The translations under genes and the position numbers were made by a program. The notes under the pieces are model-generated. The model had not been told where the DNA came from. It was given only the letters and a program-made list of their open reading frames with translations, and did not search any database. This document shows positions 1 through 64,000 of a stretch of 64,000 bases of DNA, one piece after another; the stretch's first letter is position 1, and every line of letters starts with the position of its first letter. Where the stretch lies: positions 112,738 through 176,737 of the forward strand of contig JBKBRF010000007.1 in assembly GCA_046292385.1 (NCBI GenBank), written 5' to 3'. Origin of the DNA: Armatimonadota bacterium. GTDB lineage: Bacteria > Armatimonadota > SYMT01.

Positions 1-166
<166 letters not shown>

Positions 167-167
<1 letters not shown>

Positions 168-322
168 AGGGGGTAGGGTTTAGGGTCTAGGGTGTAGGGC
201 CTTGAAGTGCAGAGGGCGGAGTTCGGAGTGCGGAATTCAAACCCTGTGCACGAGGGGTTCGGTCCTCTGCACTCCGTTCTCTGCACTCCGAACTCAGTGA
301 GCCCCTGATCCCTGACACCTGG
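167..322. repeat. Intergenic composite of short tandem repeats: (TAGGGNN)x5, a GAGTGCG-type heptamer inverted pair, CCTGA-type heptamers
   Basis: TAGGGGG/TAGGGTT/TAGGGTC/TAGGGTG/TAGGG at 167-199; agtgcagagggcggagttcggagtgcgga (~206-234) faces ctctgcactccgttctctgcactccgaactc (~265-295). Confidence 0.8.
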
Positions 323-2824
323 TTAGTCGACGTACATGAACTCGTTCGTGTTGAGCAGCACCAGGCAGAGCTGGGGCATGCCGTGCGCGGCGGCGAAGGC
401 TTCTCCTTCTCTTTGCTCTTCCGGGCTCGGGGCGCGGCCGAACGCCTGGCGGTAGGCGCGGGCGACCTGCGCCTTGCGGTCCCCCGGCGCCTCTCGCTCG
501 AGCCGCTCCGCCCACTTGCCGGCGCTGCGCTCCATGAAGACGTTGTTCAAGAGCGAGAGCGCCTGCAGCGGGGTGGTGGTCACGGTACGCCGCGGCGTCG
601 CGACCGAGGGGTCGGGGCAATCGAGCGTGTCGAGGAACGGGTTGGTTCCGGCCCGCACCAGCGTGCGGTAGAGCGTCCGGCGGTTGAATTCCGGCCCCTC
701 TTTGTCCACGACGGTGTAGAGCTCATTCTCTCCCTGGCTCTTGGAGGTCCAGTCCCGGAAGCCGGGCCCGCCGATCGCCGGGTTCAGCTCTCCGGAGATC
801 GCCAGCACCGCGTCCCGCACCGCCTCGGCCTCCAGCCGCCGCGGGTTCTGCCGCCAGAGCAGCCGGTTCTCGGCGTCCTTCTTCAGCGCGGACGCCACCG
901 GCCGCGACGCCTGCCGGTAGGTGTTGCTCGTCAGGATCAGGCGGTGGAGCGGCTTCAATCGCCACGCTAGCCCTCCGGGCTGTGACGGAGAGACAGAGGG
1001 ACGGAGAGACGGAGAGAGCTTAGCTCCGGTAGCGGAGCTCGCTTCACGCGTGGCAGCGGTTCGGACTCCCCCTGTCGCTCTGTCCCTCTGTCTCTCCGTC
1101 GCCTCCACGTCAGCAGCAGCCGGCGCCGCAAACACAGAAGCCAGGTAGTCGAGCAGCTCCGGGTGCGACGGCAGCCCGCCGTTGAAGCCGAAGTCGCTGG
1201 GGGTGACGACCAGCCCCTGCCCAAAGTGGTAGCCCCAGACGCGGTTCACCATCACCCGCGCCGTGAGCGGATTGTCCGGGTGGGTCACCCACGCCGCCAG
1301 CGCCTTGCGGCGGGCCGCTTCGGGGGCATCCTGCTTCAGGCCCCACTCGGGAGAAAGGCCTGCCAGGGAGGCGATGCCGCCGGGGGCCACCGGCTCCCGC
1401 TTCTCGCGGAAGTCGCCGCGGGCGAGGATGTGCACCACGCCCGGGTCCTTCGGAACCGTCACGTGAGCGGGGCCGCCGGCGAGGAGCCGCGCGCGGCTCT
1501 CGAGCCGTCCCAGCTCCGCGGCTAGCTGTCGCCGCTCCGGCGCGGCGTCCGCGGGGAGCGCCTCCAGCCGCTGCTTCACGCCGGCGACCTGCTTCTCCAG
1601 CTCCTGCCGCTGCCGCTCCGCCTCCGCCCGGCCGCCGGGGGAGAGGCTCTCCCGCTCGTCGCCGTGGTAGGTGCCGCCCAGCGCGGCGGCCAGCCGGTAG
1701 TAGTCGCGGGCGGGGATCGGGTCGAACTTGTGGTCGTGGCAGCGGGCGCAGTTGGCGGTGAGACCCAGGAAAGTCTGGCTGACGGTGCCGACCAGCCCCT
1801 CCAGCTCCTCTTCCCGCGCGGCGGCCCGCATCATCGCCGTGCCGGTGGTGTAGGCGGTCAGGTCGTACGGCCCCATCACCAGGAAGCCGCTGGCGATCAC
1901 CGCGAGCGGATCGTCCGGGCGGAGGAGGTCGCCGGCGAGCTGCAGGCGGACGAACTCGTCGTACGGGAGATCGCTGTTCAGCGCCTCGACCACCCAGTCG
2001 CGGTACTTCCAGGCGTTCGGGCGCAGCTTGTTCCGCTCGAAGCCCTGCGACTCGCCGAAGCGGATCACGTCGAGCCAGTGGCGCGCCCACCGCTCCCCGT
2101 AGTGCGGGGAGGCGAGGACGCGGTCGACCAGCCGCTCGTAGGCCGCGGGCGCACGGTCCGCGACGAAGGCGTCGACCTCTTCCGGCGTGGGCGGCAGGCC
2201 GAGCACGTCGAGGTAGAGGCGCCGGATCAGCGCCACGCGGTCGGCGGGCGGCGACGGCTTCAGACCCGCCTTCTCCAGCCGGGCCAGGACGAAGCGGTCG
2301 ATCGGGTTCACCACCCACGCCGGGCGCTTGACCGGGGGCAGCTCCGGACGGCGCACCGGCTGCAGCGACCACCAGTCGTACCCCGCGCGCCGCTCCGAGG
2401 AGTAGCGGAACGGGTCGATCGGGTCGGTACCCCACGCGGCGCCGGCGGTCAGCCAGTCCCGCAGCAGCTTCTTCTTCTCCGCGGAGAGCGGCTTGCCGGG
2501 CGGCATCTCGCCGGCGCTGACCCGCTTCCAGACCCAGCTTGCCTCCGGCTTCCCCGGCACCACGGCGGGACCGCGCTTGCCCCCGGCCTTCGCGGACGCC
2601 AGCGTGGAGAGGTCGAGACCCCCCTGCTTGCTGGCGGCGTCGTGGCAGCTCAGGCACTCACGCGCGAGGATCGGCGCCACCTGGGAGTCGAACTTCCGGG
2701 CCGCCGCGGAGGGCCCTGCCTGCCCGAGTGCGCCCGCCGCGCCCAGCGTCAGCAGCGCGAGCGCAGAGGCCGCAGCGCGGGCTACGGCAGCGGGTCGGGG
2801 CGTGGATAGTGAATGGGTGCGCAC
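323..2824 (-). CDS. PSD1 and planctomycete cytochrome c domain protein (PSCyt1-DUF1549-DUF1553)
   Basis: CLSCH and CARCHDHKFDPI heme motifs; YGERWARHWLD, NPLTARVMVNRVW, RRLEAEAVRDA, TPLQALSLLN. Confidence 0.92.
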   Translation of the reverse strand: MRTHSLSTPRPAAVARAAASALALLTLGAAGALGQAGPSAAARKFDSQVAPILARECLSCHDAASKQGGLDLSTLASAKAGGKRGPAVVPGKPEASWVWKRVSAGEMPPGKPLSAEKKKLLRDWLTAGAAWGTDPIDPFRYSSERRAGYDWWSLQPVRRPELPPVKRPAWVVNPIDRFVLARLEKAGLKPSPPADRVALIRRLYLDVLGLPPTPEEVDAFVADRAPAAYERLVDRVLASPHYGERWARHWLDVIRFGESQGFERNKLRPNAWKYRDWVVEALNSDLPYDEFVRLQLAGDLLRPDDPLAVIASGFLVMGPYDLTAYTTGTAMMRAAAREEELEGLVGTVSQTFLGLTANCARCHDHKFDPIPARDYYRLAAALGGTYHGDERESLSPGGRAEAERQRQELEKQVAGVKQRLEALPADAAPERRQLAAELGRLESRARLLAGGPAHVTVPKDPGVVHILARGDFREKREPVAPGGIASLAGLSPEWGLKQDAPEAARRKALAAWVTHPDNPLTARVMVNRVWGYHFGQGLVVTPSDFGFNGGLPSHPELLDYLASVFAAPAAADVEATERQRDRATGGVRTAATREASSATGAKLSPSLRPSVSPSQPGGLAWRLKPLHRLILTSNTYRQASRPVASALKKDAENRLLWRQNPRRLEAEAVRDAVLAISGELNPAIGGPGFRDWTSKSQGENELYTVVDKEGPEFNRRTLYRTLVRAGTNPFLDTLDCPDPSVATPRRTVTTTPLQALSLLNNVFMERSAGKWAERLEREAPGDRKAQVARAYRQAFGRAPSPEEQREGEAFAAAHGMPQLCLVLLNTNEFMYVD
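984..1101. repeat. In-frame octamer-repeat palindrome inside the DUF1553 domain
   Basis: (GACRGAGR)x4 at 984-1017 faces (CTCYGTCN)x4 at ~1069-1101. Confidence 0.85.
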
Positions 2825-2934
2825 GCTTCTTTAGCGACTGTCGGCGCGCCGGAGTTCCTTCTGCTTTTGTTGCAGAAGGCGCTTCCTCACCGAACGCGCA
2901 CCTCATACAGGGTGCGCGTTCGATGAGGTCAGCA

Positions 2935-4401
2935 CTAGAGCTTCTCCGGCACCGTGAACGGCTTGCGGTACTCCCGGCTCAGGAGCGCATTTGCTTCCTT
3001 GTTGTTGGTGAACTTCTCGCGCTTCGGATCCATCGTCAGCCACGGGCCGAGGGTCGCCTGCGTGCTGTCGAGGCTCACGCCGTTGCGGGCGAGGTGCTCC
3101 CGCATCGCCTCGAAGCGCTCGGCGGCGAACGCGTCGCTCTTGATGCTCTCCCGGATCTCCTCCGTGGAGGCGCGCTTGCCGAGCAGGTGGGAGATCATGC
3201 CGGTGTGGCAGAGGGCGCTGGAGAGGTGGGTCTCCTCGCTCTCCGCCGTCAGGAGCTCCCGCTTGCGGGCGCGCACCGCCTCGATGAAGTTCGCCATGTG
3301 GCCCTTCGACTCGAAGGCCGGCTGGAACTCCTGGATCTTCTTGCCGCTGCGGTCGTAGGCCACCGGGTTGCCGCCGACCACCACCTTGCCGCCCTCGCAG
3401 TCGACGACGACGCTGATCCCGCCCGCGCCGGGGAAGAGCTCCGGCTCATCCATGTTCTTGCTCCAGAGCGACGGGTCGTGGAACTCCTTGCTCCTGGGCA
3501 GGCCGCGCGTCTCGAAGATGAGCGGCGCCTCGTCGTAGTCGTGATAGACCACCTGCGTGTTCGGCGTCTCGCCGTCGTCGTCGTAGCCGAGGCGGCCGCC
3601 GACGCTCATCACGCGCGGGGAGAGCTCCTTCACGCCGAGGAACCAGCGGGCCACGTCCATCTGGTGGATGCCCTGGTTGCCCATGTCGCCGTTGCCGGTG
3701 TCGTAGACCCAGTGCCAATCGTAGTGGAGGTTCTTGCGGGCGAGCGGCTTCATCGGCGCGGGACCGGTCCAGAGGTTGTAATCGAGGCCCGCCGGGATCT
3801 CGCCGTGGCCCACCTTGCCGATCGACATGCGCGGCTTGAAGCAGTAGCCGGTGACGGAGCGGATCTTGCCCAGGTTGCCGGCGCGGACCCAGTCCACGGC
3901 GGCCTGGATGCGGCCGTTGCTGCGGTTCTGCGTGCCGCCCGCCACGATCCGGCCGTGCTTGCGGGCCGCCTTCACGAGCTGCCGCCCTTCCCAGACGTTG
4001 TGGGAGATCGGCTTCTCGATGTAGGAGTCTTTGCCCGCCTGGCAGGCCCAGACCCCGATCAGCGAGTGCCAGTGGTTCGGGGTCGCCGTGGTGATGACGT
4101 CGATGTCCTTACGGTCGAGCACGTGGCGCACGTCGGCGTAGGTATCGACCGAGATGTTCTTCTTCGCCAGCGCTTCCTTGCCGCGGGCGAGCACCGCCGG
4201 GTCGAGGTCGCAGAGCGCCACGAGCCGGACGCCGGGCAGGTTGATCAAGTCGTCGATGTGGCTTTGACCGCGGGACTTGAACCCGATCACGGCGGCACGG
4301 ATCTCCTCGTTCGCCCCGAGGACACGGCCGGGCGCCAGGGTCACGGCGGCGCCGGTGAGCAGGCTTCCGGTGAGGAAGTGACGGCGGTTGAGCTGCGGCA
4401 T
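2935..4401 (-). CDS. Tat-exported Gfo/Idh/MocA oxidoreductase
   Basis: Start MPQLNRRHFL with AGGAGG SD; ATPNHWH, YIEKP, GTQNRS, GDMGNQGIHQMD. Confidence 0.92.
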   Translation of the reverse strand: MPQLNRRHFLTGSLLTGAAVTLAPGRVLGANEEIRAAVIGFKSRGQSHIDDLINLPGVRLVALCDLDPAVLARGKEALAKKNISVDTYADVRHVLDRKDIDVITTATPNHWHSLIGVWACQAGKDSYIEKPISHNVWEGRQLVKAARKHGRIVAGGTQNRSNGRIQAAVDWVRAGNLGKIRSVTGYCFKPRMSIGKVGHGEIPAGLDYNLWTGPAPMKPLARKNLHYDWHWVYDTGNGDMGNQGIHQMDVARWFLGVKELSPRVMSVGGRLGYDDDGETPNTQVVYHDYDEAPLIFETRGLPRSKEFHDPSLWSKNMDEPELFPGAGGISVVVDCEGGKVVVGGNPVAYDRSGKKIQEFQPAFESKGHMANFIEAVRARKRELLTAESEETHLSSALCHTGMISHLLGKRASTEEIRESIKSDAFAAERFEAMREHLARNGVSLDSTQATLGPWLTMDPKREKFTNNKEANALLSREYRKPFTVPEKL

Positions 4402-4533
4402 GGATACCTCCTGGGCGCCGGCAGGGTGGAGGGCGCGGCGCAACGCGGTAGACGCCTCCCACGGAACGGGATGCTGAGTCTCTCTTCCCTCTCTGTCCCC
4501 GGGAGCCCTACCGTAGTTTCAAGAGGAAAGCCC

Positions 4534-4678
4534 GGAGAAGGAAGATGAAAGAGACGAGCGGGCGCTCGGCCCTCCCCCGTGGTGAAGCCGCTCACGTCCC
4601 GTAGCCTTCTTCCTTGAGCCTTCTGCCCCCGTTCGGGGGGTGAACCTTTAGCCTTTTGCCTTCAGCCTTTAGCCTTTA
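4534..4678. repeat. Intergenic heptamer repeats (TAGCCTT-type) with a purine-rich upstream counterpart
   Basis: tagccttcttccttgagccttctgcc (~4602-4627) and aacctttagccttttgccttcagcctttagccttt (~4643-4677). Confidence 0.7.
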
Positions 4679-4683
4679 AGTAG

Positions 4684-5847
4684 ATGTCCGCCGACTCCAC
4701 TTCCCGCACGCTCATCACGCTCGCGCTCCTGGCGGTGCTCGCCGGCTGTATCTGGCTGGTGCGGGACGTGCTGCCGCCGTTCCTGATCGCGCTGGCGCTC
4801 ACGCTGCTGCTCGACCCGGTGCTCGACCGGATGGAGCGCTGGGGGCTCCCCCGCTGGGCGGCGGTGACGCTCACCTTCGGCGGCTTCCTGGCGGTCTTCT
4901 TCGGGGTGGTGGCGTTCCTCGTCCCGCGCGCCGCCGCCCAGATCGGGGACCTGATCCACAACTGGAGCACCTACGACGCCCGGCTGGGGGAGGTGGTGGA
5001 CGGCTGGACGCACGAGAACGCCGAGCTGCTCCGGCAGTTCAACCTGCCGCCGACCGCCGCGGAGTTCTGGCAGCGGTACCAGGGGGAGATCGGCGCCTAC
5101 CTGCAGGGGCTGCTCCAGCACGCCTTCGTGACGCTCCAGGCCTCCGCGGCGCTGCTGGGGTGGATCGTGGTGGTGCCGATCGTCACGCTCTACCTGATGA
5201 TGGACATCGACCGCCTCCGGGCGCGGCTCTGCTACCTGGTGCCGGACGCGCAGCGGGAGACGGTGGTGACGCTCTGCAGCCGCGTGGGCGGCGTCTTCGC
5301 GGCCTACCTGCGCGGGCTGGTGATGGTGAGCGCTTCGTACGGGTTGCTGCTCTACCTGGTGCTGGCTCTCGGCTTCCGCCTGGAGTACGCGCTGATCCTG
5401 GGGCTGGCCGGCGGCTTCCTTTACGTGGTTCCGTACCTGGGACAGCTCGTGGTGCTCGCCACCACCTGCATCGTGGCGTGGACCACCGGCCATTCCGGAG
5501 GGTACGTGCTGGGAGTCGGCGCCGCGGTGGTGGCGGTCGGGCAGCTTTTCGACCAGCTCGTCACGCCGCGAGTAATCGGGCAGCAGGTGGGGCTCCACCC
5601 GGTGATCGGGCTCTTCGCGCTGATGGTGGGCGGGCAGCTCTTCGGCCTTTCCGGCATGGTGATCGCCGTGCCAGTAGCCGCGGCGGCGCGCGTGGTGCTG
5701 ATCCACCTCTTCCCCCGCCTGGCCGAGCCGATTCCGCCGTCTGCTTCCACCTCCGGCGTAGAAGCGGAAGAGCCGGGTGCCGTCTCCTACACGATGCGCG
5801 GCGTCACTCCGATCACCACCGCACCGGTCCAGGAGCAGGAGGAGTGA
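4684..5847 (+). CDS. AI-2E (PerM) family transporter
   Basis: Multiple TM segments; PFLIALALTLLLDP, YLRG, VPYLG, PRVIGQQVGLHP. Confidence 0.92.
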   Translation: MSADSTSRTLITLALLAVLAGCIWLVRDVLPPFLIALALTLLLDPVLDRMERWGLPRWAAVTLTFGGFLAVFFGVVAFLVPRAAAQIGDLIHNWSTYDARLGEVVDGWTHENAELLRQFNLPPTAAEFWQRYQGEIGAYLQGLLQHAFVTLQASAALLGWIVVVPIVTLYLMMDIDRLRARLCYLVPDAQRETVVTLCSRVGGVFAAYLRGLVMVSASYGLLLYLVLALGFRLEYALILGLAGGFLYVVPYLGQLVVLATTCIVAWTTGHSGGYVLGVGAAVVAVGQLFDQLVTPRVIGQQVGLHPVIGLFALMVGGQLFGLSGMVIAVPVAAAARVVLIHLFPRLAEPIPPSASTSGVEAEEPGAVSYTMRGVTPITTAPVQEQEE

Positions 5848-5890
5848 CGGATTAGGGGTCAGCCCGTTACCAACCCGAGCGCAGGGTCCC

Positions 5891-6577
5891 TCATGGCTCC
5901 CCGGTCGCAGCCGCTGCCTCCGTGATCTTGCCGTCCGCCATCCGGAGGCGACGCTGCGCTCCGGCCGCCAGGACGTCGTTGTGCGTCACGACGATCACCG
6001 TGAGCCCGCCCTGGTGCAGGGTCTTCAGCAGCTCGATGACGGAGCCGCCCGTCGCCGAATCGAGGTTGCCCGTCGGCTCGTCGGCCAGGAGGAGCCGGGG
6101 CTCGTTCACGAGTGCCCGCGCGATCGCGACCCGCTGCATCTCGCCGCCGGAGAGCTGGTTCGGACGGTGGTCGCGCCGGTGCTCCAGCCCCACCCGCTGG
6201 AGCAGATCGTCCACCCGCTTCTTCGCGCGCCGGCGCGCGAAGAGCGCCGGGAGCGCGATGTTCTCCGCCACGGTCAGGCTGGGGATCAGCCCGAAGTGTT
6301 GGAAGACGAAGCCGATGCGCTCCCGGCGGAGACGGGTCAGCGCGCGGTCCGTGAGCCGGCGGGTCTCCTCGCCTTCAAGGCGGAGCTCGCCGGAGGTCGG
6401 CACGTCGAGGCAGCCCAGCAGGTTCAGGAGGGTCGTCTTCCCGGAGCCGGATGGTCCCACCACGGCGACGAGCTCGCCCGGCAGGATCTCGAAGCTGACG
6501 CCGTCCAGCGCCCGCACCTGCTCCGTGCCTCGCCGGTAGACTTTCGTCAGCTCGCGGGCCTGAACTACCGGTGTCAT
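5891..6577 (-). CDS. ABC transporter ATP-binding protein (LolD/MacB type)
   Basis: [37 protein letters not shown] overlap with the upstream permease. Confidence 0.95.
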
Positions 6578-7752
6578 TCCGCCGCTCCTCCGCGGATCGC
6601 TTCCATCGGCACCAGTCGCGCGGCGCGCCAGGACGGCAGCAGCCCCGCCAGGGTGCCGACCACCAGCACTGCCCCCAGGCAGGCAGCGGCAACCCACCAC
6701 TCCCAGCGGATCAACGGGTCGGTCGGTGCGAACGGCAGGCGGGCACGAAGCCACGCTTCCACGCCCTGGGCGCCCGCGAAGGCGATCAGGATCCCGAGCG
6801 CGCCGCCTGCCGCGCAGACCTGCAGTGTCTCCAGCCAGAAGAGCCGGAAGACGTCTCCGGTCGAGGCCCCGAGGGCCCGCAGCGTCCCGATCTCCTGCGT
6901 CCGCTCCAGCACCGCCATGAACATCGTGTTGCTGACGCCCGCGCCCGCGATCAGGAGCGCCACCAGCACGACCGATCCGAGGAGCAGGCGGGTCGAATTC
7001 ACCAGGCCCTGGATGGTGCGGAAGAGATGCGTCAGCGGGATCACGTTCATCTCGCCGGCGGAGCCGCAGCTCCGCATCTCCGCGATCGCCTGGTCCAGCT
7101 GGTCCGGGTCCCGCAGCCGGACCAGGATGTGGGTGAGAGAATCGCTGCGCCGGAAGATCCGCTGGGCATCCGCCAGCGGCATGTAGATGAAGGTGTCGTC
7201 CGCGCCTCCGGTCGGCTCCAGCACCCCGGCGACGGTCCCCTTCTCCCCTTCCAACCCCGGCAGCGGAACGGAATCTCCGAGGGCCCACTTCCGCTTCGCG
7301 GCCACGTCGGCGCCGATGAGCAGCTCCCCGGCGCGTTCGGCCGGCCGGCCGCGGAGACGCCAGCCTTTCTTTAGCGCGAAGATCTCTGCCGTAACGCCGG
7401 AGTAGACGCACTGCTCGCCCGCGGGATCGTAGACGGCGGACATGAATACCGGGGCCGCTTGCCCCACCGTGCGTAAGGCCGCCACCTCGCCCAGGTAATC
7501 CGACTTGAGGTAGCAGGGCCAGCGCGCTCCGTGAAGCGCAATGGAGGCCGCGTCGTACGGGCAGCCTTTCGGCACCACGAGGATGTGCGCGCCGAGGCGG
7601 TCCAGCTCACCGGAGATCCCGCGGGTATACCCCCGCTGGAAGGCGAGCAGGCTGAAGAGTGCCGCGACGGCGACCGCCACTCCGGTGATGGTGAGCAGCG
7701 TCCGCGGCCACCGGCGGCTGCTGTTGCGAAGGGCGAGCCCAAACCAGGTCAT
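6574..7752 (-). CDS. ABC transporter permease (MacB/FtsX family)
   Basis: RTLLTITGVAVAV; ERTQEIGTLRALGAS; PKGCPYDAA motif. Confidence 0.92.
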   Translation of the reverse strand: MTWFGLALRNSSRRWPRTLLTITGVAVAVAALFSLLAFQRGYTRGISGELDRLGAHILVVPKGCPYDAASIALHGARWPCYLKSDYLGEVAALRTVGQAAPVFMSAVYDPAGEQCVYSGVTAEIFALKKGWRLRGRPAERAGELLIGADVAAKRKWALGDSVPLPGLEGEKGTVAGVLEPTGGADDTFIYMPLADAQRIFRRSDSLTHILVRLRDPDQLDQAIAEMRSCGSAGEMNVIPLTHLFRTIQGLVNSTRLLLGSVVLVALLIAGAGVSNTMFMAVLERTQEIGTLRALGASTGDVFRLFWLETLQVCAAGGALGILIAFAGAQGVEAWLRARLPFAPTDPLIRWEWWVAAACLGAVLVVGTLAGLLPSWRAARLVPMEAIRGGAAE

Positions 7753-8909
7753 ACGCCTCTCATCGCGCGGGCCGGCGCGGCGGACGACGCACGCCAGGCC
7801 GGCAGGATCCCGGCGCCCAGGCCCACGCCAAGCCCCACCCCCGCGCCGGAAAGAAGGGCGGAAGGCCCCAGCGCCATCAGTCCCGCGGCGGGTGCGAGCG
7901 GGACCCAGCCGCGGATGAGGTTCTGCACCAGCTCCCCGGCCATCAGGGCGAGGAGCAGTCCCAGAACGGTGGCCGAGAGCGAGAGCAGCAGGGCCTCCAG
8001 CGCTACCAGCCCGAAGATCTGTGCCCGCGAAGCGCCGACGGCCCGCATGAGCGTCAGCTCCGGCAGCTGTTCCAGCACGCTCGCCAGCATCGTGTTGAAC
8101 ACGCCCAGCGTACTGGCCGCCACCGCCACCAGCGCGATTGCCGCGACCAGCGTACGCACGGCGCCCACCAGGTTGAGGAACGCCCCCATCATCTCGGTGA
8201 GCGTCACCACCTGTGCGCCGGATACCTGCTGGAGCCGCTCCGTCGCCTCCGCCGCCAGCGCGGGGTCGCGCAGGCGGATGGCGACCGCCGTCAGGCGGCC
8301 TTCCTGCCGGAACATCTCCTGGGCACTCTTCAGCGGAATGAAGAAGAGGCTGTCGTCACTCGTGCCGCTTCGCTGCAGGACTCCCGTGACCTCGAAGGTC
8401 CGTCCGGTCTCCGGCGAGTGCAGCCGGTCCCCCGGCGCGCGCATCTCCACGGAGGCCGCTTCCGCGCCCAGGATGACCGAGTCCGCCCCGGAGAAGGTGC
8501 CGCCTCCCGCCTCGGGCCGCCACCAAGGGCGCAGCTTCAAAGCCTCCGCGTCGATCCCGGCCCACATGTCGGTCCGGCCCTCCTCCGGGCGAGGGACCGC
8601 CGCGAGCAGCATCGGCGCCGCCACCGCCACCGCGGGGTCGCGCCGGACCGCCGCCAGGGCGGCTTCGGGGAGGGAGTACTCCAGGCGCTGGCCCTTCAGG
8701 ACGCGCGCCGCGGCGTCGTAAGGGCAGCCGAGCGGCACGAGCATCATCTGCACGCCCATGCGGTCCAGCTCGGAGCGGAGCCCCGCCCGGTAGCCCTCGC
8801 CAAACGCCGTCACGGCGGCCATCACGGCGATCGCCAGCGCCAGGCCAAAGACCGTGAGCGCCGTCCGCAGCGGTCGCCGCACCAGGTTGCGCAACGCAAG
8901 GTGGAGCAT
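7749..8909 (-). CDS. ABC transporter permease (MacB/FtsX family)
   Basis: LALRNLVRRPLRTALT; LMRAVGAS; PLGCPYDAA motif. Confidence 0.92.
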   Translation of the reverse strand: MLHLALRNLVRRPLRTALTVFGLALAIAVMAAVTAFGEGYRAGLRSELDRMGVQMMLVPLGCPYDAAARVLKGQRLEYSLPEAALAAVRRDPAVAVAAPMLLAAVPRPEEGRTDMWAGIDAEALKLRPWWRPEAGGGTFSGADSVILGAEAASVEMRAPGDRLHSPETGRTFEVTGVLQRSGTSDDSLFFIPLKSAQEMFRQEGRLTAVAIRLRDPALAAEATERLQQVSGAQVVTLTEMMGAFLNLVGAVRTLVAAIALVAVAASTLGVFNTMLASVLEQLPELTLMRAVGASRAQIFGLVALEALLLSLSATVLGLLLALMAGELVQNLIRGWVPLAPAAGLMALGPSALLSGAGVGLGVGLGAGILPAWRASSAAPARAMRGV

Positions 8910-8910
8910 G

Positions 8911-9564
8911 TCAGTGGTGCTTTTCGAGCCCTACCGGGATTCCGTTCGCCTCGGCAATCTCCAACACGATCAGCGCGCTGCGCACCGCTTCCACGATCTG
9001 GCGAGCGGTCTCTCGCGCCGGCTCCGGCACGGCGAGCGGGCTCCGGTCCATGCTCCAGTCGGAAGCCGCCGTTCTGCCCCTGAAGGCCGCCAGCCACTCC
9101 GATCCGAGCAGGCTCGCCACCCGCTCCGGCTCCCGGTGGCGTTGCAAGCGGATTCCGCGGAGCTTGCCATCCGGCGCGACCGCGACCACCACCTCCACCG
9201 CGCCCCCACTGCCGCGGACGCGGCGCAGCAGCACCACGCCGAGGCGGCGCCGGCCCTGGAGGACGCGGTGCAGCACGGCCAGGTGCTCCTCCGCGGTCGG
9301 CTGGCGTCCCAGGCGGCGGATGAGGGTGAGGCGCTCGCCGCTCAGGATACGGACTTCCTCGCGGTGCGCGTTCGCGCCCGGGAAGAACCGGAGCAGGTCT
9401 GCCTCCGGCTCACGCCACGGGACCGGATCCGGGATCCGCGCAGGGCCGCCGGGGGTGCGCATCTCGGGGAGCTCCGGCGCCCGGAAGAGGAGAAGGACGC
9501 CGGCAGCGAGCGCGATTCCCGTCACGAGGACGACGAGCGACGCCTGGATGATGCGGCTCCTCAC
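8911..9564 (-). CDS. Membrane-anchored protein, FMN-binding-domain-like
   Basis: N-terminal TM; VRGSGGAVEVVVAVAPDGKLRGIRLQRHREP resembles RnfG/FMN_bind-type domains; GTG start at 9564 chosen just after the upstream stop. Confidence 0.6.
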   Translation of the reverse strand: MRSRIIQASLVVLVTGIALAAGVLLLFRAPELPEMRTPGGPARIPDPVPWREPEADLLRFFPGANAHREEVRILSGERLTLIRRLGRQPTAEEHLAVLHRVLQGRRRLGVVLLRRVRGSGGAVEVVVAVAPDGKLRGIRLQRHREPERVASLLGSEWLAAFRGRTAASDWSMDRSPLAVPEPARETARQIVEAVRSALIVLEIAEANGIPVGLEKHH

Positions 9565-9565
9565 G

Positions 9566-9922
9566 TCAGTAGCGGAGTCCTGTCGCCTCGAGCTGCGGCT
9601 CACCGTCGGAAACCTTGATCCGCCCCGCCACGGTGACGTGAGTCTTTAGCGGGACGTCCAGCACCACGAAACCGGCATTCTTCGTGTCGACGCGGATGAT
9701 CCCGCTCTGGTCGCGAACCTCGAACCAGCAACCGGCCACCGGGCATTTCTCCACCATCTCGCCGGCCAGCATCAGGGACGTGCCGGACGCCGCTTTCCGC
9801 GCGGTGCCCACGGTCGCGGGATCGCCGGATGGCGCGTTCCCGAGGGTGCGCGCCTCCTGCGGCGCGCACCCGCCGACGAAGCTGGAGAATACCAGGATTG
9901 CAAGCAGAAGCCGGTCTTTCAT
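9566..9922 (-). CDS. Lipoprotein, OB-fold-like, with CxxxxCW motif
   Basis: Lipobox-like VGGC; EKCPVAGCWF; VTVAGRI...QLEATGLRY. Confidence 0.7.
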   Translation of the reverse strand: MKDRLLLAILVFSSFVGGCAPQEARTLGNAPSGDPATVGTARKAASGTSLMLAGEMVEKCPVAGCWFEVRDQSGIIRVDTKNAGFVVLDVPLKTHVTVAGRIKVSDGEPQLEATGLRY

Positions 9923-10603
9923 CTAAGGAATCGGGATGAAGCCGCCGTTGCCGTCCGGAAGCGCGGGGATGGGGACGCACTGCTTCGCGATCTCGGATTC
10001 ACCCACCACTTTCGCGTGACCGTCACCGTAGTAAGCCACCCGTGCCGGATGGCCGGAGCGCCCCTGCAAGTACGCCAGTGCGTCCGGCGAGTGCCAGGGG
10101 AAGATCTCTGCGCCCATGTACGTCTCGGCAGGGGCGGGAATCGCCGACAGGCTGCGCACGCGGGTCGTGACTACGTTCAGGCAGTAGCTGCTCCCGTATC
10201 CTCCCAGGGCCGGCTCCCGCCACACCGGACCGCCGAGCGTCGGATCCGCCGCCAGGGCGGCGGGCACGCCGAAGTCGCTGGGGCAGCGGAACATCTGCTC
10301 GTTCTTGACATACGGGCGCGGGTAGTTGCGCCAGTCCATCGTGCGACACGGCTTGCAGGGGTAGCCGGGTCCCGCCTGCGGATCGGGATAGCGCGGTGGG
10401 AACTGCTCGTCGTAGTCCTGGACGTACTGCATGATCGCCATCCCGAGCTGGCGGACGTTCGAGATGCACTGGGTCTTGCGGGCCGACTCGCGCGCCCGCG
10501 CGAAGACCGGGAAGAGAATGGCGGCCAGTACCGCGATGATGGCGATGACGACGAGCAGCTCGATCAGCGTAAAGCCACTCGTGCGGGGTCTCCGGAAGCG
10601 CAT
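9923..10603 (-). CDS. Prepilin-type N-terminal cleavage/methylation domain protein (DUF1559)
   Basis: [48 protein letters not shown]. Confidence 0.92.
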
Positions 10604-10625
10604 GGGGATCTCCGATGATCAGCCT

Positions 10626-10766
10626 TCACATCCCTCGCAGCGGGACGTCGATTCCAGGTCGAGGCCCTACGTCTCGCGTCGCCGAGATTCTCCACATCAC
10701 CCCGAACACGATGGCGACGAGAACGATCGCCGCGATAGCGGCGATCTTGACGGTTTGGTTGGACAT
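10626..10766 (-). CDS. Small single-pass membrane protein (46 aa), not in the ORF track
   Basis: Manual translation MSNQTVKIAAIAAIVLVAIVFGVMWRISATRDVGPRPGIDVPLRGM*; TATAAT on the minus strand at 10803-10808. Confidence 0.55.
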   Translation of the reverse strand: MSNQTVKIAAIAAIVLVAIVFGVMWRISATRDVGPRPGIDVPLRGM

Positions 10767-10916
10767 GCCTAAGGGGTCCGGGCAAAAGTATGGGAGGCTT
10801 GCATTATAGCGGGGCAGGCGCGAAGCGGGGTTAAAAACTCGCTAATCGGCGAGCGTGCCCAGATCAGGAGGAAAGGCGCTGCCCTGGCTGCCCGCGAGGC
10901 AGGCGCACGCGCGGGA

Positions 10917-12044
10917 TCAGGCGGCCTGGCGGCGGCGGACGCGGGCTTCGGCGCGCTGCATGATCGCCTCGCGGGAGACCACGCCCTCCAGCTTGCCGTC
11001 ATGCATTACCAGCAGGCGGTTGGCGTCAGTCTCCACCATCTGGGTCAGCGCTTCCCACGCGTCCTGGTCGTCCCGCACCAGCCGCTCCTGGTCCGGCGCC
11101 TGGGCCAGGTCGCCCACCCGGGTGGCGGCCCAGCGCTCCCGCTTCAGCTCCCGCACGTCGTCCGTGGAGATCACGCCCACCAGCGTGGCGCCGCGAAGCA
11201 CCGGGTAGACGCTGTGGTCGTAGCGGAGCATGTACTGGTCGACGAACTCCGGGAGCGACATCTCCGCCTGCACCGCCGGCACGTCGTGCGCCATCACTTC
11301 CGCCACCGCGACCCCGTCCAGCAGGTTGCGGAGCACGAACTGCTGGTAGGCGGAGTGCGCCGCGGTGTGGAGGAACCAGCCGACCAGCACCAGCCACAAG
11401 CCGCTCAGCGTGCCCTGCCAGGCGACCATGTAGAGGCCGTACCAGATCAGCACCCAGGCGAAGAAGCGTCCCGCCAGGGAAGCCCAGCGAGTCGCCTTAC
11501 GGAGGTCGCCGGTAAAGTGCCAGATCCCGGCGCGGAGCATGCGACCTCCGTCCAGGGGAAAGCCCGGCACCAGGTTGAACGCCGCCAGCGCCAGGTTCAT
11601 CACGCCGAGGTAACCGAGCAGCAGCACCCAGGCGCGGTAGGCGATCTCGCGAGGCACGCTCCAGGCCATTCCGAGGCAGGCCAGCGCCAGCACGATGCTC
11701 ACCAGCGGGCCCACGCCCGCGATGAAGACCTCCTGCCGCGGCGCCTCCGGCTCACCCTTGATCTGCGCCACGCCTCCGAACAGGAAGAGCGTGATACCCT
11801 GGACCTCGCTGCCGTACCGGCGCGCCATCAGCGCGTGTGCCAGCTCGTGCACCAGCACGCTGGCAAAGAGCAGCACGGAGCCGGCGGCGCCGAGCGCCCA
11901 GCTCACCGCGCCCCGGATGAGCGGCGGCTCCGAGAAGAGGCCGACGGCGAGGTTCCAGGTGACGATCAGGAAGATCGCGAACCACGACCAGTCCAGCCGG
12001 ATCTCCACTCCCAGGATCCTGCCCAGCCGCAGCCCCGCTCCCAT
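10917..12044 (-). CDS. Site-2 protease (M50) with tandem CBS domains
   Basis: HELAH, NLVPGFPLDGG, C-terminal CBS pair. Confidence 0.95.
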   Translation of the reverse strand: MGAGLRLGRILGVEIRLDWSWFAIFLIVTWNLAVGLFSEPPLIRGAVSWALGAAGSVLLFASVLVHELAHALMARRYGSEVQGITLFLFGGVAQIKGEPEAPRQEVFIAGVGPLVSIVLALACLGMAWSVPREIAYRAWVLLLGYLGVMNLALAAFNLVPGFPLDGGRMLRAGIWHFTGDLRKATRWASLAGRFFAWVLIWYGLYMVAWQGTLSGLWLVLVGWFLHTAAHSAYQQFVLRNLLDGVAVAEVMAHDVPAVQAEMSLPEFVDQYMLRYDHSVYPVLRGATLVGVISTDDVRELKRERWAATRVGDLAQAPDQERLVRDDQDAWEALTQMVETDANRLLVMHDGKLEGVVSREAIMQRAEARVRRRQAA

Positions 12045-12183
12045 CGCCCTCAACTCCTCCCGCGCGTCCTACCCGGTGTTCGTGGGCCGCTTGCGCGGAC
12101 CTCTCCGGATCTTTACCCGGGCGCGGCGAGAGTTACGCTCCAGCGGCACAGAGTAGGCGCCGGGGCGGGTCGTTTGCGGGCGC

Positions 12184-12237
12184 GCAGGTTGCAAGTCGGC
12201 ACCCCGGTCTCCCGCGGGCTCGAAACCTGCAACCTGC
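12184..12237. repeat. Inverted pair of CAGGTTG heptamer repeats
   Basis: gcaggttgcaagt (12184-12196) vs acctgcaacctgc (12225-12237), 1 mismatch. Confidence 0.7.
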
Positions 12238-12271
12238 TCACCTGGCCACCGTGACTCGGCAGCGATACGGC

Positions 12272-12757
12272 CTAATAGCGGCCGCCGCGGCGATAGCGGT
12301 AATCGCGGCTCGGGTACCGGTCGTAGTTGGAGTACTGGCGGTCGTAATAGCCGCGGTCGTAGCGGCGGTAGTAGCGACCGCCGCGCGACCCGCCGTGCCG
12401 GCGCAGGTCTTCTTCCACGTCGTCCAGGTCGTCCATCCGCCGGTCGAACTCGCTCTCGGTGAGGTCGCGGTCGTTCCGGAGGAAGTCGTGGACGTCGTCC
12501 AGCTCGTCGTACAGGTCTTCCGCCTGGCGGCGGGTAATGGCGCGCTCGCGCTCCGCCAGACGGATGCGCTGGGCGAGCGCGTCCATGCGGCCGTAGAGGA
12601 CGCTGCGGTGGCGGTCCCGGCGGTAGTAGCCGCCGCTGCGGTAGCGGCGGTCGCACTCGCGGCAATCACAATCCCGGCCGTGCGCGTGCGCGGCGGGGGC
12701 GGCGACCGCGGTGACGGCGCCGACCACCAGCGCCAGCAGGGCGTGTCGTCGGTTCAT
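12272..12757 (-). CDS. Secreted Arg/Tyr/Asp-rich hypothetical protein
   Basis: Signal peptide MNRRHALLAL..AHA, AGGAG SD, CDCREC, helical core, RY-rich tails. Confidence 0.8.
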   Translation of the reverse strand: MNRRHALLALVVGAVTAVAAPAAHAHGRDCDCRECDRRYRSGGYYRRDRHRSVLYGRMDALAQRIRLAERERAITRRQAEDLYDELDDVHDFLRNDRDLTESEFDRRMDDLDDVEEDLRRHGGSRGGRYYRRYDRGYYDRQYSNYDRYPSRDYRYRRGGRY

Positions 12758-12936
12758 GAATAGACTCCTGGTTGGGATGAGGGATCGGACCCAAGAGGAG
12801 CAGCTCGCAAGCAGCCGGGCGCCCGCCCGGACTTTCAGCGATTCTCCCCCGAGCCCATTGCGGACAGGACCCAACTCGGCGACCCCCGGTTCCCCCGATT
12901 GACGGATAGAGCGTCCGGAGCTGAGTGGGGGAGGCC

Positions 12937-13160
12937 GAGGGATGAAGGATGAGGGATGAGGGATGAAGCCGGGCCCGCCGTGCGCGGAGGGTCCTGCTCC
13001 TGCTCTTGCTCCTGCTCACTGGCGACCGGGGTGTTCCCGGCACGTCCCCGAGAGCTCGCTCCAGGCGCGCTGATTGGGATGAAGGCGGGCCTTCCGGAAC
13101 TGCGTGGGAGAGTGGGAGAGCGCTGTTGGCGGTTTCAGGTTGGCAGGTTCCAGGTTTGCA
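12937..13160. repeat. Intergenic composite tandem repeats (GGATGAG heptamer, TCCTGC hexamer, GTGGGAGA octamer, CAGGTT heptamer)
   Basis: gggatgaaggatgagggatgagggatgaag; tcctgctcctgctcttgctcctgctc; gtgggagagtgggaga; ggtttcaggttggcaggttccaggttt. Confidence 0.8.
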
Positions 13161-13322
13161 CCCAAGTGGGTGGATCGGGGGCCAGAGAGCCGGTCCGCCG
13201 CCGGAGCCCACTCGCCCACCCGGCGCGGGAAAGTGGTAAAACGCCGCAGGGCGGGCGTGACGGGCCGGGCCTGCCGGGAACTACCCCATGCGTGCAGAGA
13301 AGAGAGCTTGAAAGGGAGCGGG

Positions 13323-13778
13323 ATGGAGGAGGAAACGCGCGAGGGAGTCGAGCTGCCGGGGCTGGGGTTCGATTTCCTGGACCGGGTCTACCGGACCTCG
13401 CTGATCGTGATGCTCTTCGGGGCGATGCTGCTCTGGAGCCGGTCCGGTCCTTCCGCGGCGCTGGGCTTCAACCTGGGCGCGGGGTTCAGCCTGGTCATGA
13501 TCAAGATGTGGGAATGGGCGATCCGGCGGTTCATCACGCCGGAGCGCCGCTCCAAGGGGGCAGTGGCGCTGGTGATGCTGCTCAAGGTCCCGGTGGTGGC
13601 CCTGGTGCTCTGGCTCGCCTACACCGGCGCGCAGCAGGGGTGGATCTCGCTGGTCTGGGTGATCGCCGGCTTCGCGGTCCCGCACGTGGTGCTGGTGCTC
13701 AAGCTGGTCGGCCGCAAGCTGAACGACCTGGTGGGCGCGGACGAGGCGCTCCGCCCGCCGACCCGGAGGTCCAAATAG
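13323..13778 (+). CDS. Four-TM membrane protein, ATP synthase subunit I (AtpI)-like
   Basis: AALGFNLGAGFSL..LLKVPVVALVLW..GFAVP topology resembles AtpI; no atp genes adjacent. Confidence 0.6.
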   Translation: MEEETREGVELPGLGFDFLDRVYRTSLIVMLFGAMLLWSRSGPSAALGFNLGAGFSLVMIKMWEWAIRRFITPERRSKGAVALVMLLKVPVVALVLWLAYTGAQQGWISLVWVIAGFAVPHVVLVLKLVGRKLNDLVGADEALRPPTRRSK

Positions 13779-13924
13779 CCGGGAGCCGATCTGAACCAGC
13801 CTGACTGGCTCCCGCGGGTCTGGCCGGCTTCGCTTCCGTGGACGCGGCTCCATGCGTCCAGGGTCACGAAGCCGGCCGTAACTCCGATCCACTCCTGTAC
13901 CCACCGCCACGCTGTTTGGCGGCG

Positions 13925-14548
13925 CTACCCCCTCACGCTGAGCCAGGGCCGGATGTCGACCGCCTGCATGCCCGCCCGGTGCGCGGCTTCCAGGCCGAGG
14001 TTGCTGTCTTCGAAGACGACACACTCCGTCGCCGGCACGCCGATCCGCTCGGCGGCGAGGAGGAAGAGGTCCGGCTCCGGCTTGCCGCGCTCCACGTCTT
14101 CCGCCGTGCAGACGGCGTCGAACAGCGGGGCGATCTTCAGCGCCTCCAGCGTCTGGTCCACCAGCCGCCGCAGGCCGCCGGAGGCGACCGCCATCGGGTG
14201 GCGGCCGTGGTACTCTCGCACCAGCTCCACCACCCGCTCTACGGGCGTCAGTTCCGGAAGCAGCTCCTCGTAGCGGTTCTCCTTACGGTGCGCGATCTCC
14301 GCGGGATCGAGCGAGTAACCGAACCGCCGGTTCAGAATCGGGACGATATCAATGGTGGGAACTCCGCCCAGGTCGTAGAAGAGCTGCTCCGGCATGTGCG
14401 CGTCGAAGGCGGCCAGGGTCTCGCTCCACGCACGGAAGTGGAGCGGCATCGTGTCGGCCAGCGTGCCGTCGCAGTCGAAGATGGCGCCGCGGAAGGCGCG
14501 GGTCACGGCGCTGAGCGGGTCCGCGATTGTCGTGTCAGAAGGTGCCAT
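13925..14548 (-). CDS. HAD-superfamily phosphatase (YqaB/beta-PGM-like)
   Basis: FDCDGTLADT, GKPEPD, VFEDS. Confidence 0.93.
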   Translation of the reverse strand: MAPSDTTIADPLSAVTRAFRGAIFDCDGTLADTMPLHFRAWSETLAAFDAHMPEQLFYDLGGVPTIDIVPILNRRFGYSLDPAEIAHRKENRYEELLPELTPVERVVELVREYHGRHPMAVASGGLRRLVDQTLEALKIAPLFDAVCTAEDVERGKPEPDLFLLAAERIGVPATECVVFEDSNLGLEAAHRAGMQAVDIRPWLSVRG

Positions 14549-14710
14549 TGGGGTCTCTGCAGTCCGTCCGGGGCGCGTGCCCCGTGTATTATAGGTCGGA
14601 CCTTCCGGAAACCCTCGGTCTCCCCGTGTTTGAGTGCTCGCTCGCCGAGGGAAGAGTGGACCGGTTGGGTAACTCGGGAAAAACTAGCGAACGCGTGATC
14701 AAACTTCTCG

Positions 14711-14739
14711 TTGACTCCCGGCAAGCAGGCGGCTATACT
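14711..14739 (+). promoter_or_regulatory. Near-consensus sigma70/sigmaA promoter
   Basis: TTGACT (14711-16), 17-bp spacer, TATACT (14734-39). Confidence 0.8.
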
Positions 14740-14804
14740 GCAAACAGACGTTCGCAGTCAAGACGCTGGCCTTGGATCGTGATCAGACGGAAGCGAGGAC
14801 TCAG

Positions 14805-14984
14805 ATGGCGACTCTGAAGCTTTTTCGAAAGGTTCGGGAGACGTTGGTGACCTGGGGCTGGGTGCCCCGCCGCAGCTTCGGGATGCGGCGCCACCCCGCC
14901 GGCGTGGTCCGCAGCCGGCTCGCCCGCCGCGGCAGCTCGCGCCGCTTCCGTCACGTTCCGCTCAAGCGGCTGCTGCGTTTGTAA
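14805..14984 (+). CDS. Small highly basic protein (59 aa)
   Basis: GAGGA SD then MATLKLFRKVRETLVTWGWVPRRSFGMRRH...; flanked by a promoter and a hairpin. Confidence 0.7.
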   Translation: MATLKLFRKVRETLVTWGWVPRRSFGMRRHPAGVVRSRLARRGSSRRFRHVPLKRLLRL

Positions 14985-15011
14985 GCGGCAGCGCCACTTT
15001 AGAGATTCTCT

Positions 15012-15056
15012 GGGCCGGAGACCGCAGCGCGCGCTGCGGTCTCCGGCCCGGTTTGC
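15012..15056 (+). terminator. Long GC-rich hairpin, probable terminator
   Basis: GGGCCGGAGACCGCAGCG..CGCTGCGGTCTCCGGCCC followed by only a short GGTTT. Confidence 0.55.
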
Positions 15057-15133
15057 ATGTGCGGGAGGATAGGGAGCCGGCTTCGCTCGGGTAGAACAGG
15101 AGAGCGCGGCAGGCAGAGGAGACGGACGAGAGC

Positions 15134-18100
15134 ATGGCGGCGGGTGAGTTGGCGGGTCGGCTGCGGGACCGGATTCCCGAGATCCTCCGCCGATGGCGGG
15201 CAACGGCGCCGACAGAGGCCGGGGAAGACGCCGCGACGGACGCGCAGGAGGGCTATTTCCACGCGTTCCTGCTGCGCCTGGCCCAGGCCCTGGAGACCTC
15301 CGGCGCCTCCCCGGCCGCCGGAGCCCCGCCGGAAGTCTTCGCCCTCCCGGAGCTGGTGCGGGAGCTGCGGCGGCTGCGCGAGCTTGTCCTGGAAGCGCTG
15401 GAGCGGGACGGCGCGCTGGAGCCGGAGGCGCGGACGCGGCTGCTGACGCGGTTCGCGGAGCAGGGCGACCTCTCCCTCACTTCGGCGGCGGAGCGCCTGG
15501 TGCGGGAGCAGGCGGCGGCGCGGGAGCGGCAGGAGGAGCACCACCGGCTGCTGCTCGACGCGGCGCGGGACTTCGCTTTCATGACGATGGATCCCGACGG
15601 GAAGGTCCTGACCTGGAGCTCCGGCGCGGAGCAGATCACCGGCTACTCCGCCGCGGAGATCCTCGGCGAGAGCGCGGACCGGCTTTTCACCCGGGAGGAC
15701 CGCGCCCAGGGCGCGCCGGAGGAAGAGCGGCGGACGGCCCTCGTCACCGGGCGCGCGGAAGACGAGCGGTGGCACCTCCGGAAAGATGGGCGGCGTTTCT
15801 ACGCGTCCGGCGTCATGCGCCCGCTGCCGCCCGCGAACGGCGCGCCCGCCGGGTTCGTGAAGGTGCTGCGGGACGCGACCGACCGCAAGCTGGGGGAGCT
15901 GCGTCAGCGTGCCCGCTTCGAGCTCGGCAGCGTGCTGGCGGAGGCCCAGGGCCTGGCCGACGCGGCCCCGCGGGTGCTCGGGATCCTCGGCGGCTCCACC
16001 GGCTGGAGCTTCGGCGCGCTCTGGGCGCTGGAGGAGAGCGCCGACGCGCTCCGCTGCGTCAGCACCTGGCGCGCTCCCGGCGTGAGCTGTCCGGAGTTCG
16101 AGGCCCGCACGCGCGGGGCGCGGTTCCGCGCCGGAGAAGGGCTGCCCGGCACCGTGTGGCTCTCCAACCAGCCGGTCTGGATCGCCGAGGTGGAGCAGTC
16201 CGCGAACTTTCCGCGCCTCCTGGTAGCCGTCCGGGAAGGGCTGCAGACCGGCTTCGCCATGCCGATCGTCGCCGGCCGGCAGCTCGTCGGCGTGGTGGAG
16301 TTCTTCTCTCGCGACGTGCGCCCGGCGGAGCCGGAGCTGGTCCGCGCGTTCGAGCAGTTCGTCGGCCAGCTGGGTCAGTTCCTGGAGCACCAGCGGGCTC
16401 GCGCCTCCCTGGCGCGCTCCGAGGCGCGGAAGTCGGCGATGCTGGAGGCGGCGCTCGACGCGATCATCACGATCGACCGCGAGGATCGAGTCCTGGAGTT
16501 CAACCCGGCCGCGGAGGCGATGTTCGGGTACACGCGAGAGGAAGCGCTGGGCCAGCTGCTCGCGGAGCTGATCGTGCCCCCGTCGCTCCGGGCCGCTCAC
16601 CTGGCCGGCATGGAGCGGTACCTGACGAACGGCGAGGCGCGCGTGCTGGGGAGGCGGATCGAGCTGCCGGCCCTTCGCCGGGACGGGAGTGTCTTTCCGG
16701 TGGAGCTCACCATCACCCGCATTCCCGCGCCGGAGGGCGATCCGCTCTTTACCGCGTACCTGCGAGACATCAGCGAGCGTAAGCGGATGGAAGGGGCGCT
16801 GCGGGACCAGCTCGACTTCACCCGCGCGGTGATGACGAGCCTGGGGGAGGGGGTCTACGCGCTCGACCACGGCGGCAGGATCAGCTTCGCCAACCCGGCG
16901 GCGGAGCGGCTGCTCGGCTGGACGCAGGAAGAGCTGCTCGGCCGCAGCCTCCACACACTCGTGCACGGAGAGGTGAGCGAAGCGGAATGCGCCCTGCTCG
17001 AGGCGCTTCGCTCCGGCGGCCGCATCACCCAGCACGAGGACCACTTTGTCCGGAAGGACGGCACCGCGATCCCGGTGGTCTGTTCGTTCGCGCCGCTCCT
17101 GGCGGGAGAGGAGATCGCCGGGGCGGTGCTCACCTTCCAGGACATCTCCGCCCGGAAACACGCGGAAGAGCTGCTCTGGGAGCAGGCGTCCCTCGGACGC
17201 CTCGGCACGGCGGTGAGCGAGGCGCTGACCGGCAGCGGCGAGCTGGAAGAGGTGCTCCAGCGGTGCTGCGAGGCGCTGGTGGAGCACCTCGGCGCCAGCG
17301 TGGCCCGCGTCTGGCGCCTGGACGAGGCGGGCGCCGGCTTGGAGCAGAGTGCCTCCGCGGGGCTGGAGAGCGGCCCCTATCAGGCCGTGGGGCGGGCGCC
17401 GCTGGAGGGGAGCCGGATCGGCTGGATCGCCCGGGAGGGGCTTCCGCATCTCACCAACGACGCGCCGAACGATCCTCAGATCGGGGAGCGGGAGTGGGTG
17501 CGGCGAGAGGGACTCACCGCCTTCGCGGGGTATCCGCTGATTGTGGAAGAGCGGGTGATCGGGGTCGTCGCGCTCTTCGCCCGCCGCCCGCTCTCGGACC
17601 AGGTCCTCCGCGCGCTCGCCTCCGTGGCGGAGGGGGTCGCCCAGTTCATCGATCGCAAGCGCCTGGAAGAATACCTCCTGCTGCGGACCGACCAGCTTCT
17701 GGAGGCGGACCGCCGCAAGAACGAGTTCCTCGCCACGCTGGCGCACGAGCTCCGCAACCCGCTGGCGCCGATCCGGAGCGCCGTGGAGCTGATGCGGCTG
17801 CGCGGCGAGAGCGACCCGATGCTGAGACGCGCCCGGGAGACGGTGGAGCGGCAGGTCCAGCAGATGAGCCGCCTGGTGGAAGACCTGCTCGACGTCGCCC
17901 GGATCACCCGCGGCACGATCGAGCTGCGCCGGGAGCGGGCCTCGCTGACGGAGGTCGCGCGGCACGCTGCCCAGACCGCGCGCCCCTTCCTGGAGCAGCG
18001 GCGACACCAGTTCGTCCTCGACCTTCCGGACGAGCCGCTCGAGTTGGAGGGCGACCCGACGCGGCTGGAGCAGGTGGTGGTGAACCTGCTCACCAACGCC

Positions 18101-18862
18101 GCCAAGTTTACGCCGCCGGAGGGGCGCGTGGAGCTGCGGCTCCGGCACGAAGGGGAATGCGCGGTGCTCCGCGTCCGGGACACCGGGAAGGGGATCCCCG
18201 CGGAGATGCTTCCCCAGATCTTCGAGCTGTTCACCCAGGTGAATCCCACCATCGACCGGGCGGAGGGCGGGCTCGGTCTCGGGCTCACCCTGGTGCGCAA
18301 CCTGGTGCGGATGCACGGCGGCACCGTCGAGGCGCGCAGCGAGGGGCGGGGGCGAGGCAGCGAGTTTGTCGTCCGGCTGCCGCTCCTTCCGCCGGGGTAC
18401 GAGGGGGTGCCCGCCCCGGCGGCGGGTGTGGCTCCGGGAGCGCCGCGCCCGGTGACCGGCACCCGCGTGCTGGTGGTCGACGACAACCGCGACGCCTCCG
18501 AGACGCTGGGTGATCTGCTCTCGCTGTGGGGGTATGAAGTGGAGACGGCCTACTCCGGCCCGGAAGCGCTGGAGATTGCCCGCGTCTTCCGCCCGGACGC
18601 CGTGCTGCTCGACATCGGCCTGCCGGGGATGGACGGCTACGAGGTGGCGCGGCGCCTGCGCGGCGATCCGGAGCTCGCGTCGGCCTGCCTGCTGGCGATG
18701 ACCGGCTACGGGCAGGAAGAGGCGCGCCGGCGCTCCCACGAGGCCGGCTTCGACCAGCATCTGGTGAAACCGGTCGATCCGGAGCTGCTGCGGAAGCTGC
18801 TGGCGCCGGTGGGCGAGCCGGGGACCGGTGACGCGCGATCATCCCAGGGAGGCACCGAATGA
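15134..18862 (+). CDS. Hybrid sensor histidine kinase (PAS/GAF arrays, HisKA, HATPase, receiver)
   Basis: FLATLAHELRNPL, NLLTNAAKFT, DTGKGI, GLGLGL, DIGLPGMDG. Confidence 0.95.
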   Translation: MAAGELAGRLRDRIPEILRRWRATAPTEAGEDAATDAQEGYFHAFLLRLAQALETSGASPAAGAPPEVFALPELVRELRRLRELVLEALERDGALEPEARTRLLTRFAEQGDLSLTSAAERLVREQAAARERQEEHHRLLLDAARDFAFMTMDPDGKVLTWSSGAEQITGYSAAEILGESADRLFTREDRAQGAPEEERRTALVTGRAEDERWHLRKDGRRFYASGVMRPLPPANGAPAGFVKVLRDATDRKLGELRQRARFELGSVLAEAQGLADAAPRVLGILGGSTGWSFGALWALEESADALRCVSTWRAPGVSCPEFEARTRGARFRAGEGLPGTVWLSNQPVWIAEVEQSANFPRLLVAVREGLQTGFAMPIVAGRQLVGVVEFFSRDVRPAEPELVRAFEQFVGQLGQFLEHQRARASLARSEARKSAMLEAALDAIITIDREDRVLEFNPAAEAMFGYTREEALGQLLAELIVPPSLRAAHLAGMERYLTNGEARVLGRRIELPALRRDGSVFPVELTITRIPAPEGDPLFTAYLRDISERKRMEGALRDQLDFTRAVMTSLGEGVYALDHGGRISFANPAAERLLGWTQEELLGRSLHTLVHGEVSEAECALLEALRSGGRITQHEDHFVRKDGTAIPVVCSFAPLLAGEEIAGAVLTFQDISARKHAEELLWEQASLGRLGTAVSEALTGSGELEEVLQRCCEALVEHLGASVARVWRLDEAGAGLEQSASAGLESGPYQAVGRAPLEGSRIGWIAREGLPHLTNDAPNDPQIGEREWVRREGLTAFAGYPLIVEERVIGVVALFARRPLSDQVLRALASVAEGVAQFIDRKRLEEYLLLRTDQLLEADRRKNEFLATLAHELRNPLAPIRSAVELMRLRGESDPMLRRARETVERQVQQMSRLVEDLLDVARITRGTIELRRERASLTEVARHAAQTARPFLEQRRHQFVLDLPDEPLELEGDPTRLEQVVVNLLTNAAKFTPPEGRVELRLRHEGECAVLRVRDTGKGIPAEMLPQIFELFTQVNPTIDRAEGGLGLGLTLVRNLVRMHGGTVEARSEGRGRGSEFVVRLPLLPPGYEGVPAPAAGVAPGAPRPVTGTRVLVVDDNRDASETLGDLLSLWGYEVETAYSGPEALEIARVFRPDAVLLDIGLPGMDGYEVARRLRGDPELASACLLAMTGYGQEEARRRSHEAGFDQHLVKPVDPELLRKLLAPVGEPGTGDARSSQGGTE

Positions 18863-18909
18863 GCGCAGTAGAGCCCCGGCTCCGGCCGGCCGCGCCGGGA
18901 GCCTGATTC

Positions 18910-19887
18910 ATGGACAGCGGCCTCTTCCCGGTGCTGGATCCGTTCCAGGCGCGGCTTCGGGCGGAGGGGCTGTCGCTGCGGCGCGGGGCACTGCGGGTGC
19001 TGCAGGTGAACGTCGGCAAGCTCTGCAACCAGGTCTGCCGGCACTGCCACGTCGACGCCGGCCCGCACCGCACGGAGCAGATGACGGCCGAGACCGCGGA
19101 GGAGGTGCTCGCCGCGGCGGAGCGGCTGCGTCCGGAGACGGTCGACCTCACCGGCGGCGCTCCGGAGCTGAACCCCCACTTCGAACGGCTCGTCACCGGC
19201 GCCCGCCGCCTCGGCTGCCGGGTGATCGACCGCTGCAACCTCACCGTGCTGCTGCTTCCCGGGAAAGAGCGGCTCGCCGGCTTCCTGGCGGAGCAGCGCG
19301 TGGAGGTGGTCGCCTCGCTCCCCTGCTACCTCGGGGAGAATGTCGACGCCCAGCGCGGCCGCGGCGTCTTCGAGCAGAGCCTGGAGGCGCTCCGCAGGCT
19401 GAACGCACTCGGCTACGGCGACGCGAGCAGCGGGTTGGAGCTGTGCCTGGTCTACAACCCGCTCGGCCCGCAGCTTCCCCCGCCCCAGGCGGAGCTGGAG
19501 ACCGCCTACCGGGAGGAGCTCCGCGCGCGCTACGGTCTCCGCTTCACCCGCCTCTACGCCCTCACCAACATGCCGATCCACCGCTTCGCGCAGTCGCTCC
19601 ACAAGCAGGGCCGGTACCAGGAGTACCTGTCGCTCCTCGCCGGCGCCTTCAATCCGGCCGCCGTGGAGGGGCTGATGTGCCGGGACACCTTGAGCATCGG
19701 GTGGGACGGCGCGGTCTACGACTGCGACTTCAACCAGATGCTGGAGCTCCCGGCCGGCGCCCCCGCGCGCCACGTCCGCGACCTGCAACCCGGCCTGCTC
19801 CCCGGCGCCCCGATCGCCACCGCGGAGCACTGCTTCGGCTGCACTGCCGGCGCCGGCAGCAGCTGCGGCGGCGCCGTGGCAGGCTGA
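18910..19887 (+). CDS. arsS: ArsS-family radical SAM protein (DUF3641), Cys form
   Basis: LQVNVGKLCNQVCRHCHVDAGP, LMCRDTLS, YDCDFNQML, HCFGCTAGAGSSCGG. Confidence 0.88.
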   Translation: MDSGLFPVLDPFQARLRAEGLSLRRGALRVLQVNVGKLCNQVCRHCHVDAGPHRTEQMTAETAEEVLAAAERLRPETVDLTGGAPELNPHFERLVTGARRLGCRVIDRCNLTVLLLPGKERLAGFLAEQRVEVVASLPCYLGENVDAQRGRGVFEQSLEALRRLNALGYGDASSGLELCLVYNPLGPQLPPPQAELETAYREELRARYGLRFTRLYALTNMPIHRFAQSLHKQGRYQEYLSLLAGAFNPAAVEGLMCRDTLSIGWDGAVYDCDFNQMLELPAGAPARHVRDLQPGLLPGAPIATAEHCFGCTAGAGSSCGGAVAG

Positions 19888-19943
19888 ATGCGGCTATCTT
19901 CCCGCAAACCTCTGCGTCTATCGCTCGGGAGAGCTGGAGGACG

Positions 19944-20903
19944 TCAGCGAGCCTGCGGTCGCCACCTCGGGTGAGATCCGGTGGTCAGCAGGCGCGGCTT
20001 CGGGTTTTCGACATTGGTAATGAAGATCTTGCCTTCGCTCTCGTAAGCGATCTCCCTTCCATCCGGCGACCAGGACGCGCGGAGCGAAGAATCCAGGATG
20101 TTCTGTCTCGGCTGCAACTCGGGACGAGCTACCACCACCCGGTCCTGCTTCCCAGCGGGACCAACACTCACTTCAATATCCAGATCGTGATTCAGCCCTT
20201 GCGTTGCCACGAAGCGCACGAGGAGGTCCCGATCGGGATCGCTGGGACACCATCCGTGGTAGTTGTTCTCATACATCCGCCCGATCTTTGGATCGGGTTG
20301 GCTGAGCACAAGTGGCTCGAAGCCAGTGTTGGTAAGCTTGATTCCGTCTATGTCAAAACCGAAGTAGAGCTCCACCTGGGTGCTCAAGCGCAGCCCGTCG
20401 CGAGACCAGTCACACAGCTCGCGGGTTAGCGGCCCGTGAATCACTCTGCTCGAGTGATGAAAAACCGACGGGCGCGTCGGGCGCCCGTTTGGATCCACGA
20501 AGGCAATATGCGTGCCTGCAGGCTCCCCTGCCCGCTCGGATCTCACGTAGGCGAGCTCATCCTTTACTGGCGACCAGAGCGGGGACCAACAGGCTCCCTC
20601 TACCACCTTCTGGGGGCTGCCCCCGGCAGCCGGAATGCGGTGCAGCGTGCCCCGGAAGTCACCGCGTCGATTTCCCCGGATGAAGACGATCTGCTCTCCA
20701 TCGCGAGACCAGGCCGGTGAAGTGTTATTCCGGGTCCCGGTCAGTCGCCGGCGATTCATCCCGTCGGACTGGATCGTCCAGATCGCGCCGCCATCCACGA
20801 AGGCTAGCTGCGGCTTCGTAGCGGCAGGCGGTTTGGGAGCCGCTAACCCGCAGCTCATCGCTGCCAATCCCGCAAGAAGTCCGATCGTCAGCCGCCAGCG
20901 CAT
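19944..20903 (-). CDS. Exported TolB-like (PD40) beta-propeller protein
   Basis: Signal peptide; SPAWSRDG, SPLWSP, ASWSPDG; visibly lower GC than neighbours. Confidence 0.8.
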   Translation of the reverse strand: MRWRLTIGLLAGLAAMSCGLAAPKPPAATKPQLAFVDGGAIWTIQSDGMNRRRLTGTRNNTSPAWSRDGEQIVFIRGNRRGDFRGTLHRIPAAGGSPQKVVEGACWSPLWSPVKDELAYVRSERAGEPAGTHIAFVDPNGRPTRPSVFHHSSRVIHGPLTRELCDWSRDGLRLSTQVELYFGFDIDGIKLTNTGFEPLVLSQPDPKIGRMYENNYHGWCPSDPDRDLLVRFVATQGLNHDLDIEVSVGPAGKQDRVVVARPELQPRQNILDSSLRASWSPDGREIAYESEGKIFITNVENPKPRLLTTGSHPRWRPQAR

Positions 20904-20941
20904 GGGAGCCTCCTCTCGCTGAGTTTGGCGGGGTCAGGCCG

Positions 20942-22105
20942 CTATGACGTCGCGCCCGCTTCGAGCAGAATGCGGATAATCGCCTCGTTGCCCCGGCTCC
21001 TGGCGAGGGAGAGCGAGGTCTTTCCGCCGATCATGCGGGCGTTAGAATCCGCGCCGCGAGAGAGCAGCTCCCGCACCGCCTCCGGCTTGTTTCCGGCTAC
21101 CGCCGCCAGCAACGGGGTCCACCCGAGCTGATCCCGCTCATCCAACGCCGCGCCGCGCTTCAGCAGCTCGCGAATCAGGCGCAGGTCGCCCCGCCGCGAG
21201 GCCCAGATCAGGACCGTCTCTCCGCTGTAGCGGTCGCGGGCGTTAACCTTGGCGCCGCGCTGGAGGAGCTTCCCGACCTCGGCCGCATCGTTGTTCCGCA
21301 GCGCCTCGCTCATGGCATCGTCCAGGCTCCGCTTTGCGCCGGCCGCCTCCAGGGCCCGGATCACCTCCGGCCGTCCTCTCGCCACGGCATAGGCGAGCGG
21401 AGTGTTGCCCATCCGGTTGGCGACGTGGACATCGGCTCCCGCCTCGAGGAGCCGCCGCACGAAACGCGGCTGGCCGTACTGGATGGCATACTTGAGGGCG
21501 GTGTCTCCGGCCGGGTCCTTCGCATCGACCTCCGCTCCGTGGGCCAGCAGCAGCTCCACGATCAGGGCCGCGGACCGGCTCTCCCTCTCCAGGTGCTGCC
21601 GCATCTCGTCCGACATGCGCACCCGCGGATCGTTCGGATCCGAGGCGGAAACCGCCGTCATCAGCGGCGTCTTCCCCTGCCCGTCCGCCAGGTTCGGATC
21701 GGCCCGATGCTCCAGCAGCTGCCGCACCAGTCCGGGGTTACTCCCGAGCATAGCGAGCGTCAACGCCGTCCAGCCGCGCTCATCCCGCACGTTCGGATCT
21801 GCGCCGCGCTTCAGCAGCTCGCCGCACAGCCGAGCTTCCCCGGCGGCGACAGCCGCAGTCAGCGCGGTCCAGCCGGTGGAGGTGCGAGCGTCCGCCGGTG
21901 CGCCCATCTCTACCAGGGAGCTTACGAGGGTGATGTCGACGGAGAACTCTTTGGAGAACTGCGTCTGCTGCCTCTGGAGCTCTGTCACGAGCTCGGCGCG
22001 CAGCCACTCGACGTGTCGATACCGAAGGGTGCCGATCGCGCCGAGCGCGACCGCGATCACCAGGGCGATGACGGCTCCGATCTCCCAGCGGCGCTTTCGC
22101 TCCAT
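20942..22105 (-). CDS. Membrane-anchored ankyrin repeat protein
   Basis: Repeated GxTaL..A...LL..GADxN units; AGGAG SD before MERKRRWEIG. Confidence 0.93.
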   Translation of the reverse strand: MERKRRWEIGAVIALVIAVALGAIGTLRYRHVEWLRAELVTELQRQQTQFSKEFSVDITLVSSLVEMGAPADARTSTGWTALTAAVAAGEARLCGELLKRGADPNVRDERGWTALTLAMLGSNPGLVRQLLEHRADPNLADGQGKTPLMTAVSASDPNDPRVRMSDEMRQHLERESRSAALIVELLLAHGAEVDAKDPAGDTALKYAIQYGQPRFVRRLLEAGADVHVANRMGNTPLAYAVARGRPEVIRALEAAGAKRSLDDAMSEALRNNDAAEVGKLLQRGAKVNARDRYSGETVLIWASRRGDLRLIRELLKRGAALDERDQLGWTPLLAAVAGNKPEAVRELLSRGADSNARMIGGKTSLSLARSRGNEAIIRILLEAGATS

Positions 22106-22221
22106 TCGTTCTCCTGCCTCCAGGATCATGAGTGGAGCCGCCGGGAAAAAGTTGCGACACTCGGATTGCGGCAGCCGGTTTCCGCCGCGCTTCCCGGGCG
22201 GATCCACCTCGGGCCGGGGAA

Positions 22222-22278
22222 ACCCGGGGGCTGCGCTTCGCTGACCCCCGGCTATTCTCCGTCGCCCCGCCGGGGCGA
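22222..22278. repeat. REP-like double hairpin
   Basis: CCGGGGG-ctgcgcttcgctga-CCCCCGG then TCGCCCCG-C-CGGGGCGA. Confidence 0.6.
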
Positions 22279-22374
22279 GAGTGCCAGCGCTTCACGGTCC
22301 CACGGGCTGCCCCGCCGCAGCGCCCGCCAATCCGGGGCCGGACTGACCTGGCCGCCTCGGTCCGCGGCCGCCCG

Positions 22375-22761
22375 TTACGCGGTTGCCGGTTCGGCGTAGC
22401 GGCGCACGATCTCCAGCAGCAGCTCCGGCCGCGCGCTCTTGGGGAAGTAGTCGTCGACGGCGAGCGGATCGGTGTGGCGGTGCGGGTGCGGCTGCTCCGT
22501 GACGAGGACGACCGGGATCTCCGCGAGCTCCGCGTCGGCACGCTGCAGCGCCCGGAACTCGGCGCCGTCCATCTCCGGCATGCGCATGTCGAGCAGGATC
22601 ACCGCGGGGCGCAGCCCGGACCGGAGCTGCTGCAGCGCCTCCGCGCCGTTGGAAGCGGTGACGGTCCGATAGCCGCCCAGATCGAGCCAGCGGCCGAGCG
22701 CGTAGAGGGTCGCCTCATCGTCGTCTACCAGCATCACCAACGGCCGTCCCTCACCCGCCAT
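22375..22761 (-). CDS. Single-domain response regulator
   Basis: LVDDDE, LLDMRMPEMDG, IPVVLVT. Confidence 0.9.
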   Translation of the reverse strand: MAGEGRPLVMLVDDDEATLYALGRWLDLGGYRTVTASNGAEALQQLRSGLRPAVILLDMRMPEMDGAEFRALQRADAELAEIPVVLVTEQPHPHRHTDPLAVDDYFPKSARPELLLEIVRRYAEPATA

Positions 22762-22843
22762 ACGATCGTGCTCCCGCCTGCCTGCCTCTAACACTGCTTG
22801 CGGTGCGTTATACCACAGTGGCGCCTGGGAAAACCTCCCCGGA

Positions 22844-22881
<38 letters not shown>

Positions 22882-22940
22882 GGGGGGGGGGGGGGGGGGC
22901 CCCCCCCCCCCCCCCCCGCCGTCCTGATCCGTTCCGAGCC

Positions 22941-24695
22941 CTACAGGCCCGGCACGGGCGGGCGGTGCGGGGCGGCCCAGCCGTAGGCGCCCTTCGCTCC
23001 CAGCTTGCGGCGGTAGACCGCGTCACCCGTCGTGACGTAGAGGGTGTCGAGCTCCGCCCCGCCGAGGGTCAGGCTGGTCACCTGGCCGCCCGGCACCGGC
23101 AGGATGCAGTGGACCCGCCCCGGCTGGTCGCAGACCTGGACGCCCATGCGGGTCGCCACGTACAGCCGGCCCTCGCGGTCGACCGCCATGTCCGCGGCGC
23201 CGCTGTCCTCGCTGGTGTCGGGCGAGTGGATCCAGTAGTACTGCTGCTTGTGCTTCAGGGTGCCGTCCGACTGGATCTGGTAGCTGTAGATCCAGTGGGT
23301 GCGGCCGTCCGCCACGTAGAGCAGCGTCTGGTCCGGGGAGAGGGTGATGCCGCTCGCCTGCTCCAGGCCGGTGTCGACCACCTGCTTCTTGCCGTCCGGC
23401 CGCACCAGCCAGACCTTGCTGGCAGCCGCGCCGACGGGCCCCGGCTCCGCGACGTAGACGTTCCCGTTGTGGGCGGCGACCAGGTCAGTCCCGCGGACGC
23501 CGCTCGCCAGCGTGCGGGTCTTGCCGCGGTCATGGACCATGATCTTGCCGTCCGCCGTGACCGCGAAGTGGCGGCCTTCCGGTCCGAACGCCTGTCCCGG
23601 CGCCTTGGCGCGGGAGCCGTGGACCAGGCTGGCGCCGGCGTCGGCACCCAGCCGGTGCGTGCGCCCGGCACCCGGCTCCGTGAAGAAGACCTCGCCGGTA
23701 GGGCTCGTGGCGAGCGCTCCCGGCTTCTCCAGGTCGCCGGCCGCCTTCTCCCAGCCGGCGCCCGGGCGCAGGATCCGGTTCATCGTGTCGTTGCCGGTGC
23801 GGCCGTTGCCCACCGCCGCCGGCCAGCCCTTCCAGAGCCAGCGCATGGCGTCCGGGAAGACCGCGGTGCCGTGCTGGCCGTTGTGGCCGCCCTCGCCCCA
23901 CACGTGCTCCACCTCGTAGCCGGCGAACTTGAGGGCGCGCTCCATCATCTGGTTCGCTTCCCACCAGTCGCCCGCGTAGATGTTCAGGTCGTTCCGGCCG
24001 TCCTGCAGGAAGACGCGGATCGGCTTCGGCTCGTACTTGCGGAGCAGCGTGGGGTAGCGGTCCGCCCCGCGGATGCCGACGTAGGTGCCGATGGCGCTGA
24101 AGACGCGGCTGAACTGGTCCGGCCGCTCCCACGCGGCGGTGAAGGCGCAGACCGCGCCGCTGCTGGAGCCGCCGATCGCCCGGTCCGCCGCGCGGCGGGA
24201 GAGGCGGATCGCGCGGCCGTCGGAGGTTTTCTTCTTCTCCACGTCCGGGAGCAGCTCTTCCACCAGGAAGCGCGCGTACCGGTCGCCGAGACCGTCGTAC
24301 TCCAGGCTGCGGTTGAAGCGGTCGAGCGCGGCCTGCTCGTTCGCCGCGCGGACTCGGCCGTGCATCACGAAGACGCCGATCGTCACCGGCATCTCCTTCT
24401 TGTGGATCAGGTTGTCGAAGACGGTCGGCGCCTGCCACTGGATGCCGTCCTGGTTGACGTAGAGGCAGGCCGGGGTGGCCGGGTTGTACTGCGCCGGTAC
24501 GTAGACCCAGTAGTCCCGGTAGGTGCCGGGGAAGATCCTGGAGTCCTCGAAGCTGAACTTGAGCACCTCGCCCTTGGGGACGCCGGGCTGCGGCTTGGAG
24601 TCGGGGCCCGGCTCGTACTGGGCGGCGGCGCCGGTGGCGAGGCACGCGGCGAGCGCCGCGCCCGCCAGCGCGGGGAGTAGACGGAGCGGTTGCAT
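22941..24695 (-). CDS. Secreted esterase (alpha/beta hydrolase) fused to an SMP-30/gluconolactonase domain
   Basis: GSSSGA nucleophile elbow, GEGGH, C-terminal GITLSPD..DMAVDREGRLYVAT propeller. Confidence 0.9.
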   Translation of the reverse strand: MQPLRLLPALAGAALAACLATGAAAQYEPGPDSKPQPGVPKGEVLKFSFEDSRIFPGTYRDYWVYVPAQYNPATPACLYVNQDGIQWQAPTVFDNLIHKKEMPVTIGVFVMHGRVRAANEQAALDRFNRSLEYDGLGDRYARFLVEELLPDVEKKKTSDGRAIRLSRRAADRAIGGSSSGAVCAFTAAWERPDQFSRVFSAIGTYVGIRGADRYPTLLRKYEPKPIRVFLQDGRNDLNIYAGDWWEANQMMERALKFAGYEVEHVWGEGGHNGQHGTAVFPDAMRWLWKGWPAAVGNGRTGNDTMNRILRPGAGWEKAAGDLEKPGALATSPTGEVFFTEPGAGRTHRLGADAGASLVHGSRAKAPGQAFGPEGRHFAVTADGKIMVHDRGKTRTLASGVRGTDLVAAHNGNVYVAEPGPVGAAASKVWLVRPDGKKQVVDTGLEQASGITLSPDQTLLYVADGRTHWIYSYQIQSDGTLKHKQQYYWIHSPDTSEDSGAADMAVDREGRLYVATRMGVQVCDQPGRVHCILPVPGGQVTSLTLGGAELDTLYVTTGDAVYRRKLGAKGAYGWAAPHRPPVPGL

Positions 24696-24917
24696 GGGGT
24701 TTTCTGTTCCGAGCTATCGATAAGGATCAACCGGAGCGCGCTTGCTCCGGGACCGTTACTATTCGTAAGCTACTCTGCGGACTCCCGGAACGCCTCCTCG
24801 CCGCCTGTCGCAGGCTGGCTTGGAGGTCGGACGCTGTTCCTTCCAGAACGAGGGACGGGTACCCGCGTCTGAGTCATGAGGCGGGACCGGTGTCTGGTGC
24901 GAGCAGTGGAGAGCGAG

Positions 24918-27900
24918 ATGGTGGAGCGAAGTAGAAGGCTCGGCTGGGGCGCGGTCGGCCGCCGGGCGGCCTGGGCGGCGGTGCCTCTGGCGCTGCTGGC
25001 GGCGCTGAACGCGGCGGCGGAGGTCGGCGCCGTCCGTGCGGGCACGCCCGCGGGCGCGATCGACTTCAACCGGGACATCCGGCCGATCCTCTCCACCAAC
25101 TGCTACGCCTGCCACGGGCAGGACTCCGGCTCGCGGCAGGCGAAGCTCCGGCTCGACACGCGGGAGGGCGCCACGGCGCCGCGGAGCGGGATGCGCGCGG
25201 TGGAGCCGGGGAAGCCGGAGCAGAGCTCCCTGGTAGCGCGGATCAACGCCACGAACGCGCTGGTGATGCCGCCGGAGGCGAGCGGCCACCGTCTCACCGC
25301 GGAGCAGAAGCGGCTGCTGGCGGAGTGGGTCCGCCAGGGCGCGCCGTACGCGGAGCACTGGTCGTTCGCCCCGCTGCGCCGGCCGGAGCTGCCGCGAGTG
25401 CGGAACGCGGCGTGGGTGAAGAGCCCGATCGACGCCTTCGTGCTGGCCCGCCTGGAGAAAGAAGGCCTCGCCCCCGCCCCGGCCGCGGACCGGTACACCC
25501 TGATCCGCCGGGTGGCGCTCGACCTGACCGGTCTCCCGCCCGAGCCGGAGCTGGTGAACGCGTTTCTCGACGACAACTCGCCCGACGCCTACGAGAAGGC
25601 GGTCGACCGGCTCCTCGCCTCGCCCCGCTTCGGGGAGCACTGGGCCCGGATGTGGCTCGACCTCGCCCGCTACGCCGACTCGCAGGGCTACGAGAAGGAC
25701 CTGCCCCGCACGATCTGGCGCTACCGCGACTGGGTGATCGACGCCTACAACCGTGATCTCCCGTACGACCGCTTCACGATCGAGCAGCTCGCCGGCGACC
25801 TGCTTCCGAATCCGACTCCGGACCAGCTCCTCGCCACCGCGTTCCACCGCAACACGATGACGAACACGGAAGGCGGTACCGATCCGGAAGAGTTTCGGGT
25901 CGCGGCGGTGAAGGACCGGGTCGATACCACCGCGCAGGTCTGGATGGGGCTCACCGTCGGCTGCGCCAAGTGCCACACCCACAAGTACGACCCGATCACG
26001 ATCGAGGACTACTACCGCTTCTACGCGCTCTTCGACCAGACCGAGGACGCCAACCGCTTCGACGAGGCGCCGACCGTTCCGACTCCCACGGAAGCGCAGC
26101 GCCGCCGGAGCGCCGCGCTCGACGAGCGGCTGAAGGGGCTGCGGGAGGCGTTCTGGCAGCCGGTTCCGGGGCTGGAGAGCCGGCAGCGGGAGTGGGAGGC
26201 GAAGCTGGCCGCGGAGCGGCTCTGGACCCCGCTCCGGTTCGAGAGCGCGCGGGCGGAGAGCGGCGCCGAGCTGAAGCACCGGGACGATGGCGCGGTCCTG
26301 GTCTCCGGCGCGAAGGCGGAGAAGGATACCTACACGCTCACCCTGCCGCTGCCGGAAGGCCGCGCGGGCGCGCTCCGGCTGGAGGCGCTGAAGGATCCCT
26401 CGCTGCCGAACGGCGGCCCGGGCCGCGATGCGGCCGACCAGAACGTGGTCACCTCCGAGCTGACGGTCGAGCTGCTCGCCCCCGACGGCACCCGCACGCC
26501 CGTCGCGCTCACCGGCGCCCGCGCCGATTTCCAGCAGGGCGGCTGGCCGGTGGCGGCAGCGGTCGACGGCAAGCCGGACAGCGGCTGGGCCTGGGCGCCG
26601 CAGAACGGGCAGCCGCACGTGGCGGTCTTCGACTTCAAGACGCCGGTCACGGCGCCGGGCGGCAAGCTGGTGGTGAAGATCGAGCAGCACTTCGCGCGCC
26701 TGCAGCACGGCTGTTTCCGCCTCTCCGTCAGCGGCGCCGAGGCGAAGCTCTTGAAGGCGGAGCTGACGCCGCTGAGCGACCTGGCGGCAGCCTCGCGGGA
26801 GCGCCGCTCCGATGCGGACCGGCGGCGGCTCGAGGAAGCGTTCCGCCAGGTGCACGAGCCGACGTCGCTCGTCTACAAAGACCTCCAGGCGGCGGAGGGG
26901 GAGCGGGCGGCGCTCGACCGCGAGATCCCGCGCACCCCGGTCATGCGGGACCTCCCGCCGGATCGCGCCCGCGTGACGAAGATCCACCAGCGGGGCAACT
27001 TCCTCGACCCGGGGGAGAAGGTCGCCCCCGCGGTCCTCGCCTCGTTCCATCCGCTGCCGTCCGGCGCCCCCGCCAACCGGCTTGGCGCCGCGCAGTGGCT
27101 CGTCTCTCCGGAGAACCCCCTTACCCCGCGCGTGGCGGTGAACCGCGTCTGGGCGCGGATCTTCGGCACCGGCCTGGTGGAGACCGAAGAGGACTTCGGC
27201 TCCCAGGGGACGCTGCCGACCCATCCGGAGCTGCTCGATTACCTGGCTTCCCTTTTTGCGGCGCCGGCTACTTCTGCCGATCCCGACAGAGAGACAGAGA
27301 GACGGAGTGACGGAGAGAACCGTGACCGCAAGGCGGGATCAGGCCCGCGAGAGGCGGGGGTTCGGACTCCCTCTGTCCCTCTGTCTCTCCGTCCCTCTGT
27401 CTCCCCATCTCGAGGCCCGAAGGGGCTCGGCTGGTCGCACAAGCAGCTCTGCAAGACGATCGTGATGTCGGCGACCTACCGGCAGGCGGCGCGCGTCTCG
27501 CCGGAGAAGGCGACGCGCGATCCGAACAACCAGCTCTTCAGCCGGGGTCCGCGCTTCCGGCTGCCGGCGGAGGTGATCCGCGACCAGGCGCTGGCGTCGT
27601 CCGGACTGCTCTCCGATAAGATGCACGGCCCCTCCGTGATGCCGCCGCAGCCGGACGGGCTGTGGAAGACGGTCTATAGCGGCCTGACCTGGAAGACCAG
27701 CGAGGGCGAAGACCGGTACCGCCGCGGCCTCTACACCTTCTGGCGCCGCTCCACGCCGTACCCGTCGCTCACCACCTTCGACGCCGGCAGCGGCGAGTTC
27801 TGCGTGGTGCGCCGGGTGCGGACCAACACCCCGCTCCAGGCGCTGGTGACGCTGAACGACCCCGCCTTCGTAGAAGCGGCCGGGGCGCTCGGCCGGCGGA

Positions 27901-28175
27901 TGGTGGAAGCCCCCGGCGCCGACGTGCGAGCCCGGCTGGCCTATGGCGTGCGGTGGGTGCTGGTCCGCCCCGCGGCCGGCACGGAGCTGGCGCGCCTGGA
28001 GCGCCTCCATGCCGCCACCCTGGCTGACTACCGCGAAAAACCCGAAGCTGCCACCGCGTTACTGAAAGCGGCTGGCCAGTCTCCTAAGGCCGGACAGGAC
28101 GCCGCGGACCTAGCGGCCTACGTGGTCGTCGCGAACGTATTGCTCAACCTTGACGAGGCGTTGACTAAACCATAG
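24918..28175 (+). CDS. PSD1 and planctomycete cytochrome c domain protein
   Basis: FNRDIRPILS..CYACHG, CAKCHTHKYDPI, TNTPLQAL, LLNLDEALTK; start could be 24876. Confidence 0.92.
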   Translation: MVERSRRLGWGAVGRRAAWAAVPLALLAALNAAAEVGAVRAGTPAGAIDFNRDIRPILSTNCYACHGQDSGSRQAKLRLDTREGATAPRSGMRAVEPGKPEQSSLVARINATNALVMPPEASGHRLTAEQKRLLAEWVRQGAPYAEHWSFAPLRRPELPRVRNAAWVKSPIDAFVLARLEKEGLAPAPAADRYTLIRRVALDLTGLPPEPELVNAFLDDNSPDAYEKAVDRLLASPRFGEHWARMWLDLARYADSQGYEKDLPRTIWRYRDWVIDAYNRDLPYDRFTIEQLAGDLLPNPTPDQLLATAFHRNTMTNTEGGTDPEEFRVAAVKDRVDTTAQVWMGLTVGCAKCHTHKYDPITIEDYYRFYALFDQTEDANRFDEAPTVPTPTEAQRRRSAALDERLKGLREAFWQPVPGLESRQREWEAKLAAERLWTPLRFESARAESGAELKHRDDGAVLVSGAKAEKDTYTLTLPLPEGRAGALRLEALKDPSLPNGGPGRDAADQNVVTSELTVELLAPDGTRTPVALTGARADFQQGGWPVAAAVDGKPDSGWAWAPQNGQPHVAVFDFKTPVTAPGGKLVVKIEQHFARLQHGCFRLSVSGAEAKLLKAELTPLSDLAAASRERRSDADRRRLEEAFRQVHEPTSLVYKDLQAAEGERAALDREIPRTPVMRDLPPDRARVTKIHQRGNFLDPGEKVAPAVLASFHPLPSGAPANRLGAAQWLVSPENPLTPRVAVNRVWARIFGTGLVETEEDFGSQGTLPTHPELLDYLASLFAAPATSADPDRETERRSDGENRDRKAGSGPREAGVRTPSVPLSLRPSVSPSRGPKGLGWSHKQLCKTIVMSATYRQAARVSPEKATRDPNNQLFSRGPRFRLPAEVIRDQALASSGLLSDKMHGPSVMPPQPDGLWKTVYSGLTWKTSEGEDRYRRGLYTFWRRSTPYPSLTTFDAGSGEFCVVRRVRTNTPLQALVTLNDPAFVEAAGALGRRMVEAPGADVRARLAYGVRWVLVRPAAGTELARLERLHAATLADYREKPEAATALLKAAGQSPKAGQDAADLAAYVVVANVLLNLDEALTKP
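27285..27411. repeat. In-frame octamer-repeat palindrome inside the DUF1553 domain (second copy)
   Basis: gacagagagacagagagacggagtgacggagaga faces ccctctgtccctctgtctctccgtccctctgtctcc. Confidence 0.85.
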
Positions 28176-28180
28176 GCAGT

Positions 28181-28929
28181 CGTATTGCGTATCCCGTATT
28201 GCGTAGCGTCATGCCTGGAGCGCTCGGCCAGAACGTCGTGCCGGGCGGACCGCCGAGCTACTTTTCGCCCGGCGCGAAATTCTCGAGAAGCGAGCCAAGC
28301 GCTCCGCTACGCAACACGGAATACGCAATACCGAATACCAGAACACGATGCTCGATTACCGCGAGTGGGAAAAGACAGTTCCGACCTGTATTCGCCGCGA
28401 CGCGCTCTGGAGCGAGCACGTCTATCGCCTCGCGCTTTTTGTGGCGGATACCGGCTGGGAGGACGTCGCTACCCTCACTCGAGATCGGCGCACGATGTCG
28501 ACCGTAGATCAGCTCGTCCGAGCGCTGGGGTCAATCAGCGCGAATATCGCCGAGGGTTACTCGCGAGGTTCCGGACGAGACCGATGCCGATTCTATGAGT
28601 ATGCACTCGGCTCAGCTCGCGAAAGCCGGGACTGGTATTACAAGCTCCGTCACGTCCTCGGGTCGGAGCTCATCGAACACCGTTTGAACATCTTGACCGA
28701 AGTCATTCGGCTGCTCCTCGCCATTATCCCGAAAGAGCGCTCGCTCCGCGTGGGAGAGCCCGAAGCTGTTTACGATGTCGCCGCGGAGCCGGTGGAGCTG
28801 AGTCTCGATGGCGGTTGACGACGACCGCTCCGGGGTCGCGGGCCCCGTTCCCAATAGCGCCTCGCCCGGCACGACGCCGCCGAAAGCTCCGCGAGGCCTT
28901 CCGCTACGCAATACGCACTACGGAATACG
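28181..28929 (+). mobile_element. Putative element: CGTATTG/CAATACG heptamer-repeat palindrome + four-helix-bundle gene + repeated right arm
   Basis: Left palindrome 28181-28339; right arm tcgcccggcacgacg...ccgctacgcaatacgcactacggaatacg 28862-28929; sits between PSD1 and DUF1501. Confidence 0.65.
28348..28818 (+). CDS. Four helix bundle protein (23S rRNA IVP / Avd-like)
   Basis: DQLVRALGSISANIAEGYSR..FYEYALGSARESRDW. Confidence 0.92.
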   Translation: MLDYREWEKTVPTCIRRDALWSEHVYRLALFVADTGWEDVATLTRDRRTMSTVDQLVRALGSISANIAEGYSRGSGRDRCRFYEYALGSARESRDWYYKLRHVLGSELIEHRLNILTEVIRLLLAIIPKERSLRVGEPEAVYDVAAEPVELSLDGG

Positions 28930-28932
28930 AGA

Positions 28933-30456
<1,524 letters not shown>

Positions 30457-30539
30457 CACTCGCTCTCTCCCGCGCATGAATGCCGCGGTGCCTCCCCCGG
30501 GTATACGGGGCCGGGATCGACCCCGGGGAGGAGCATGAC

Positions 30540-31577
30540 GTGGAGAACAGAGAGCGGGCGGCCGGCGAGTTGCGGGTGATGAGCTTTAACGTGTTGTTCG
30601 ATACGGCGAACAATCCCGCCGGCCAGTGGGAGCAGCGGCGTCCACTCGTGCGGCAAGTTATTCACGACTGGCAGCCCGACGTCATCGGGGTGCAGGAAGC
30701 GACGCCGGGCCAGCTCCGCGATCTCTGCCAGGACCTGCCGGAATACGGTGTCGTCGAGGGCCGCCGCAGCGGGCAGAGCAAGGTCCCGCTCTGGATCGTC
30801 ACCCTCTCGCCGCTGCTCCTGGGCGCCGCGGCGGCAGCCAGGAGCCGGGCTCCGAAGGCGGTTTCCGGCACCCTGGCCGCCGCCGCGGCGGTACCGGTGC
30901 TGGGCACGGCGGCCGGACTGATCGCCAGTGGGAAGTCGTTCTTCCGCGGCGCCTACCGCCCCGTCTTCTATCGCCGCGACAGGCTCCGCCTGCGGGAGAG
31001 CGACGCCTTCGACATGGCGGAGCCGATCGACGATCCGCTGACGCTGCTGCTCGGAACCTGGCTGCCGCGGACCGGAACCCGGGTGCGCCTGGAGACGCTC
31101 GACGGACGGGCGTTCTCCCTCTTCAACGTCCACATCGACTACATGAGGTACATCACGCGGGGCAGCATCCAGCGGCTCCGCGACTACCTCGACGCGCACT
31201 GGGACGGCACGCCGCAGATCCTGACGGGCGACTTCAACGTCGATCTCGACAGCGAGGAGTGCGCGATCCTCCTTCGGCCCAACGAGGAGCCGGGCATGGA
31301 GAGCAGTTGGTGCATCGCGCGGGAGCGGCTCGGCCCGGAGATCACCTCGCACCAGGGCCTCGGGATCGACAGCCCCCACGCTGCGCGCGCCGACCATGTC
31401 ATGCTGCGCCCGGGGCTTCCGGTCGCCCGGGTGGTCACCGTAACCGATCACTCGGACGGGGCCTATCCCTCCGACCACTTCCCGGTGGTGGTGGACCTTT
31501 GCCTCGAGACCACTGCCGCAGGGACGGGGGTTGCCTCCTCGACCGGGAGCAGCGAGGCGAGCCCCTGCCCGGTCTGA
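30540..31577 (+). CDS. Endonuclease/exonuclease/phosphatase family protein with a hydrophobic insert
   Basis: LRVMSFNV, PDVIGVQE, NVHID, GDFN, SDHFPV; GGAGGAG SD before GTG 30540. Confidence 0.88.
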   Translation: MENRERAAGELRVMSFNVLFDTANNPAGQWEQRRPLVRQVIHDWQPDVIGVQEATPGQLRDLCQDLPEYGVVEGRRSGQSKVPLWIVTLSPLLLGAAAAARSRAPKAVSGTLAAAAAVPVLGTAAGLIASGKSFFRGAYRPVFYRRDRLRLRESDAFDMAEPIDDPLTLLLGTWLPRTGTRVRLETLDGRAFSLFNVHIDYMRYITRGSIQRLRDYLDAHWDGTPQILTGDFNVDLDSEECAILLRPNEEPGMESSWCIARERLGPEITSHQGLGIDSPHAARADHVMLRPGLPVARVVTVTDHSDGAYPSDHFPVVVDLCLETTAAGTGVASSTGSSEASPCPV

Positions 31578-31807
31578 AGAAGCCCTCGGCCGGGCGCTTC
31601 GCCATTCCGCCGGACCGCGACCCGGCGGCGCGGCGGTTTTCGCGCCGGTGAAAACCGGGAATACCGGGGTGGCCCATGGCACCTTGCCGGCGCCGGTCCC
31701 CTAAGAGCCTATCCGGACGACGCATGGTCCCCTCGCAGCCGGTTGCAGCCAAGCAGGCCGGTTCGGATCGGCTCTAACTCCCGCGGCGGTGAGTGAACGG
31801 AGAGGCG

Positions 31808-32680
31808 ATGCGGATCCTCTACGCGACGGACGGCTCGGAACAAGCCCTTGCCGCGGCACGGCTGCTGCTCGCCTTGCCGCCAGAGCTGGACCTGACGATC
31901 ACGGTGCTGACCGTAGCGGAGGCGCCGGGCTCGGAGACGGCGGCATCGGCGCAGCGGACGACGCTGGAAGCCCTGGGCGGCGGCACCGCGGAACTGGTGA
32001 CGAAGATCCGGAACGGCAAGCCGGCCGCGGAAATCGTGCAAGAGATCGAAGAGGATCCTCCGGACATGGTGGCCCTGGGGTCGCGCGGGCTGGGCGCCGT
32101 GGCCCGGTTCCTTCTGGGGAGTGTCGCGGAGCGGGTCGCGCGACATGCTTCCTGCCCGGTGCTCGTGGCCCGCGAGCTGAAAGAGGGGATCCGGAGGGTG
32201 ATCCTGGGGATCGACGGCTCGCCGGGGGCCGCATACGCCACCGAGTGGCTGCAGCGCTTCCCGCTCCCGCCGGACTGCGAGGTGCGCGTCGTCACGTCGG
32301 TGCCTCAGTACAACCTCCGCGCGTATTCCGCCGAACGGCTTCCGGGACTGGCGGACGAGCTTCAGGCCATCCAGCTCGCGGAGAGGCTGGAGGCCGAGCG
32401 GCGGCTGCAGCTCGTCTCCGCGGCGTTCCTGGAAGCGGGGAAGCAGGCGGTGCCGGAGCTTCGGCAGCAGCATCCGGCGCTGGGACTGGTGGAGGCGGCG
32501 GAGCAGCTAGAGGCCGATCTGCTGGTGGTCGGCCGGCAGGGGATGAGCCGCATCGAGCGCTTCCTGATGGGCAGCGTCTCGGAACACGTCCTTCACCACG
32601 CGCCCTGCTCGGTGCTCATCATTCCGAACCCGAATGCTCCGGAGGAAGCGGCCCCGGCGGAGCATAGATTCGCGAGCTAA
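31808..32680 (+). CDS. Universal stress protein (tandem Usp domains)
   Basis: ILYATDGSE; GSRG..FLLGSVAERV; FLMGSVSEHV. Confidence 0.95.
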   Translation: MRILYATDGSEQALAAARLLLALPPELDLTITVLTVAEAPGSETAASAQRTTLEALGGGTAELVTKIRNGKPAAEIVQEIEEDPPDMVALGSRGLGAVARFLLGSVAERVARHASCPVLVARELKEGIRRVILGIDGSPGAAYATEWLQRFPLPPDCEVRVVTSVPQYNLRAYSAERLPGLADELQAIQLAERLEAERRLQLVSAAFLEAGKQAVPELRQQHPALGLVEAAEQLEADLLVVGRQGMSRIERFLMGSVSEHVLHHAPCSVLIIPNPNAPEEAAPAEHRFAS

Positions 32681-32720
32681 CCCTCGTTGGCGGCCGGAAG
32701 CGATCTCACCGGAGGTTGCC

Positions 32721-33515
32721 ATGGAGAAGGTTCTACTGATCGTCTTCGACACGGAGAGCCAGGCCCGCCTGGGAGAGCAGGCGCTCCGGGAGCTGGACGC
32801 CGAGGGGAGTATCACGGTCTTCGCCTCGGCCCTGGTTGGCAAGGACGAGGGGGGACAGGTCACGCTGGAGAGGGTGAGCGATCAGAGCTCGAGCCCACTC
32901 CTCGCCAGTACCCTGGTCGGCGCCCTGGCCGGACTGGTGATGGGGCCGGTGGGCGCGGCGGTCGGAGCCGCCGGCGGGGCGATGTTCGGCGGCATGTACG
33001 AGCTGGTGAAGCGGGGGAGTCGCGCGGAGCTCCTGGCGGTGGCGGAGCGCCAACTGCAGCCGGGGAAGGCTGCCGTGATCGCGGAAGTGGATGAGCCGCA
33101 GGTCCTGCCGGTCGAGACGCGCATGGCCGCCGCGGGCGGGGTCGTCTTCCGCCTCCCACGCACCGACGTCGAGGATCTCCTGATCGAGCGAGAGCTGGAA
33201 GCCTGTAGGACGGAAATCGCGGAGCTGCGGCGGGAGCGCCACGAAGCCGAGGGCGAGGCGCGGACGGTGCTTCAGAGCCGGCTAGCCGCCGCCGAGCAGA
33301 AGCTGGCGGACCGGGTCCGGGACGCGCAGGCGGCGATCGAGGCCGCGGGGAGAGTGGCGGAGGCAAAGGCCCGCACGCTGGAAGAGCGAGCGGCCGCCGC
33401 GGATAGCGAGCGGCGCGGGCGGCTCCAGGTGAGCGCCGCCGACCTCCGTGCCGATTACGAGCGCCGCCGGGCGAGACTCACCCGGGCCCTGGGGCAGGTC
33501 GACGAGGCAGCCTGA
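32721..33515 (+). CDS. DUF1269-like glycine-zipper membrane protein with a coiled-coil tail
   Basis: GALAGLVMGPVGAAVGAAGGA, LQPGKAAVIAEVDE; GGAGG SD. Confidence 0.8.
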   Translation: MEKVLLIVFDTESQARLGEQALRELDAEGSITVFASALVGKDEGGQVTLERVSDQSSSPLLASTLVGALAGLVMGPVGAAVGAAGGAMFGGMYELVKRGSRAELLAVAERQLQPGKAAVIAEVDEPQVLPVETRMAAAGGVVFRLPRTDVEDLLIERELEACRTEIAELRRERHEAEGEARTVLQSRLAAAEQKLADRVRDAQAAIEAAGRVAEAKARTLEERAAAADSERRGRLQVSAADLRADYERRRARLTRALGQVDEAA

Positions 33516-33690
33516 TCCCACAGTCGGAGATGGAAGGGTGGATTTGGCAAGGGAGGGTGGGAGCTGCTGAAGGAGAAGGACCGCGCCCAGGAAGCATCCG
33601 GTCACGTGAACACCGGAGAAACGCGACGCGCTCCAGCAACTGCTCGCCGGTGGCACGGCGCCGGCGCGGACCCTCACCTAGTGTGTGCGC

Positions 33691-34665
33691 TCAAGTGTGC
33701 GTGGGCTGTCGGGCGCCTGCCCCGTGCCACTGCGGCAGGCTGAGCGGCGGCAGCACGCGCTCTAGCTCCTGGCGTGAGGGCTCCAGCCAGGGTGGGAGCT
33801 GCAAGCGGGTGCCCAGCTCTTCCTCGGCCTCGTCCGCCGTGAAGCCCGGCGGCTCCGTGGCGATCTCGAAGAGCACGCCGCCCGGCTCCCGGAAGTAGAT
33901 CGAGTGGAAGTAAGTCCGGTCGATCAACGGAGTGACGTTGAGGCCCAGTTCCGAGATCCGTTCTCGCCAGGCGAGCTGCTGGGCGTCGTCCGGCGTCCGG
34001 AACGCGACGTGGTGGACCACCCCCGCTCCCATCCCCCCGCGGCGGGCGTCCGGTACGCAGAGGAGGTCGACCGTCGCGGCCTGCTCGCCGGCTCCGGCGC
34101 GGTAGCGGAAGCGAGTTCCTTCGCTGCCCACCGCGTGAAAGCCGAGCTCTTCGGAGAGGAGCCGCGCGGTCCGCTCGTACCCCTCTTCGGAGAGCGTCAC
34201 GGAATGGAAGCCGCGGAGGGCGTGCTCCGCGGGGACCGGGCCGCCGGTGGGGACGTGCCTTCCGGTCTCCGGCGTGGCGACGATCTCCAGCCGGATGCCG
34301 TCCGGATCCGTGAAGCTCAGGAACTCCTCCCCCAGGCGGTGGCCCGGCTGCGCGGCCACGAGATGCTGCTGGAGGCGCTCCATCCAGTACCCCAGCGAGC
34401 CCTCCGGCACCGCAAAGGAGGTGGTAGTGACCTGCGGCGGACCGACGCGCCCGCGGGGGGCACCGGGCCAGGCGAAGAAGGTCATGATCGTTCCGGGGCT
34501 GCCCAGCTCGTCTCCGTAGTAAAGGTGATAGCTGGTCGGATCATCGAAGTTGACGGTCAGCTTCACCAGCCGCAGGCCGAGCACGCCGCTGTAGAAGTCG
34601 ACGTTCTGCTGCGGGAGGGCGGTAATCGCGGTGACGTGGTGGAGGCCGGGAAGGGTCGGGGTCAT
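33691..34665 (-). CDS. Ring-cleaving dioxygenase (MhqO-like VOC family)
   Basis: GLHHVTAI, VNFDDP..YHLYYGD, VHHVAFR, DRTYFHSIYFREPGGVLFEIAT. Confidence 0.95.
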   Translation of the reverse strand: MTPTLPGLHHVTAITALPQQNVDFYSGVLGLRLVKLTVNFDDPTSYHLYYGDELGSPGTIMTFFAWPGAPRGRVGPPQVTTTSFAVPEGSLGYWMERLQQHLVAAQPGHRLGEEFLSFTDPDGIRLEIVATPETGRHVPTGGPVPAEHALRGFHSVTLSEEGYERTARLLSEELGFHAVGSEGTRFRYRAGAGEQAATVDLLCVPDARRGGMGAGVVHHVAFRTPDDAQQLAWRERISELGLNVTPLIDRTYFHSIYFREPGGVLFEIATEPPGFTADEAEEELGTRLQLPPWLEPSRQELERVLPPLSLPQWHGAGARQPTHT

Positions 34666-34681
34666 CAGTCGCTCCTCCGGG

Positions 34682-35032
34682 TCAGTCGAGCACGATAAAG
34701 AGGGAGCGCCGCTCCCGGGGCTCGACGTTGCGCGTGCGGTGGCCGCGGCCGGTGGTGTCCTCCAGCAGCAGGACCTCGCCGCCGCGGAAGGTGCGGCGCT
34801 CGCCGTCCGAGACCTCGATCTCGATGGCGCCGTCGAGCAGCACGATGAACTGCCGCTGCGGAGCCGGATGCCAGTCGTAGTCGTAGCCCGGCTCGTTGGT
34901 CCGAAAGATCACGGAGCGCGCCGGGATCGGCGGCGAGAGCCGGCCGATCGGACCGGCATCGCGCAGCTCGACCTCCTGCTCCTCGAAGTGGCTTTCCCCG
35001 GCTTCATCGGCGTAGACGCGGGTGAATCTCAT
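34682..35032 (-). CDS. Cupin-domain protein
   Basis: WHPAPQRQF..EVSDGE..EDTTGRGH. Confidence 0.85.
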   Translation of the reverse strand: MRFTRVYADEAGESHFEEQEVELRDAGPIGRLSPPIPARSVIFRTNEPGYDYDWHPAPQRQFIVLLDGAIEIEVSDGERRTFRGGEVLLLEDTTGRGHRTRNVEPRERRSLFIVLD

Positions 35033-35700
35033 CGACGCTCCTCCCGCGCCGGCACCGAGACCCGGCGGAGCAGGGACCGGCACGCCTCCAGCTCATCCTC
35101 ATTCACGCTGTGGGGCAGACCGGGATAGCGCCGGAGATCGACCGCGGCCCCCATCCGCGTGAACACCTCCGCCGTCTCCCGGACGCGCTCGAACGGGACG
35201 TGGGGATCCGGGTCGCCGGCCCCGAGAAAGACCGGGGTCCCGGCCAGGGAGCCGGGATAGTCGCGGGGCGTTCCCGGCGGCCCGATGAGGCCGCCGGTCA
35301 GGATCATCACCGCTCCGTAGCGCCGGGGGTGCCGCGCCGCGAGCTCCGCGGTGAGACAGGCGCCCTGGGAGAAGCCGAGCAGCGCGATCCGCTCCTCCGG
35401 AATGCCGCGCGCGAGGAGGTCGGTCACGACGCCCTCCAACCGGCGCAGCGCCGAGTCGAGGAACGGCTGGTTCGACTCCAGGGGCGCAAGGAACGAGAGC
35501 GGGTACCAGGTGTGTCCTGCCGCCTGGGGAGCCACCGCGGCCGCGTTGGGCAGTGCCAGGTCGTCGTAGAGACCCAGCATTCCGCGTGCCGGCGCCCCGC
35601 GGCCGTGGACGAGCACCAGGGTGGCGTCTGCCTGCTCCGGCGCCGGCCCGGCCGTCAGGACCGGTTGACCAGCGTGCGGGTCGGATCTCACCGCTTCCAT
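35029..35700 (-). CDS. Phospholipase/carboxylesterase (MhqD-like)
   Basis: VHGRG, GFSQGA, DPHVP, H-S-V catalytic region. Confidence 0.92.
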   Translation of the reverse strand: MEAVRSDPHAGQPVLTAGPAPEQADATLVLVHGRGAPARGMLGLYDDLALPNAAAVAPQAAGHTWYPLSFLAPLESNQPFLDSALRRLEGVVTDLLARGIPEERIALLGFSQGACLTAELAARHPRRYGAVMILTGGLIGPPGTPRDYPGSLAGTPVFLGAGDPDPHVPFERVRETAEVFTRMGAAVDLRRYPGLPHSVNEDELEACRSLLRRVSVPAREERR

Positions 35701-36098
35701 CGAGGCTCTCCCAACCGCTCGGACGGTGCAGGTGCGGGCCCGGCTCGAGTGCTCCCCTCGGCCGGGAGCATGACCGGGAGTCTACCCGGCCCGCGCGCCG
35801 CCGAACCAGGAGAGTCGGGCCGGGACCCGGGTGGGATTCCGGTCTTTCCGGACCGCCGGCGAGTTTCCGAGCCCGCCGTTTTGCCGGCGAGAGGCGTGGG
35901 AAGAGTGCGGTACTCCGCCTGCAGCAGGAACGTGAAGCGGGTCCCGGGGCGCGCCCTCGCAGTGGGCTCGAGCGGCTGTGATCCGGGGAAGCGGCCGGTC
36001 CATCGTGGGACGCCGACGGCCGCGGGACCGAACCGCCAGCCGGTCGCAGACGGATCGGCGTCCTGCTGCGAGCGCCGCTGATCCACGGAGGAAGCGAC

Positions 36099-36851
36099 AT
36101 GGACCTCCAGAACAAGTCCGCCATCGTCACCGGAGCGGGATCCGGCATCGGCCGCGCTCTGGCGCTCGCATATGCGCGGGAGGGCGCTCGCGTCGTCGTC
36201 TCGGACATTGCGGAGGAAAGCGGGCAGGAGACGGTCCGCCTGATCCAGGAGGCGGCGCCCGGGGCGGAAGCGCTGTTCGTCCGCGCCGATACCACCAGCC
36301 CGGAGGAGAACGAAGCGCTGGCGCGGGCGGCGGTGGACCGCTTCGGGGCCCTCCACATCGCCTGCAACAACGCGGGGATCGCCGGGGAGCTGAACCCCGT
36401 GGGCGAGCTCAGTCTGGAAGGCTGGCGGAAGGTGATCGACATCAATCTCTCCGGGGTCTTCTACGGCATGCGTGCGCAGATCCCGCGCATCCTGGACGCG
36501 GGCGGCGGCGCCATCGTCAACCTGTCCTCCATCCTGGGGCAGGTGGGGTCGGCAAACAGCAGCGGCTACGTGGCTGCCAAGCACGGAGTGGTGGGGCTCA
36601 CGAAGACGGCGGCGCTGGAGTACTCGGCGCGCGGCCTGCGCGTTAACGCCATCGGCCCCGGGTACACCGACACGCCCCTGCTGACCGAGCTGCCGCGCGA
36701 GACGCGGGAGGGCCTCGTCGCGCTGCACCCGATCGGCGGCCTGGGACGTGCCGAGGAAGTGGCGGAGCTGGTGGTGTGGCTGAGCAGCGACCGCGCCGGG
36801 TTCGTGACGGGCGCTTACTATCCGGTGGACGGCGGTTATCTGGCCCGGTGA
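36099..36851 (+). CDS. Short-chain dehydrogenase/reductase
   Basis: TGAGSGIG, NNAGI, YVAAK, VDGGY. Confidence 0.95.
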   Translation: MDLQNKSAIVTGAGSGIGRALALAYAREGARVVVSDIAEESGQETVRLIQEAAPGAEALFVRADTTSPEENEALARAAVDRFGALHIACNNAGIAGELNPVGELSLEGWRKVIDINLSGVFYGMRAQIPRILDAGGGAIVNLSSILGQVGSANSSGYVAAKHGVVGLTKTAALEYSARGLRVNAIGPGYTDTPLLTELPRETREGLVALHPIGGLGRAEEVAELVVWLSSDRAGFVTGAYYPVDGGYLAR

Positions 36852-36905
36852 CGCAGCCCGCGGCGACTCCCGGCGGAGAGGAGAAGCCCAGCCAGGAGTG
36901 ACGCG

Positions 36906-38288
36906 ATGCCCGCAGAACGTTTCGAGCTGGCCGTGGTGGGTGGGGGCAAGGGCGGCAAGACGCTCGCCGCGGCGCTGGCCTCGGCCGGCCGCAAGGTGGT
37001 GATGATCGAAAAGGGGATGATCGGCGGCAGCTGCATCAACGTCGCCTGCATCCCGACCAAGACGATGGTCAAGTCCGCCAGGGTGGCCGAGCTGGCCCGG
37101 CGGGCGGCGGAATTCGGCATTCGAGTCGCGTTCGAAGGGGCCGACGCTGCCGGTGTCCGCGGTCGTAGGGACGCGGTCGTCGCGGAGATGATCGAGCGCA
37201 ACCAGGCGAATTTCGACCGCTCCGGGATGACGCTGCTCATCGGCACGGCGCGCTTCATCGGCCCCCGCTTGCTGGAGGTCCGGCAGGACGACGGCGCGGC
37301 GCGGGAGGTGACGGCGGAACGAGTGGTGGTCAACACCGGCACCCGGCCGGCCCTGCCGCCGCTGCCGGGCCTGGCGGAGGCACGCGCGCTGAACAGCGAG
37401 TCGATTCAGGAGCTGGACCGCCTGCCCGAACACCTCATCATCGTCGGCGGCGGGTATGTCGGCTGTGAGTTCGCCCAGATGTTCCGCCGCTTCGGCAGCC
37501 GGGTCACCGTCCTCGAACGCTCCGAGACGTTCCTTCCGCGCGAGGATCCCGACATCGGGGAGCAGGTGCTCGGCCTCTTCCGGGAGGACGGGATCGGCGT
37601 GCGACTCGGGACCTCGGTCGCGCAGGTGGAAGGGCGGTCCGGGCAGTCGGTGCGCGTTCGAGTGCAGTCGCGGTCCGGCGAAGCGGTCGTGGAAGGATCC
37701 GATCTTCTCGCCGCCCTGGGCCGCGAGCCGAATACCGAAAGCCTCGATGCCGCGGCCGGCGGGATCGAGCTGGACAGCCGGGGATTCGTCCAGGTCAACG
37801 ACCGGCTGGAGACGACGGCGCCCGGAGTCTGGGCGGTGGGCGACGTGAACGGCGGGCCGCAGTTTACCCACGTCTCCCTGGACGATTACCGCATCGTGGC
37901 CGCGAACCTCTCCGGCGGTCAGCGCAGCACGGCGGACCGGGTAATCCCCTACACGCTGTTCATCGACCCCGAGCTCGGCCGGGTGGGGATGACGGAGGCG
38001 GAGGCTCGCCGGCAGGGGCGGCGCGTGCGCGTGGCGACGCTGCCGGCCGACGCGGTCCCGCGCGCCATGACCTCCGGAGAAACGCGGGGCCTGCTGAAAG
38101 TCGTCGTCGACGCCGACACGGATCAGGTCCTGGGGGCCGCCATTCTTGCGGCGGCAGGAGGAGAGGTGATGGCAGTGGTACAGGTCGCGATGCGGGCGGG
38201 TCTCACCGCGTCCGACCTCGGTGACATGATCTTCACGCACCCCACGATGGCGGAGAGCCTGAATGATCTCCTGGCGCGGCTGGAGTAG
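36906..38288 (+). CDS. Pyridine nucleotide-disulfide oxidoreductase (mercuric-reductase/RclA-like)
   Basis: GGSCINVACIPTK, GGGYVGCE, GDVNGGPQFTH, THPTMAE; no C-terminal CC of true MerA. Confidence 0.9.
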   Translation: MPAERFELAVVGGGKGGKTLAAALASAGRKVVMIEKGMIGGSCINVACIPTKTMVKSARVAELARRAAEFGIRVAFEGADAAGVRGRRDAVVAEMIERNQANFDRSGMTLLIGTARFIGPRLLEVRQDDGAAREVTAERVVVNTGTRPALPPLPGLAEARALNSESIQELDRLPEHLIIVGGGYVGCEFAQMFRRFGSRVTVLERSETFLPREDPDIGEQVLGLFREDGIGVRLGTSVAQVEGRSGQSVRVRVQSRSGEAVVEGSDLLAALGREPNTESLDAAAGGIELDSRGFVQVNDRLETTAPGVWAVGDVNGGPQFTHVSLDDYRIVAANLSGGQRSTADRVIPYTLFIDPELGRVGMTEAEARRQGRRVRVATLPADAVPRAMTSGETRGLLKVVVDADTDQVLGAAILAAAGGEVMAVVQVAMRAGLTASDLGDMIFTHPTMAESLNDLLARLE

Positions 38289-38321
38289 ATCGTCACTGCG
38301 CCGCGCGACCGCCTTCTTCGC

Positions 38322-38546
38322 TTACCGGACTCCTCTGAGGTCGCCGGCGGCTGCCGGCGCTTGGCCGTACTTCCAATCGGCCCAGAGCCACCCTGCGAGC
38401 CAGTGAAGGTGAGACGGATGCTCCGGCGGATAAGGATTCGCCGTTTCCTGCAGCCCGGATTTGTAAGCCAGGGTGCCTTCCATCTCTCCACGACGGGCTG
38501 TATCAGGGGTGCTGGTCTGCATTTCGCACTCGGTCCTGCGGGGCAT
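38322..38546 (-). CDS. Small hypothetical protein, Rmf/CrpP-like NPY..W..GW motif
   Basis: EGTLAYKSG..NPYP..HWLAGW; start uncertain. Confidence 0.5.
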   Translation of the reverse strand: MPRRTECEMQTSTPDTARRGEMEGTLAYKSGLQETANPYPPEHPSHLHWLAGWLWADWKYGQAPAAAGDLRGVR

Positions 38547-38671
38547 GTCTCCACTCTAGCGCCCGCCCACCCGAAGCACGGTCGGCTTCCGCCCCCAATT
38601 CCCTGCGCTTTAGCGCACTCCAGCCGGTGAAGAGCCGATGGCGCGTCATTGGCCCGCACGCCGCAGGGTGG

Positions 38672-39526
38672 TCAGCGAGCTTCCAGCACGCGCTGGAGCG
38701 CCCGGTCCAGCTCCGCCGCTGCCGGCAGCCTCAACCGGAAGACTTCCTCCAGTGCCGTGCGGATCTCGAGCGGAGTGGTGAGGCGGCGCTGCTCTCTCCT
38801 TCCGTCGAGGAAGTAGGTGTTGAGCTCGGTGTTGATCAGGGTGTAGCGGCAGCCCGCGTCGACCCGCGCCGCGACCAGGCTCCGCACGAACGGCGACTCC
38901 GGGTGAGTGGAGGTGTACCAGTTCGAGAGCTCGTAGTCGGCGGGATACTGCGCCGTCAGGTCGAAGCGGTAGAGCGGCTTCCACTCGCCGGCGACCTGCG
39001 CCTGGAGCTGGTAGAGGTCTTCCCAGGGGCGGATCCGGAACCGCTCGTGCGGAGTGCTCTGCTCCGTCTCCAGCTCCAGACGTAAAGGGCCGGACGGCGC
39101 CATCACGCCGAAGCCGATGTCGACGAGGAAAACTTGGTCGTCCAGGTCCACGCGGAGCAGCATGTGGCTGCGTGCCGGCCGGACCTCCTCCGGCTGGTTC
39201 CAGACCACCCGGGAGGCGAGGTAGCCGACCTGGAAGCCGAGCGCCTCCAGGACATGTCCCAGCAGCGAGTTCTGCTCGAAGCAGTAGCCGCCGCGGCCCT
39301 GGCGGACGAGCTTTTCCTGGAGCGTCTCCAGGTCGAGGCGCACGGGCCAGCCCAGCAGCGGGTTGAGGCCTTCGAACGGAATGCTGCTGAGGTGCCGCAG
39401 CACCAGGCCCCGCAGGGTCTCCAGGCGCGGCCGGAGCTCTCCCGTGTAGCCGATCCGCCGCAGATACGCATCCAGTTCCAGCTCGCTGCCCCTACCGGAG
39501 CGCCGGGTCGCCGCGAGGCTCGCCAT
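38672..39526 (-). CDS. Arylamine N-acetyltransferase
   Basis: YLRRIG, IPFE, RGGYCFEQN, HMLL, VDIGFG. Confidence 0.95.
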   Translation of the reverse strand: MASLAATRRSGRGSELELDAYLRRIGYTGELRPRLETLRGLVLRHLSSIPFEGLNPLLGWPVRLDLETLQEKLVRQGRGGYCFEQNSLLGHVLEALGFQVGYLASRVVWNQPEEVRPARSHMLLRVDLDDQVFLVDIGFGVMAPSGPLRLELETEQSTPHERFRIRPWEDLYQLQAQVAGEWKPLYRFDLTAQYPADYELSNWYTSTHPESPFVRSLVAARVDAGCRYTLINTELNTYFLDGRREQRRLTTPLEIRTALEEVFRLRLPAAAELDRALQRVLEAR

Positions 39527-39634
39527 CTTCGTTCTCCTCAGCCCCAGGAGTGCCTTTGAAAGCATACTTATGCAGTCGGGGTCCGGTGTGTCAACCCGGT
39601 CAGCCAACCAGGGGCCGGATCGGGCGGAGGCAGG

Positions 39635-40291
39635 ATGGATTCTCCAGGGTTTGTGGGGGCGGAGCACGCGTTTCACGACGCGGAGTTCGCCGCCGGCTGG
39701 GCGGAGCGCTTTACGCCGACCGCTCCTCGCCTGCGGTTGTTCGACGCAATGGTGGAGCAGCTGCGAGATTCGCCGGCGGCCGCCGGGCGGATCGTGGAGC
39801 TGGGAGCCGGCCCCGGGTTCCTGGCGGAGCGGGTGCTGGCGAGCCTGCCGGCGGTGCGGTACGTCGCGGTCGATTTTTCGGAGGCGTTCCTGTCGCTCGC
39901 GCGGCGCCGGCTCGCGCGGTTTGCGGACCGGGTCACGTGGGTCCGGGCGGACCTGCTCTCCCGCGAGTGGCCGGAGGCGGTAGGGGGGCCGGTCGAGGCG
40001 TGTGTCTCCACCTGGGCTCTGCACGATCTCGGCAGTCCCGAAGCGACGGGCAAGGTCTACGCGGACTGCGCGGGGCTGCTCGCCGGCTGCGGAGTGCTGC
40101 TGAACGGCGACTTCGTGAAGCCGGAGGGCACCGCGTACGCGTTCGAACCCGGCCGGTTCGAGGTGAGCCGACACCTGGAGTTTCTTCGCACGGCCGGGTT
40201 CGTCCGGTGTGAATGCCTGGAGATGTTCGAGCTCGAGATCCGGCGTCCCACCGCCGCGCAGAATTACGCGCTGCTCTCGGCCCATCGGTGA
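39635..40291 (+). CDS. Class I SAM-dependent methyltransferase
   Basis: VELGAGPG, VDFS, WALHDL. Confidence 0.9.
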   Translation: MDSPGFVGAEHAFHDAEFAAGWAERFTPTAPRLRLFDAMVEQLRDSPAAAGRIVELGAGPGFLAERVLASLPAVRYVAVDFSEAFLSLARRRLARFADRVTWVRADLLSREWPEAVGGPVEACVSTWALHDLGSPEATGKVYADCAGLLAGCGVLLNGDFVKPEGTAYAFEPGRFEVSRHLEFLRTAGFVRCECLEMFELEIRRPTAAQNYALLSAHR

Positions 40292-40639
40292 AGGGTCGCG
40301 CGGTCCGCCCCACGCGCTCGTCCAGGATAGGAGCATCCGGCCGGAAACGATTCGGGCGCCGCTGTTGCTGAAACAGCGGCGCCCGAACGGCTCATGATCC
40401 TGTTTTGCGCTGGCCCGGAACAGACAGGGCCGATTTCGTGCGGAACGCGGGGCTCCGGGAGGGGCGAAGGAGCCGGCCGTGGTGACTGGGGGGCGGGTCG
40501 GCGTCCTGGGCGATTCACCCGGTGAGGAGCCCTCACACCAGAAGCCTAGCAGTGCGGCGATGGCGCGGCATTGGCCGGGTGGCCAGTAAGCGGCCGGCCA
40601 CCCGGCCATTTCTAATCGGCCGCTTGCTCGGTTGCCGGA

Positions 40640-40936
40640 TTAGCGGTCGTTCAACCCCCGGTCCCGGAGCTTGGAGACGACGTTGTTGAGCGCCTCCGTG
40701 TCCCGGAAACGCAGCACCAGGCCATCTTCCCGCTCGCCGGCCACTCCGGTGAACCAGCTGGGGAAGTCGTGGTCCAGGCTATCCAGGCCGTCTCGAATCC
40801 GGCTCAGCAGCTCGCTGCGGACCGGCGTGCGGAGGTCGATCCCGGTGGCGCGCTCGAAGCCGTCGTGCGTGATCCAGACCGTCGGCTGGGTGCCGGCCGG
40901 CACCGTGGCCGCCTCGATTCCAAAGTCTCGAGCCAT
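40640..40936 (-). CDS. Hypothetical protein
   Basis: GAGGAG SD, plausible composition, no recognised motif. Confidence 0.6.
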   Translation of the reverse strand: MARDFGIEAATVPAGTQPTVWITHDGFERATGIDLRTPVRSELLSRIRDGLDSLDHDFPSWFTGVAGEREDGLVLRFRDTEALNNVVSKLRDRGLNDR

Positions 40937-41069
40937 CGCTCTCCTCCTCTTAAGTCACCGAGAGGGAGGTTCCCCGAGACTGGCGCAGGAAAACCCTTCC
41001 TGGGCGCCAGGGGAGGGAGCATGCCGGAGCTGACGATTCGAGAGCTGCGGGCGCGGGAGGTCGAGATCC

Positions 41070-41534
41070 ATGCGTGAGCTGTCGGCCGTAACCCGGGGCC
41101 TCACCGCGAAGGCGATGGAGGCGGTGCTGCACGGACAGATGGAATCGGTGCTGCTCCAGCAGAGCCGCGTGGCGCCGGAGCACCTGCTGCTCGGCCTGCT
41201 GCGGGTTCCCGAGGCGATCGCGCTGCGGCTGCTGGGAGAGCTCGGCGCCGACCCGGAGCGGGTCCGGGCGCTCCTGCAGGCGCGGCTGGCCGTGGGCAGT
41301 GGCCCGATCGACGTCGACGGGTTGGCGCAGCTCCACCTCACCGCGGCGGCGCAGCGAGTGCTCGAGATCGCCCGCGCGGAAGCGGAAGGGCTGGCGTGCC
41401 CCCACGTCAGCACGCCGTACCTGCTGCTGGGACTGCTGCAGGTGGAGGACTCCGTCGCAGGCGAGGTGCTCCGCGACTTCGGCGTCACGCCGGAGCGGGT
41501 CCGCTCCCTGGTTCAGGCGAATCCGCGGGAGTGA
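41070..41534 (+). CDS. Stand-alone Clp protease N-terminal domain protein
   Basis: PEHLLLGLL and TPYLLLGLL repeats. Confidence 0.88.
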   Translation: MRELSAVTRGLTAKAMEAVLHGQMESVLLQQSRVAPEHLLLGLLRVPEAIALRLLGELGADPERVRALLQARLAVGSGPIDVDGLAQLHLTAAAQRVLEIARAEAEGLACPHVSTPYLLLGLLQVEDSVAGEVLRDFGVTPERVRSLVQANPRE

Positions 41535-41556
41535 GCGAAGAGACGGACGTAAGTCG

Positions 41557-41886
41557 ATGACTTCCTGCCAGGTGGAGGTGCGGATTCTCGCGCCGGGCAC
41601 GCACGCCGAGAGCATTCAGGAGCGGCTGGGCGACTCGGTGAAATGGGATGGCGCGGACATGGTCTATCGGTCCCGCCTGATCGACGTCGCGTCGGCCAGC
41701 GACCACCTGAAGTGGCTCTACGGGGTGCTGGAGCCGCACCGGAAGTTCTTCCGGCAGCTGGAAGGGTTCGGGATCACGGCGGTGATCCGCATCGAGATTC
41801 ACAGCCGCTCCTGCGTGCTGGAGCCGGAAGCGCTGCTGCTGGCGCACCAGTTTCATCTGCGGACGGAAATCCATTTACGACGCTGA
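41557..41886 (+). CDS. Hypothetical protein (loosely DUF4279-like)
   Basis: SDHLKWLYGVLEPH.. pattern; co-oriented and tightly spaced with neighbours. Confidence 0.55.
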   Translation: MTSCQVEVRILAPGTHAESIQERLGDSVKWDGADMVYRSRLIDVASASDHLKWLYGVLEPHRKFFRQLEGFGITAVIRIEIHSRSCVLEPEALLLAHQFHLRTEIHLRR

Positions 41887-41898
41887 GGAGGCGCTCGC

Positions 41899-42480
41899 AT
41901 GAAAGGCTTCCTGTTACTCCTGGCCTGCGCGCTGCTGACGGCGCCCGCCCTGGTTCCGGCGGAGACCCGGCCGAGTCCGGCGACGCTGAAGCTGGGGCCG
42001 GAGCGGCCGGTCGTGGCGATCTGGCGCGATAGTGAAGGACGGCAGTCCGGCGCGCCGTACCTGCGGATCGCGATCTGGGGCGATGGGCGAGTCCTCTTCG
42101 CCGCCGACCCGCAGCGCTGGGGGCATTCGCTGCGGGAGGGGAAGCTCTCCCGCGAAGAGGTTTCGCGCCTGCGGAAAGAGATCGCGAAGACCGGCGTCTT
42201 CTCGCTGACCGGTACGGCTTACCTCGTGCCGGACGCGCCGGTCGACTGCGTGGCGCTCGACTTCGGCAAGCGGAAGCAGATGCTCTACTGGGACGAGGTG
42301 GAGACGCCGAATTACGGGATCAACATCGATCCCAAGCCGCACCACCGGAAGTTCAAAGAGACCTGGAAGGCGGTGAACCGCCTGGCGCTGGCCGCGCGAC
42401 CGAAGCAGTCGCGCCCGGTGAGCGGCCGGTTTGACCCGCCGCGGGAATGGCGGCTGAAGCCGGCGATTCAATCTGAATGA
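41899..42480 (+). CDS. Secreted hypothetical protein
   Basis: GAGGAGG SD, signal peptide, IAIWGDGRV..PDAP. Confidence 0.75.
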   Translation: MKGFLLLLACALLTAPALVPAETRPSPATLKLGPERPVVAIWRDSEGRQSGAPYLRIAIWGDGRVLFAADPQRWGHSLREGKLSREEVSRLRKEIAKTGVFSLTGTAYLVPDAPVDCVALDFGKRKQMLYWDEVETPNYGINIDPKPHHRKFKETWKAVNRLALAARPKQSRPVSGRFDPPREWRLKPAIQSE

Positions 42481-42515
42481 TCTACCGGTAGAGACGCGCT
42501 GTATGGGAGGGGTTG

Positions 42516-42863
42516 ATGAGAGGCTCGCACTTTCCGGATGACGAGAATGGCCGGGTGCTCCGCGCGATAGCGGAACAGGGGGTCGATCTCACGATCCCGC
42601 GGGACGTGGAGTTCGCGCACCTGTTCCCGGGTGAGACGGAGGCGGGAGCGTTCGCGCGGCAGGCAGCGTCTCTTGGTTACCGGACGGAGATCTACGAGCC
42701 GGATGAGGAAGCCCTGGAGGAGGGCGTCACCGACTGGGACGTGATCTGTACCCGCCGGATGGTGCCGACTCATCCGGAGATCTCCCGCACGGAAGCAGAA
42801 CTGGCCGCTATTGCCCAGCAGTGCGGGGGGCAGGAGGACGGCTGGGGCTTCTTGAGCGACTGA
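42516..42863 (+). CDS. RraB-like (ribonuclease E inhibitor B fold) protein
   Basis: DENGRVL..GVDLTIPRDVEFAHLF..GGQEDGWG. Confidence 0.85.
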   Translation: MRGSHFPDDENGRVLRAIAEQGVDLTIPRDVEFAHLFPGETEAGAFARQAASLGYRTEIYEPDEEALEEGVTDWDVICTRRMVPTHPEISRTEAELAAIAQQCGGQEDGWGFLSD

Positions 42864-43129
42864 AGCGGCGTGCTCCGCCGCGGCCTGCCGCGTTCCCGCA
42901 GCGGCGGTCCGGGGCACGCTTCCGGGGTAGAGGTGGCCCGCTCCGGACAGTGGAACTCAACCTTAGATCGAGCGGCATGCGAGACGTGCCCGGTGCGTGG
43001 GTGGTTGGGAAACGCGGCAGGACCCGTGGCTGCCGCTCACCTCGTCGCGAAACCGCTCAACGCGGACATCCTCCGGTCACTCCTCGCCGCTTGAGTAACT
43101 GGCCGGGCTCGAGCCGTAGCGAACGCCAC

Positions 43130-43657
43130 ATGGAAGCGGTCAAGATCATCCTGCTGAGCATCCTGGCGGCGATCCTATATGGAATTGCGCAGGACCAGGT
43201 GACCGCGCGGGTCTGCGTGGAGTACTTCACCGTCGGCCATCGGGACGTCTTCGGCACCGACTCGCCCACGCTGCTCGCCTTCGGCTGGGGCGTGCTGGCG
43301 ACCTGGTGGGCCGGCCTCCTGATGGGCCTGCCGCTGGCGGTCGCCGCCCGCGTGGGTCCGTACCCGAAGCGGACTGTCGGGGAGCTGATCCCCACCGTGG
43401 GCCGGCTGCTGCTCGGCATCGGCGCGGCGGCCGCGGTTTGCGGGGTGCTCGGCTACTTCGCTGCCCGGGCCGGTCTCCTCCAGCTCAACCCGTGGCTGGC
43501 GAGCGAGATCCCGGCCGAACGGCACGCGCTCTTCCTCGCGGACGGCTCCGCGCATTCCGCGGCGTACGCCGCGGGGTTTCTCGGCGGGGCGGTCGTCTGC
43601 CTCCGCACCTGGCGCGGTCGGCTGAAGGCTGCCGCCGTAAAGGGGTGCTCCCCATGA
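43130..43657 (+). CDS. Membrane hypothetical protein
   Basis: YGIAQDQVTARVCVEYFTVGH..WGVLATWWAG; about four TM segments. Confidence 0.8.
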   Translation: MEAVKIILLSILAAILYGIAQDQVTARVCVEYFTVGHRDVFGTDSPTLLAFGWGVLATWWAGLLMGLPLAVAARVGPYPKRTVGELIPTVGRLLLGIGAAAAVCGVLGYFAARAGLLQLNPWLASEIPAERHALFLADGSAHSAAYAAGFLGGAVVCLRTWRGRLKAAAVKGCSP

Positions 43658-44400
43658 CCACTGCACGCAGAAAACTCGACTGGCAGGCGCTGTGCGACCT
43701 GGATCGCGACGGCTGGCTGGGAGAGCCGGTCCGCCGGGCGCGGTTCCTGGAGCTGTACGAGGCCGAGGTCGGCGGCAACCGGCTCTACGAGGCGGACGTG
43801 GGGGACGCCTGGGGGTTCGAGAGCCGATTGACCTGGAACCAGATGCTGAGCCGCGACTATGCCGCCGCTGCGGCGGAGCTCGACCGGTTCTTCCGGCACC
43901 CGGACATTGAACGGCTCGACTGGCGCTACCGAATTCCGCTGCAGTGTGAGCGCGCGCTTTGCGACCTGGGCCAGGGGCGCGAGGCGGAGGCGCTGGCCGC
44001 GCTTCGGGAGATCATCGCCTCGGGTTCCCGCGAGCAGCAGGTGATGGCGGCGGCGATAACGCGGACGGAGTTGTTCCCGGGCGGGCTCTGTCCGGTGCTG
44101 GAGCGGGAGGGGTTCGCCTCGGAGGACCTCACGCGGTTCGTGGGGGAGATCGCCCTGCTCCACCCCCATCGCCGCCGCGCGGCCCGGAAACGGCCCCTGA
44201 CGCCGCGGCGCGCCACCTACGCCCGCCTCCGCCGCCACCTCGGCTACGAGCCGCCGCCCCCGCTCGCCCCCACCCTTACCCGCGAGGAGCTGACCGCGGA
44301 GGCGCGCGAGTCGGTCGAGGAGGTGCGGAAGGAGATGCAGCGGGAACGGCGCCGCGCCGCGCGGGGCCCCTCGCGGTTGAGCGGCCGCGAGGGCTCGTAG
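43654..44400 (+). CDS. Hypothetical helical (TPR-like) protein
   Basis: ATGA overlap with the upstream gene; DYAAAAAEL..LGQGREAEALAALR. Confidence 0.65.
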   Translation: MTTARRKLDWQALCDLDRDGWLGEPVRRARFLELYEAEVGGNRLYEADVGDAWGFESRLTWNQMLSRDYAAAAAELDRFFRHPDIERLDWRYRIPLQCERALCDLGQGREAEALAALREIIASGSREQQVMAAAITRTELFPGGLCPVLEREGFASEDLTRFVGEIALLHPHRRRAARKRPLTPRRATYARLRRHLGYEPPPPLAPTLTREELTAEARESVEEVRKEMQRERRRAARGPSRLSGREGS

Positions 44401-44425
44401 CGCGGCACTCCGGGAGGGATTCAGA

Positions 44426-44836
44426 ATGACGGAAGACCCGAGCGAGCTGATGGAAGGCACGGAGAAGCTGCGGGCGCTCTACGGTTCCTGGATCAGCTTC
44501 CACGACGCGGTGGTGGAGAGTGTGCTGCTGGAGCGGGTCGGCCCGACGGTCACCATCCGGTTCATCACCAACGACGCCGTCTCCACGGACGGCGGCCAGA
44601 CCGCCGACCTGGCTAACACTCGCCGTGCCTCGGTGGTGATGCGCTGGCACGAGGTCCGCGACCTGGTGCTCTCAGGCGTCGACTGGGACGAGAACAACTG
44701 GATCGACGGCCTGAAATTCGTCCGCAGCCGCGACACGATCTGCACCCTGATCGAGCGGATGGACGGCACCCACGGCTTCATCCAGGCCGAACGGGTGGAA
44801 GTGGTGAGCGCGGAGCTGCTGGAATGCTCGCAATAG
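44426..44836 (+). CDS. Imm50-like immunity protein
   Basis: LYGSWISFHDAVVESV..ENNWIDGL resembles Imm50 (WPSFHDAE..NxQNV). Confidence 0.7.
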   Translation: MTEDPSELMEGTEKLRALYGSWISFHDAVVESVLLERVGPTVTIRFITNDAVSTDGGQTADLANTRRASVVMRWHEVRDLVLSGVDWDENNWIDGLKFVRSRDTICTLIERMDGTHGFIQAERVEVVSAELLECSQ

Positions 44837-44865
44837 CGGCTCCGCGGCACCTCGGGAGTGGCTCG

Positions 44866-44899
44866 GAAACGAAAGCGGCCTGCCGGAGTGGCAGGCCGC
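44866..44899 (-). terminator. Intrinsic terminator downstream of the tRNA
   Basis: Stem GCGGCCTGCC/GGCAGGCCGC (44875-44899) followed on the minus strand by TTTCGTTTC. Confidence 0.75.
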
Positions 44900-44907
44900 A
44901 TCGGAGA

Positions 44908-44981
44908 CGCTCGCGGAGGGATTCGAACCCCCGACACCCGGTTCCGAAGACCGGTGCTCTAATCCACTGAGCTACGCGAGC
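44908..44981 (-). tRNA. tRNA-Arg (anticodon UCG), CCA not encoded
   Basis: GCTCGCG acceptor stem, TAGCTCAGTGGATTAGAGC D arm, CCGGT-CTTCGGA-ACCGG anticodon arm, GGTTCGAATCC T arm. Confidence 0.95.
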
Positions 44982-45306
44982 CGGACTGCGCCATTCTAGC
45001 AGAAGCTCCTCCGCGACGGAAGAGGCGGGAGTCACGCTGGCCGGGGAGAGAACGACGAACGCTCCCATGTAGCCGGGTAGTCAAACGGGGTCCGCAAAGC
45101 CGCGCGGCACTGGAAGTACCTCGCTACTCGGCCTTCGGCCACGCGTCCTCCGGACGCCCGAGCTGACGGGAGGCTGCCCGATGGCGAGTCGGCATTGCCA
45201 ACAGATCGGCTCCCTGATTCTCGCAAAGCCAATCCCACGGCCGCCGGAGCGCAAGCGCAGGCGGTCACCTGTGCCGCCCCCGAGCCGCGGGGGCGGAGCT
45301 CGAAGG

Positions 45307-45460
45307 GACGCGGAGGCGCCCGTGAGTCGACCTATCGTACTGGAATAGAGACCGGTCGCGGTGCGCAGGCCTTCGGGGCGCACTTTCGGAGGGCTCCGTT
45401 AGCCCGAAAGGGCGTCGGAGGAGCCCGGAGGGCCGTCACGCGGGAGGGCGCCTCCGCGTC
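45307..45460. other. Structured intergenic element closed by a perfect 15-bp inverted repeat
   Basis: GACGCGGAGGCGCCC / GGGCGCCTCCGCGTC enclosing GTGCGC..GCGCAC, GGGCTCC..GGAGCCC and GCCC-GAAA-GGGC stems. Confidence 0.55.
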
Positions 45461-45517
45461 ACCAGGGCTGGGGGTGGAACCCCGGGGATGGGAGACGTCT
45501 CCCGCGAAGCGAAAGCC

Positions 45518-46579
45518 CTACAACTCCGGCAGCGCCGTTCGCCGCTCCTCCGCGGCGAGGAAGTCCCGCAGCAGGCCGGGCTGCGGGCCGCGCCCCGCGA
45601 GGCCGAAGTAGGCGACCAGCCCCACGGCGGTGAGCGCGGCGAAGAGCAGCTTGGCCCACGGCGGGATGAAGGCGGGCGGGGTGATGAAGCCCTCGATCAG
45701 GCCGGCGACCACCAGCATGGCGGCGGCGCCGAGCACCAGCAGCACCGCCAGGCGGCCCCGCTCCACCAGCGCGTCGCGGCGGGTGCGGCCGCCGGGGGCG
45801 AGCAGCGCGGAGGCGAGCAGGAACCCGGCGCCGCCCATGACGCAGATGGCGGTGATCTCGATGATGCCGTGCGGGAGGATGAGCGACCAGAAGACGAGGG
45901 CGGTGCGGGGTCCGCTCATCGCCTGGCCCAGGATGCCGAGCATCAGCCCGTTGTAGAGCATCGCGTAGAAGGTGCCGAGCCCCAGCAGCAGCCCGCCGGC
46001 GAAGGCCAGGAAGCCGACGGCGATATTGTTGAGCATGATCTGCGTGCTCTGGTCGGTCATCTCCTGCGGGCCGATGTCGTGCCCGGTCCGGTCGCTCCAC
46101 TGCTGCTGGAGCAGCGGGAACTGCTTCACCAGCTCCGGCGGGAGCATGTAGTAGCTGCCGGTGGGGTCGCGCCGGTTTACCTCCCACCCGAAGGCGGCGG
46201 CGCCGAAGAAGAGCAGGGCGGCGAGCGCGATGTACTTCCAGGAGTGGCGGAAGAGGCGAGGGAAGTCGATCCAGAGAAAGGTAAGGAGGTCCCGGCCCTG
46301 GAAGCGGCGCGAGCCGTAGACCTGCGCGTAGGCGCGGGCGACCAGGTCGTTCAGATACTGCAGGATCTCCGCGTTGGCGGTCTTGGCCCGCGCGGTGACG
46401 AGGTCGGACGACGCGCGGCGGTAGAGCACGCCGAACTCGCGCACCTCCGGCGCGGAGAGGCTGCGCAGCCCCTGGCTCTCCGCCTGCTGAAGCAGCAGCT
46501 CCAGCCGCTTCCAGCCGGGCTGGCGGCGGGCGAGGAACTGGTTGAGATCCGCCTTACGCGCGGGGGGCAACGGGATCAC
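45518..46579 (-). CDS. SpoIIM (DUF95) family membrane protein
   Basis: LYRRASSDL, IMLNNIAV, ILPHGIIEI, AGLIEGFITP. Confidence 0.92.
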   Translation of the reverse strand: MIPLPPARKADLNQFLARRQPGWKRLELLLQQAESQGLRSLSAPEVREFGVLYRRASSDLVTARAKTANAEILQYLNDLVARAYAQVYGSRRFQGRDLLTFLWIDFPRLFRHSWKYIALAALLFFGAAAFGWEVNRRDPTGSYYMLPPELVKQFPLLQQQWSDRTGHDIGPQEMTDQSTQIMLNNIAVGFLAFAGGLLLGLGTFYAMLYNGLMLGILGQAMSGPRTALVFWSLILPHGIIEITAICVMGGAGFLLASALLAPGGRTRRDALVERGRLAVLLVLGAAAMLVVAGLIEGFITPPAFIPPWAKLLFAALTAVGLVAYFGLAGRGPQPGLLRDFLAAEERRTALPEL

Positions 46580-46616
46580 CTCCGATTGGGGAGCAGGTCA
46601 GGGAGAACGGGGCCGG

Positions 46617-47420
46617 ATGATCGAAGAGCACCGGGTGCTGACGCCGGAGAGCGTGGAATTCGTCTATGAAGTGGGCGGCCTCGGCAGCCGCATGCTCGCC
46701 GCCGCCATCGACCACCTGCTGCTCCTGGCAGCGATGATCATGGTGGTGATCGGCTCCGCGTTCGGCGGTATCCCGTCGGTCGGCATCATGTTCGCCATGT
46801 TCGGCGTCTACTTCGGCTACTTCACCTACTTCGAGTGGAAGTGGAACGGACAGACCCCCGGCAAACGGGCGCTCGACCTGCGGGTCATCGACGACCGCGG
46901 TATGAACATCGATCTGTTCCAGGCAATCGTCCGCAATCTCCTCCGCCTTGTCGACCTGATGCCCTCCCTCCTGCCGTTCGGATACCTGGTGGTCGGCCTC
47001 TACGGTATCGGCGGCGTCACCGCGCTGGTGAGCCCCGGGCGCAAGCGGCTGGGCGACTGGGCCGCCGGGACGCTGGTGGTGCGGACCCGCACCCGCGTGC
47101 TGCCGGAGGCGGTCCTGGCGCCGGGAGACAAGTACAATACGCTGCAGGACGACCCGGTGGTCCGCCTGCGTATCCGCGGCCGCCTCACGCTGGAGGAGCG
47201 GGAGATGCTGCTGCAGCTCTGCCTCCGGCGGGACGAGCTGGAGCTGGAAGCGCGGCAGCGGCTCTTCGCGGAGGCGGCGGAGTACCTGGAGACGCGGCTG
47301 GAGCTGACGCGGGACGCGTACCTGAGCGAGGAGAAGTTCGTGCAGAACATCACCGCCGTGGCGCTGGCGGAGAGCGACTCCCGCAAGGGTCTCGGCGCGC
47401 GGGCGCTGAGCCGCCGGTAG
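46617..47420 (+). CDS. RDD family protein
   Basis: TPESV..GSRMLAAAID..GQTPGKR..RLGDWAAGTLVV. Confidence 0.93.
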   Translation: MIEEHRVLTPESVEFVYEVGGLGSRMLAAAIDHLLLLAAMIMVVIGSAFGGIPSVGIMFAMFGVYFGYFTYFEWKWNGQTPGKRALDLRVIDDRGMNIDLFQAIVRNLLRLVDLMPSLLPFGYLVVGLYGIGGVTALVSPGRKRLGDWAAGTLVVRTRTRVLPEAVLAPGDKYNTLQDDPVVRLRIRGRLTLEEREMLLQLCLRRDELELEARQRLFAEAAEYLETRLELTRDAYLSEEKFVQNITAVALAESDSRKGLGARALSRR

Positions 47421-47445
47421 CGCGGATGTGGAGGGAGTAAGCGAA

Positions 47446-47952
47446 GTGGAGCGGACGAGCGCGGTGACAGCCGATTACCGGAGACCCGAAGCCCCAGCGC
47501 GGCTGCCGTTGGGCCTGCCGGTGGTGCTGCAGATGGTCCGCTCCCGGGCCGCGTCCGCGGCGGCGCTGGCGGTGGTCGCCGCGTCGCTGCTCCTGCCGCC
47601 GGACGGGCTCGGCATCCCGCTCTGCGGCTTTCTCGCCACCACTCGTCTGCCGTGCGTCGGCTGCGGCCTCACCCGCTCGTTCATCGCGCTCGCGCACCTC
47701 GACTTCCCCCGCGCGGCCGCGTTCCACCCATTCGCCTTCGTGCTGCTCCCGCTCGCCTTCATACTGGCGCTGCTCCTGCCGCTCCCGGTCCCGTCGAGAG
47801 AGCGCCTCGCTGCCCGCATGCTGGCCCGCCGCGGCTGGCTCACCGCCGCCACCTGGCTCGTGGTCGGGTCGTTCCTCCTCTTCGGCGCAGGGCGCCTCGG
47901 GTACTGCGCCTGGCTGCTCTGGCAAGGGCGCCCGCTGCCGGTGGCGTGGTAG
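47446..47952 (+). CDS. DUF2752 domain membrane protein
   Basis: LC....TRLPCVGCGLTRSF..AFHP; start uncertain. Confidence 0.85.
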   Translation: MERTSAVTADYRRPEAPARLPLGLPVVLQMVRSRAASAAALAVVAASLLLPPDGLGIPLCGFLATTRLPCVGCGLTRSFIALAHLDFPRAAAFHPFAFVLLPLAFILALLLPLPVPSRERLAARMLARRGWLTAATWLVVGSFLLFGAGRLGYCAWLLWQGRPLPVAW

Positions 47953-47968
47953 CCGGGTCGGGTACTGC

Positions 47969-48015
47969 ACTCCTACTCCTACTCCTAACTCCTACTCCTA
48001 CTCGTTCTCCTACTC
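47969..48015. repeat. (ACTCCT)n hexamer tandem repeat
   Basis: actcctactcctactcctaactcctactcctactcgttctcctactc. Confidence 0.85.
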
Positions 48016-48130
48016 ATTCTCAGAGGCTCGGCGAAGCAGGACCCTGCCAGCGGCGCGAGCGGCTCCGGTGGAGAGGATACGGGGAAACAGCCCCATCCTT
48101 GCAGGAAGATCCACTCCCTGGCGTGAACAG

Positions 48131-48165
48131 ATGAACACGCGTTGATATGAACGCTTGCTGTTGAT
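48131..48165 (+). promoter_or_regulatory. Candidate ArsR/SmtB operator
   Basis: Two tandem imperfect palindromes ATGAAC-n-GTTGAT immediately upstream of the ArsR gene. Confidence 0.5.
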
Positions 48166-48176
48166 GGAGAAGCCGG

Positions 48177-48494
48177 ATGGTCGCAGCTCCCCGACCGGAA
48201 CAGGACTGTGCCCAGAAGCTGAAGGTACTGGCGGACCCGACCCGTCTCTCCGTGCTGGAGATCCTGGGTGAGGGGCCGATGCACGTCGGCGAGATGAACC
48301 AGGTGCTCCACCTGGAGCAGAGCCTGCTCTCCCACCACCTGAAGGTGCTCCGGGAGGCGGGGCTGGTGGAGGCGGTGCGCGACGGCAAGGCGGTGCTCTA
48401 CCGCCGTACCGACGCGGAAGAGGCGGGCGCCGGGGCGATCGATCTCGGGTGTTGCCGGCTGGAGTTCCCCGGCCGGGACCCCTCCGATGCGTAG
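48177..48494 (+). CDS. ArsR/SmtB family regulator with C-terminal vicinal Cys (DLGCC)
   Basis: LKVLADPTRL..QSLLSHHLKVLREAGLV..RDGK. Confidence 0.92.
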   Translation: MVAAPRPEQDCAQKLKVLADPTRLSVLEILGEGPMHVGEMNQVLHLEQSLLSHHLKVLREAGLVEAVRDGKAVLYRRTDAEEAGAGAIDLGCCRLEFPGRDPSDA

Positions 48495-49329
48495 CCGCCT
48501 CTTGACCCTGCTCCTGGCGCCGCTCGCCCTGGCGGCGCTCTCCGGCTGCGGCGGCGCCGCCCGGGGGAGCACCGGCGATCGACTGGTCCTGACCGGCTCC
48601 AGCACCATCGCGCCGCTGGCGGCGGAGATCGCGAAGCGGTTCGAGGAGCGGAACCCGGGGGTGCGAGTCGACGTGCAGACCGGCGGCTCCTCCCGCGGGA
48701 TCAGCGACGCCCGGCAGGGCCTCGCGGACATCGGCATGGTCTCCCGCGCGCTCAAGCCGGAGGAGCGCGACCTCCAGGCGTTCCCGATCGCCCGCGACGG
48801 GATCTGCCTGATCGTCCACCGCGACAACCCGGTCCGCAGCCTGACCGACGAGCAGGTCCGCGCCCTCTTTACCGGAAAGGTCGACCGCTGGAGCGCGGTG
48901 GGCGGGGCGGAGGCTCCGGTCACCGTCGTCCACAAGGCGGAGGGGCGCTCGACCCTGGAGCTGTTCCTGGCCCACTACCGGCTGGAGAACCGGGAGATCG
49001 ACGCGGACGTGGTGATCGGCGACAACGAGCAGGGGATCAAGACGGTCGCCGGCAACCCGCACGCCGTCGGCTACGTCTCGATCGGCGCCGCGGAGCACCA
49101 CGTGCGGCAGGGCACCCCGCTCAAGCTGCTGGCGGTCGGCGGGGTAGAGCCAAGCTCCGAAAACGTTCGCCGCGGCGACTATCCGCTCTGCCGCCCCCTC
49201 CACCTGGTAACGCGGAGCGCGCCCGCGGGCACCGCGAAGGCGTTCCTCGACTTCGCGCGGTCGCCGGAGGTGCGAGACCTGGTGGAGCAGCAGTCGTTCG
49301 TGCCGCTGCCGGACGGGGATGCAGAGTAG
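48487..49329 (+). CDS. pstS: Phosphate ABC transporter substrate-binding lipoprotein
   Basis: Lipobox LSGC, TGSSTIAP, GGSSRG, DIGMVSR. Confidence 0.9.
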   Translation: MRSRLLTLLLAPLALAALSGCGGAARGSTGDRLVLTGSSTIAPLAAEIAKRFEERNPGVRVDVQTGGSSRGISDARQGLADIGMVSRALKPEERDLQAFPIARDGICLIVHRDNPVRSLTDEQVRALFTGKVDRWSAVGGAEAPVTVVHKAEGRSTLELFLAHYRLENREIDADVVIGDNEQGIKTVAGNPHAVGYVSIGAAEHHVRQGTPLKLLAVGGVEPSSENVRRGDYPLCRPLHLVTRSAPAGTAKAFLDFARSPEVRDLVEQQSFVPLPDGDAE

Positions 49330-50182
49330 CGTGCCGCGGCGGGCCGACCGGCTGCTCGTCCTCACGGCACGCGCCGCCGCGCTGATCTCCGCGGCGGTGC
49401 TGCTCTTCATGCTGCTCTTTCTCGCCCGGGAGGCGCTGCCGGCGCTGCGCTCTCCCGGGGTAGGGGCGTTCCTGACCGATCGCGCCTGGCATCCGACGGA
49501 GGGCGAGTACGGCATGCTGCCGATGGCGGCGGGGACGCTGCTCGCGATGGCGGGCGCGCTGCTGCTGGCAATTCCGCTCGGCGTGCTCTCGGCTCTCTTC
49601 TGCTGCTTCTACGCCCCGGCGCCGCTGGCGGGAATCTACCGCAGCCTGCTGGGGCTGCTCGCGGGGATCCCGTCGGTCGTCTTCGGCTTCTGGGGGCTCG
49701 TCACGCTGGTGCCGCTGCTCAACCAGGTGCAGCCTCCCGGCGCGAGCCTGCTGGCCGCCGCCCTGATCCTGGCGCTGATGGTGCTGCCGACCCTCGCCCT
49801 CACGGCGGAGGCGGGGCTCCGCGCCGTGCCGCGGGAGTACCTCGCCGCGGCGGCCGCGCTGGGGCTCTCCCGCCCGACCACGATCTACCGGGTGGCGCTG
49901 CCCGCCGCCCGCTCCAGCCTGGCAACCGCGGTGGTGCTCGCCGCCGGGCGCGCGCTCGGGGAGACGATGGCGGTGCTGATGGTCGCCGGAAACGTGGTCC
50001 AGGTGCCGCGGAGTCTCTTCGACCCGGTCCGCACCCTCACCGCCAACATCGCGCTGGAGATGGCGTACGCGACGAGCGCGCACCGCTCCGCGCTCTTCGT
50101 GAGCGGCCTGGCGTTGGCGCTGCTGGTGGGCGCGCTGGTGCTCGCCGCGGAGACGCTCTCCCGGAGGCCCGCCCGTGGTTAA
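49319..50182 (+). CDS. pstC: Phosphate ABC transporter permease
   Basis: LAGIPSVVFG, GRALGETMAV, RTLTANIALEM. Confidence 0.92.
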   Translation: MQSSVPRRADRLLVLTARAAALISAAVLLFMLLFLAREALPALRSPGVGAFLTDRAWHPTEGEYGMLPMAAGTLLAMAGALLLAIPLGVLSALFCCFYAPAPLAGIYRSLLGLLAGIPSVVFGFWGLVTLVPLLNQVQPPGASLLAAALILALMVLPTLALTAEAGLRAVPREYLAAAAALGLSRPTTIYRVALPAARSSLATAVVLAAGRALGETMAVLMVAGNVVQVPRSLFDPVRTLTANIALEMAYATSAHRSALFVSGLALALLVGALVLAAETLSRRPARG

Positions 50183-51026
50183 GCCGCGCCGTGCGCTCGC
50201 GGAGCCACTGACGGCGCTCGCCGCCTGGGGCGCGGCGGCGGTGGTCTGCCTCGTCTTCCTCTGGCTGGCGGCGGAGGTCGCCCGCGCCGGGGTGGGGCGC
50301 CTCTCGCTCCCGTTCCTCATCGCGCCCGAGGAAGACGCAGGCCGCAGCGGGGGCATCGGCCCGATCCTCGTCTCCACCGGGCTGATCCTGGCGGTGAGCA
50401 TGGGGGCTTCAGTCGTGATTGGTCTGCCCGCTGCCGTGCTGCTGGCGGAGCTCTCCGGTGCGGGGCGCTTCGGGGCGGCGGTGCGGCGGAGCCTCGACCT
50501 CCTCGCGGGGATGCCCTCCATCGTCTTCGGGCTCTTCGGCAACGCCTTCTTCTGCGGCGCGCTCGGGCTGCGGTTCTCCATCCTCTCCGGCGGGCTCACC
50601 CTCGCCTGCATGGTGCTGCCGCTGCTGATCCGCACCTCGGAGGAGGCGCTCCGCGGCGTCCCCGCCGCCTACCGGGAGGCCGCCGCGGCGCTGGCGCTCT
50701 CCCGGACCACCCTGCTCTTCCGGGTGCTGCTGCCGGCCGCGCTGCCGGGGCTGCTGGTCGGTCTGGTGCTCGGCACCGGCCGCGCGCTGGCGGAGACCGC
50801 CGCCCTCGTCTTCACCAGCGGCTACGTCACGCGGATGCCGGGGTCGCTCCTCGATTCCGGCCGGGCGCTCTCCGTGCACATCTACGACCTCTCCATGAAC
50901 GTCGCGGGCGGCGACGCGAGCGCCGGCGCCTCCGCGCTGGTGCTGATGGTCCTGATCCTGGCGCTGAACGGCGCGACCGAGTGGCTCGCCGGCCGCTGGC
51001 GGCGGTCCGGAGAGGCGCGGCCGTGA
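50175..51026 (+). CDS. pstA: Phosphate ABC transporter permease
   Basis: GGIGP, LAGMPSIVFGLFG, GRALAETAAL. Confidence 0.92.
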   Translation: MVKPRRALAEPLTALAAWGAAAVVCLVFLWLAAEVARAGVGRLSLPFLIAPEEDAGRSGGIGPILVSTGLILAVSMGASVVIGLPAAVLLAELSGAGRFGAAVRRSLDLLAGMPSIVFGLFGNAFFCGALGLRFSILSGGLTLACMVLPLLIRTSEEALRGVPAAYREAAAALALSRTTLLFRVLLPAALPGLLVGLVLGTGRALAETAALVFTSGYVTRMPGSLLDSGRALSVHIYDLSMNVAGGDASAGASALVLMVLILALNGATEWLAGRWRRSGEARP

Positions 51027-51799
51027 GCGAGCCGCGCGTGCTGCTGCAGGCGACCGACCTGGCGGTCGCGTACGGAAAACGGACCGCCCTGCGCGGCGTG
51101 ACGCTGCCGGTCCGGGAAGGGGTGGTTACCGCCCTGATCGGCCCTTCCGGCTGCGGGAAGACCAGCTTCCTGAGCTGCGTCAACCGGCTCACCGACCTGG
51201 TCCCCGGCTGCCGGGTCTCCGGTAGCTTGCGGCTCGCGGGGGTAGAGCTGCTCGACCCCGGCCTCGACCTCCCCTCGCTGCGGCGGCGAGTCGGGATGAT
51301 CTTCCAGCGCCCGAACCCGTTCCCGCTCTCGATCCGCCAGAACCTGCTGCTCCCGCTGCGGGAGCACCGCCTCGGCACGCCGGCGGAGTGCGAGGCGCTG
51401 GCGGAGCGGGCGCTGCGGGACGTCGGCCTCTGGGAGGAGGTGAAGGACCGCCTCGACGCCCCCGCCCTTTCCCTCTCCGGCGGGCAGCAGCAGCGCCTCT
51501 GCTTCGCTCGCGCGCTCACCCTGCGGCCGGAGGTACTGCTCCTGGACGAGCCGTGCAGCGCCCTTGATCCGCTGGCGACCGGCGTGGTGGAGGAGCTGAT
51601 CCTGCGGCTCCGCGGCGAGTACACGGTGGTGATCGTTACCCACAACCTGGCGCAGGCCCGCCGCCTGGCGGATGACGCGGCGCTCTTCTGGCTCCGGGAC
51701 GGCGCCGGCTGCCTGGTGGAGCACGGCCCCGCCGCCCAGCTCTTCGAAGCGCCGCGCCAGCCGGAGACGGCGGACTACGTCCGGGGAGTGCGAGGGTAG
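51023..51799 (+). CDS. pstB: Phosphate ABC transporter ATP-binding protein
   Basis: GPSGCGKT, FQRPNPFP, LSGGQQQRLC, DEPCSALDP. Confidence 0.95.
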   Translation: MSEPRVLLQATDLAVAYGKRTALRGVTLPVREGVVTALIGPSGCGKTSFLSCVNRLTDLVPGCRVSGSLRLAGVELLDPGLDLPSLRRRVGMIFQRPNPFPLSIRQNLLLPLREHRLGTPAECEALAERALRDVGLWEEVKDRLDAPALSLSGGQQQRLCFARALTLRPEVLLLDEPCSALDPLATGVVEELILRLRGEYTVVIVTHNLAQARRLADDAALFWLRDGAGCLVEHGPAAQLFEAPRQPETADYVRGVRG

Positions 51800-51848
51800 A
51801 GGAACCCCGTCACGCGGCAGCCAACGTACGGCCCGGAGGTGACTGCGG

Positions 51849-52856
51849 ATGGAGTACGTCAACCTGGGCCGCGCGGGCGTGAAGGTTTCCCGGCTCTGCC
51901 TCGGCACGATGATGTTCGGCGGTCCGACCGACGCGGCGGAGAGCGCGCGCATCCTCGGCCGCGCGCTGGATGCCGGAATCAACTTCGTCGACACGGCGAA
52001 CATGTACAACGCGGGCGAGTCGGAGGTGGTGACCGGCCGCGCCATTGCGAGCCGCCGGGCGGAGGTGGTGCTCGCCACGAAGGCCCGCAACCCGATGGGA
52101 ACGGGGCCGAACGACCAGGGGCTCTCCCGCCTGCACCTGATCCGCGCGTGCGAGGAGAGCCTGCGCCGGCTCGGGACCGACTACGTCGACCTCTACTACC
52201 TCCACGCGCCGGACTACGGCACGCCGCTGGAAGAGTCGCTGGAGGCGATGGAGAAGCTGGTCCGGGACGGCAAGGTGCTCTATCCCGCCTGCAGCAACTA
52301 CTACGCCTACCAGGTGGCGCAGATGCTCGGCATTCAGGAGCGGCGCGGCTTCACCCGCCTCGCCTGCGTCCAGCCGCTCTACAACCTGGTGAACCGGGAG
52401 ATCGAGGTCGAGCTGCTCCCCTGCTGCCGCGACGAAGGCCTGGGGGTGGTGGTCTACTCGCCGCTCGCGCGGGGCGTCCTCACCGGCAAGTACCTCCCCG
52501 GGCAGCCGCCGCCGGAAGGCAGCCGCGCCGCCCGCGGCGACCGCCGCATTCACCAGACGGAGCTGCGCGAAGAGAGCTTCGAGATTGCCCAGCAGCTCCG
52601 CCCGCTCGCGGAGCGGCACGGGGTCCCGCTCTCGCAGCTCGCCCTCGCGTGGACCCTCGCCAACCCGCTCGTCACCAGCGCCATCGTCGGGCCCCGCACC
52701 CTGGAGCAGCTCGAGGACGGCCTCGCCGCCCTCGAGGTGAAGCTGACCGCGGAAGACGAGCAGGCCGTCAACGAGCTGGTCCCGCCGGGCTGGAAGACGG
52801 GCCGCGGCTACACCGATCCGAACTATCCGGTGCAGGGCCGGCCCGCGCTCCGCTGA
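51849..52856 (+). CDS. Aldo/keto reductase
   Basis: VSRLCLGTM, DTANMY, SLRRLGTDYVDLYYLH, YSPLARG. Confidence 0.95.
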   Translation: MEYVNLGRAGVKVSRLCLGTMMFGGPTDAAESARILGRALDAGINFVDTANMYNAGESEVVTGRAIASRRAEVVLATKARNPMGTGPNDQGLSRLHLIRACEESLRRLGTDYVDLYYLHAPDYGTPLEESLEAMEKLVRDGKVLYPACSNYYAYQVAQMLGIQERRGFTRLACVQPLYNLVNREIEVELLPCCRDEGLGVVVYSPLARGVLTGKYLPGQPPPEGSRAARGDRRIHQTELREESFEIAQQLRPLAERHGVPLSQLALAWTLANPLVTSAIVGPRTLEQLEDGLAALEVKLTAEDEQAVNELVPPGWKTGRGYTDPNYPVQGRPALR

Positions 52857-52868
52857 CGGAGGGGCCGG

Positions 52869-54173
52869 TCACATGAAGTTCGGCGTGTGCATCTCGCTCA
52901 TCTTGCGGGCGAGATCGACCGGAACCCCGGCCTGCGTGAGGCGCTGCACGCGGTTGTCGGCCATGCGCTGGTAGAGGGCGCGGACTTTCTCCACGCCGGC
53001 CGACATCTGCGCCGGGCTGGCGCCGCCGCCGCCGAGCACGGCGAGCGCCTCCATCACGAACGGGGTCGCTCCGGTGGTGGCGGAGATGGCGTCCGCCCGG
53101 GCCTCCACCGCCTCCATCAGGCGGCCGAGGTAGTCCGGGTGCCGCTCCAGCTGGTACTTCAGGTGCGCCACGCCGTAGGCGACGTGCCGCGCCTCGTCCT
53201 GCCGCGCGCGCTGAACCACGTCCCGCGTTACCGGATCCGGGGCGTGCTGCTCGCAGTAGCGGAGCAGGTCGAGGAAGGTGCCTTCGCCGAGGACGTGCAG
53301 CAGGAAGCTGGAGTTGAAGTAGTCTTCCTGGATCAGCAGGCTGAAGAGCGACCACTCCGTGGCGGCCGACGCGTACTGCAGACCGCCGCCGTTGGCGAGG
53401 GCGCGCTTGGTGAACGCCTCGATGTGGCGGGCCTCGTCGTTCACGACGGTGGCGAGGAAGAGCACCACCTCCGTGAACTGCGGGTTGATCTGCGGCATGA
53501 ACTTGCTGGGGATGTAGAGGGCGGAGTACTCGTTCTCCGCCAGGAACGTCATGATCTGGCAGACCGCCCTCTCCACGTCCTCATCCAGCTTCGGCAGCTC
53601 CCCCCACGCGATCGAGGTGGAGGCGTCCCACTGCGCCGCCTTCGCCTGCTCGTAGAGATCGGCGATGTTGTCCGCCCAGACGTCGTCCTTGCGGTTGAGG
53701 GCGAAGCCGTAGTCCGGCATTCCCGGCTCCGCCACCGCCCCGCGCGGGACGAAGCCGAAGTAGGTGGGCGCCTCCTCCGGCACCTCGCCGACCCGCCCGA
53801 CGAACCAGTCGCGGATATCGACGCGCCGTCCGTCGCGCCTCGGCAGCTCCACACCCCAGTCCGGCTCGCCCCAGGCGCTGGTACCGGGACCTTTGCGGAC
53901 GAGGTACTTGATCCGGTCGCCGCCGTCCAGCGCCGTCAGGAACTGGTTCTTCGTCATGCGGCACCAGGCGGGGAGGTCCTGGCGCACGCTGATCTCCGTG
54001 CTGTCGACCTCCAGCACCTGCCCCTGTTCGAGCTGGTTCATCGCCCGGCGGATGACGAGCAGCAGGCCGGTGCCGCAGTCGAGGTCGCCGCCGTCGACCA
54101 CCAGGTTGGGAGTCACCCCGATCACGGAGAACTCGTCGGCCGGTAGGGAGTTAGGGTCTTCGCGTGGGGACAT
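52869..54173 (-). CDS. TusA/SirA-like sulfur-carrier domain fused to a ferritin-like di-iron domain
   Basis: DGGDLDCGTG..DLPAWCR (TusA); ENE..DEARH..EGTF..DEARH (di-iron ligands). Confidence 0.85.
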   Translation of the reverse strand: MSPREDPNSLPADEFSVIGVTPNLVVDGGDLDCGTGLLLVIRRAMNQLEQGQVLEVDSTEISVRQDLPAWCRMTKNQFLTALDGGDRIKYLVRKGPGTSAWGEPDWGVELPRRDGRRVDIRDWFVGRVGEVPEEAPTYFGFVPRGAVAEPGMPDYGFALNRKDDVWADNIADLYEQAKAAQWDASTSIAWGELPKLDEDVERAVCQIMTFLAENEYSALYIPSKFMPQINPQFTEVVLFLATVVNDEARHIEAFTKRALANGGGLQYASAATEWSLFSLLIQEDYFNSSFLLHVLGEGTFLDLLRYCEQHAPDPVTRDVVQRARQDEARHVAYGVAHLKYQLERHPDYLGRLMEAVEARADAISATTGATPFVMEALAVLGGGGASPAQMSAGVEKVRALYQRMADNRVQRLTQAGVPVDLARKMSEMHTPNFM

Positions 54174-54233
54174 CGGGTACTGCTTTCGGTTGGGGGCTGC
54201 GGGGGCGGTGAGTGGACGGTCTTGCGGGAGGAG

Positions 54234-54388
54234 GCGTATTGCGTATCGAGTATTGCGTAGCGGAGCGCTGGTCCCGCTTTACCTGACGTCGTGCCGCGCG
54301 AAGAGCTCCAATTCACGCTTCGCCCGGCACGACGTAGCGGTCGAGCGGTAGAGGCATCTCGCTACGCAATACTCGATACGGAATACGC
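54234..54388 (-). mobile_element. Gene-less (MITE/REP-like) copy of the CGTATTG palindromic element
   Basis: 29-bp terminal inverted repeat (1 mismatch) and inner 18-bp inverted repeat (1 mismatch); colinear with 28181-28331. Confidence 0.75.
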
Positions 54389-54389
54389 G

Positions 54390-54752
54390 CTAGTAACTCA
54401 GGCTCGCCGCTCCCGAAGTCAGGAACTCCACCGCTTTCGCGCCGCCGACGATCACCGCGCCGTCGACGAGCTTCTCTTCGTCCAGGCCGCGCTTCTTGAA
54501 GCAGGGGGAGCAGACGTAGATCGTGCCGCCGAACTCGGCGAAGTCGGCCATCAGCTCCTTCAGCGGCTTGAAGCCCTCCTCGTGGACGTCGTCCGCGTAG
54601 CCCTGCTCGGAGAGACGCACACCCTCCGTGCTGAGGAAGACGACCGTCTCGACATCCGAGGCGACGGCGGCGTTGGCGACCACGAAGGCGACGGTCGCCT
54701 TGTCGGTGTTGTCTTTCGCGTAAGAGAGGGAGATCAGCAGCTTTCCGGCCAT
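54390..54752 (-). CDS. DsrE family protein
   Basis: KATVAFVVANAA..VFLSTEGV..IYVCSPC..GAVIVGG. Confidence 0.9.
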   Translation of the reverse strand: MAGKLLISLSYAKDNTDKATVAFVVANAAVASDVETVVFLSTEGVRLSEQGYADDVHEEGFKPLKELMADFAEFGGTIYVCSPCFKKRGLDEEKLVDGAVIVGGAKAVEFLTSGAASLSY

Positions 54753-54773
54753 GAGGGTCCTTTCTTCCGTAAC

Positions 54774-55319
54774 TCAATCCTGCTTGCGGCGAATGAAGTA
54801 GCTCTCGTCCTCGGTGGGGCCGGCCAGGAGCGTGTGGCCGGTAAGCCGGCACCAGCTCGGGATGTCGGCCTCCGCGCCGGCGTCCCGGGCGACCAGCTCC
54901 AGCACCTCGCCGGGATCGAGCTTCCGGATCGAGCGCATCAGGAGCACCATCAGGTCGCCGCAGCCCGCCTCTTCCGCGTCGACGCGGAGCGCCGGGGTGG
55001 GAAGCTCTTCCGCCGGGGAGAACAGCTCCGGCCGGAGCCACTCCGGCGGGCTATTCGAGTGCTCCAGGCGGCTGGGGCAGCAGGGAGACTGGCCGTCCCG
55101 GTCGCAGATCTTCGCCTTCCGCCAGTCCCGGCGGTAGCAGTCCCGGCGGATCAGGTAGTTGCCGACCAGCTCGCACAACTGCTCCGGGGTGGAGCCCAGG
55201 CCCTCCCCGAGGCACCGGAGGCAGCGGCAGGCCCCCTTGCCGGCGAGCACCCGGCTGATGACCTCCTGACGCCCGCAGATCGGCTCAGCACACCGGTCAC
55301 AACGCCGTTCCTCTGCCAC
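54774..55319 (-). CDS. Cys-rich N-terminal domain + TusA-like domain
   Basis: CDRC, CRCLRC, CCPS; DAEEAGCGDL..DIPSWCRLTGH. Confidence 0.82.
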   Translation of the reverse strand: MAEERRCDRCAEPICGRQEVISRVLAGKGACRCLRCLGEGLGSTPEQLCELVGNYLIRRDCYRRDWRKAKICDRDGQSPCCPSRLEHSNSPPEWLRPELFSPAEELPTPALRVDAEEAGCGDLMVLLMRSIRKLDPGEVLELVARDAGAEADIPSWCRLTGHTLLAGPTEDESYFIRRKQD

Positions 55320-55653
55320 TGCTACCGCCCACCCATCCGGCCGTTCGCTTTCATCCTATCCTTCGTTCCCGAGAACGGTAGCACTGCTCCTTCACTGCGG
55401 CGCATCGAAAGTTCCTATGGAGCGGCCGGCTGCCATTGAAACACCTTCTGGTGCAACTCCCTAAATCGAAAACACCCCCGTGCTCCGCCCGCAGGCATCA
55501 GAAAACGCGATGCGCCATATCGAGGACTCTGCGGTCGCTGAGTCCAACCAGCACCGGAGGGCTGCCCTGGCCGCCTGTCAACCTGGCGCTGCCCGGTGCG
55601 GCGCTCCAGTCATCATCAGTGAGCCGTCTTCCGTTGGGACGCGGCGGGAGTGT

Positions 55654-56775
55654 ATGGAATTGAGAAACGGATTGTCGATCGGGCGGGTCGTCACCGCCTC
55701 ACTGGCCGTGGCGGCGCTCTGCGGGCCGGCGCGGCACGCGCACGCCCAGGGGTGAGTGGTCAATCGCCAAACCGCGCCCGTGCTTGGCGCGGCTGACCTG
55801 GGACCGTATCTTGAAAAGGGAGAGTGGCAGCTCGGTGCCACTTACCGCACCTTCCGCGCGGACAAGCAGTACACCGGGACGCGCCTCAACCCGCTGGTGA
55901 CGGCACTCAAGACCAACGTCATCAGCGAGCTCGACATGCTCGACCTGGGGGTGACCCACGCCTTCAGCCGGCAGTTGAACGTCACCCTGGGCATTCCGAT
56001 CGTCCTCTACGCCAGCTCCTCCCGGGGGCTGCCGTCTACGGTCGCCGGCAGTCCGCGCTTCGTTCACAGCGCGGAGGGGCTCGGCGACATGACGCTGGTC
56101 GGGCGCTACTGGCTGCTCGACTGCGACAAGCACCAGCACGGCAACGTCTCGCTCGGGTTGGGCGTGAAGTTCCCGACCGGCAACTCGAACGTGCGCGACC
56201 GGTTCCCGGATGCCACGGGCGCCAACGAGCGGCTGCGGCCGGTCGACCAGTCGATCCAGCTCGGCGACGGCGGCTGGGGGGTCATCTTCGACCTCCAGGC
56301 GTTCAAGCAGGTGGGGAGCGCCACCGTGTTCCTCCAGGGCACGTACCTGGCGAACCCCCGGGGCGAGAACGACACGCTTTCCCCGCCGGCGTTCCTGAGT
56401 CCGGCAGGCCGGAAGGCCGTGCCGCGCTCGCTGCGGTTCAACACGGTGCCGGACCAGTACCTCGGACGCGTGGGCATCACTCACCCGGTGCCGGGCGTGC
56501 GGGGACTCAACGCGCTGATCGCCGGGCGCATCGAAGGCTCGCCGCGGAACGACCTCTTCGGCGACACCGTCGGCTTCCGCCGGCCGGGCTACGGCATCGC
56601 CATCGAGCCGGGCCTGATCTACACCCTGCCGAACAACCAGACCACGCTCTCTCTGAGCGTGCCGGTGACGCTGCAGGTGAACCGGCAGGCGGTAGCCGGC
56701 GTGCCGGGCGACGCCACCTTCGCGGACTATTCCATCTTCGCGTCGGTGACGCACCGCTTCGGCGGCAAGAAGTAG
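55654..56775 (+). CDS. Outer-membrane beta-barrel (MetA-pathway/transporter-like) with an in-frame UGA at codon 34; candidate selenoprotein
   Basis: Signal peptide 55654-55746 is in frame with the 339-aa ORF; single TGA at 55753-55755; GLGDMTLVGRYW, LGVKFPTG, QLGDGGW, terminal THRF. Confidence 0.75.
55758..55798 (+). promoter_or_regulatory. Candidate bacterial SECIS hairpin
   Basis: GGTCA/TGACC lower stem; CCGCGCC-CGTGCTT-GGCGCGG upper stem-loop, with the loop 23 nt after the UGA. Confidence 0.6.
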
Positions 56776-56801
56776 GGCCAGGTGGCGGACCGGGCTCTAC
56801 G

Positions 56802-56836
56802 ACGGCCTCTCCCAAAACTGGGAGAGGCCGTGTTTT
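56802..56836 (+). terminator. Intrinsic terminator
   Basis: ACGGCCTCTCCCA-AAAC-TGGGAGAGGCCGT then GTTTT. Confidence 0.75.
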
Positions 56837-56930
56837 CTAAGGAGGTCCCCCGGCGCGGGTCCGGAATGGTAAAGTGTGAGGTTTCAGAGCTGCGGCCGGA
56901 TCAACCCGGCGAGAGGCTGGAGCGCGAACG

Positions 56931-57251
56931 ATGCTGCGAGCACTCCTCATGCTCCCCAACTGGGCGGCCCGGCCGGTGACAGCGCTCTCCGTGCTCGCCA
57001 GCGCCGGCACCGTCTACTGGTGCTCGATCCTGGCGACCGACTACGCGCGGGAGCTTCACCCGTGGTGCGGTACGGGCGCGGACCGGATCGCCGGTCTGCT
57101 CGGCGGGGTGGTGCCGGCGAGCTTCCTGGTGCCGGCGGTCGGCTGGCTGCTCTGCCGGGGCAACCCGCGGCTCCGCCGGATAGCCCGCTGCGCCACACTC
57201 GCGTCGATCGCGGCGTGGGCGACGGTGCTCACGTGCATCCGCTGGGCCTGA
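56931..57251 (+). CDS. Small membrane hypothetical protein
   Basis: Three hydrophobic segments; GGAG upstream. Confidence 0.55.
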   Translation: MLRALLMLPNWAARPVTALSVLASAGTVYWCSILATDYARELHPWCGTGADRIAGLLGGVVPASFLVPAVGWLLCRGNPRLRRIARCATLASIAAWATVLTCIRWA

Positions 57252-57264
57252 CGGCCGGGGCGGG

Positions 57265-58113
57265 TTACTTGCGCCCGCGATTGCCGGAGCGCTGGGCCGG
57301 CTTGTCGAAGAGCAGCACGTACTCGTGCTTGAAGATGTAGAAGCCGCCGCGGAGGGCGCGGTACCGCCAGAGGTTGCCGGTGCGGCCCTTGCCCACCTCG
57401 TTGCCCTCGATGTTCTTCACCACGATGGAGCGGGTGCGGAATCCGGCCTCGTTCATCACTCGCATGCACTCGAAGCCGAGCGGGATCAGCTCGCCCGCGG
57501 AGTACTTGTCCCCGATCACCACCACCGCGAAGCGGCCGGGGCGGAGCAGGTTGTAGGCGCGGTCCGCCACCCGGCGGAAGCCGTCCAGGAACCCCTCGGT
57601 GCCGTCCGCGTTGGAGAGGTCCTCTTCGCGGTCGCTGAAGCGGATGATGTCGTGGTACGGCGGGTGGAGCACCGCGAGATCGACGTGCTCCCGCTCCCAG
57701 CCGTGCAGCACTTCCCGGACCCGCACCTCCGTCTCCGGGCTGCCGCTGTCGCCGCAGAGCACGGCGGCGCGGCTGCCGTCGTCGCCCAGCTTCGCGCGGA
57801 CGTGCTCCGCCAGCTCCGGCTTCAGCTCCACCCCGATGCAGCGCCGCCCCAGACGGAGCGCCTCCACCGCGCTGGTGCCGGAGCCGAGGAAGAGATCGAG
57901 CACCACGTCGTCCTCCCGCGTGAAGCGGGTGAACGCCTGGGTGGCGATCTGCGGCACGAAGTTGCCGTGGTACTCCAGCGCGTGCCCGTTCCCACGCGCG
58001 CGGGAAGGGATGAGCCAGAGCGAGTCGGTCCAGACGTCGTCCAGCTCCTTCCAGCGGGTGAGGTCGAGGTCGTTGTAGGGAACGGTGGGGGCGAGCGGCT
58101 TACGGGGTTTCAC
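57265..58113 (-). CDS. Orphan amino-methyltransferase (N4/N6 DNA MTase or Trm11-like)
   Basis: YHGNFVPQI, LDLFLGSGT, GVEL, HPPY. Confidence 0.85.
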   Translation of the reverse strand: MKPRKPLAPTVPYNDLDLTRWKELDDVWTDSLWLIPSRARGNGHALEYHGNFVPQIATQAFTRFTREDDVVLDLFLGSGTSAVEALRLGRRCIGVELKPELAEHVRAKLGDDGSRAAVLCGDSGSPETEVRVREVLHGWEREHVDLAVLHPPYHDIIRFSDREEDLSNADGTEGFLDGFRRVADRAYNLLRPGRFAVVVIGDKYSAGELIPLGFECMRVMNEAGFRTRSIVVKNIEGNEVGKGRTGNLWRYRALRGGFYIFKHEYVLLFDKPAQRSGNRGRK

Positions 58114-58118
58114 GATTG

Positions 58119-58206
58119 TAGGGATGAGGGCGGAAGGATGAGGGATGATGGCGAGCCCTCCGGGTCCGAGCGCTCTTACCCCTACCCGTAATCTTACTCC
58201 GACTCG
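58119..58206. repeat. GGATGAG heptamer and hexamer tandem repeats
   Basis: agggatgagggcggaaggatgagggatgatg then ctcttacccctacccgtaatcttactccgactcg; same order as at 12937. Confidence 0.7.
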
Positions 58207-58302
58207 AAGACACTTCAGGACCGCGTCTGTTCCCGGCGAGAGATGGCCGCTCCGGTTGAGGGTCTTTCATCTCTCTTCTTCCATCTCCAGCCTTGTGTCA
58301 GG

Positions 58303-58331
58303 TTGACGCGGGACCAATCCTGGGCTAACAT
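58303..58331 (+). promoter_or_regulatory. sigma70-like promoter of the arg operon
   Basis: TTGACG (58303-08), 17-bp spacer, TAACAT (58326-31). Confidence 0.7.
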
Positions 58332-58340
58332 TTCCGTGCT

Positions 58341-58436
58341 ATGCAGCCTGTGGTGCGGACAATCGGGTCTCGGCCGGAAGAGCGTCGTCGCCGTCGTACG
58401 TACGATCACGCGTCCGTTCGGCCGGTGCTACCGTAG
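58341..58436 (+). CDS. Arg-rich leader peptide (31 aa) of the arg operon
   Basis: MQPVVRTIGSRPEERRRRRTYDHASVRPVLP*; CGT CGT CGC CGT CGT at 58383-58397. Confidence 0.78.
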   Translation: MQPVVRTIGSRPEERRRRRTYDHASVRPVLP

Positions 58437-58464
58437 CATTCCCCCAGCAGGTTCGGTTTTCGGC

Positions 58465-58497
58465 AAGACGGAGCAGGTGCTCCGTCTTTTTTGTTTT
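58465..58497 (+). terminator. Attenuator terminator upstream of argD
   Basis: AAGACGGAGC-AGGT-GCTCCGTCTT followed by TTTTGTTTT. Confidence 0.88.
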
Positions 58498-58537
58498 CCG
58501 GTAACGGCAGCGGTGCCGTTTCGGAAGGAGAGCGTCC

Positions 58538-59740
58538 ATGAGCAGCGTCAGCGACTGGTCCCACGAGCAGGTCCTCCAGGCCTATGGCGACTACGTGCAG
58601 CACACGTACGGCCGCACGCCGATCGTCTTCGTGCGCGGCGAAGGCGCTCGCCTGTGGGACGCGCGGGGCAACGAGTATCTCGACTGGGTCTCCGGCGGGC
58701 GCGCCGGCAGCGCGCTGGGGCACTGCCACCCGGATGTGACCGCCGCGCTGGAGCAGCAGCTCCGCACCCTCACCTACGTCTCCAACGACTTCCACCACCC
58801 GTGGGGCGCGCGGCTGGGGCAGCTCCTGGCGGAGCGGTCCGGCGGCCGGAAGTCGTTTTTCTGCAACTCCGGCGCGGAGGCGTCCGAGACGGCGCTGAAG
58901 CTGGCGCGGAAGTGGGGCAAGGGGAAGCGCGGCGGGGAGTGCGTGGAGGTGATCACGTTCCAGCGGTCGTTCCACGGCCGCACCTACGGCGCGCTCTCCG
59001 CTACCGCGCAGACGAAGTTCCACCAGGGCTTCGAGCCGATCGTCCCCGGCTTCACCTACCTGCCGTGGGAAGACCTGGGCGCGTTGGAAGCGGCGGTCGG
59101 ACCGCAGACCTGCGCCGTGTTCCTGGAGCCGGTACAGGGAGAGAGCGGCACCTATCCCGCCAGCACGGGGTTCATGCAGGGGATCGAGAAGCTCTGCCGG
59201 GAGCGGGAGGTGCTGTTCATGGTCGATGAGGTGCAGACCGGCTTCGGCCGCACCGGCCGGTTCTGGGCGTACGAGCACTTCGGAGTCGATCCGGACGTCG
59301 TGACGGCCGCCAAGGCGGTCGGCGGCGGCCTCGCGCTCGGCGCCTGCCTGGCAAAGCCGGAGGCATGCGCGCTGGTGCCGGGCGATCACGGCTGCACCTT
59401 CGGCGGCAACCCGCTCGCCACGGCGGCCGGCACCGCGGCAATCGAGGCGCTCGACCGCCACGGCTACGTGGAGAACGCCGCCGCCCAGGGCGAGTACCTG
59501 CTGGGCCGGCTCCGGGAGCTGGGACGCGAGCACCCGCAGGTCAAGGAAGCGCGCGGCCTGGGGCTGATGCTGGCGCTGGAATTCCAGCCGGGCCAGGGGA
59601 AAGGCGTCCTCGGCCGCTGCCTGGAGGCCGGGCTGGTGGTCCACGGCGTCGGCGACGACATCCTGCGGATCCTGCCGCCGGTCATCCTGACTCGAGAAGA
59701 GGCAGACGCGGGGCTTGGTATTCTGGAGAAAGCTCTTTAA
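58538..59740 (+). CDS. argD: Acetylornithine aminotransferase
   Basis: CNSGAEA, SFHGRT, EPVQGE, DEVQTGFGRTG, AKAVGGG, HGCTFGGNP; arg operon context. Confidence 0.92.
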   Translation: MSSVSDWSHEQVLQAYGDYVQHTYGRTPIVFVRGEGARLWDARGNEYLDWVSGGRAGSALGHCHPDVTAALEQQLRTLTYVSNDFHHPWGARLGQLLAERSGGRKSFFCNSGAEASETALKLARKWGKGKRGGECVEVITFQRSFHGRTYGALSATAQTKFHQGFEPIVPGFTYLPWEDLGALEAAVGPQTCAVFLEPVQGESGTYPASTGFMQGIEKLCREREVLFMVDEVQTGFGRTGRFWAYEHFGVDPDVVTAAKAVGGGLALGACLAKPEACALVPGDHGCTFGGNPLATAAGTAAIEALDRHGYVENAAAQGEYLLGRLRELGREHPQVKEARGLGLMLALEFQPGQGKGVLGRCLEAGLVVHGVGDDILRILPPVILTREEADAGLGILEKAL

Positions 59741-59789
59741 GGCCGGAGTGCGATACACGCGACTCAACACGAGTAGGATCTGCCTCTCA

Positions 59790-59841
59790 CGCGGCCTCAC
59801 CCCCGGCCCCTCTCCTGAGAGGGGCCGGGGGTGAGGCCGCG
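59790..59841. repeat. Perfect 25-bp inverted repeat (REP-like CCTCACCCCCGGCCCCTCTC type)
   Basis: CGCGGCCTCACCCCCGGCCCCTCTC-CT-GAGAGGGGCCGGGGGTGAGGCCGCG. Confidence 0.9.
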
Positions 59842-59869
59842 GGGAGAGCGACGAGTACGGAGATTTTGC

Positions 59870-60982
59870 ATGCAAACTGGTGAACCGAACGCGGGGCGGA
59901 GCGCCGCCTCTCCGGATGATGCGCTGAAGGCGCTGTGGGACCTGCCGTACTCGGAGCTGCGGCGGCTGGCGGAGTACGCGCGGAGCGGCCGCAACCCGGC
60001 GGGCGCGACGAACGCCGCGATGGTGGCGGTCGACCTGGCCCGCCAGAAGTGCGCCGGGCTGCGGCACCTGCGGGGGGTGGAGGATCTCTCCCGGGACCAG
60101 GCGTGGGCGCTGCTCTCCCTGGCGCGCGTGCTGAAGGAGACCGCCGCGTTCAACCGGACGGCGCACCGCGACATCCTGCCCGGCCGCACGCTGGCGATGG
60201 TCTTCGAGAAGCCGTCGCTGCGCACCCGCGTCTCGTTCGAGACCGGCATGTTCCAGATGGGCGGTCACGCCATCTACCTGGGGCCGAGCGACATCTCCCT
60301 CGGAAAGCGGGAGACGGTGGCCGACGTGGCGCACAACCTGGAGCGGATGGTCGACGGCGTGATGGCCCGCGTCTTCGCGCACGCCACGGTGCAGGAGCTG
60401 GCCGCCAACTCCCGGGTGCCGGTGATCAACGGCCTCTGCGACCGGGAGCACCCGTGCCAGGCGCTGGCCGACCTGCTCACCGTCTGGGAGCAGCGCGGCG
60501 ACATCGAGGGGCGGAAGATCGCCTACGTGGGGGATGGCAACAACGTCGCCCACTCGCTGCTGCTCCTCGGCGCCAAGCTGGGCGCGCACGTGGCGGTCGC
60601 GACCCCGAAGGGGTACGAGCCGGACGCGGGGATCGTCTCCGCGGCGCAGGCGGCGGCGCGCGAATCCGGCAGCAGCGTGCAGGTGACCCACGACCCGCGC
60701 GAAGCATGCGCGGAGGCGGACGTGATCTACACCGACGTCTGGGCCAGCATGGGCCAGGAAAGCGAGGCCGCCGAGCGCGCGCAGGTCTTCGCGCCCTACC
60801 AGGTGAACGCCGCCCTCTTCGAAGCCGCCCGCCCGGACGCCGTCTTCCTCCACTGCCTCCCCGCCCACCGCGGAGAGGAGGTCGCCGGCGAGGTGATGGA
60901 CGGCCCGCGCAGCGTCGTCTTCGACCAGGCCGAGAACCGCCTCCACGCCCAGAAGGCGGTCCTGGCGGTGCTTCTGGGCTGA
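59870..60982 (+). CDS. argF: Ornithine carbamoyltransferase with a ~60-aa N-terminal extension
   Basis: FEKPSLRTRVSFE, HPCQ, GDGNN, DVWASMG, HCLP, QAENR. Confidence 0.93.
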   Translation: MQTGEPNAGRSAASPDDALKALWDLPYSELRRLAEYARSGRNPAGATNAAMVAVDLARQKCAGLRHLRGVEDLSRDQAWALLSLARVLKETAAFNRTAHRDILPGRTLAMVFEKPSLRTRVSFETGMFQMGGHAIYLGPSDISLGKRETVADVAHNLERMVDGVMARVFAHATVQELAANSRVPVINGLCDREHPCQALADLLTVWEQRGDIEGRKIAYVGDGNNVAHSLLLLGAKLGAHVAVATPKGYEPDAGIVSAAQAAARESGSSVQVTHDPREACAEADVIYTDVWASMGQESEAAERAQVFAPYQVNAALFEAARPDAVFLHCLPAHRGEEVAGEVMDGPRSVVFDQAENRLHAQKAVLAVLLG

Positions 60983-60994
60983 GCTCTCTTTTTC

Positions 60995-61514
60995 GACACA
61001 GAGGGACACAGATTGGACAGAGAGCCATAGATTGAAGCAGTGGGATCGAGCAAGCGCCGAGAAGACGGGCTGCATGCGGAGCTGACCCACAAGATAATCG
61101 GAGTGGCTCGACGGGTGTACGCGTCGCTGGGCTACGGGTTTCTGGAGAAGGTCTACGAGAACGCCATGGCCCTGGAGTTCGGTCTCGCTGGCATTCAGGT
61201 GGTGCAGAGCGCCCCAATCCAGGTGCGGTATCGCGGCGAGCTGATTGGCGTCTACGAGGCCGACTTGCTGGTGGAAGGGCGAGTGATCGTGGAGCTCAAA
61301 GCGGTGGAGCGGCTGATCGAGATCCACGAGGTCCAGCTCGTCAACTACCTCCGCGCCACTGAGATAGAAGTGGGACTGTTGATCAATTTCGGCCCCCGGT
61401 TCGACGTTCGTCGCAGGATCTTCACCAACGATCGGAAAAGCGGTGGCTCGTCCGGGATCCGCCCCTTGTGACAGGGATCTGTGGTTCTCTGTCTAATCTG
61501 CGTCCCTCTGTGTC
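60995..61514 (+). mobile_element. Putative element: GxxExxY gene inside 38-bp imperfect terminal inverted repeats
   Basis: 60995-61032 vs 61477-61514 match 34/38; 9-nt internal periodicity. Confidence 0.7.
61040..61471 (+). CDS. GxxExxY protein (PD-(D/E)XK nuclease-like)
   Basis: LGYGFLEKVYENAM, ADLLVEGRVIVELKA, QLVNYL..GLLINFG. Confidence 0.93.
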   Translation: MGSSKRREDGLHAELTHKIIGVARRVYASLGYGFLEKVYENAMALEFGLAGIQVVQSAPIQVRYRGELIGVYEADLLVEGRVIVELKAVERLIEIHEVQLVNYLRATEIEVGLLINFGPRFDVRRRIFTNDRKSGGSSGIRPL

Positions 61515-61531
61515 AGAAAACGAAAACCAAG

Positions 61532-62737
61532 ATGAAGAAGATCGTTCTCGCGTATAGCGGTGGGTTGGATACCAGCGTGATCCTCCCGTGGCTCAAGGAG
61601 CGCTACCCGGGCGTGCGGCTCGTGGCGTTCGCGGCGGAGCTGGGGCAGGGGGACGAGCTGAAGAACATCGAGGAGAAGGCCCGCAAGAGCGGGGCGGACG
61701 AGGTGGTGGTACGGGACCTCCGGCAGGAGTTCGCGGAGGAGTACTGCTTCCCGATGCTCCGCGCCCACGCGATCTACGAGGAAGACTACCTCCTCGGCAC
61801 CAGCATCGCGCGCCCGATCATCGCCCGGCACCAGGTGCTGGTGGCGCACGAGACCGGCGCCGACGCGGTGGCGCACGGGGCCACGAGCAAGGGGAACGAC
61901 CAGGTCCGCTTCGAGCTGACCTACATGGCGCTCGATCCGCGGCTGGAGATCGTGGCCCCGTGGAAGGACCCGACCTTCGAGCTGACCGACCGGGAGACCG
62001 CCATCGACTACGCCCGGGAGAAGGGCGTGCCGGTCGACCAGACCAAGGAGAAGATCTACAGCCGCGACCGCAACCTCTGGCACATCAGCCACGAAGGGGC
62101 GGACCTGGAGGATCCGGCGAATGAGCCGCAGGACCCCCTCTGGGTGATGTCGGTCCCGGTCTCCCAGGCGCCGGACCAGCCGGAGTACGTGGAGATCCGG
62201 TTCGAGCGCGGCAACCCGGTGGCGGTGGATGGGCAGGCGCTGCCCGGTCACGAGTTGATCGCCCGGCTCAACGAGCTCGGCGGCCGGCACGCGGTGGGGC
62301 AGACGCAGCTGGTGGAGAACCGGCTGGTCGGCATGAAGAGCCGCGGCGCCTACGAGACTCCCGGCGGCACCATCCTCTACGAGGCGCACAAGGCGCTGGA
62401 GCATCTCTGCCTGGAGCGGGACACCTACCACTACAAGCAGGTGGTGGCACAGCGCTACGCGGAGCTCACCTACTACGGCCAGTGGTTCCACCCGCTGCGG
62501 GACGCGCTGCAGGCCTTCGTGGACCACACCCAGCAGGTGGTGAACGGCACCGTCCGCGTGAAGCTCTTCAAGGGCCGCGCGACCACCGCCTCCGTCTCCA
62601 GCGACAGCAGCCTCTACGACCCGCAGCTCGCCAGCTTCGCCATGAGCGGCTACGACGTCACCGCGGCGCGCGGCTTCATCGACCTCTTCGGCCTCCCGAT
62701 GAAGGTCAACCGCCTCCAGCGCCAGCGGGAGGACTGA
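61532..62737 (+). CDS. argG: Argininosuccinate synthase
   Basis: MKKIVLAYSGGLDTS, KGNDQVRFE, ENRLVGMKSRGAYETPGG. Confidence 0.97.
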   Translation: MKKIVLAYSGGLDTSVILPWLKERYPGVRLVAFAAELGQGDELKNIEEKARKSGADEVVVRDLRQEFAEEYCFPMLRAHAIYEEDYLLGTSIARPIIARHQVLVAHETGADAVAHGATSKGNDQVRFELTYMALDPRLEIVAPWKDPTFELTDRETAIDYAREKGVPVDQTKEKIYSRDRNLWHISHEGADLEDPANEPQDPLWVMSVPVSQAPDQPEYVEIRFERGNPVAVDGQALPGHELIARLNELGGRHAVGQTQLVENRLVGMKSRGAYETPGGTILYEAHKALEHLCLERDTYHYKQVVAQRYAELTYYGQWFHPLRDALQAFVDHTQQVVNGTVRVKLFKGRATTASVSSDSSLYDPQLASFAMSGYDVTAARGFIDLFGLPMKVNRLQRQRED

Positions 62738-62754
62738 TCGGAGCCGGCGGTACT

Positions 62755-62938
62755 CACCGCAGAGAACGCGGAGCGCGCAGAGGGCTCTGGGGAAACGCGG
62801 TAGTTCAACGGGAGCGAGGGGTCCGCGAAGGCGGTCCCCCGTCCGGGGGATGAAACTTCGTGCCGTGGTTGCCGCGGTTTCAACCGCCCGGTAGCGCTCC
62901 TGAGTTCTCTTGGCGTCTCTTGGCGCTCTTGGCGGTTG
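62755..62938. repeat. Composite intergenic repeats (CGCAGAG 9-mer tract, REP-like GCGGTTTCAACCGC, CTTGGCG tract)
   Basis: caccgcagagaacgcggagcgcgcagag; gcggtttcaaccgc; tcttggcgtctcttggcgctcttggcgg. Confidence 0.7.
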
Positions 62939-62959
62939 AATAAAGGTTCGGAAAGCAAG

Positions 62960-64000
62960 ATGAAGCTCTGGGGTGGCCGGTTTGACAAGGAGCCGAACGC
63001 GGCGATTGCGGCGTTCACGCATTCGCTGCCGTTCGACCAGCGGATGGCGGAGCAGGACGTGCGCGGCTCGATTGCCCACTGCCGGATGCTGGGCCACACC
63101 GGCATCATCGCGGCGGAGGACGCGGCGGCGATCGAGGGCGGGCTGCGGGAGATCCTGGCGGAGCTGGAAGCGGGCGAGCGGCTGGAGGGGGCGGAGGACA
63201 TCCACTCGTGGGTGGAGAGCCGGCTGCGGGAGAAGCTCGGGCCGGTGGCGGGGAAGCTCCACACCGCGCGGAGCCGCAACGACCAGGTGGCGACCGATAC
63301 GCGCCTCTACCTGCGGGAGGCGGCGGAGAGCCTCTCCGCGCAGGTGGCGGAGCTTCAGCGAGCGCTCCTGGAGCACGCGCGGGAGCACACGGAGACGGTT
63401 CTGCCCGGCCTCACCCACATGCAGCACGCGCAGCCGGTGGTGCTGGCGCATCACCTGCTCGCCTACTTCTGGATGCTGCAGCGGGATCGGGAGCGGCTGG
63501 CGGACTGGCGGAAGCGCGCCAACGTGCTCCCGCTCGGCGCCGGCGCGCTGGCCGGCTCGCCGTATCCGGTCGACCGCGAGTTCGTGGCGCGGGAGCTCGG
63601 CTTCGACCGCGTGGGCGAGAACAGCATGGACAACGTCTCCGACCGCGACTTCGCGGTGGAGCTCGCCTCCGTGCTGGCCCTGGCGGCGGTGCACCTCTCC
63701 CGGCTGGCGGAGGAAGTGGTGCTCTGGAACACCCGGGAGCTCGGCTACATCGAGCTGGACGACAGCATCGCCACCGGCAGCTCGATCATGCCGCAGAAGA
63801 AGAACCCGGACGTGGCAGAGCTGGTGCGCGGCAAGAGCGGCCGGGTCTTCGGCAATCTCCAGAGTCTGCTCGTCACCATGAAGGGCCTGCCGCTCGCCTA
63901 CAACAGCGACATGCAGGAGGATAAGGAGCGGATCTTCGACAGTGTCGACACCGTCGGTGGCTGCCTGGGAGCGATGACCCTGCTCCTCCGCAACTGCCGC
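62960..64000 (+). CDS. argH: Argininosuccinate lyase (runs off the window)
   Basis: Manual translation MKLWGGRF..EDIH..KLHTARSRNDQ..GLTHMQHAQPV..TGSSIMPQKKNPD. Confidence 0.97.
   Translation, partial: MKLWGGRFDKEPNAAIAAFTHSLPFDQRMAEQDVRGSIAHCRMLGHTGIIAAEDAAAIEGGLREILAELEAGERLEGAEDIHSWVESRLREKLGPVAGKLHTARSRNDQVATDTRLYLREAAESLSAQVAELQRALLEHAREHTETVLPGLTHMQHAQPVVLAHHLLAYFWMLQRDRERLADWRKRANVLPLGAGALAGSPYPVDREFVARELGFDRVGENSMDNVSDRDFAVELASVLALAAVHLSRLAEEVVLWNTRELGYIELDDSIATGSSIMPQKKNPDVAELVRGKSGRVFGNLQSLLVTMKGLPLAYNSDMQEDKERIFDSVDTVGGCLGAMTLLLRNCR

Follow-up and report, generated by a model that had tools for sequence, protein, structure and literature searches.

Positions 55654-56775 of the window (the whole stretch of 64,000 nucleotides that was analyzed) very probably form a single gene, whose product is a beta-barrel protein exported to the outer membrane and in which an in-frame UGA would be decoded as selenocysteine (Sec) through SelB, tRNA-Sec and a hairpin located downstream, and for which we propose below a redox working model. 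Judging from the sequence, the TGA at 55753-55755 is almost certainly read as Sec. The gene begins with the ATG at 55654-55656 and finishes with the TAG at 56773-56775, as read directly in the window. From the ATG up to the TGA it codes for MELRNGLSIGRVVTASLAVAALCGPARHAHAQG, and after the TGA the same frame goes on (GTG GTC AAT ...) as a 339-codon barrel ORF up to the TAG. Both the coordinates and the frame of the original prediction, a signal peptide in frame with a barrel ORF that lacks one and a single TGA between them, were confirmed in this way. A translated genome search returned 55654..56775 as one match with one TGA inside, and full-length homologues with Cys instead of TGA aligned with the window protein from the signal peptide through the C-terminus. 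The features of the gene and of its neighbours are collected in Table 1; the terminator found after the barrel gene makes it look monocistronic.

Table 1. Location of the barrel gene, its elements and the neighbouring genes (positions in the window)
Feature	Position	Strand	Remarks
Shine-Dalgarno-like GGGAG	55646..55650	+	3 nt 5' of the ATG; read from the sequence, putative function
Complete CDS, predicted selenoprotein precursor	55654..56775	+	373 codons, then TAG; codon 34 is the UGA, predicted Sec; single open frame if TGA = U
Signal peptide, 31 residues	55654..55746	+	n-region with R4 and R11; core VVTASLAVAALCG; c-region PARHAHA
N-terminal arm of the mature protein	55747..55821	+	25 residues before the first beta-strand; carries Sec3 and the near-invariant Arg7
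UGA codon, predicted Sec	55753..55755	+	third residue after the predicted cleavage (Q-G-U-V-V-N-R)
SECIS-type hairpin	55772..55792	+	7-bp stem, 7-nt loop; overlaps codons T-A-P-V-L-G-A
12-stranded beta-barrel body	55822..56772	+	AlphaFold2 model, Foldseek matches
Intrinsic terminator	56802..56841	+	13-bp stem, 4-nt loop, T-run; terminator scan
Divergent neighbour, 181 aa, Cys-rich N-terminus and TusA domain	54774..55319	-	Pfam TusA, E = 2e-9
DsrE-like protein, 120 aa	54390..54752	-	no signal peptide visible; Pfam DsrE, E = 5e-15
TusA fused to ferritin-like or R2-like domain, 434 aa	52869..54173	-	Pfam TusA; weak DUF455

We compared the column that follows the Gln-Gly pair (the QG_ column) over 159 related loci from two public collections, since the original prediction had asked whether homologues carry Cys or TGA there. 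TGA was found in 87 of them and a Cys codon in 72, with no other residue (30 TGA and 50 Cys among the 80 loci of the genome collection, 57 and 22 among the 79 of the metagenome collection). The motif QGCVAIR, given in the original prediction for related barrels, is present in Bacteroidota homologues (e.g., L061 and L065). The TGA forms span several phyla, with open and conserved sequence on both sides of the TGA, and a tree of 160 sequences requires at least 12 switches between Sec and Cys. Nor is the TGA confined to this assembly, a concern that had been raised beforehand: it appears at the same column in a paralogue of the same genome (contig C54) and in the genomes of relatives, and an identical TGA was found in contigs of runs X2 and X3, which belong to two other studies. 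There is next to no probability that this is a dead gene whose TGA arose by nonsense mutation or by faulty assembly. The annotation-style ORF starts after the TGA and the energy of the hairpin is unremarkable, as might be seen in a dead gene, but such a gene would hardly keep its TGA in one column across several phyla, in a second genome copy and in the contigs of other studies, nor would it show conservation on either side of the codon and a synonymous constraint that is restricted to the TGA forms.

Another reading is that translation stops at the UGA. Two products would then be made, a peptide of 33 residues and, from GTG 55756 immediately after the TGA, a barrel protein with no signal peptide. 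This is how the databases usually present these genes. The database protein P0002 (339 aa), identical to that of the window, starts with MVNRQ, one codon past the TGA, and 80 of the best 120 database entries are truncated at the TGA codon with loss of the export signal, so that the family is mis-annotated and missing from selenoproteome counts. However, an outer-membrane beta-barrel protein needs an export signal to reach its membrane, and the barrel left by termination would have none. Besides, no break separates signal peptide and barrel in the Cys forms, and in many TGA forms the codon after the TGA is ATC or ATT, not a usual start. We regard termination as highly improbable.

Shortly after the TGA there is a SECIS-type hairpin. 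Its stem begins 16 nt past the TGA, with CCGCGCC (55772-55778) pairing with GGCGCGG (55786-55792), and the loop CGTGCTT (55779-55785) starts 23 nt after the A of the TGA, its second nucleotide being a G. Zhang and Gladyshev's general model of bacterial SECIS elements consists of a stem-loop shortly downstream of the UGA with a G early in the apical loop. Like in bacterial SECIS elements of the E. coli fdhF type, the stem-loop found here comes soon after the UGA, within the coding sequence, and its apical loop has a G close to the 5' side; it differs from them in having a loop consensus of its own (CGUGNUY) and has no matching Rfam family. The search of positions 55300-57000 against Rfam (E <= 10) gave only sub-threshold matches to aspS and flg-Rhizobiales, neither of them at the hairpin.

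In the stem, over 84 TGA-form sequences, 92.6% of the cells pair vs. 83.6% in shuffles, five of the seven pairs change on both sides, and the observed score was reached by none of 500 shuffles. The loop consensus C-G-U-G-N-U-Y was obtained from 78 canonical rows. The Pro codon is CCC in all the TGA forms compared (78/78) vs. 2 of the 12 Cys forms with the same spacing, the other 10 using CCG, and the synonymous sites of the hairpin region are frozen in the TGA forms only. The upper stem, the loop and the spacing of the hairpin originally predicted were upheld, with conservation and covariation. The arms of the lower stem, GGTCA (55758-55762) and TGACC (55794-55798), are likewise present in the window, but this stem is not conserved among relatives. 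The stability of the structure is ordinary (MFE -20.5 kcal/mol, z = -0.50, with 48 of 200 shuffles folding as well or better, in DNA of 70% G+C). It is because of its conservation and covariation, and not because of its energy, that the hairpin can be considered more than chance, and part of this conservation is at the protein level, since the same nucleotides code for the conserved peptide APV[LF]GA. In the same genome the loop of the selD hairpin likewise contains GUGCU. When the genome was scanned with a regular expression for similar hairpins behind a TGA, 36 matches were obtained, of which only the two barrel copies had a plausible reading frame, indicating that the hairpin is not a general motif of this genome.

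The machinery for Sec insertion, proposed at the outset as a check (selA, selB, selC and selD), was found in the genome. The matches reached 486.8 bits for selA, 367.5 bits for selB (cut-off 242) and 362 bits for selD, which has an in-frame TGA of its own (one), and a tRNA-SeC is located at positions 87434-87532 of contig C11, adjoining selD-selA. We also searched for SelA at 50 of the 80 loci of the genome collection (the 30 with TGA, plus 20 of the 50 with Cys). A strong match was obtained in 27 of the 30 genomes with the TGA form, and the three in which SelA was not found are MAGs of unknown completeness. The independent-pairs test of the TGA form against SelA had only four phylogenetically independent contrasts and therefore no statistical power. 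A global reassignment of TGA was ruled out, since TGA is the stop of 4 of the 11 Pfam-supported neighbour genes in the window. Leaky decoding of UGA occurs in bacteria, and the codon might be read by a near-cognate tRNA (Trp or Cys), or be suppressed in some other way, with no Sec involved. We consider this very unlikely here, given the hairpin with fixed spacing and a conserved loop whose motif recurs in that of selD, the complete Sec machinery, and a residue that alternates solely with Cys and never with Trp.

Signal peptidase I is predicted to cut after AHA, giving a mature protein that starts with QG; the cleavage site was placed by eye. In the relatives there are small residues at -3 and -1 ahead of the invariant QG, and in 26 full-length homologues the Q, G, C and R of the arm are invariant (the Cys being C34). 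A lipoprotein with Sec as the lipidated +1 residue was also considered and rejected on the shape of the signal peptide. The lipobox has the consensus [LVI][ASTVI][GAS]C and comes directly after the hydrophobic core. Here, judged by eye, position -2 relative to the Cys/Sec is an invariant Gln and position -3 is A, G or S. There are also 5 to 8 polar residues between the hydrophobic core and the QG, and the small residues at -3 and -1 before the Gln fit signal peptidase I.

The AlphaFold2 model of the protein has 12 long strands (mean pLDDT 93.9, pTM 0.90), the first of which starts at mature residue 26, and residues 1-20 have a pLDDT of about 49-63. By Foldseek the barrel matched FapF with E = 3e-13 and the COG4313 channel 4rl8_A with E = 4e-9 (TM 0.60/0.75). 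When the family profile was compared with the PDB, FapF was the sole solved structure found (E = 4.4e-10, profile positions 59-212). FapF, the amyloid-secretion barrel of Pseudomonas (PDB 5O65 and 5O67), is thus the best fold match, but the sequence identity is only 12-14%. To our knowledge FapF has not been reported with Sec. No fap-type gene was present among the 78 neighbour ORFs scanned, and the neighbours in the window code for TusA, DsrE, TusA-ferritin-like and DNA methylase proteins. The window protein (P0001) had no Pfam match, either at E <= 0.01 or at E <= 1, and no NCBIfam match at E <= 0.1, including NF041027. Among the 26 full-length homologues, PF13557 matched in 12 at E <= 1 (best 1.9e-7), and some database relatives carry a precomputed PF13557.

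The latter family (Phenol_MetA_deg, COG4313) includes Pput2725 of Pseudomonas putida F1 (PDB 4RL8), which also has 12 strands and, at the periplasmic end, a segment preceding strand 1. As described in the part of the paper covered, the N-terminus of Pput2725 occludes the lumen from the periplasmic side, and hydrophobic molecules are the presumed cargo of COG4313 channels (PMC4493636). By analogy, the N-terminal arm with its Sec may lie in the barrel lumen. The arm is, however, about 14 residues long in Pput2725 vs. 25 in the window protein, whose family adds the invariant QG[C/U]xxxR; Pput2725 is not a selenoprotein, and the word "cysteine" is absent from the text of its paper (PMC4493636). 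The MtrB/PioB-family (GSU2204, NF041027) appears in the catalogues, in the sections covered, as another predicted outer-membrane beta-barrel selenoprotein (PMC9312934, PMC13188914). It is a different barrel family, described as CXXCH-containing, whereas the window protein has its Sec at mature residue 3.

Beyond the recoding signature and the barrel fold, both computed here, we infer a location for the arm, a redox cycle and a partner. SelB and tRNA-Sec would decode the UGA at 55753-55755 as Sec, directed by the hairpin at 55772-55792, and cleavage by signal peptidase would leave a mature protein starting with Gln-Gly-Sec. The N-terminal arm, 25 residues long, would hold the Sec at the periplasmic end of the 12-stranded barrel. 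FapF and the COG4313 channels are related to this barrel, and in them the N-terminal segment lies in the lumen. The lone Sec (Cys in other lineages) would act as a redox-active nucleophile that reacts with something entering the barrel or meeting its periplasmic mouth, forming a selenenyl adduct or a selenenylsulfide, and an exported CxxC reductase of the TlpA/ResA type would restore the selenol. A chalcogen, a peroxide or a metal may be the substrate.

A TlpA/ResA-like CxxC gene was found beside the barrel in 27 of 168 loci, which come from several subfamilies. These genes are mostly located directly downstream on the same strand; there is none in the window, nor in 141 of the 168 loci, many of them short. 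In the database protein P0055 a barrel with QGC and thioredoxin domains are found in one chain. The thioredoxin-fold CxxC neighbours belong to the AhpC-TSA/Redoxin families, and together with the single Sec/Cys they would suit a peroxidatic Sec. At the outer membrane it would reduce oxidants such as hydroperoxides, in the style of GPx or 1-Cys peroxiredoxins, and be recycled by the thioredoxin-fold partner. The TusA-OsmC fusions found at two loci (L024 and L025) point in the same direction. But neither a known peroxidase fold nor a catalytic triad is present in the barrel, and the neighbours match ResA/TlpA-type reductases better than peroxidases, which makes a peroxidatic role quite unlikely.

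Chalcogen capture, also proposed in the original prediction, is another candidate function. The TusA-domain neighbour at 54774..55319 may be functionally linked to the barrel, and the 434-aa TusA fusion, which has a weak NCBIfam match to R2-like ligand-binding oxidase, has an 86%-identical copy beside the barrel in L015. DsrE homologues are found beside the barrel in L024, L025 and L108, so that genes of this kind (TusA, DsrE or TusA fusions) flank it in five loci, counting the window, from two phyla. With its lone Cys/Sec, the flexible arm is reminiscent of single-Cys sulfur carriers. The arm might capture a chalcogen, be it elemental sulfur, polysulfide or selenium, opening or binding it in the form of a Se-S(n) adduct within a channel for hydrophobic molecules, as COG4313 channels are thought to be (PMC4493636, in the part covered), and pass it inward to sulfur carriers. 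[quoted passage not shown] Two clusters, each of 8 loci, also have multihaem cytochrome genes close to the barrel, but the matches of these to the ExtKL model fall far short of the cut-off. Furthermore, of 167 other loci only 4 have TusA or DsrE homologues next to the barrel, which rules out this synteny as a general trait of the family, and no enzyme of sulfur oxidation or reduction was found among the 78 neighbour ORFs scanned. The TusA/DsrE proteins show no export signal here and would thus not meet the arm directly. We find chalcogen capture unlikely on this balance, and give no more credit to its most explicit version, in which a "swinging" selenol in the outer-membrane channel would attack sulfur, polysulfide or selenium and carry the chalcogen across as Se-S(n), to be released by a TlpA-type reductase towards TusA/DsrE. 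Were this last reading true, a thiol-bearing protein of the outer membrane that mobilises insoluble sulfur, long postulated, would have been found, and for the first time a selenoprotein would serve as the reactive part of a transporter.

The original prediction had also suggested soft-metal capture. The Sec arm would then be a ligand for, e.g., Cu(I), Hg or Cd at the mouth of the channel, and many catalogued selenoproteins are predicted metal binders (PMC13188914, in the part covered). The arm, however, offers a single chalcogen ligand, with no second invariant Cys in the 26 full-length homologues (a Cys is present within the first 24 residues in 29 of 88 TGA forms), and no match to heavy-metal-associated, MerR, Cop or Czc families appeared among the 78 neighbour ORFs scanned. 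A metal ligand is, in our opinion, distinctly improbable. Gene neighbourhoods vary from one lineage to another, so the substrate may not be the same throughout the family.

The barrel family is not listed in the covered parts of the bacterial selenoprotein reviews and the database paper searched (PMC9312934 and PMC13188914 among them). It is common in soil Acidobacteriota, Armatimonadota, Planctomycetota and Verrucomicrobiota and in some Gammaproteobacteria. Among catalogued bacterial selenoproteins, redox enzymes that are soluble make up almost the whole. An outer-membrane channel tipped with a selenol, with exported reductase genes next to it at 27 of 168 loci, would point to reactive chemistry at the outer boundary of the cell. 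The natural Sec and Cys versions, with their repeated switches, provide built-in comparisons for what Sec buys. The family is a concrete candidate for the handling of sulfur or selenium species, or of oxidants, at the outer membrane, the sulfur case being one that has been called unresolved (bioRxiv 10.1101/2025.11.18.688581, in the part covered).

We have read the barrel gene of the window directly, and its organization bears out the original prediction: a signal peptide lies in frame with the barrel ORF, one TGA separates them and a hairpin follows downstream.

Coordinates of the barrel gene and of its surroundings in the window
Feature	Position	Strand	Remarks
ABC transporter	48487-51799	+	PBP_like_2 binding protein, two permeases, ATPase; phosphate/oxyanion type
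Aldo/keto reductase	51849-52856	+	3' of the ABC transporter genes
Divergent operon-like set	52869-55319	-	TusA, DsrE and TusA-ferritin-like genes
Barrel gene start	ATG 55654	+	GGGAG stands before the ATG
Signal peptide	opened by ATG 55654	+	typical, reads MELRNGLSIGRVVTASLAVAALCGPARHAHA, then Q-G
In-frame TGA	55753-55755	+	same frame continues GTG GTC AAT ... as far as TAG 56773-56775
Hairpin	55772-55792	+	CCGCGCC-CGTGCTT-GGCGCGG
Intrinsic terminator, strong	56802-56841	+	3' of the barrel gene
N6/N4 DNA methylase gene	57265-58113	-	just downstream of the barrel's terminator

A search with the read-through product scored 7999 candidate proteins, 1929 of which were relatives at E <= 0.001. Among the best 120 of these, 40 carried a signal peptide followed by QGC, and 80 started downstream of the QG_ column (38 of them exactly one residue past it), the pattern expected if a TGA had stopped the gene callers. 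Q32, G33, C34 and R38 were invariant in 26 full-length homologues, C34 being the sole invariant Cys. At the DNA level the column was occupied exclusively by TGA or Cys, in 80 loci from species-representative genomes (30 TGA, two of them, L026 and L033, from genomes flagged as unpublished and 28 without both; 50 Cys) and in 79 metagenome loci (57 TGA, 22 Cys); L093 departs from the motif at the Gln, reading HGC in place of QGC. The TGA is not confined to this assembly either. Contigs from sequencing runs of two other studies, X2 (spanning 55562-56362) and X3 (55659-56157), have it unchanged, each with one other letter differing elsewhere, and a second barrel copy in the same genome (contig C54, 50% identity) has a TGA at the same place. 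Seven of 61 genomes of the phylum, its own included, gave matches, with exactly one TGA in nine of the 12 matched places; among the loci read, the column was TGA in L012, L013, L015, L016, L018, L020, L021 and L023 and Cys in L017 and L019. A tree built from 160 distinct sequences with the N-terminal 25 columns left out requires at least 12 Sec/Cys switches.

The second copy (L013, C54:1581-2651) shares the QG-TGA column and the hairpin of the window gene, and a 203-codon fragment in the same genome (L014, C2:15639-16178) matches residues 137-320 only. TGA forms also occur in tandem, three consecutively in a relative's genome (L020, L022 and L023; G002 contig C287:3089-6924) and two on one metagenome contig (L132:481 and L132:1735).

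The stability of the window hairpin was ordinary for DNA of 70% G+C (z = -0.50; 48 of 200 shuffles folded at least equally well), so the case must rest on the comparison with relatives. In a gap-free alignment of 54 nt from 84 distinct TGA-form sequences, the stem (columns 20-26 with 34-40) was paired in 92.6% of the cells; shuffles gave 83.6%, and sliding the 3' partner gave 22-50%. Changes on both sides were found at five of the seven pairs (52 cells in total), for example GCG...GGC to GCA...GGT or GCG...GCG to ACG...GTG, and none of 500 shuffles reached the observed covariation score. The loop was C-G-U-G-N-U-Y in the 78 canonical sequences; the other six of the 84, among them L018, L020, L023, L045 and L167, had other hairpins. 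Since the stem overlaps a conserved peptide, APV[LF]GA, we compared codon use between the two forms. Under the hairpin, TGA forms used CCC for Pro (78/78), GTG for Val (75/78) and GGC (74/78) or GGT (4/78) for Gly. Of the Cys forms, 12 share this Pro/Gly spacing; Pro is CCG in 10 of them and CCC in two, and their Gly codons are mixed. The constraint is therefore one on the RNA, and solely where the TGA is present. With a covarying stem, a kept loop and synonymous sites fixed in TGA forms, the SECIS-type hairpin first proposed is upheld, energy alone being ordinary.

A Gammaproteobacteria MAG that has SelA carries a Cys (TGC) form (L024:6058-6110) that retains the canonical hairpin sequence GCGCCCGTGCTTGGCGCG and looks like a recent Sec-to-Cys switch. 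A hairpin regex scan of the window's genome also picked up an element, roughly 50 nt long and of the form TGAGTSCCCGSAGGGGSACTTCGTGCCGTGGTTGCCGCGGTTTCAACCGC, that is repeated on at least eight contigs (including C2, C8, C13, C18, C24, C25 and C51, e.g., C18:95295), which could be a dispersed or a CRISPR-like repeat.

The genome encodes the full Sec machinery, selA, selB, selD and a tRNA-Sec gene adjoining selD-selA. Its selD carries an in-frame TGA of its own, followed by a hairpin whose loop contains GUGCU, shared with the barrel hairpin. A genome-wide reassignment of TGA is ruled out, as TGA is the stop of four of the 11 Pfam-supported genes around the locus. A strong SelA match was present in 27 of 30 TGA-form genomes (25 of 28 once L026 and L033 are set aside) and in three of 20 sampled Cys-form genomes. 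This split largely tracks phylogeny and offers four independent contrasts, a test without power, so we take SelA as a necessary condition that is present and not as independent proof.

A 12-stranded barrel is well supported by the AlphaFold2 model, built on a 120-row alignment (mean pLDDT 93.9, pTM 0.90), in which the first of 12 long strands begins at mature residue 26 and residues 1-20 are of low confidence. The closest solved folds were FapF, the Pseudomonas amyloid-secretion barrel (E = 3e-13; also found from sequence with the family profile, E = 4e-10), and the COG4313 channel Pput2725 (4rl8, TM 0.60/0.75). The window protein matched no Pfam or NCBIfam model and PF13557 matches were weak, in 12 of 26 homologues, so the barrel is treated as a separate family inside the same superfamily and not as a PF13557 member. 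The channel of Pput2725 is almost shut by an N-terminal stretch of about 14 residues, which folds into the lumen from the periplasm, and the relatives TcpY and SphA are described with longer N-termini (PMC4493636). By analogy, the Gln-Gly-Sec arm, which at 25 residues is longer than that of Pput2725, may occupy the barrel's periplasmic mouth or lie at it.

The most telling gene context is a TlpA/ResA-like exported CxxC protein: 27 of 168 loci, drawn from several subfamilies, have its gene next to the barrel, as a rule immediately downstream and in the same orientation, and one database protein (P0055, 520 aa) joins signal peptide, QGC, barrel and thioredoxin domains. The window's barrel has no such neighbour. 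There, the divergent set encodes a TusA protein of 181 aa that is rich in Cys, a DsrE-like protein of 120 aa and a fusion of TusA with a ferritin-like/R2-like domain (434 aa), with relatives beside the barrel only in L015, L024, L025 and L108; the corresponding fusions in the last three are TusA-OsmC and TusA-MetE-like. Neighbours in other lineages include two-component systems, multihaem cytochromes, DUF3179 and DUF5818 proteins and a TonB-type receptor. Bacteroidota Cys forms have a conserved set, found in Cytophagales/Saprospiraceae at about 20-31 loci: a 180-aa membrane protein upstream, a 301-aa protein without family match and a 515-aa PAP2-superfamily lipoprotein (e.g., L054:893-1432, L081:7185-8087 and L087:8136-9680). 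A DUF3179 gene adjoins the barrel in seven loci (L169:5251-6435 and six others); PF11376 is counted among selenoprotein families in a 2026 review (PMC13188914).

Because Sec alternates with Cys and no second Cys is invariant, the residue looks like a reactive nucleophile working alone. In the cell envelope ResA/TlpA proteins act as reductants, and this role together with their presence as neighbours leads us to propose a redox cycle. The selenol of the arm would react with its substrate, giving a selenenyl adduct or selenenylsulfide that a TlpA/ResA-type protein would reduce back to the selenol. We hold this model tentatively, at somewhat below even chances. As the substrate, chalcogen species rank first although improbable in themselves, oxidants come second and are less probable still, and soft metals are third and the least probable, no heavy-metal family having appeared among 78 neighbour ORFs scanned.

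Prokaryotic selenoprotein review tables (PMC9312934, 2022; PMC13188914, 2026) include, in the portions consulted, an MtrB/PioB-type outer-membrane barrel and no PF13557, COG4313 or QGU entry. The words "outer membrane" and "barrel" are absent from the main text of the BSepDB paper, and "barrel" from the text of the Haft preprint; literature on selenoproteins or selenocysteine with MetA-pathway, outer membrane, SECIS or signal peptide yielded no QG[U/C] barrel family. The initial observation is confirmed, and the comparative evidence strongly supports reading the UGA as Sec: the gene very probably encodes a selenoprotein. As a selenoprotein family, these barrels are new, widespread and of an unusual type; their recoding mechanism is standard.

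Follow-up and report, generated by a model that had tools for sequence, protein, structure and literature searches.

Repression by ArgR at ARG boxes is the textbook control of bacterial arg genes, and classical attenuation has so far been associated with a small, settled set of amino acids. The attenuators trpL, hisL, leuL, thrL, pheL and ilvL combine tandem cognate codons in a short ORF with an intrinsic terminator ahead of the genes, and the classical enterobacterial examples contain a leader segment able to pair with the 5′ arm of that terminator. In leuL the cognate codon is a rare one. An arginine-responsive upstream ORF on an arginine-pathway gene is known from fungi as the arginine attenuator peptide (AAP; arg-2/CPA1 uORF); it is eukaryotic, its stalling depends on the peptide sequence and occurs at high free arginine, and it has neither a run of Arg codons nor a terminator.

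The available part of a study of Streptomyces lividans describes leuL, trpL and ilvL leader ORFs at the 5′ end of the transcript, with a hairpin and a U-stretch before the amino-acid gene (PMC8079986). The mycobacterial polycysteine short ORFs (the 'Cys ribulon') are leaderless sensory ORFs with a run of cognate codons, and the accessible portion of that report places copies upstream of at least two operons of the pathway (10.1101/834739). For Salmonella speF, the text at hand reports that pausing at consecutive Arg codons in the upstream ORF orf34/SpeFL alters the folding of the downstream mRNA with arginine (PMC6386406). A leader-peptide attenuator of a bacterial arg operon was not found described in the literature searched, papers in subscription journals lying outside the search, and the available parts of PMC2965389, PMC8632094, PMC8079986 and PMC4833913 make no mention of one. 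The initial annotation of the present locus had proposed an arginine attenuator as a mechanism not known to be described for arg operons in this lineage, and the search brought no description of one for arg operons to light. We also know of no studied gene regulation in the host phylum, Armatimonadota.

Here, we describe a candidate attenuator in the window, the whole stretch of 64,000 nucleotides that was analysed. With a probability of about 75%, judged from sequence, the genes argD-argF-argG-argH are preceded by a nearly leaderless, ribosome-mediated attenuator that senses arginine tRNA, and a shortage of the charged tRNA would most likely switch on the downstream arg genes. The argD leader shares with the classical attenuators the tandem cognate codons, the terminator before the gene, a segment able to pair with the terminator 5′ arm and, as in leuL, the rarity of the cognate codon. 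It differs from them in the amino acid, arginine, in a predicted (nearly) leaderless start that lacks a Shine-Dalgarno sequence and in a 1:2 protector hairpin that is unsupported, and it has no sequence or Rfam relation to them. It likewise has no homology to the fungal AAP.

The likeness to the leaderless leaders of S. lividans lies in an ORF at the (predicted) 5′ end that is followed by a hairpin and a U-stretch. The actinobacterial leaders come from another phylum and are shorter (12-29 aa), and those in the available part of the source serve Leu, Trp, Ile/Val, Ala, Met and Thr, none of them Arg (PMC8079986). With the Cys ribulon, as far as the accessible portion of the report goes, the argD leader shares a predicted leaderless, putatively sensory ORF, the run of cognate codons and the placement before more than one unit of a pathway, as one relative (G002) carries copies before argD and argJ (10.1101/834739); the argD element differs in that its conserved output is a canonical terminator. 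The idea that pausing at Arg codons refolds the mRNA is common to orf34/SpeFL. There, however, the ORF has two Arg codons and precedes a polyamine gene, not an arginine-biosynthesis operon, and the control described in the available text works through Rho termination, access to the ribosome-binding site and RNase G, without an intrinsic terminator switch (PMC6386406).

The leader region and the downstream genes

The features of the locus are listed in Table 1. The promoter read earlier as TTGACG-17-TAACAT was found at the same position, and it is the single sigma-70-like match between 57500 and 59500 (1 match vs. a mean of 0.0 in 50 shuffles). ATG 58341 stands 9 nt 3′ of the -10 hexamer and has no Shine-Dalgarno sequence, which agrees with the near-leaderless start of the initial annotation. 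The ORF of 31 codons with five consecutive Arg codons, four of them CGT, is also as described there, and its translation is MQPVVRTIGSRPEERRRRRTYDHASVRPVLP. A Pfam scan of the 31-aa leader peptide gave no family.

The intrinsic terminator annotated about 40 nt before argD was likewise recovered in place. Its stem (58465-58488) has 10 pairs, 6 of them G-C, closes a 4-nt loop and is followed by TTTTGTTTT; the terminator ends 40 nt before argD, whose ATG at 58538 has AAGGAG upstream. An Rfam scan of 57800-58900 at E ≤10 returned three matches, all with E >3 and far under the gathering score, and none of them is a leader, T-box or riboswitch. The fold of the whole leader barely beats shuffles (z −1.76).

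Table 1. Features of the argD leader and of the genes downstream, numbered from the first letter of the window.
Feature	Position	Strand	Description
Promoter	58303-58331	+	-35 TTGACG, 17-nt spacer, -10 TAACAT; sigma-70-like
Leader ORF	58341-58436	+	31 codons and TAG; ...EERRRRR...; predicted to be leaderless or to have a 1-3 nt 5′ UTR
Segment 1 of the initial annotation	58369-58378	+	MFE partner 58417-58425; no stronger than shuffles
Arg block (proposed sensing codons)	58383-58397	+	CGT CGT CGC CGT CGT
Box 2 (proposed antiterminator 5′ strand)	58409-58426	+	in the distal leader ORF; best duplex
Segment 3 (flank and terminator 5′ arm)	58459-58474	+	alternative partners: box 2 or terminator 3′ arm
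Intrinsic terminator	58465-58497	+	arms 58465-58474 and 58479-58488, loop 58475-58478, then U-tract
Extra hairpin between terminator and argD Shine-Dalgarno	58498-58524	+	MFE fold; not kept in relatives (spacers differ)
argD (acetylornithine aminotransferase)	58538-59740	+	TIGR00707, 425.9 bits, above the cut-off; first gene under the proposed control
argF-like carbamoyltransferase	59831-60982	+	Pfam OTCace_N and OTCace
argG (argininosuccinate synthase)	61481-62737	+	NF001770, 566.8 bits
argH (argininosuccinate lyase)	62936-64000	+	TIGR00838, 498.2 bits; continues past the window edge

Codon choice in the Arg block

The initial annotation had regarded CGT as uncommon in these genes, and the codon count bears this out. 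Over 2,018 long high-GC3 ORFs of the genome, CGT makes up 4,347 of 104,886 Arg codons (4.1%) vs. 4/5 in the leader block. Counted by eye over seven instances of the element (the window's family and two metagenome contigs), 23 of the 31 Arg codons in the blocks are CGT. In an instance from the other family (L006), the run is written with CGC, CGA and CGG; there, the amino acid is thus conserved and the nucleotide string is not.

Variants of near-identical strains were taken from DNA contigs of three public runs with a depth of 2-5.4, at which errors are possible. They changed seven sites inside the leader ORF, five of which are third-position changes, either synonymous or TAG>TAA. A public RNA run gave 0 contigs on 58250-58650, which carries no weight for or against transcription. 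One synonymous change is CGT>CGC within the Arg block, a His>Cys change is tolerated in the peptide, and the reading frame is preserved throughout. CGN-rich runs are common in this genome of 70% GC, where a count over all frames of both strands gave 169 runs of four or more Arg codons that include three or more CGT. Genome-wide scans for Arg-codon runs with hairpins, or for CGT-rich runs, were discarded as too noisy in DNA of this composition.

Conservation of the element in relatives

The element, i.e., an in-frame Arg block with a terminator, is present in seven of eight close relatives with readable DNA upstream of argD, and the relatives that carry it belong to two families of one class. 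This class comprises eight species genomes. Six of them yielded an ArgD orthologue, five of these with readable upstream DNA, and each of the five has promoter, in-frame Arg block and terminator. In the sixth genome with ArgD (G006), a contig end cuts the upstream region and only the terminator is visible. Of the close metagenomic relatives with upstream DNA, L070 and L072 carry the element; L073 (67% ArgD identity) lacks a leader, and a promoter stands immediately before its argD. The initial annotation had named conservation of the Arg run as a test of the attenuator interpretation; the run is kept in 5/5 class genomes and in 2/3 metagenomic relatives, which supports that interpretation. An eighth instance (L156) is the second copy of the element in G002, where the leader before argJ reads MEFRVRQQRTARVGVRRRGNQRSAALARPA and the terminator behind it lies 22 nt upstream of the gene.

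The Arg block, 3-6 codons long, lies in frame in all eight instances and is preceded by 12-15 codons. The start codon lies 6-9 nt past the predicted -10 hexamer in 7/8 instances, 11-14 codons follow the block in 7/8, and the distance from stop to terminator is 28-37 nt, again in 7/8. Among the aligned relatives, the -35 TTGAC and the -10 TAnnnT line up in 6/6, and RNAalifold gave the terminator as the consensus structure of 6/6 aligned leaders, with 2 compensatory pairs. The mean column identity of these leaders is 64%; the geometry is nearly constant and the flanks diverge. The spacer from terminator to gene ranges from 22 to about 130 nt across the instances. The sequence of the terminator stem (AAGACGGRGC...) is unusually conserved across the two families, and the genome holds a single copy of the terminator motif. 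Beyond the Arg block, L002, L005, L006 and L156 have unrelated peptides, and partly conserved flanks, with E-E/D ahead of the block and P-I-x-A-S behind it, are found in L070, L072 and L003.

In other classes of the phylum, an Arg-run ORF with a terminator was found at none of 24 loci upstream of argD (L007-L030) and at none of 26 loci upstream of argG (L111-L136). Two apparent KRRR ORFs in the argG survey were rejected, as they lie off-frame inside argF.

Alternative RNA pairings

The antiterminator (2:3) pairing that the initial annotation had found by eye came up again in an independent search, as the best duplex that the distal leader can form with the terminator 5′ arm. Its energy is −19.2 kcal/mol vs. 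−12.7 ± 2.1 kcal/mol for 500 dinucleotide shuffles (z −3.05), 0.8% of which equal or beat it. Between the Arg block and box 2, the 5′ strand of this duplex, lie 11 nt, and a further 7 nt separate box 2 from the stop. The position of box 2 is the same in the window's own leader, L072, L070 and L003 (11-13 nt beyond the block and 7-12 nt short of the stop). In six relatives, the same duplex gave z values of −1.38, −1.21, −1.41, −1.48, −0.58 and +0.54; its strength is thus unremarkable individually in 6/7 instances tested and clearly above shuffles in the window only. In the alignment, 80.6% of the antiterminator cells are paired vs. 36-44% in controls with the partners displaced by 1-3 columns. 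Covariation, on the other hand, was not detected in the antiterminator, as column shuffles reach 79.1% paired vs. 80.6%, 144 of 500 shuffles equal or exceed the observed value, and a double change is seen in just 1 pair. The complementarity between box 2 and the arm is maintained through sequence conservation, without covariation.

In classical attenuators, a 1:2 hairpin overlaps the regulatory codons and enforces termination when the leader is not translated. The 1:2 pairing of the window exists in the MFE fold, and a pairing is present in each of the seven leaders tested against dinucleotide shuffles, but it is no stronger than chance, with z −0.08 in the window and −0.56 to +0.64 over all seven.

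Folding with part of the leader masked had been suggested as a check in the initial annotation. When everything from the 5′ end to the tenth nucleotide beyond the block is masked, the terminator arm pairs upstream with the distal leader in 8/8 instances, with a mean probability of 0.60-0.79 and structures of −16 to −36 kcal/mol. With a ribosome placed at the stop, only structures of −5 to −14 kcal/mol are left in 7/8 instances. In full-length equilibrium folds with the Arg block masked, however, the terminator persists in 5/5; such full-length constrained folds are uninformative for a kinetic switch. When the 5′ 40 nt of the window's own sequence are left free, box 2 pairs with that 5′ stretch instead. 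In L006, 72 nt separate the promoter from the start, and box 2 is found 3′ of the stop, so that a terminating ribosome would not mask it.

Proposed mechanism and alternative explanations

Directly observed are the features of the sequence and how far they are conserved, the rarity of the codon and the complementarity, and from them we infer the transcription start, the translation of the leader ORF, the stalling and the switching. Transcription would begin a few bases 5′ of ATG 58341, and a ribosome would load straight onto the (nearly) leaderless 5′ end and trail the RNA polymerase. When Arg-tRNA is plentiful, the ribosome would cross the five Arg codons and box 2 (58409-58426) and reach the stop at 58434; with box 2 covered or unwound, the hairpin 58465-58488 with its U-tract would form and transcription would terminate before argD. 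When Arg-tRNA is scarce, the ribosome would stall at the rare CGT codons (58383-58397) and leave box 2, 11 nt downstream, free. Free box 2 would pair with 58459-58474 once this segment is made, no terminator would form, and argD-argF-argG-argH would be transcribed.

The unusual conservation of the stem sequence (AAGACGGRGC...) across two families could also mean that a protein or another factor binds the hairpin of a regulated or leaky terminator, in which case the Arg run would not be the sensor. The antiterminator without covariation and the 1:2 pairing at chance level are consistent with this, and Naville and Gautheret argued in a similar way for the rimP leader, in the available part of their paper (PMC2965389). 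We consider it quite unlikely, as the Arg block shares its frame with a start close to the promoter in 8/8 instances, lies at constant distances from start, stop and terminator, uses a codon of 4.1% frequency and is kept in L006 as amino acid in different nucleotides. Moreover, an arm that shares its pairing with box 2 would show stem conservation likewise. It might instead be the nascent polybasic chain, inside the exit tunnel, that responds to free arginine or ornithine, like the fungal AAP or the enterobacterial SpeFL/orf34, and halts the ribosome over box 2, at the stop or close to it, so that high arginine favours termination. A ribosome at the stop leaves weak structures only, so the terminator would form; the E-E/D before the block and the P-I-x-A-S after it are partly conserved (L070, L072, L003), and sensor uORFs containing Arg exist, according to the available text of PMC6386406. 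However, L002, L005, L006 and L156 have unrelated peptides apart from the Arg block, and the codons of P-I-x-A-S overlap box 2, so that RNA pairing explains their conservation. The preference for a rare codon suits tRNA sensing better, and the His>Cys change is tolerated between strains; we regard such an arrest peptide as very unlikely.

Ribosome pausing could also sense arginine with mRNA stability or argD translation as its output, the hairpin being mainly the 3′ end or stabiliser of a short RNA. Short-ORF attenuators of such a kind, some of them leaderless, are documented in the accessible parts of 10.1101/834739 and PMC6386406. This output appears highly unlikely here, since the hairpin with 6 G-C pairs and a U-tract has the form of a canonical terminator in every instance, the argD Shine-Dalgarno sequence is not sequestered by the leader in the MFE fold, and the spacer between terminator and gene varies from 22 to about 130 nt. 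The least probable of the explanations considered is that a small gene or small RNA, complete with a terminator, sits independently next to the arg genes and does not regulate them, its Arg run being a by-product of the GC-richness that makes CGN-rich runs frequent in this genome (169 counted). Every instance of the element lies immediately 5′ of an arginine-biosynthesis gene and points the same way, and it precedes both argD and argJ. No further promoter was detected between element and argD in the window, the terminator motif is single-copy in the genome, and the peptide belongs to no family and is not conserved beyond the Arg block.

ArgR and the other amino-acid genes

ArgR is a DNA-binding hexameric repressor that senses free arginine, and the ArgR/ARG-box system has the same goal as the proposed attenuator, i.e., to turn arg genes off when arginine is plentiful. 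Whether argR is present had been raised in the initial annotation; neither ArgR domain (PF01316, PF02863) has a match in the window's genome, which is 98.45% complete and in which the controls score. The ArgR C-terminal domain (PF02863) was found in 0/8 class genomes and 0/61 phylum genomes.

Among the arg units inspected in the window's genome, the element sits before argDFGH only, and argC and argJ-argB have no Arg leader. A different promoter-proximal hairpin was seen at the argJ of this genome, and such hairpins precede argJ in other genomes as well. The trpE gene of the same genome has a candidate trp attenuator with a WWW leader, MRVEQLQPQNGWWWRQN, followed by two hairpin-U-tracts. When 201 strict terminator-like sites were scanned for short ORFs with amino-acid runs upstream of them, and the strict promoter-plus-start matches were scanned as well, the argD leader alone stood out; the trp leader escaped these scans and came to light later, at trpE directly. 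The regions upstream of leuA and hisG showed no promoter-plus-terminator leader.

Biological meaning

The balance tips slightly towards a broader interpretation, which may be drawn from the genomes compared. In a phylum without detected ArgR, one class would sense arginine through the translation rate of a leaderless, rare-codon poly-Arg mini-gene, and the module would have been copied between arg transcription units (argD and argJ in G002) to give a small 'arginine ribulon'. Arginine would then join Trp, His, Leu, Thr, Phe and Ile/Val under classical attenuation, and the attenuation of arg operons would have been overlooked because model organisms rely on ArgR.

If this is true, arginine supply can be read from tRNA charging in a lineage without detected ArgR, and the finding would offer a first handle on gene regulation in the barely studied Armatimonadota. 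It would add an unannotated class of small ORFs for genome annotation, and a compact candidate arginine-responsive switch of about 160 nt suited to reporter and cell-free systems. The leaderless start would provide a natural case of how a ribosome loaded as 70S keeps its coupling with RNA polymerase.

Results

Parts of the element and strain variation

The window lies on contig C7 of a 7.04 Mb assembly (91 contigs, 98.45% complete). All parts that the initial annotation had described in 58303–58537, from the promoter, the ATG without a Shine-Dalgarno sequence and the 31-codon ORF to the Arg run, the terminator and the spacing to argD, were re-found as stated. A consensus scan of 57500–59500 gave one sigma-70-like promoter match, against an average of 0.0 in shuffles. 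After argD come an ornithine-carbamoyltransferase-like gene, argG and argH. A DNA methylase-like gene adjoins the element upstream and is encoded on the opposite strand; the terminator therefore does not belong to it. Rfam had no match for the element region, and Pfam had none for the leader peptide. An imperfect 11-pair hairpin at 58498–58524, which separates the terminator from the Shine-Dalgarno sequence of argD, is not kept in relatives, and a strain variant (TT>CC at 58520–58521) weakens it.

Features of the candidate arginine attenuator and of related loci
Feature	Position	Strand	Remarks
Promoter	58303–58331	+	TTGACG-17 nt-TAACAT; consensus scan
Leader ORF		+	31 codons, MQPVVRTIGSRPEERRRRRTYDHASVRPVLP; ATG 9 bases after the -10 hexamer; no Shine-Dalgarno
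Arg block	58383–58397	+	CGT CGT CGC CGT CGT; five Arg codons
Terminator hairpin	58465–58488	+	10 pairs (6 G-C), 4-nt loop, then TTTTGTTTT
argD	start 58538	+	40 bases past the terminator; AAGGAG ahead
argJ copy in G002 (same GTDB class)	L156:1290–1468, contig C538		leader MEFRVRQQRTARVGVRRRGNQRSAALARPA with CGT CGT CGT, then terminator; argJ 22 nt on
Candidate trp attenuator, window's genome	L157:965–1180, contig C26		upstream of trpE
Promoter of trp candidate	L157:965–993		TTGACG-17-TATAGT; 5' UTR 18 nt
Leader ORF of trp candidate	L157:1012–1065		MRVEQLQPQNGWWWRQN, then two hairpins, a U-rich tract after each

Near-identical contigs from three DNA runs differ from the window at seven sites inside the leader ORF. 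Five of these are third-codon changes (CGG>CGA, TCT>TCC, CGT>CGC within the Arg block, GTG>GTT and TAG>TAA), and two adjacent sites change His to Cys, the residue that the metagenome argD locus L070 has there. The proposed 5' strand of the antiterminator (box 2) and the terminator stem showed no change, with partial coverage there. Contig depths were 2–5.4, so single variant calls are possibly errors.

Conservation among relatives

The GTDB class of the window's genome holds eight species genomes in the collection examined. An ArgD orthologue (E <= 1e-90) occurs in six of them, the remaining two being 69% and 90% complete. All five class genomes whose contig extends upstream of argD have the promoter, a short ORF that carries an Arg block in frame, and the terminator (hairpin and U-tract), and these represent two families (the window's genome, G002, G005 and G001 versus G007). 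In the sixth, G006, the contig stops shortly before the terminator. Of 37 ArgD-related loci from a metagenome scan, four had at least 67% identity, three of them with upstream DNA, and the element is found in L070 and L072. In L073 (ArgD 67% identical), a promoter TTGACG-17-TAGCAT stands directly before argD at 480–612; a leader ORF is absent and no terminator is evident, and therefore the attenuator is not universal among close relatives. Conservation of the Arg run, whose absence had been named beforehand as refuting, was found, like the element itself, in seven of the eight close relatives with readable upstream argD DNA (class genomes and metagenome loci). The element is real and conserved.

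In other classes of the phylum, no Arg leader was seen before argD (24 loci) or argG (26 loci). Locus L009, from G026 of another family of the phylum, has a promoter-like site and a hairpin-U-tract between argB and argD, ~60–330 nt upstream of argD; its short ORF, MSERMDMKKPICMTTEYGDSA, has no Arg run as read by eye.

Geometry and codon usage

Geometry was taken from eight instances, partly by reading printed sequences. The start codon lies 6–9 nt past the -10 hexamer in seven of the eight (72 nt in G007), 12–15 codons precede the Arg block, and the block has 3–6 Arg codons, sometimes with one other residue within. Again in seven of eight, 11–14 codons follow the block (five in G007) and 28–37 nt separate the stop from the terminator (79 in G007). 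Apart from the two promoter hexamers (-35 and -10), the Arg block, box 2 and the terminator, the sequence diverges freely (mean column identity 64%).

CGT had looked uncommon in these GC-rich genes, and the count agreed with this: 2,018 long ORFs of the genome contain 104,886 Arg codons, of which 4,347 (4.1%) are CGT, versus four of the five in the window's leader block. Over the seven instances that belong to the window's own family or to the two metagenome contigs, 23 of 31 block Arg codons are CGT (manual count). The run of G007 reads CGC CGC CGA CGG CGA CGC; it is thus the amino acid, not a DNA word, that is conserved across families. In the window's genome, aragorn predicted one tRNA-Arg(ACG), three tRNA-Arg(GCG), some of odd length, and several tRNA-Arg of 84–92 nt (contigs C11, C15 and C45); the latter two kinds are out of the ordinary, and GC-rich DNA may have given rise to spurious predictions here.

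RNA structure

The terminator was the only consensus structure that RNAalifold returned for six aligned leaders, with compensatory changes at two pairs, and the terminator hairpins had energies of -16.5 to -22.1 kcal/mol. For the antiterminator, we took the best-scoring duplex that the sequence downstream of the Arg block forms with the terminator flank plus 5' arm and compared it with 500 dinucleotide shuffles. The window's best duplex joins 58409–58426 with 58459–58474 (-19.2 kcal/mol, z -3.05; 0.8% of shuffles as good), which recovers the antiterminator that had been proposed by eye. The same search in six relatives gave z values of -1.38, -1.21, -1.41, -1.48, -0.58 and +0.54. The box starts 11–13 nt past the Arg block and stops 7–12 nt short of the stop codon in the window, L072, L070 and L003 (a class-relative argD leader). 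Antiterminator pairing was found in 80.6% of cells of the six-sequence alignment, and in 36–44% with the 3' partners slid by 1–3 columns. Covariation was not detected in this alignment, as column shuffles were 79.1% paired, 144 of 500 reached at least the observed value and there was one double change only; the pairing is carried by sequence conservation. The proposed hairpin between the proximal leader and box 2 appeared in the MFE fold, but it was no stronger than shuffles in the seven instances tested (z -0.56 to +0.64).

Constrained folding had been suggested in the initial annotation. With the Arg block alone masked, the terminator persisted in 5/5 full-length folds, and in the window box 2 paired preferentially with the free 5' end. 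When the 5' end through 10 nt past the Arg block was masked and the RNA was cut at the terminator loop, the terminator 5' arm paired with the distal leader in 8/8 instances (mean probability 0.60–0.79, -16 to -36 kcal/mol). Extending the mask to 13 nt past the stop left only structures of -5 to -14 kcal/mol in seven of the eight; G007 differed, since its box is located after the stop.

Other arg genes and the candidate trp leader

A terminator-motif pattern search of the eight class genomes found one further true instance, upstream of argJ in G002, so that the module precedes two distinct transcription units for arginine. The argJ copy has nearly the same terminator as the argD copy of that genome but a different peptide; it lacks a -35 match, and by eye a TG is seen one base ahead of the -10. 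It appears to have arisen by recent duplication of the module. A second extra match, in G001, lay inside coding-like sequence without a leader and was rejected. The motif is single-copy in the window's genome, where no Arg leader was found at argC or argJ-argB (contig C3).

The argJ gene of the window's genome (L069:1395–1475, contig C3) has a strong promoter just upstream, with a GC-rich hairpin and a U-rich tract within about 10 nt and no Arg-run ORF; the only frame there is a 5-codon TTG frame whose last two codons are Arg. The same arrangement is seen in L150, L151, L155 and perhaps L154, the promoter of these loci and of the window's genome reading TTGACC-17-TATACT or TATAAT. It occurs in four or five class genomes, and in G002 this position is instead occupied by the complete Arg leader. 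This promoter-proximal hairpin may act as an attenuator of a second type or may stabilise the 5' end.

The candidate trp attenuator of the window's genome lies ~350 nt before trpE, and its fold is much stronger than that of shuffles (z -4.50). Classical attenuation is thus plausibly in use there. Purine-rich heptamer-like repeats (GGATGAG/GGATGAA units) were observed at 58118–58150 of the window, at L157:1200–1230 and on contig C3 at about 265735–265760; they border gene ends in intergenic DNA at a number of sites in the genome. Elsewhere, genes are flanked by further short tandem units, TAGGGTT-like and GGGACAGA-like.

Discussion

The element is probably a ribosome-mediated attenuator of the trp type that responds to arginyl-tRNA, a reading to which we give a probability of about 0.75. 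From the observed parts and how they are conserved, together with the codon bias and the complementarity, we infer a transcription start, translation, stalling and a switch as follows. Ribosomes would load onto the predicted leaderless 5' end of the transcript, and a ribosome stalled at the rare CGT codons would leave box 2 free to capture the terminator 5' arm, so that polymerase would continue into argD. A ribosome reaching the stop would cover box 2, and the terminator would form.

As for ArgR, whose presence was to be checked, neither of its domains was found in the window's genome, and control genomes scored; its C-terminal domain was found neither in the eight class genomes nor in a 61-genome phylum sample. 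Its lack therefore extends over the whole phylum sample and does not set the genomes with a leader apart.

Less probable rival explanations are that the terminator is read by a protein, that the leader peptide is an arrest peptide, that the output lies at the level of stability or translation, and that the ORF is an unrelated small gene. The ribosome-mediated attenuator remains our preferred reading.

In the literature searched, which takes in few subscription journals and includes passages of PMC2965389, PMC8632094, PMC8079986 and PMC4833913, no leader-peptide attenuator was found described for an arginine operon of a bacterium. The nearest published systems include the enterobacterial leader peptides, the leaderless leader peptides of Streptomyces (PMC8079986), the mycobacterial leaderless polycysteine ORFs (10.1101/834739) and Salmonella speF orf34 with its Arg-codon pausing (PMC6386406). 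Taken together, the sequence data suggest a textbook mechanism that, in a lineage so far unstudied, has a new amino-acid specificity and takes a leaderless form.
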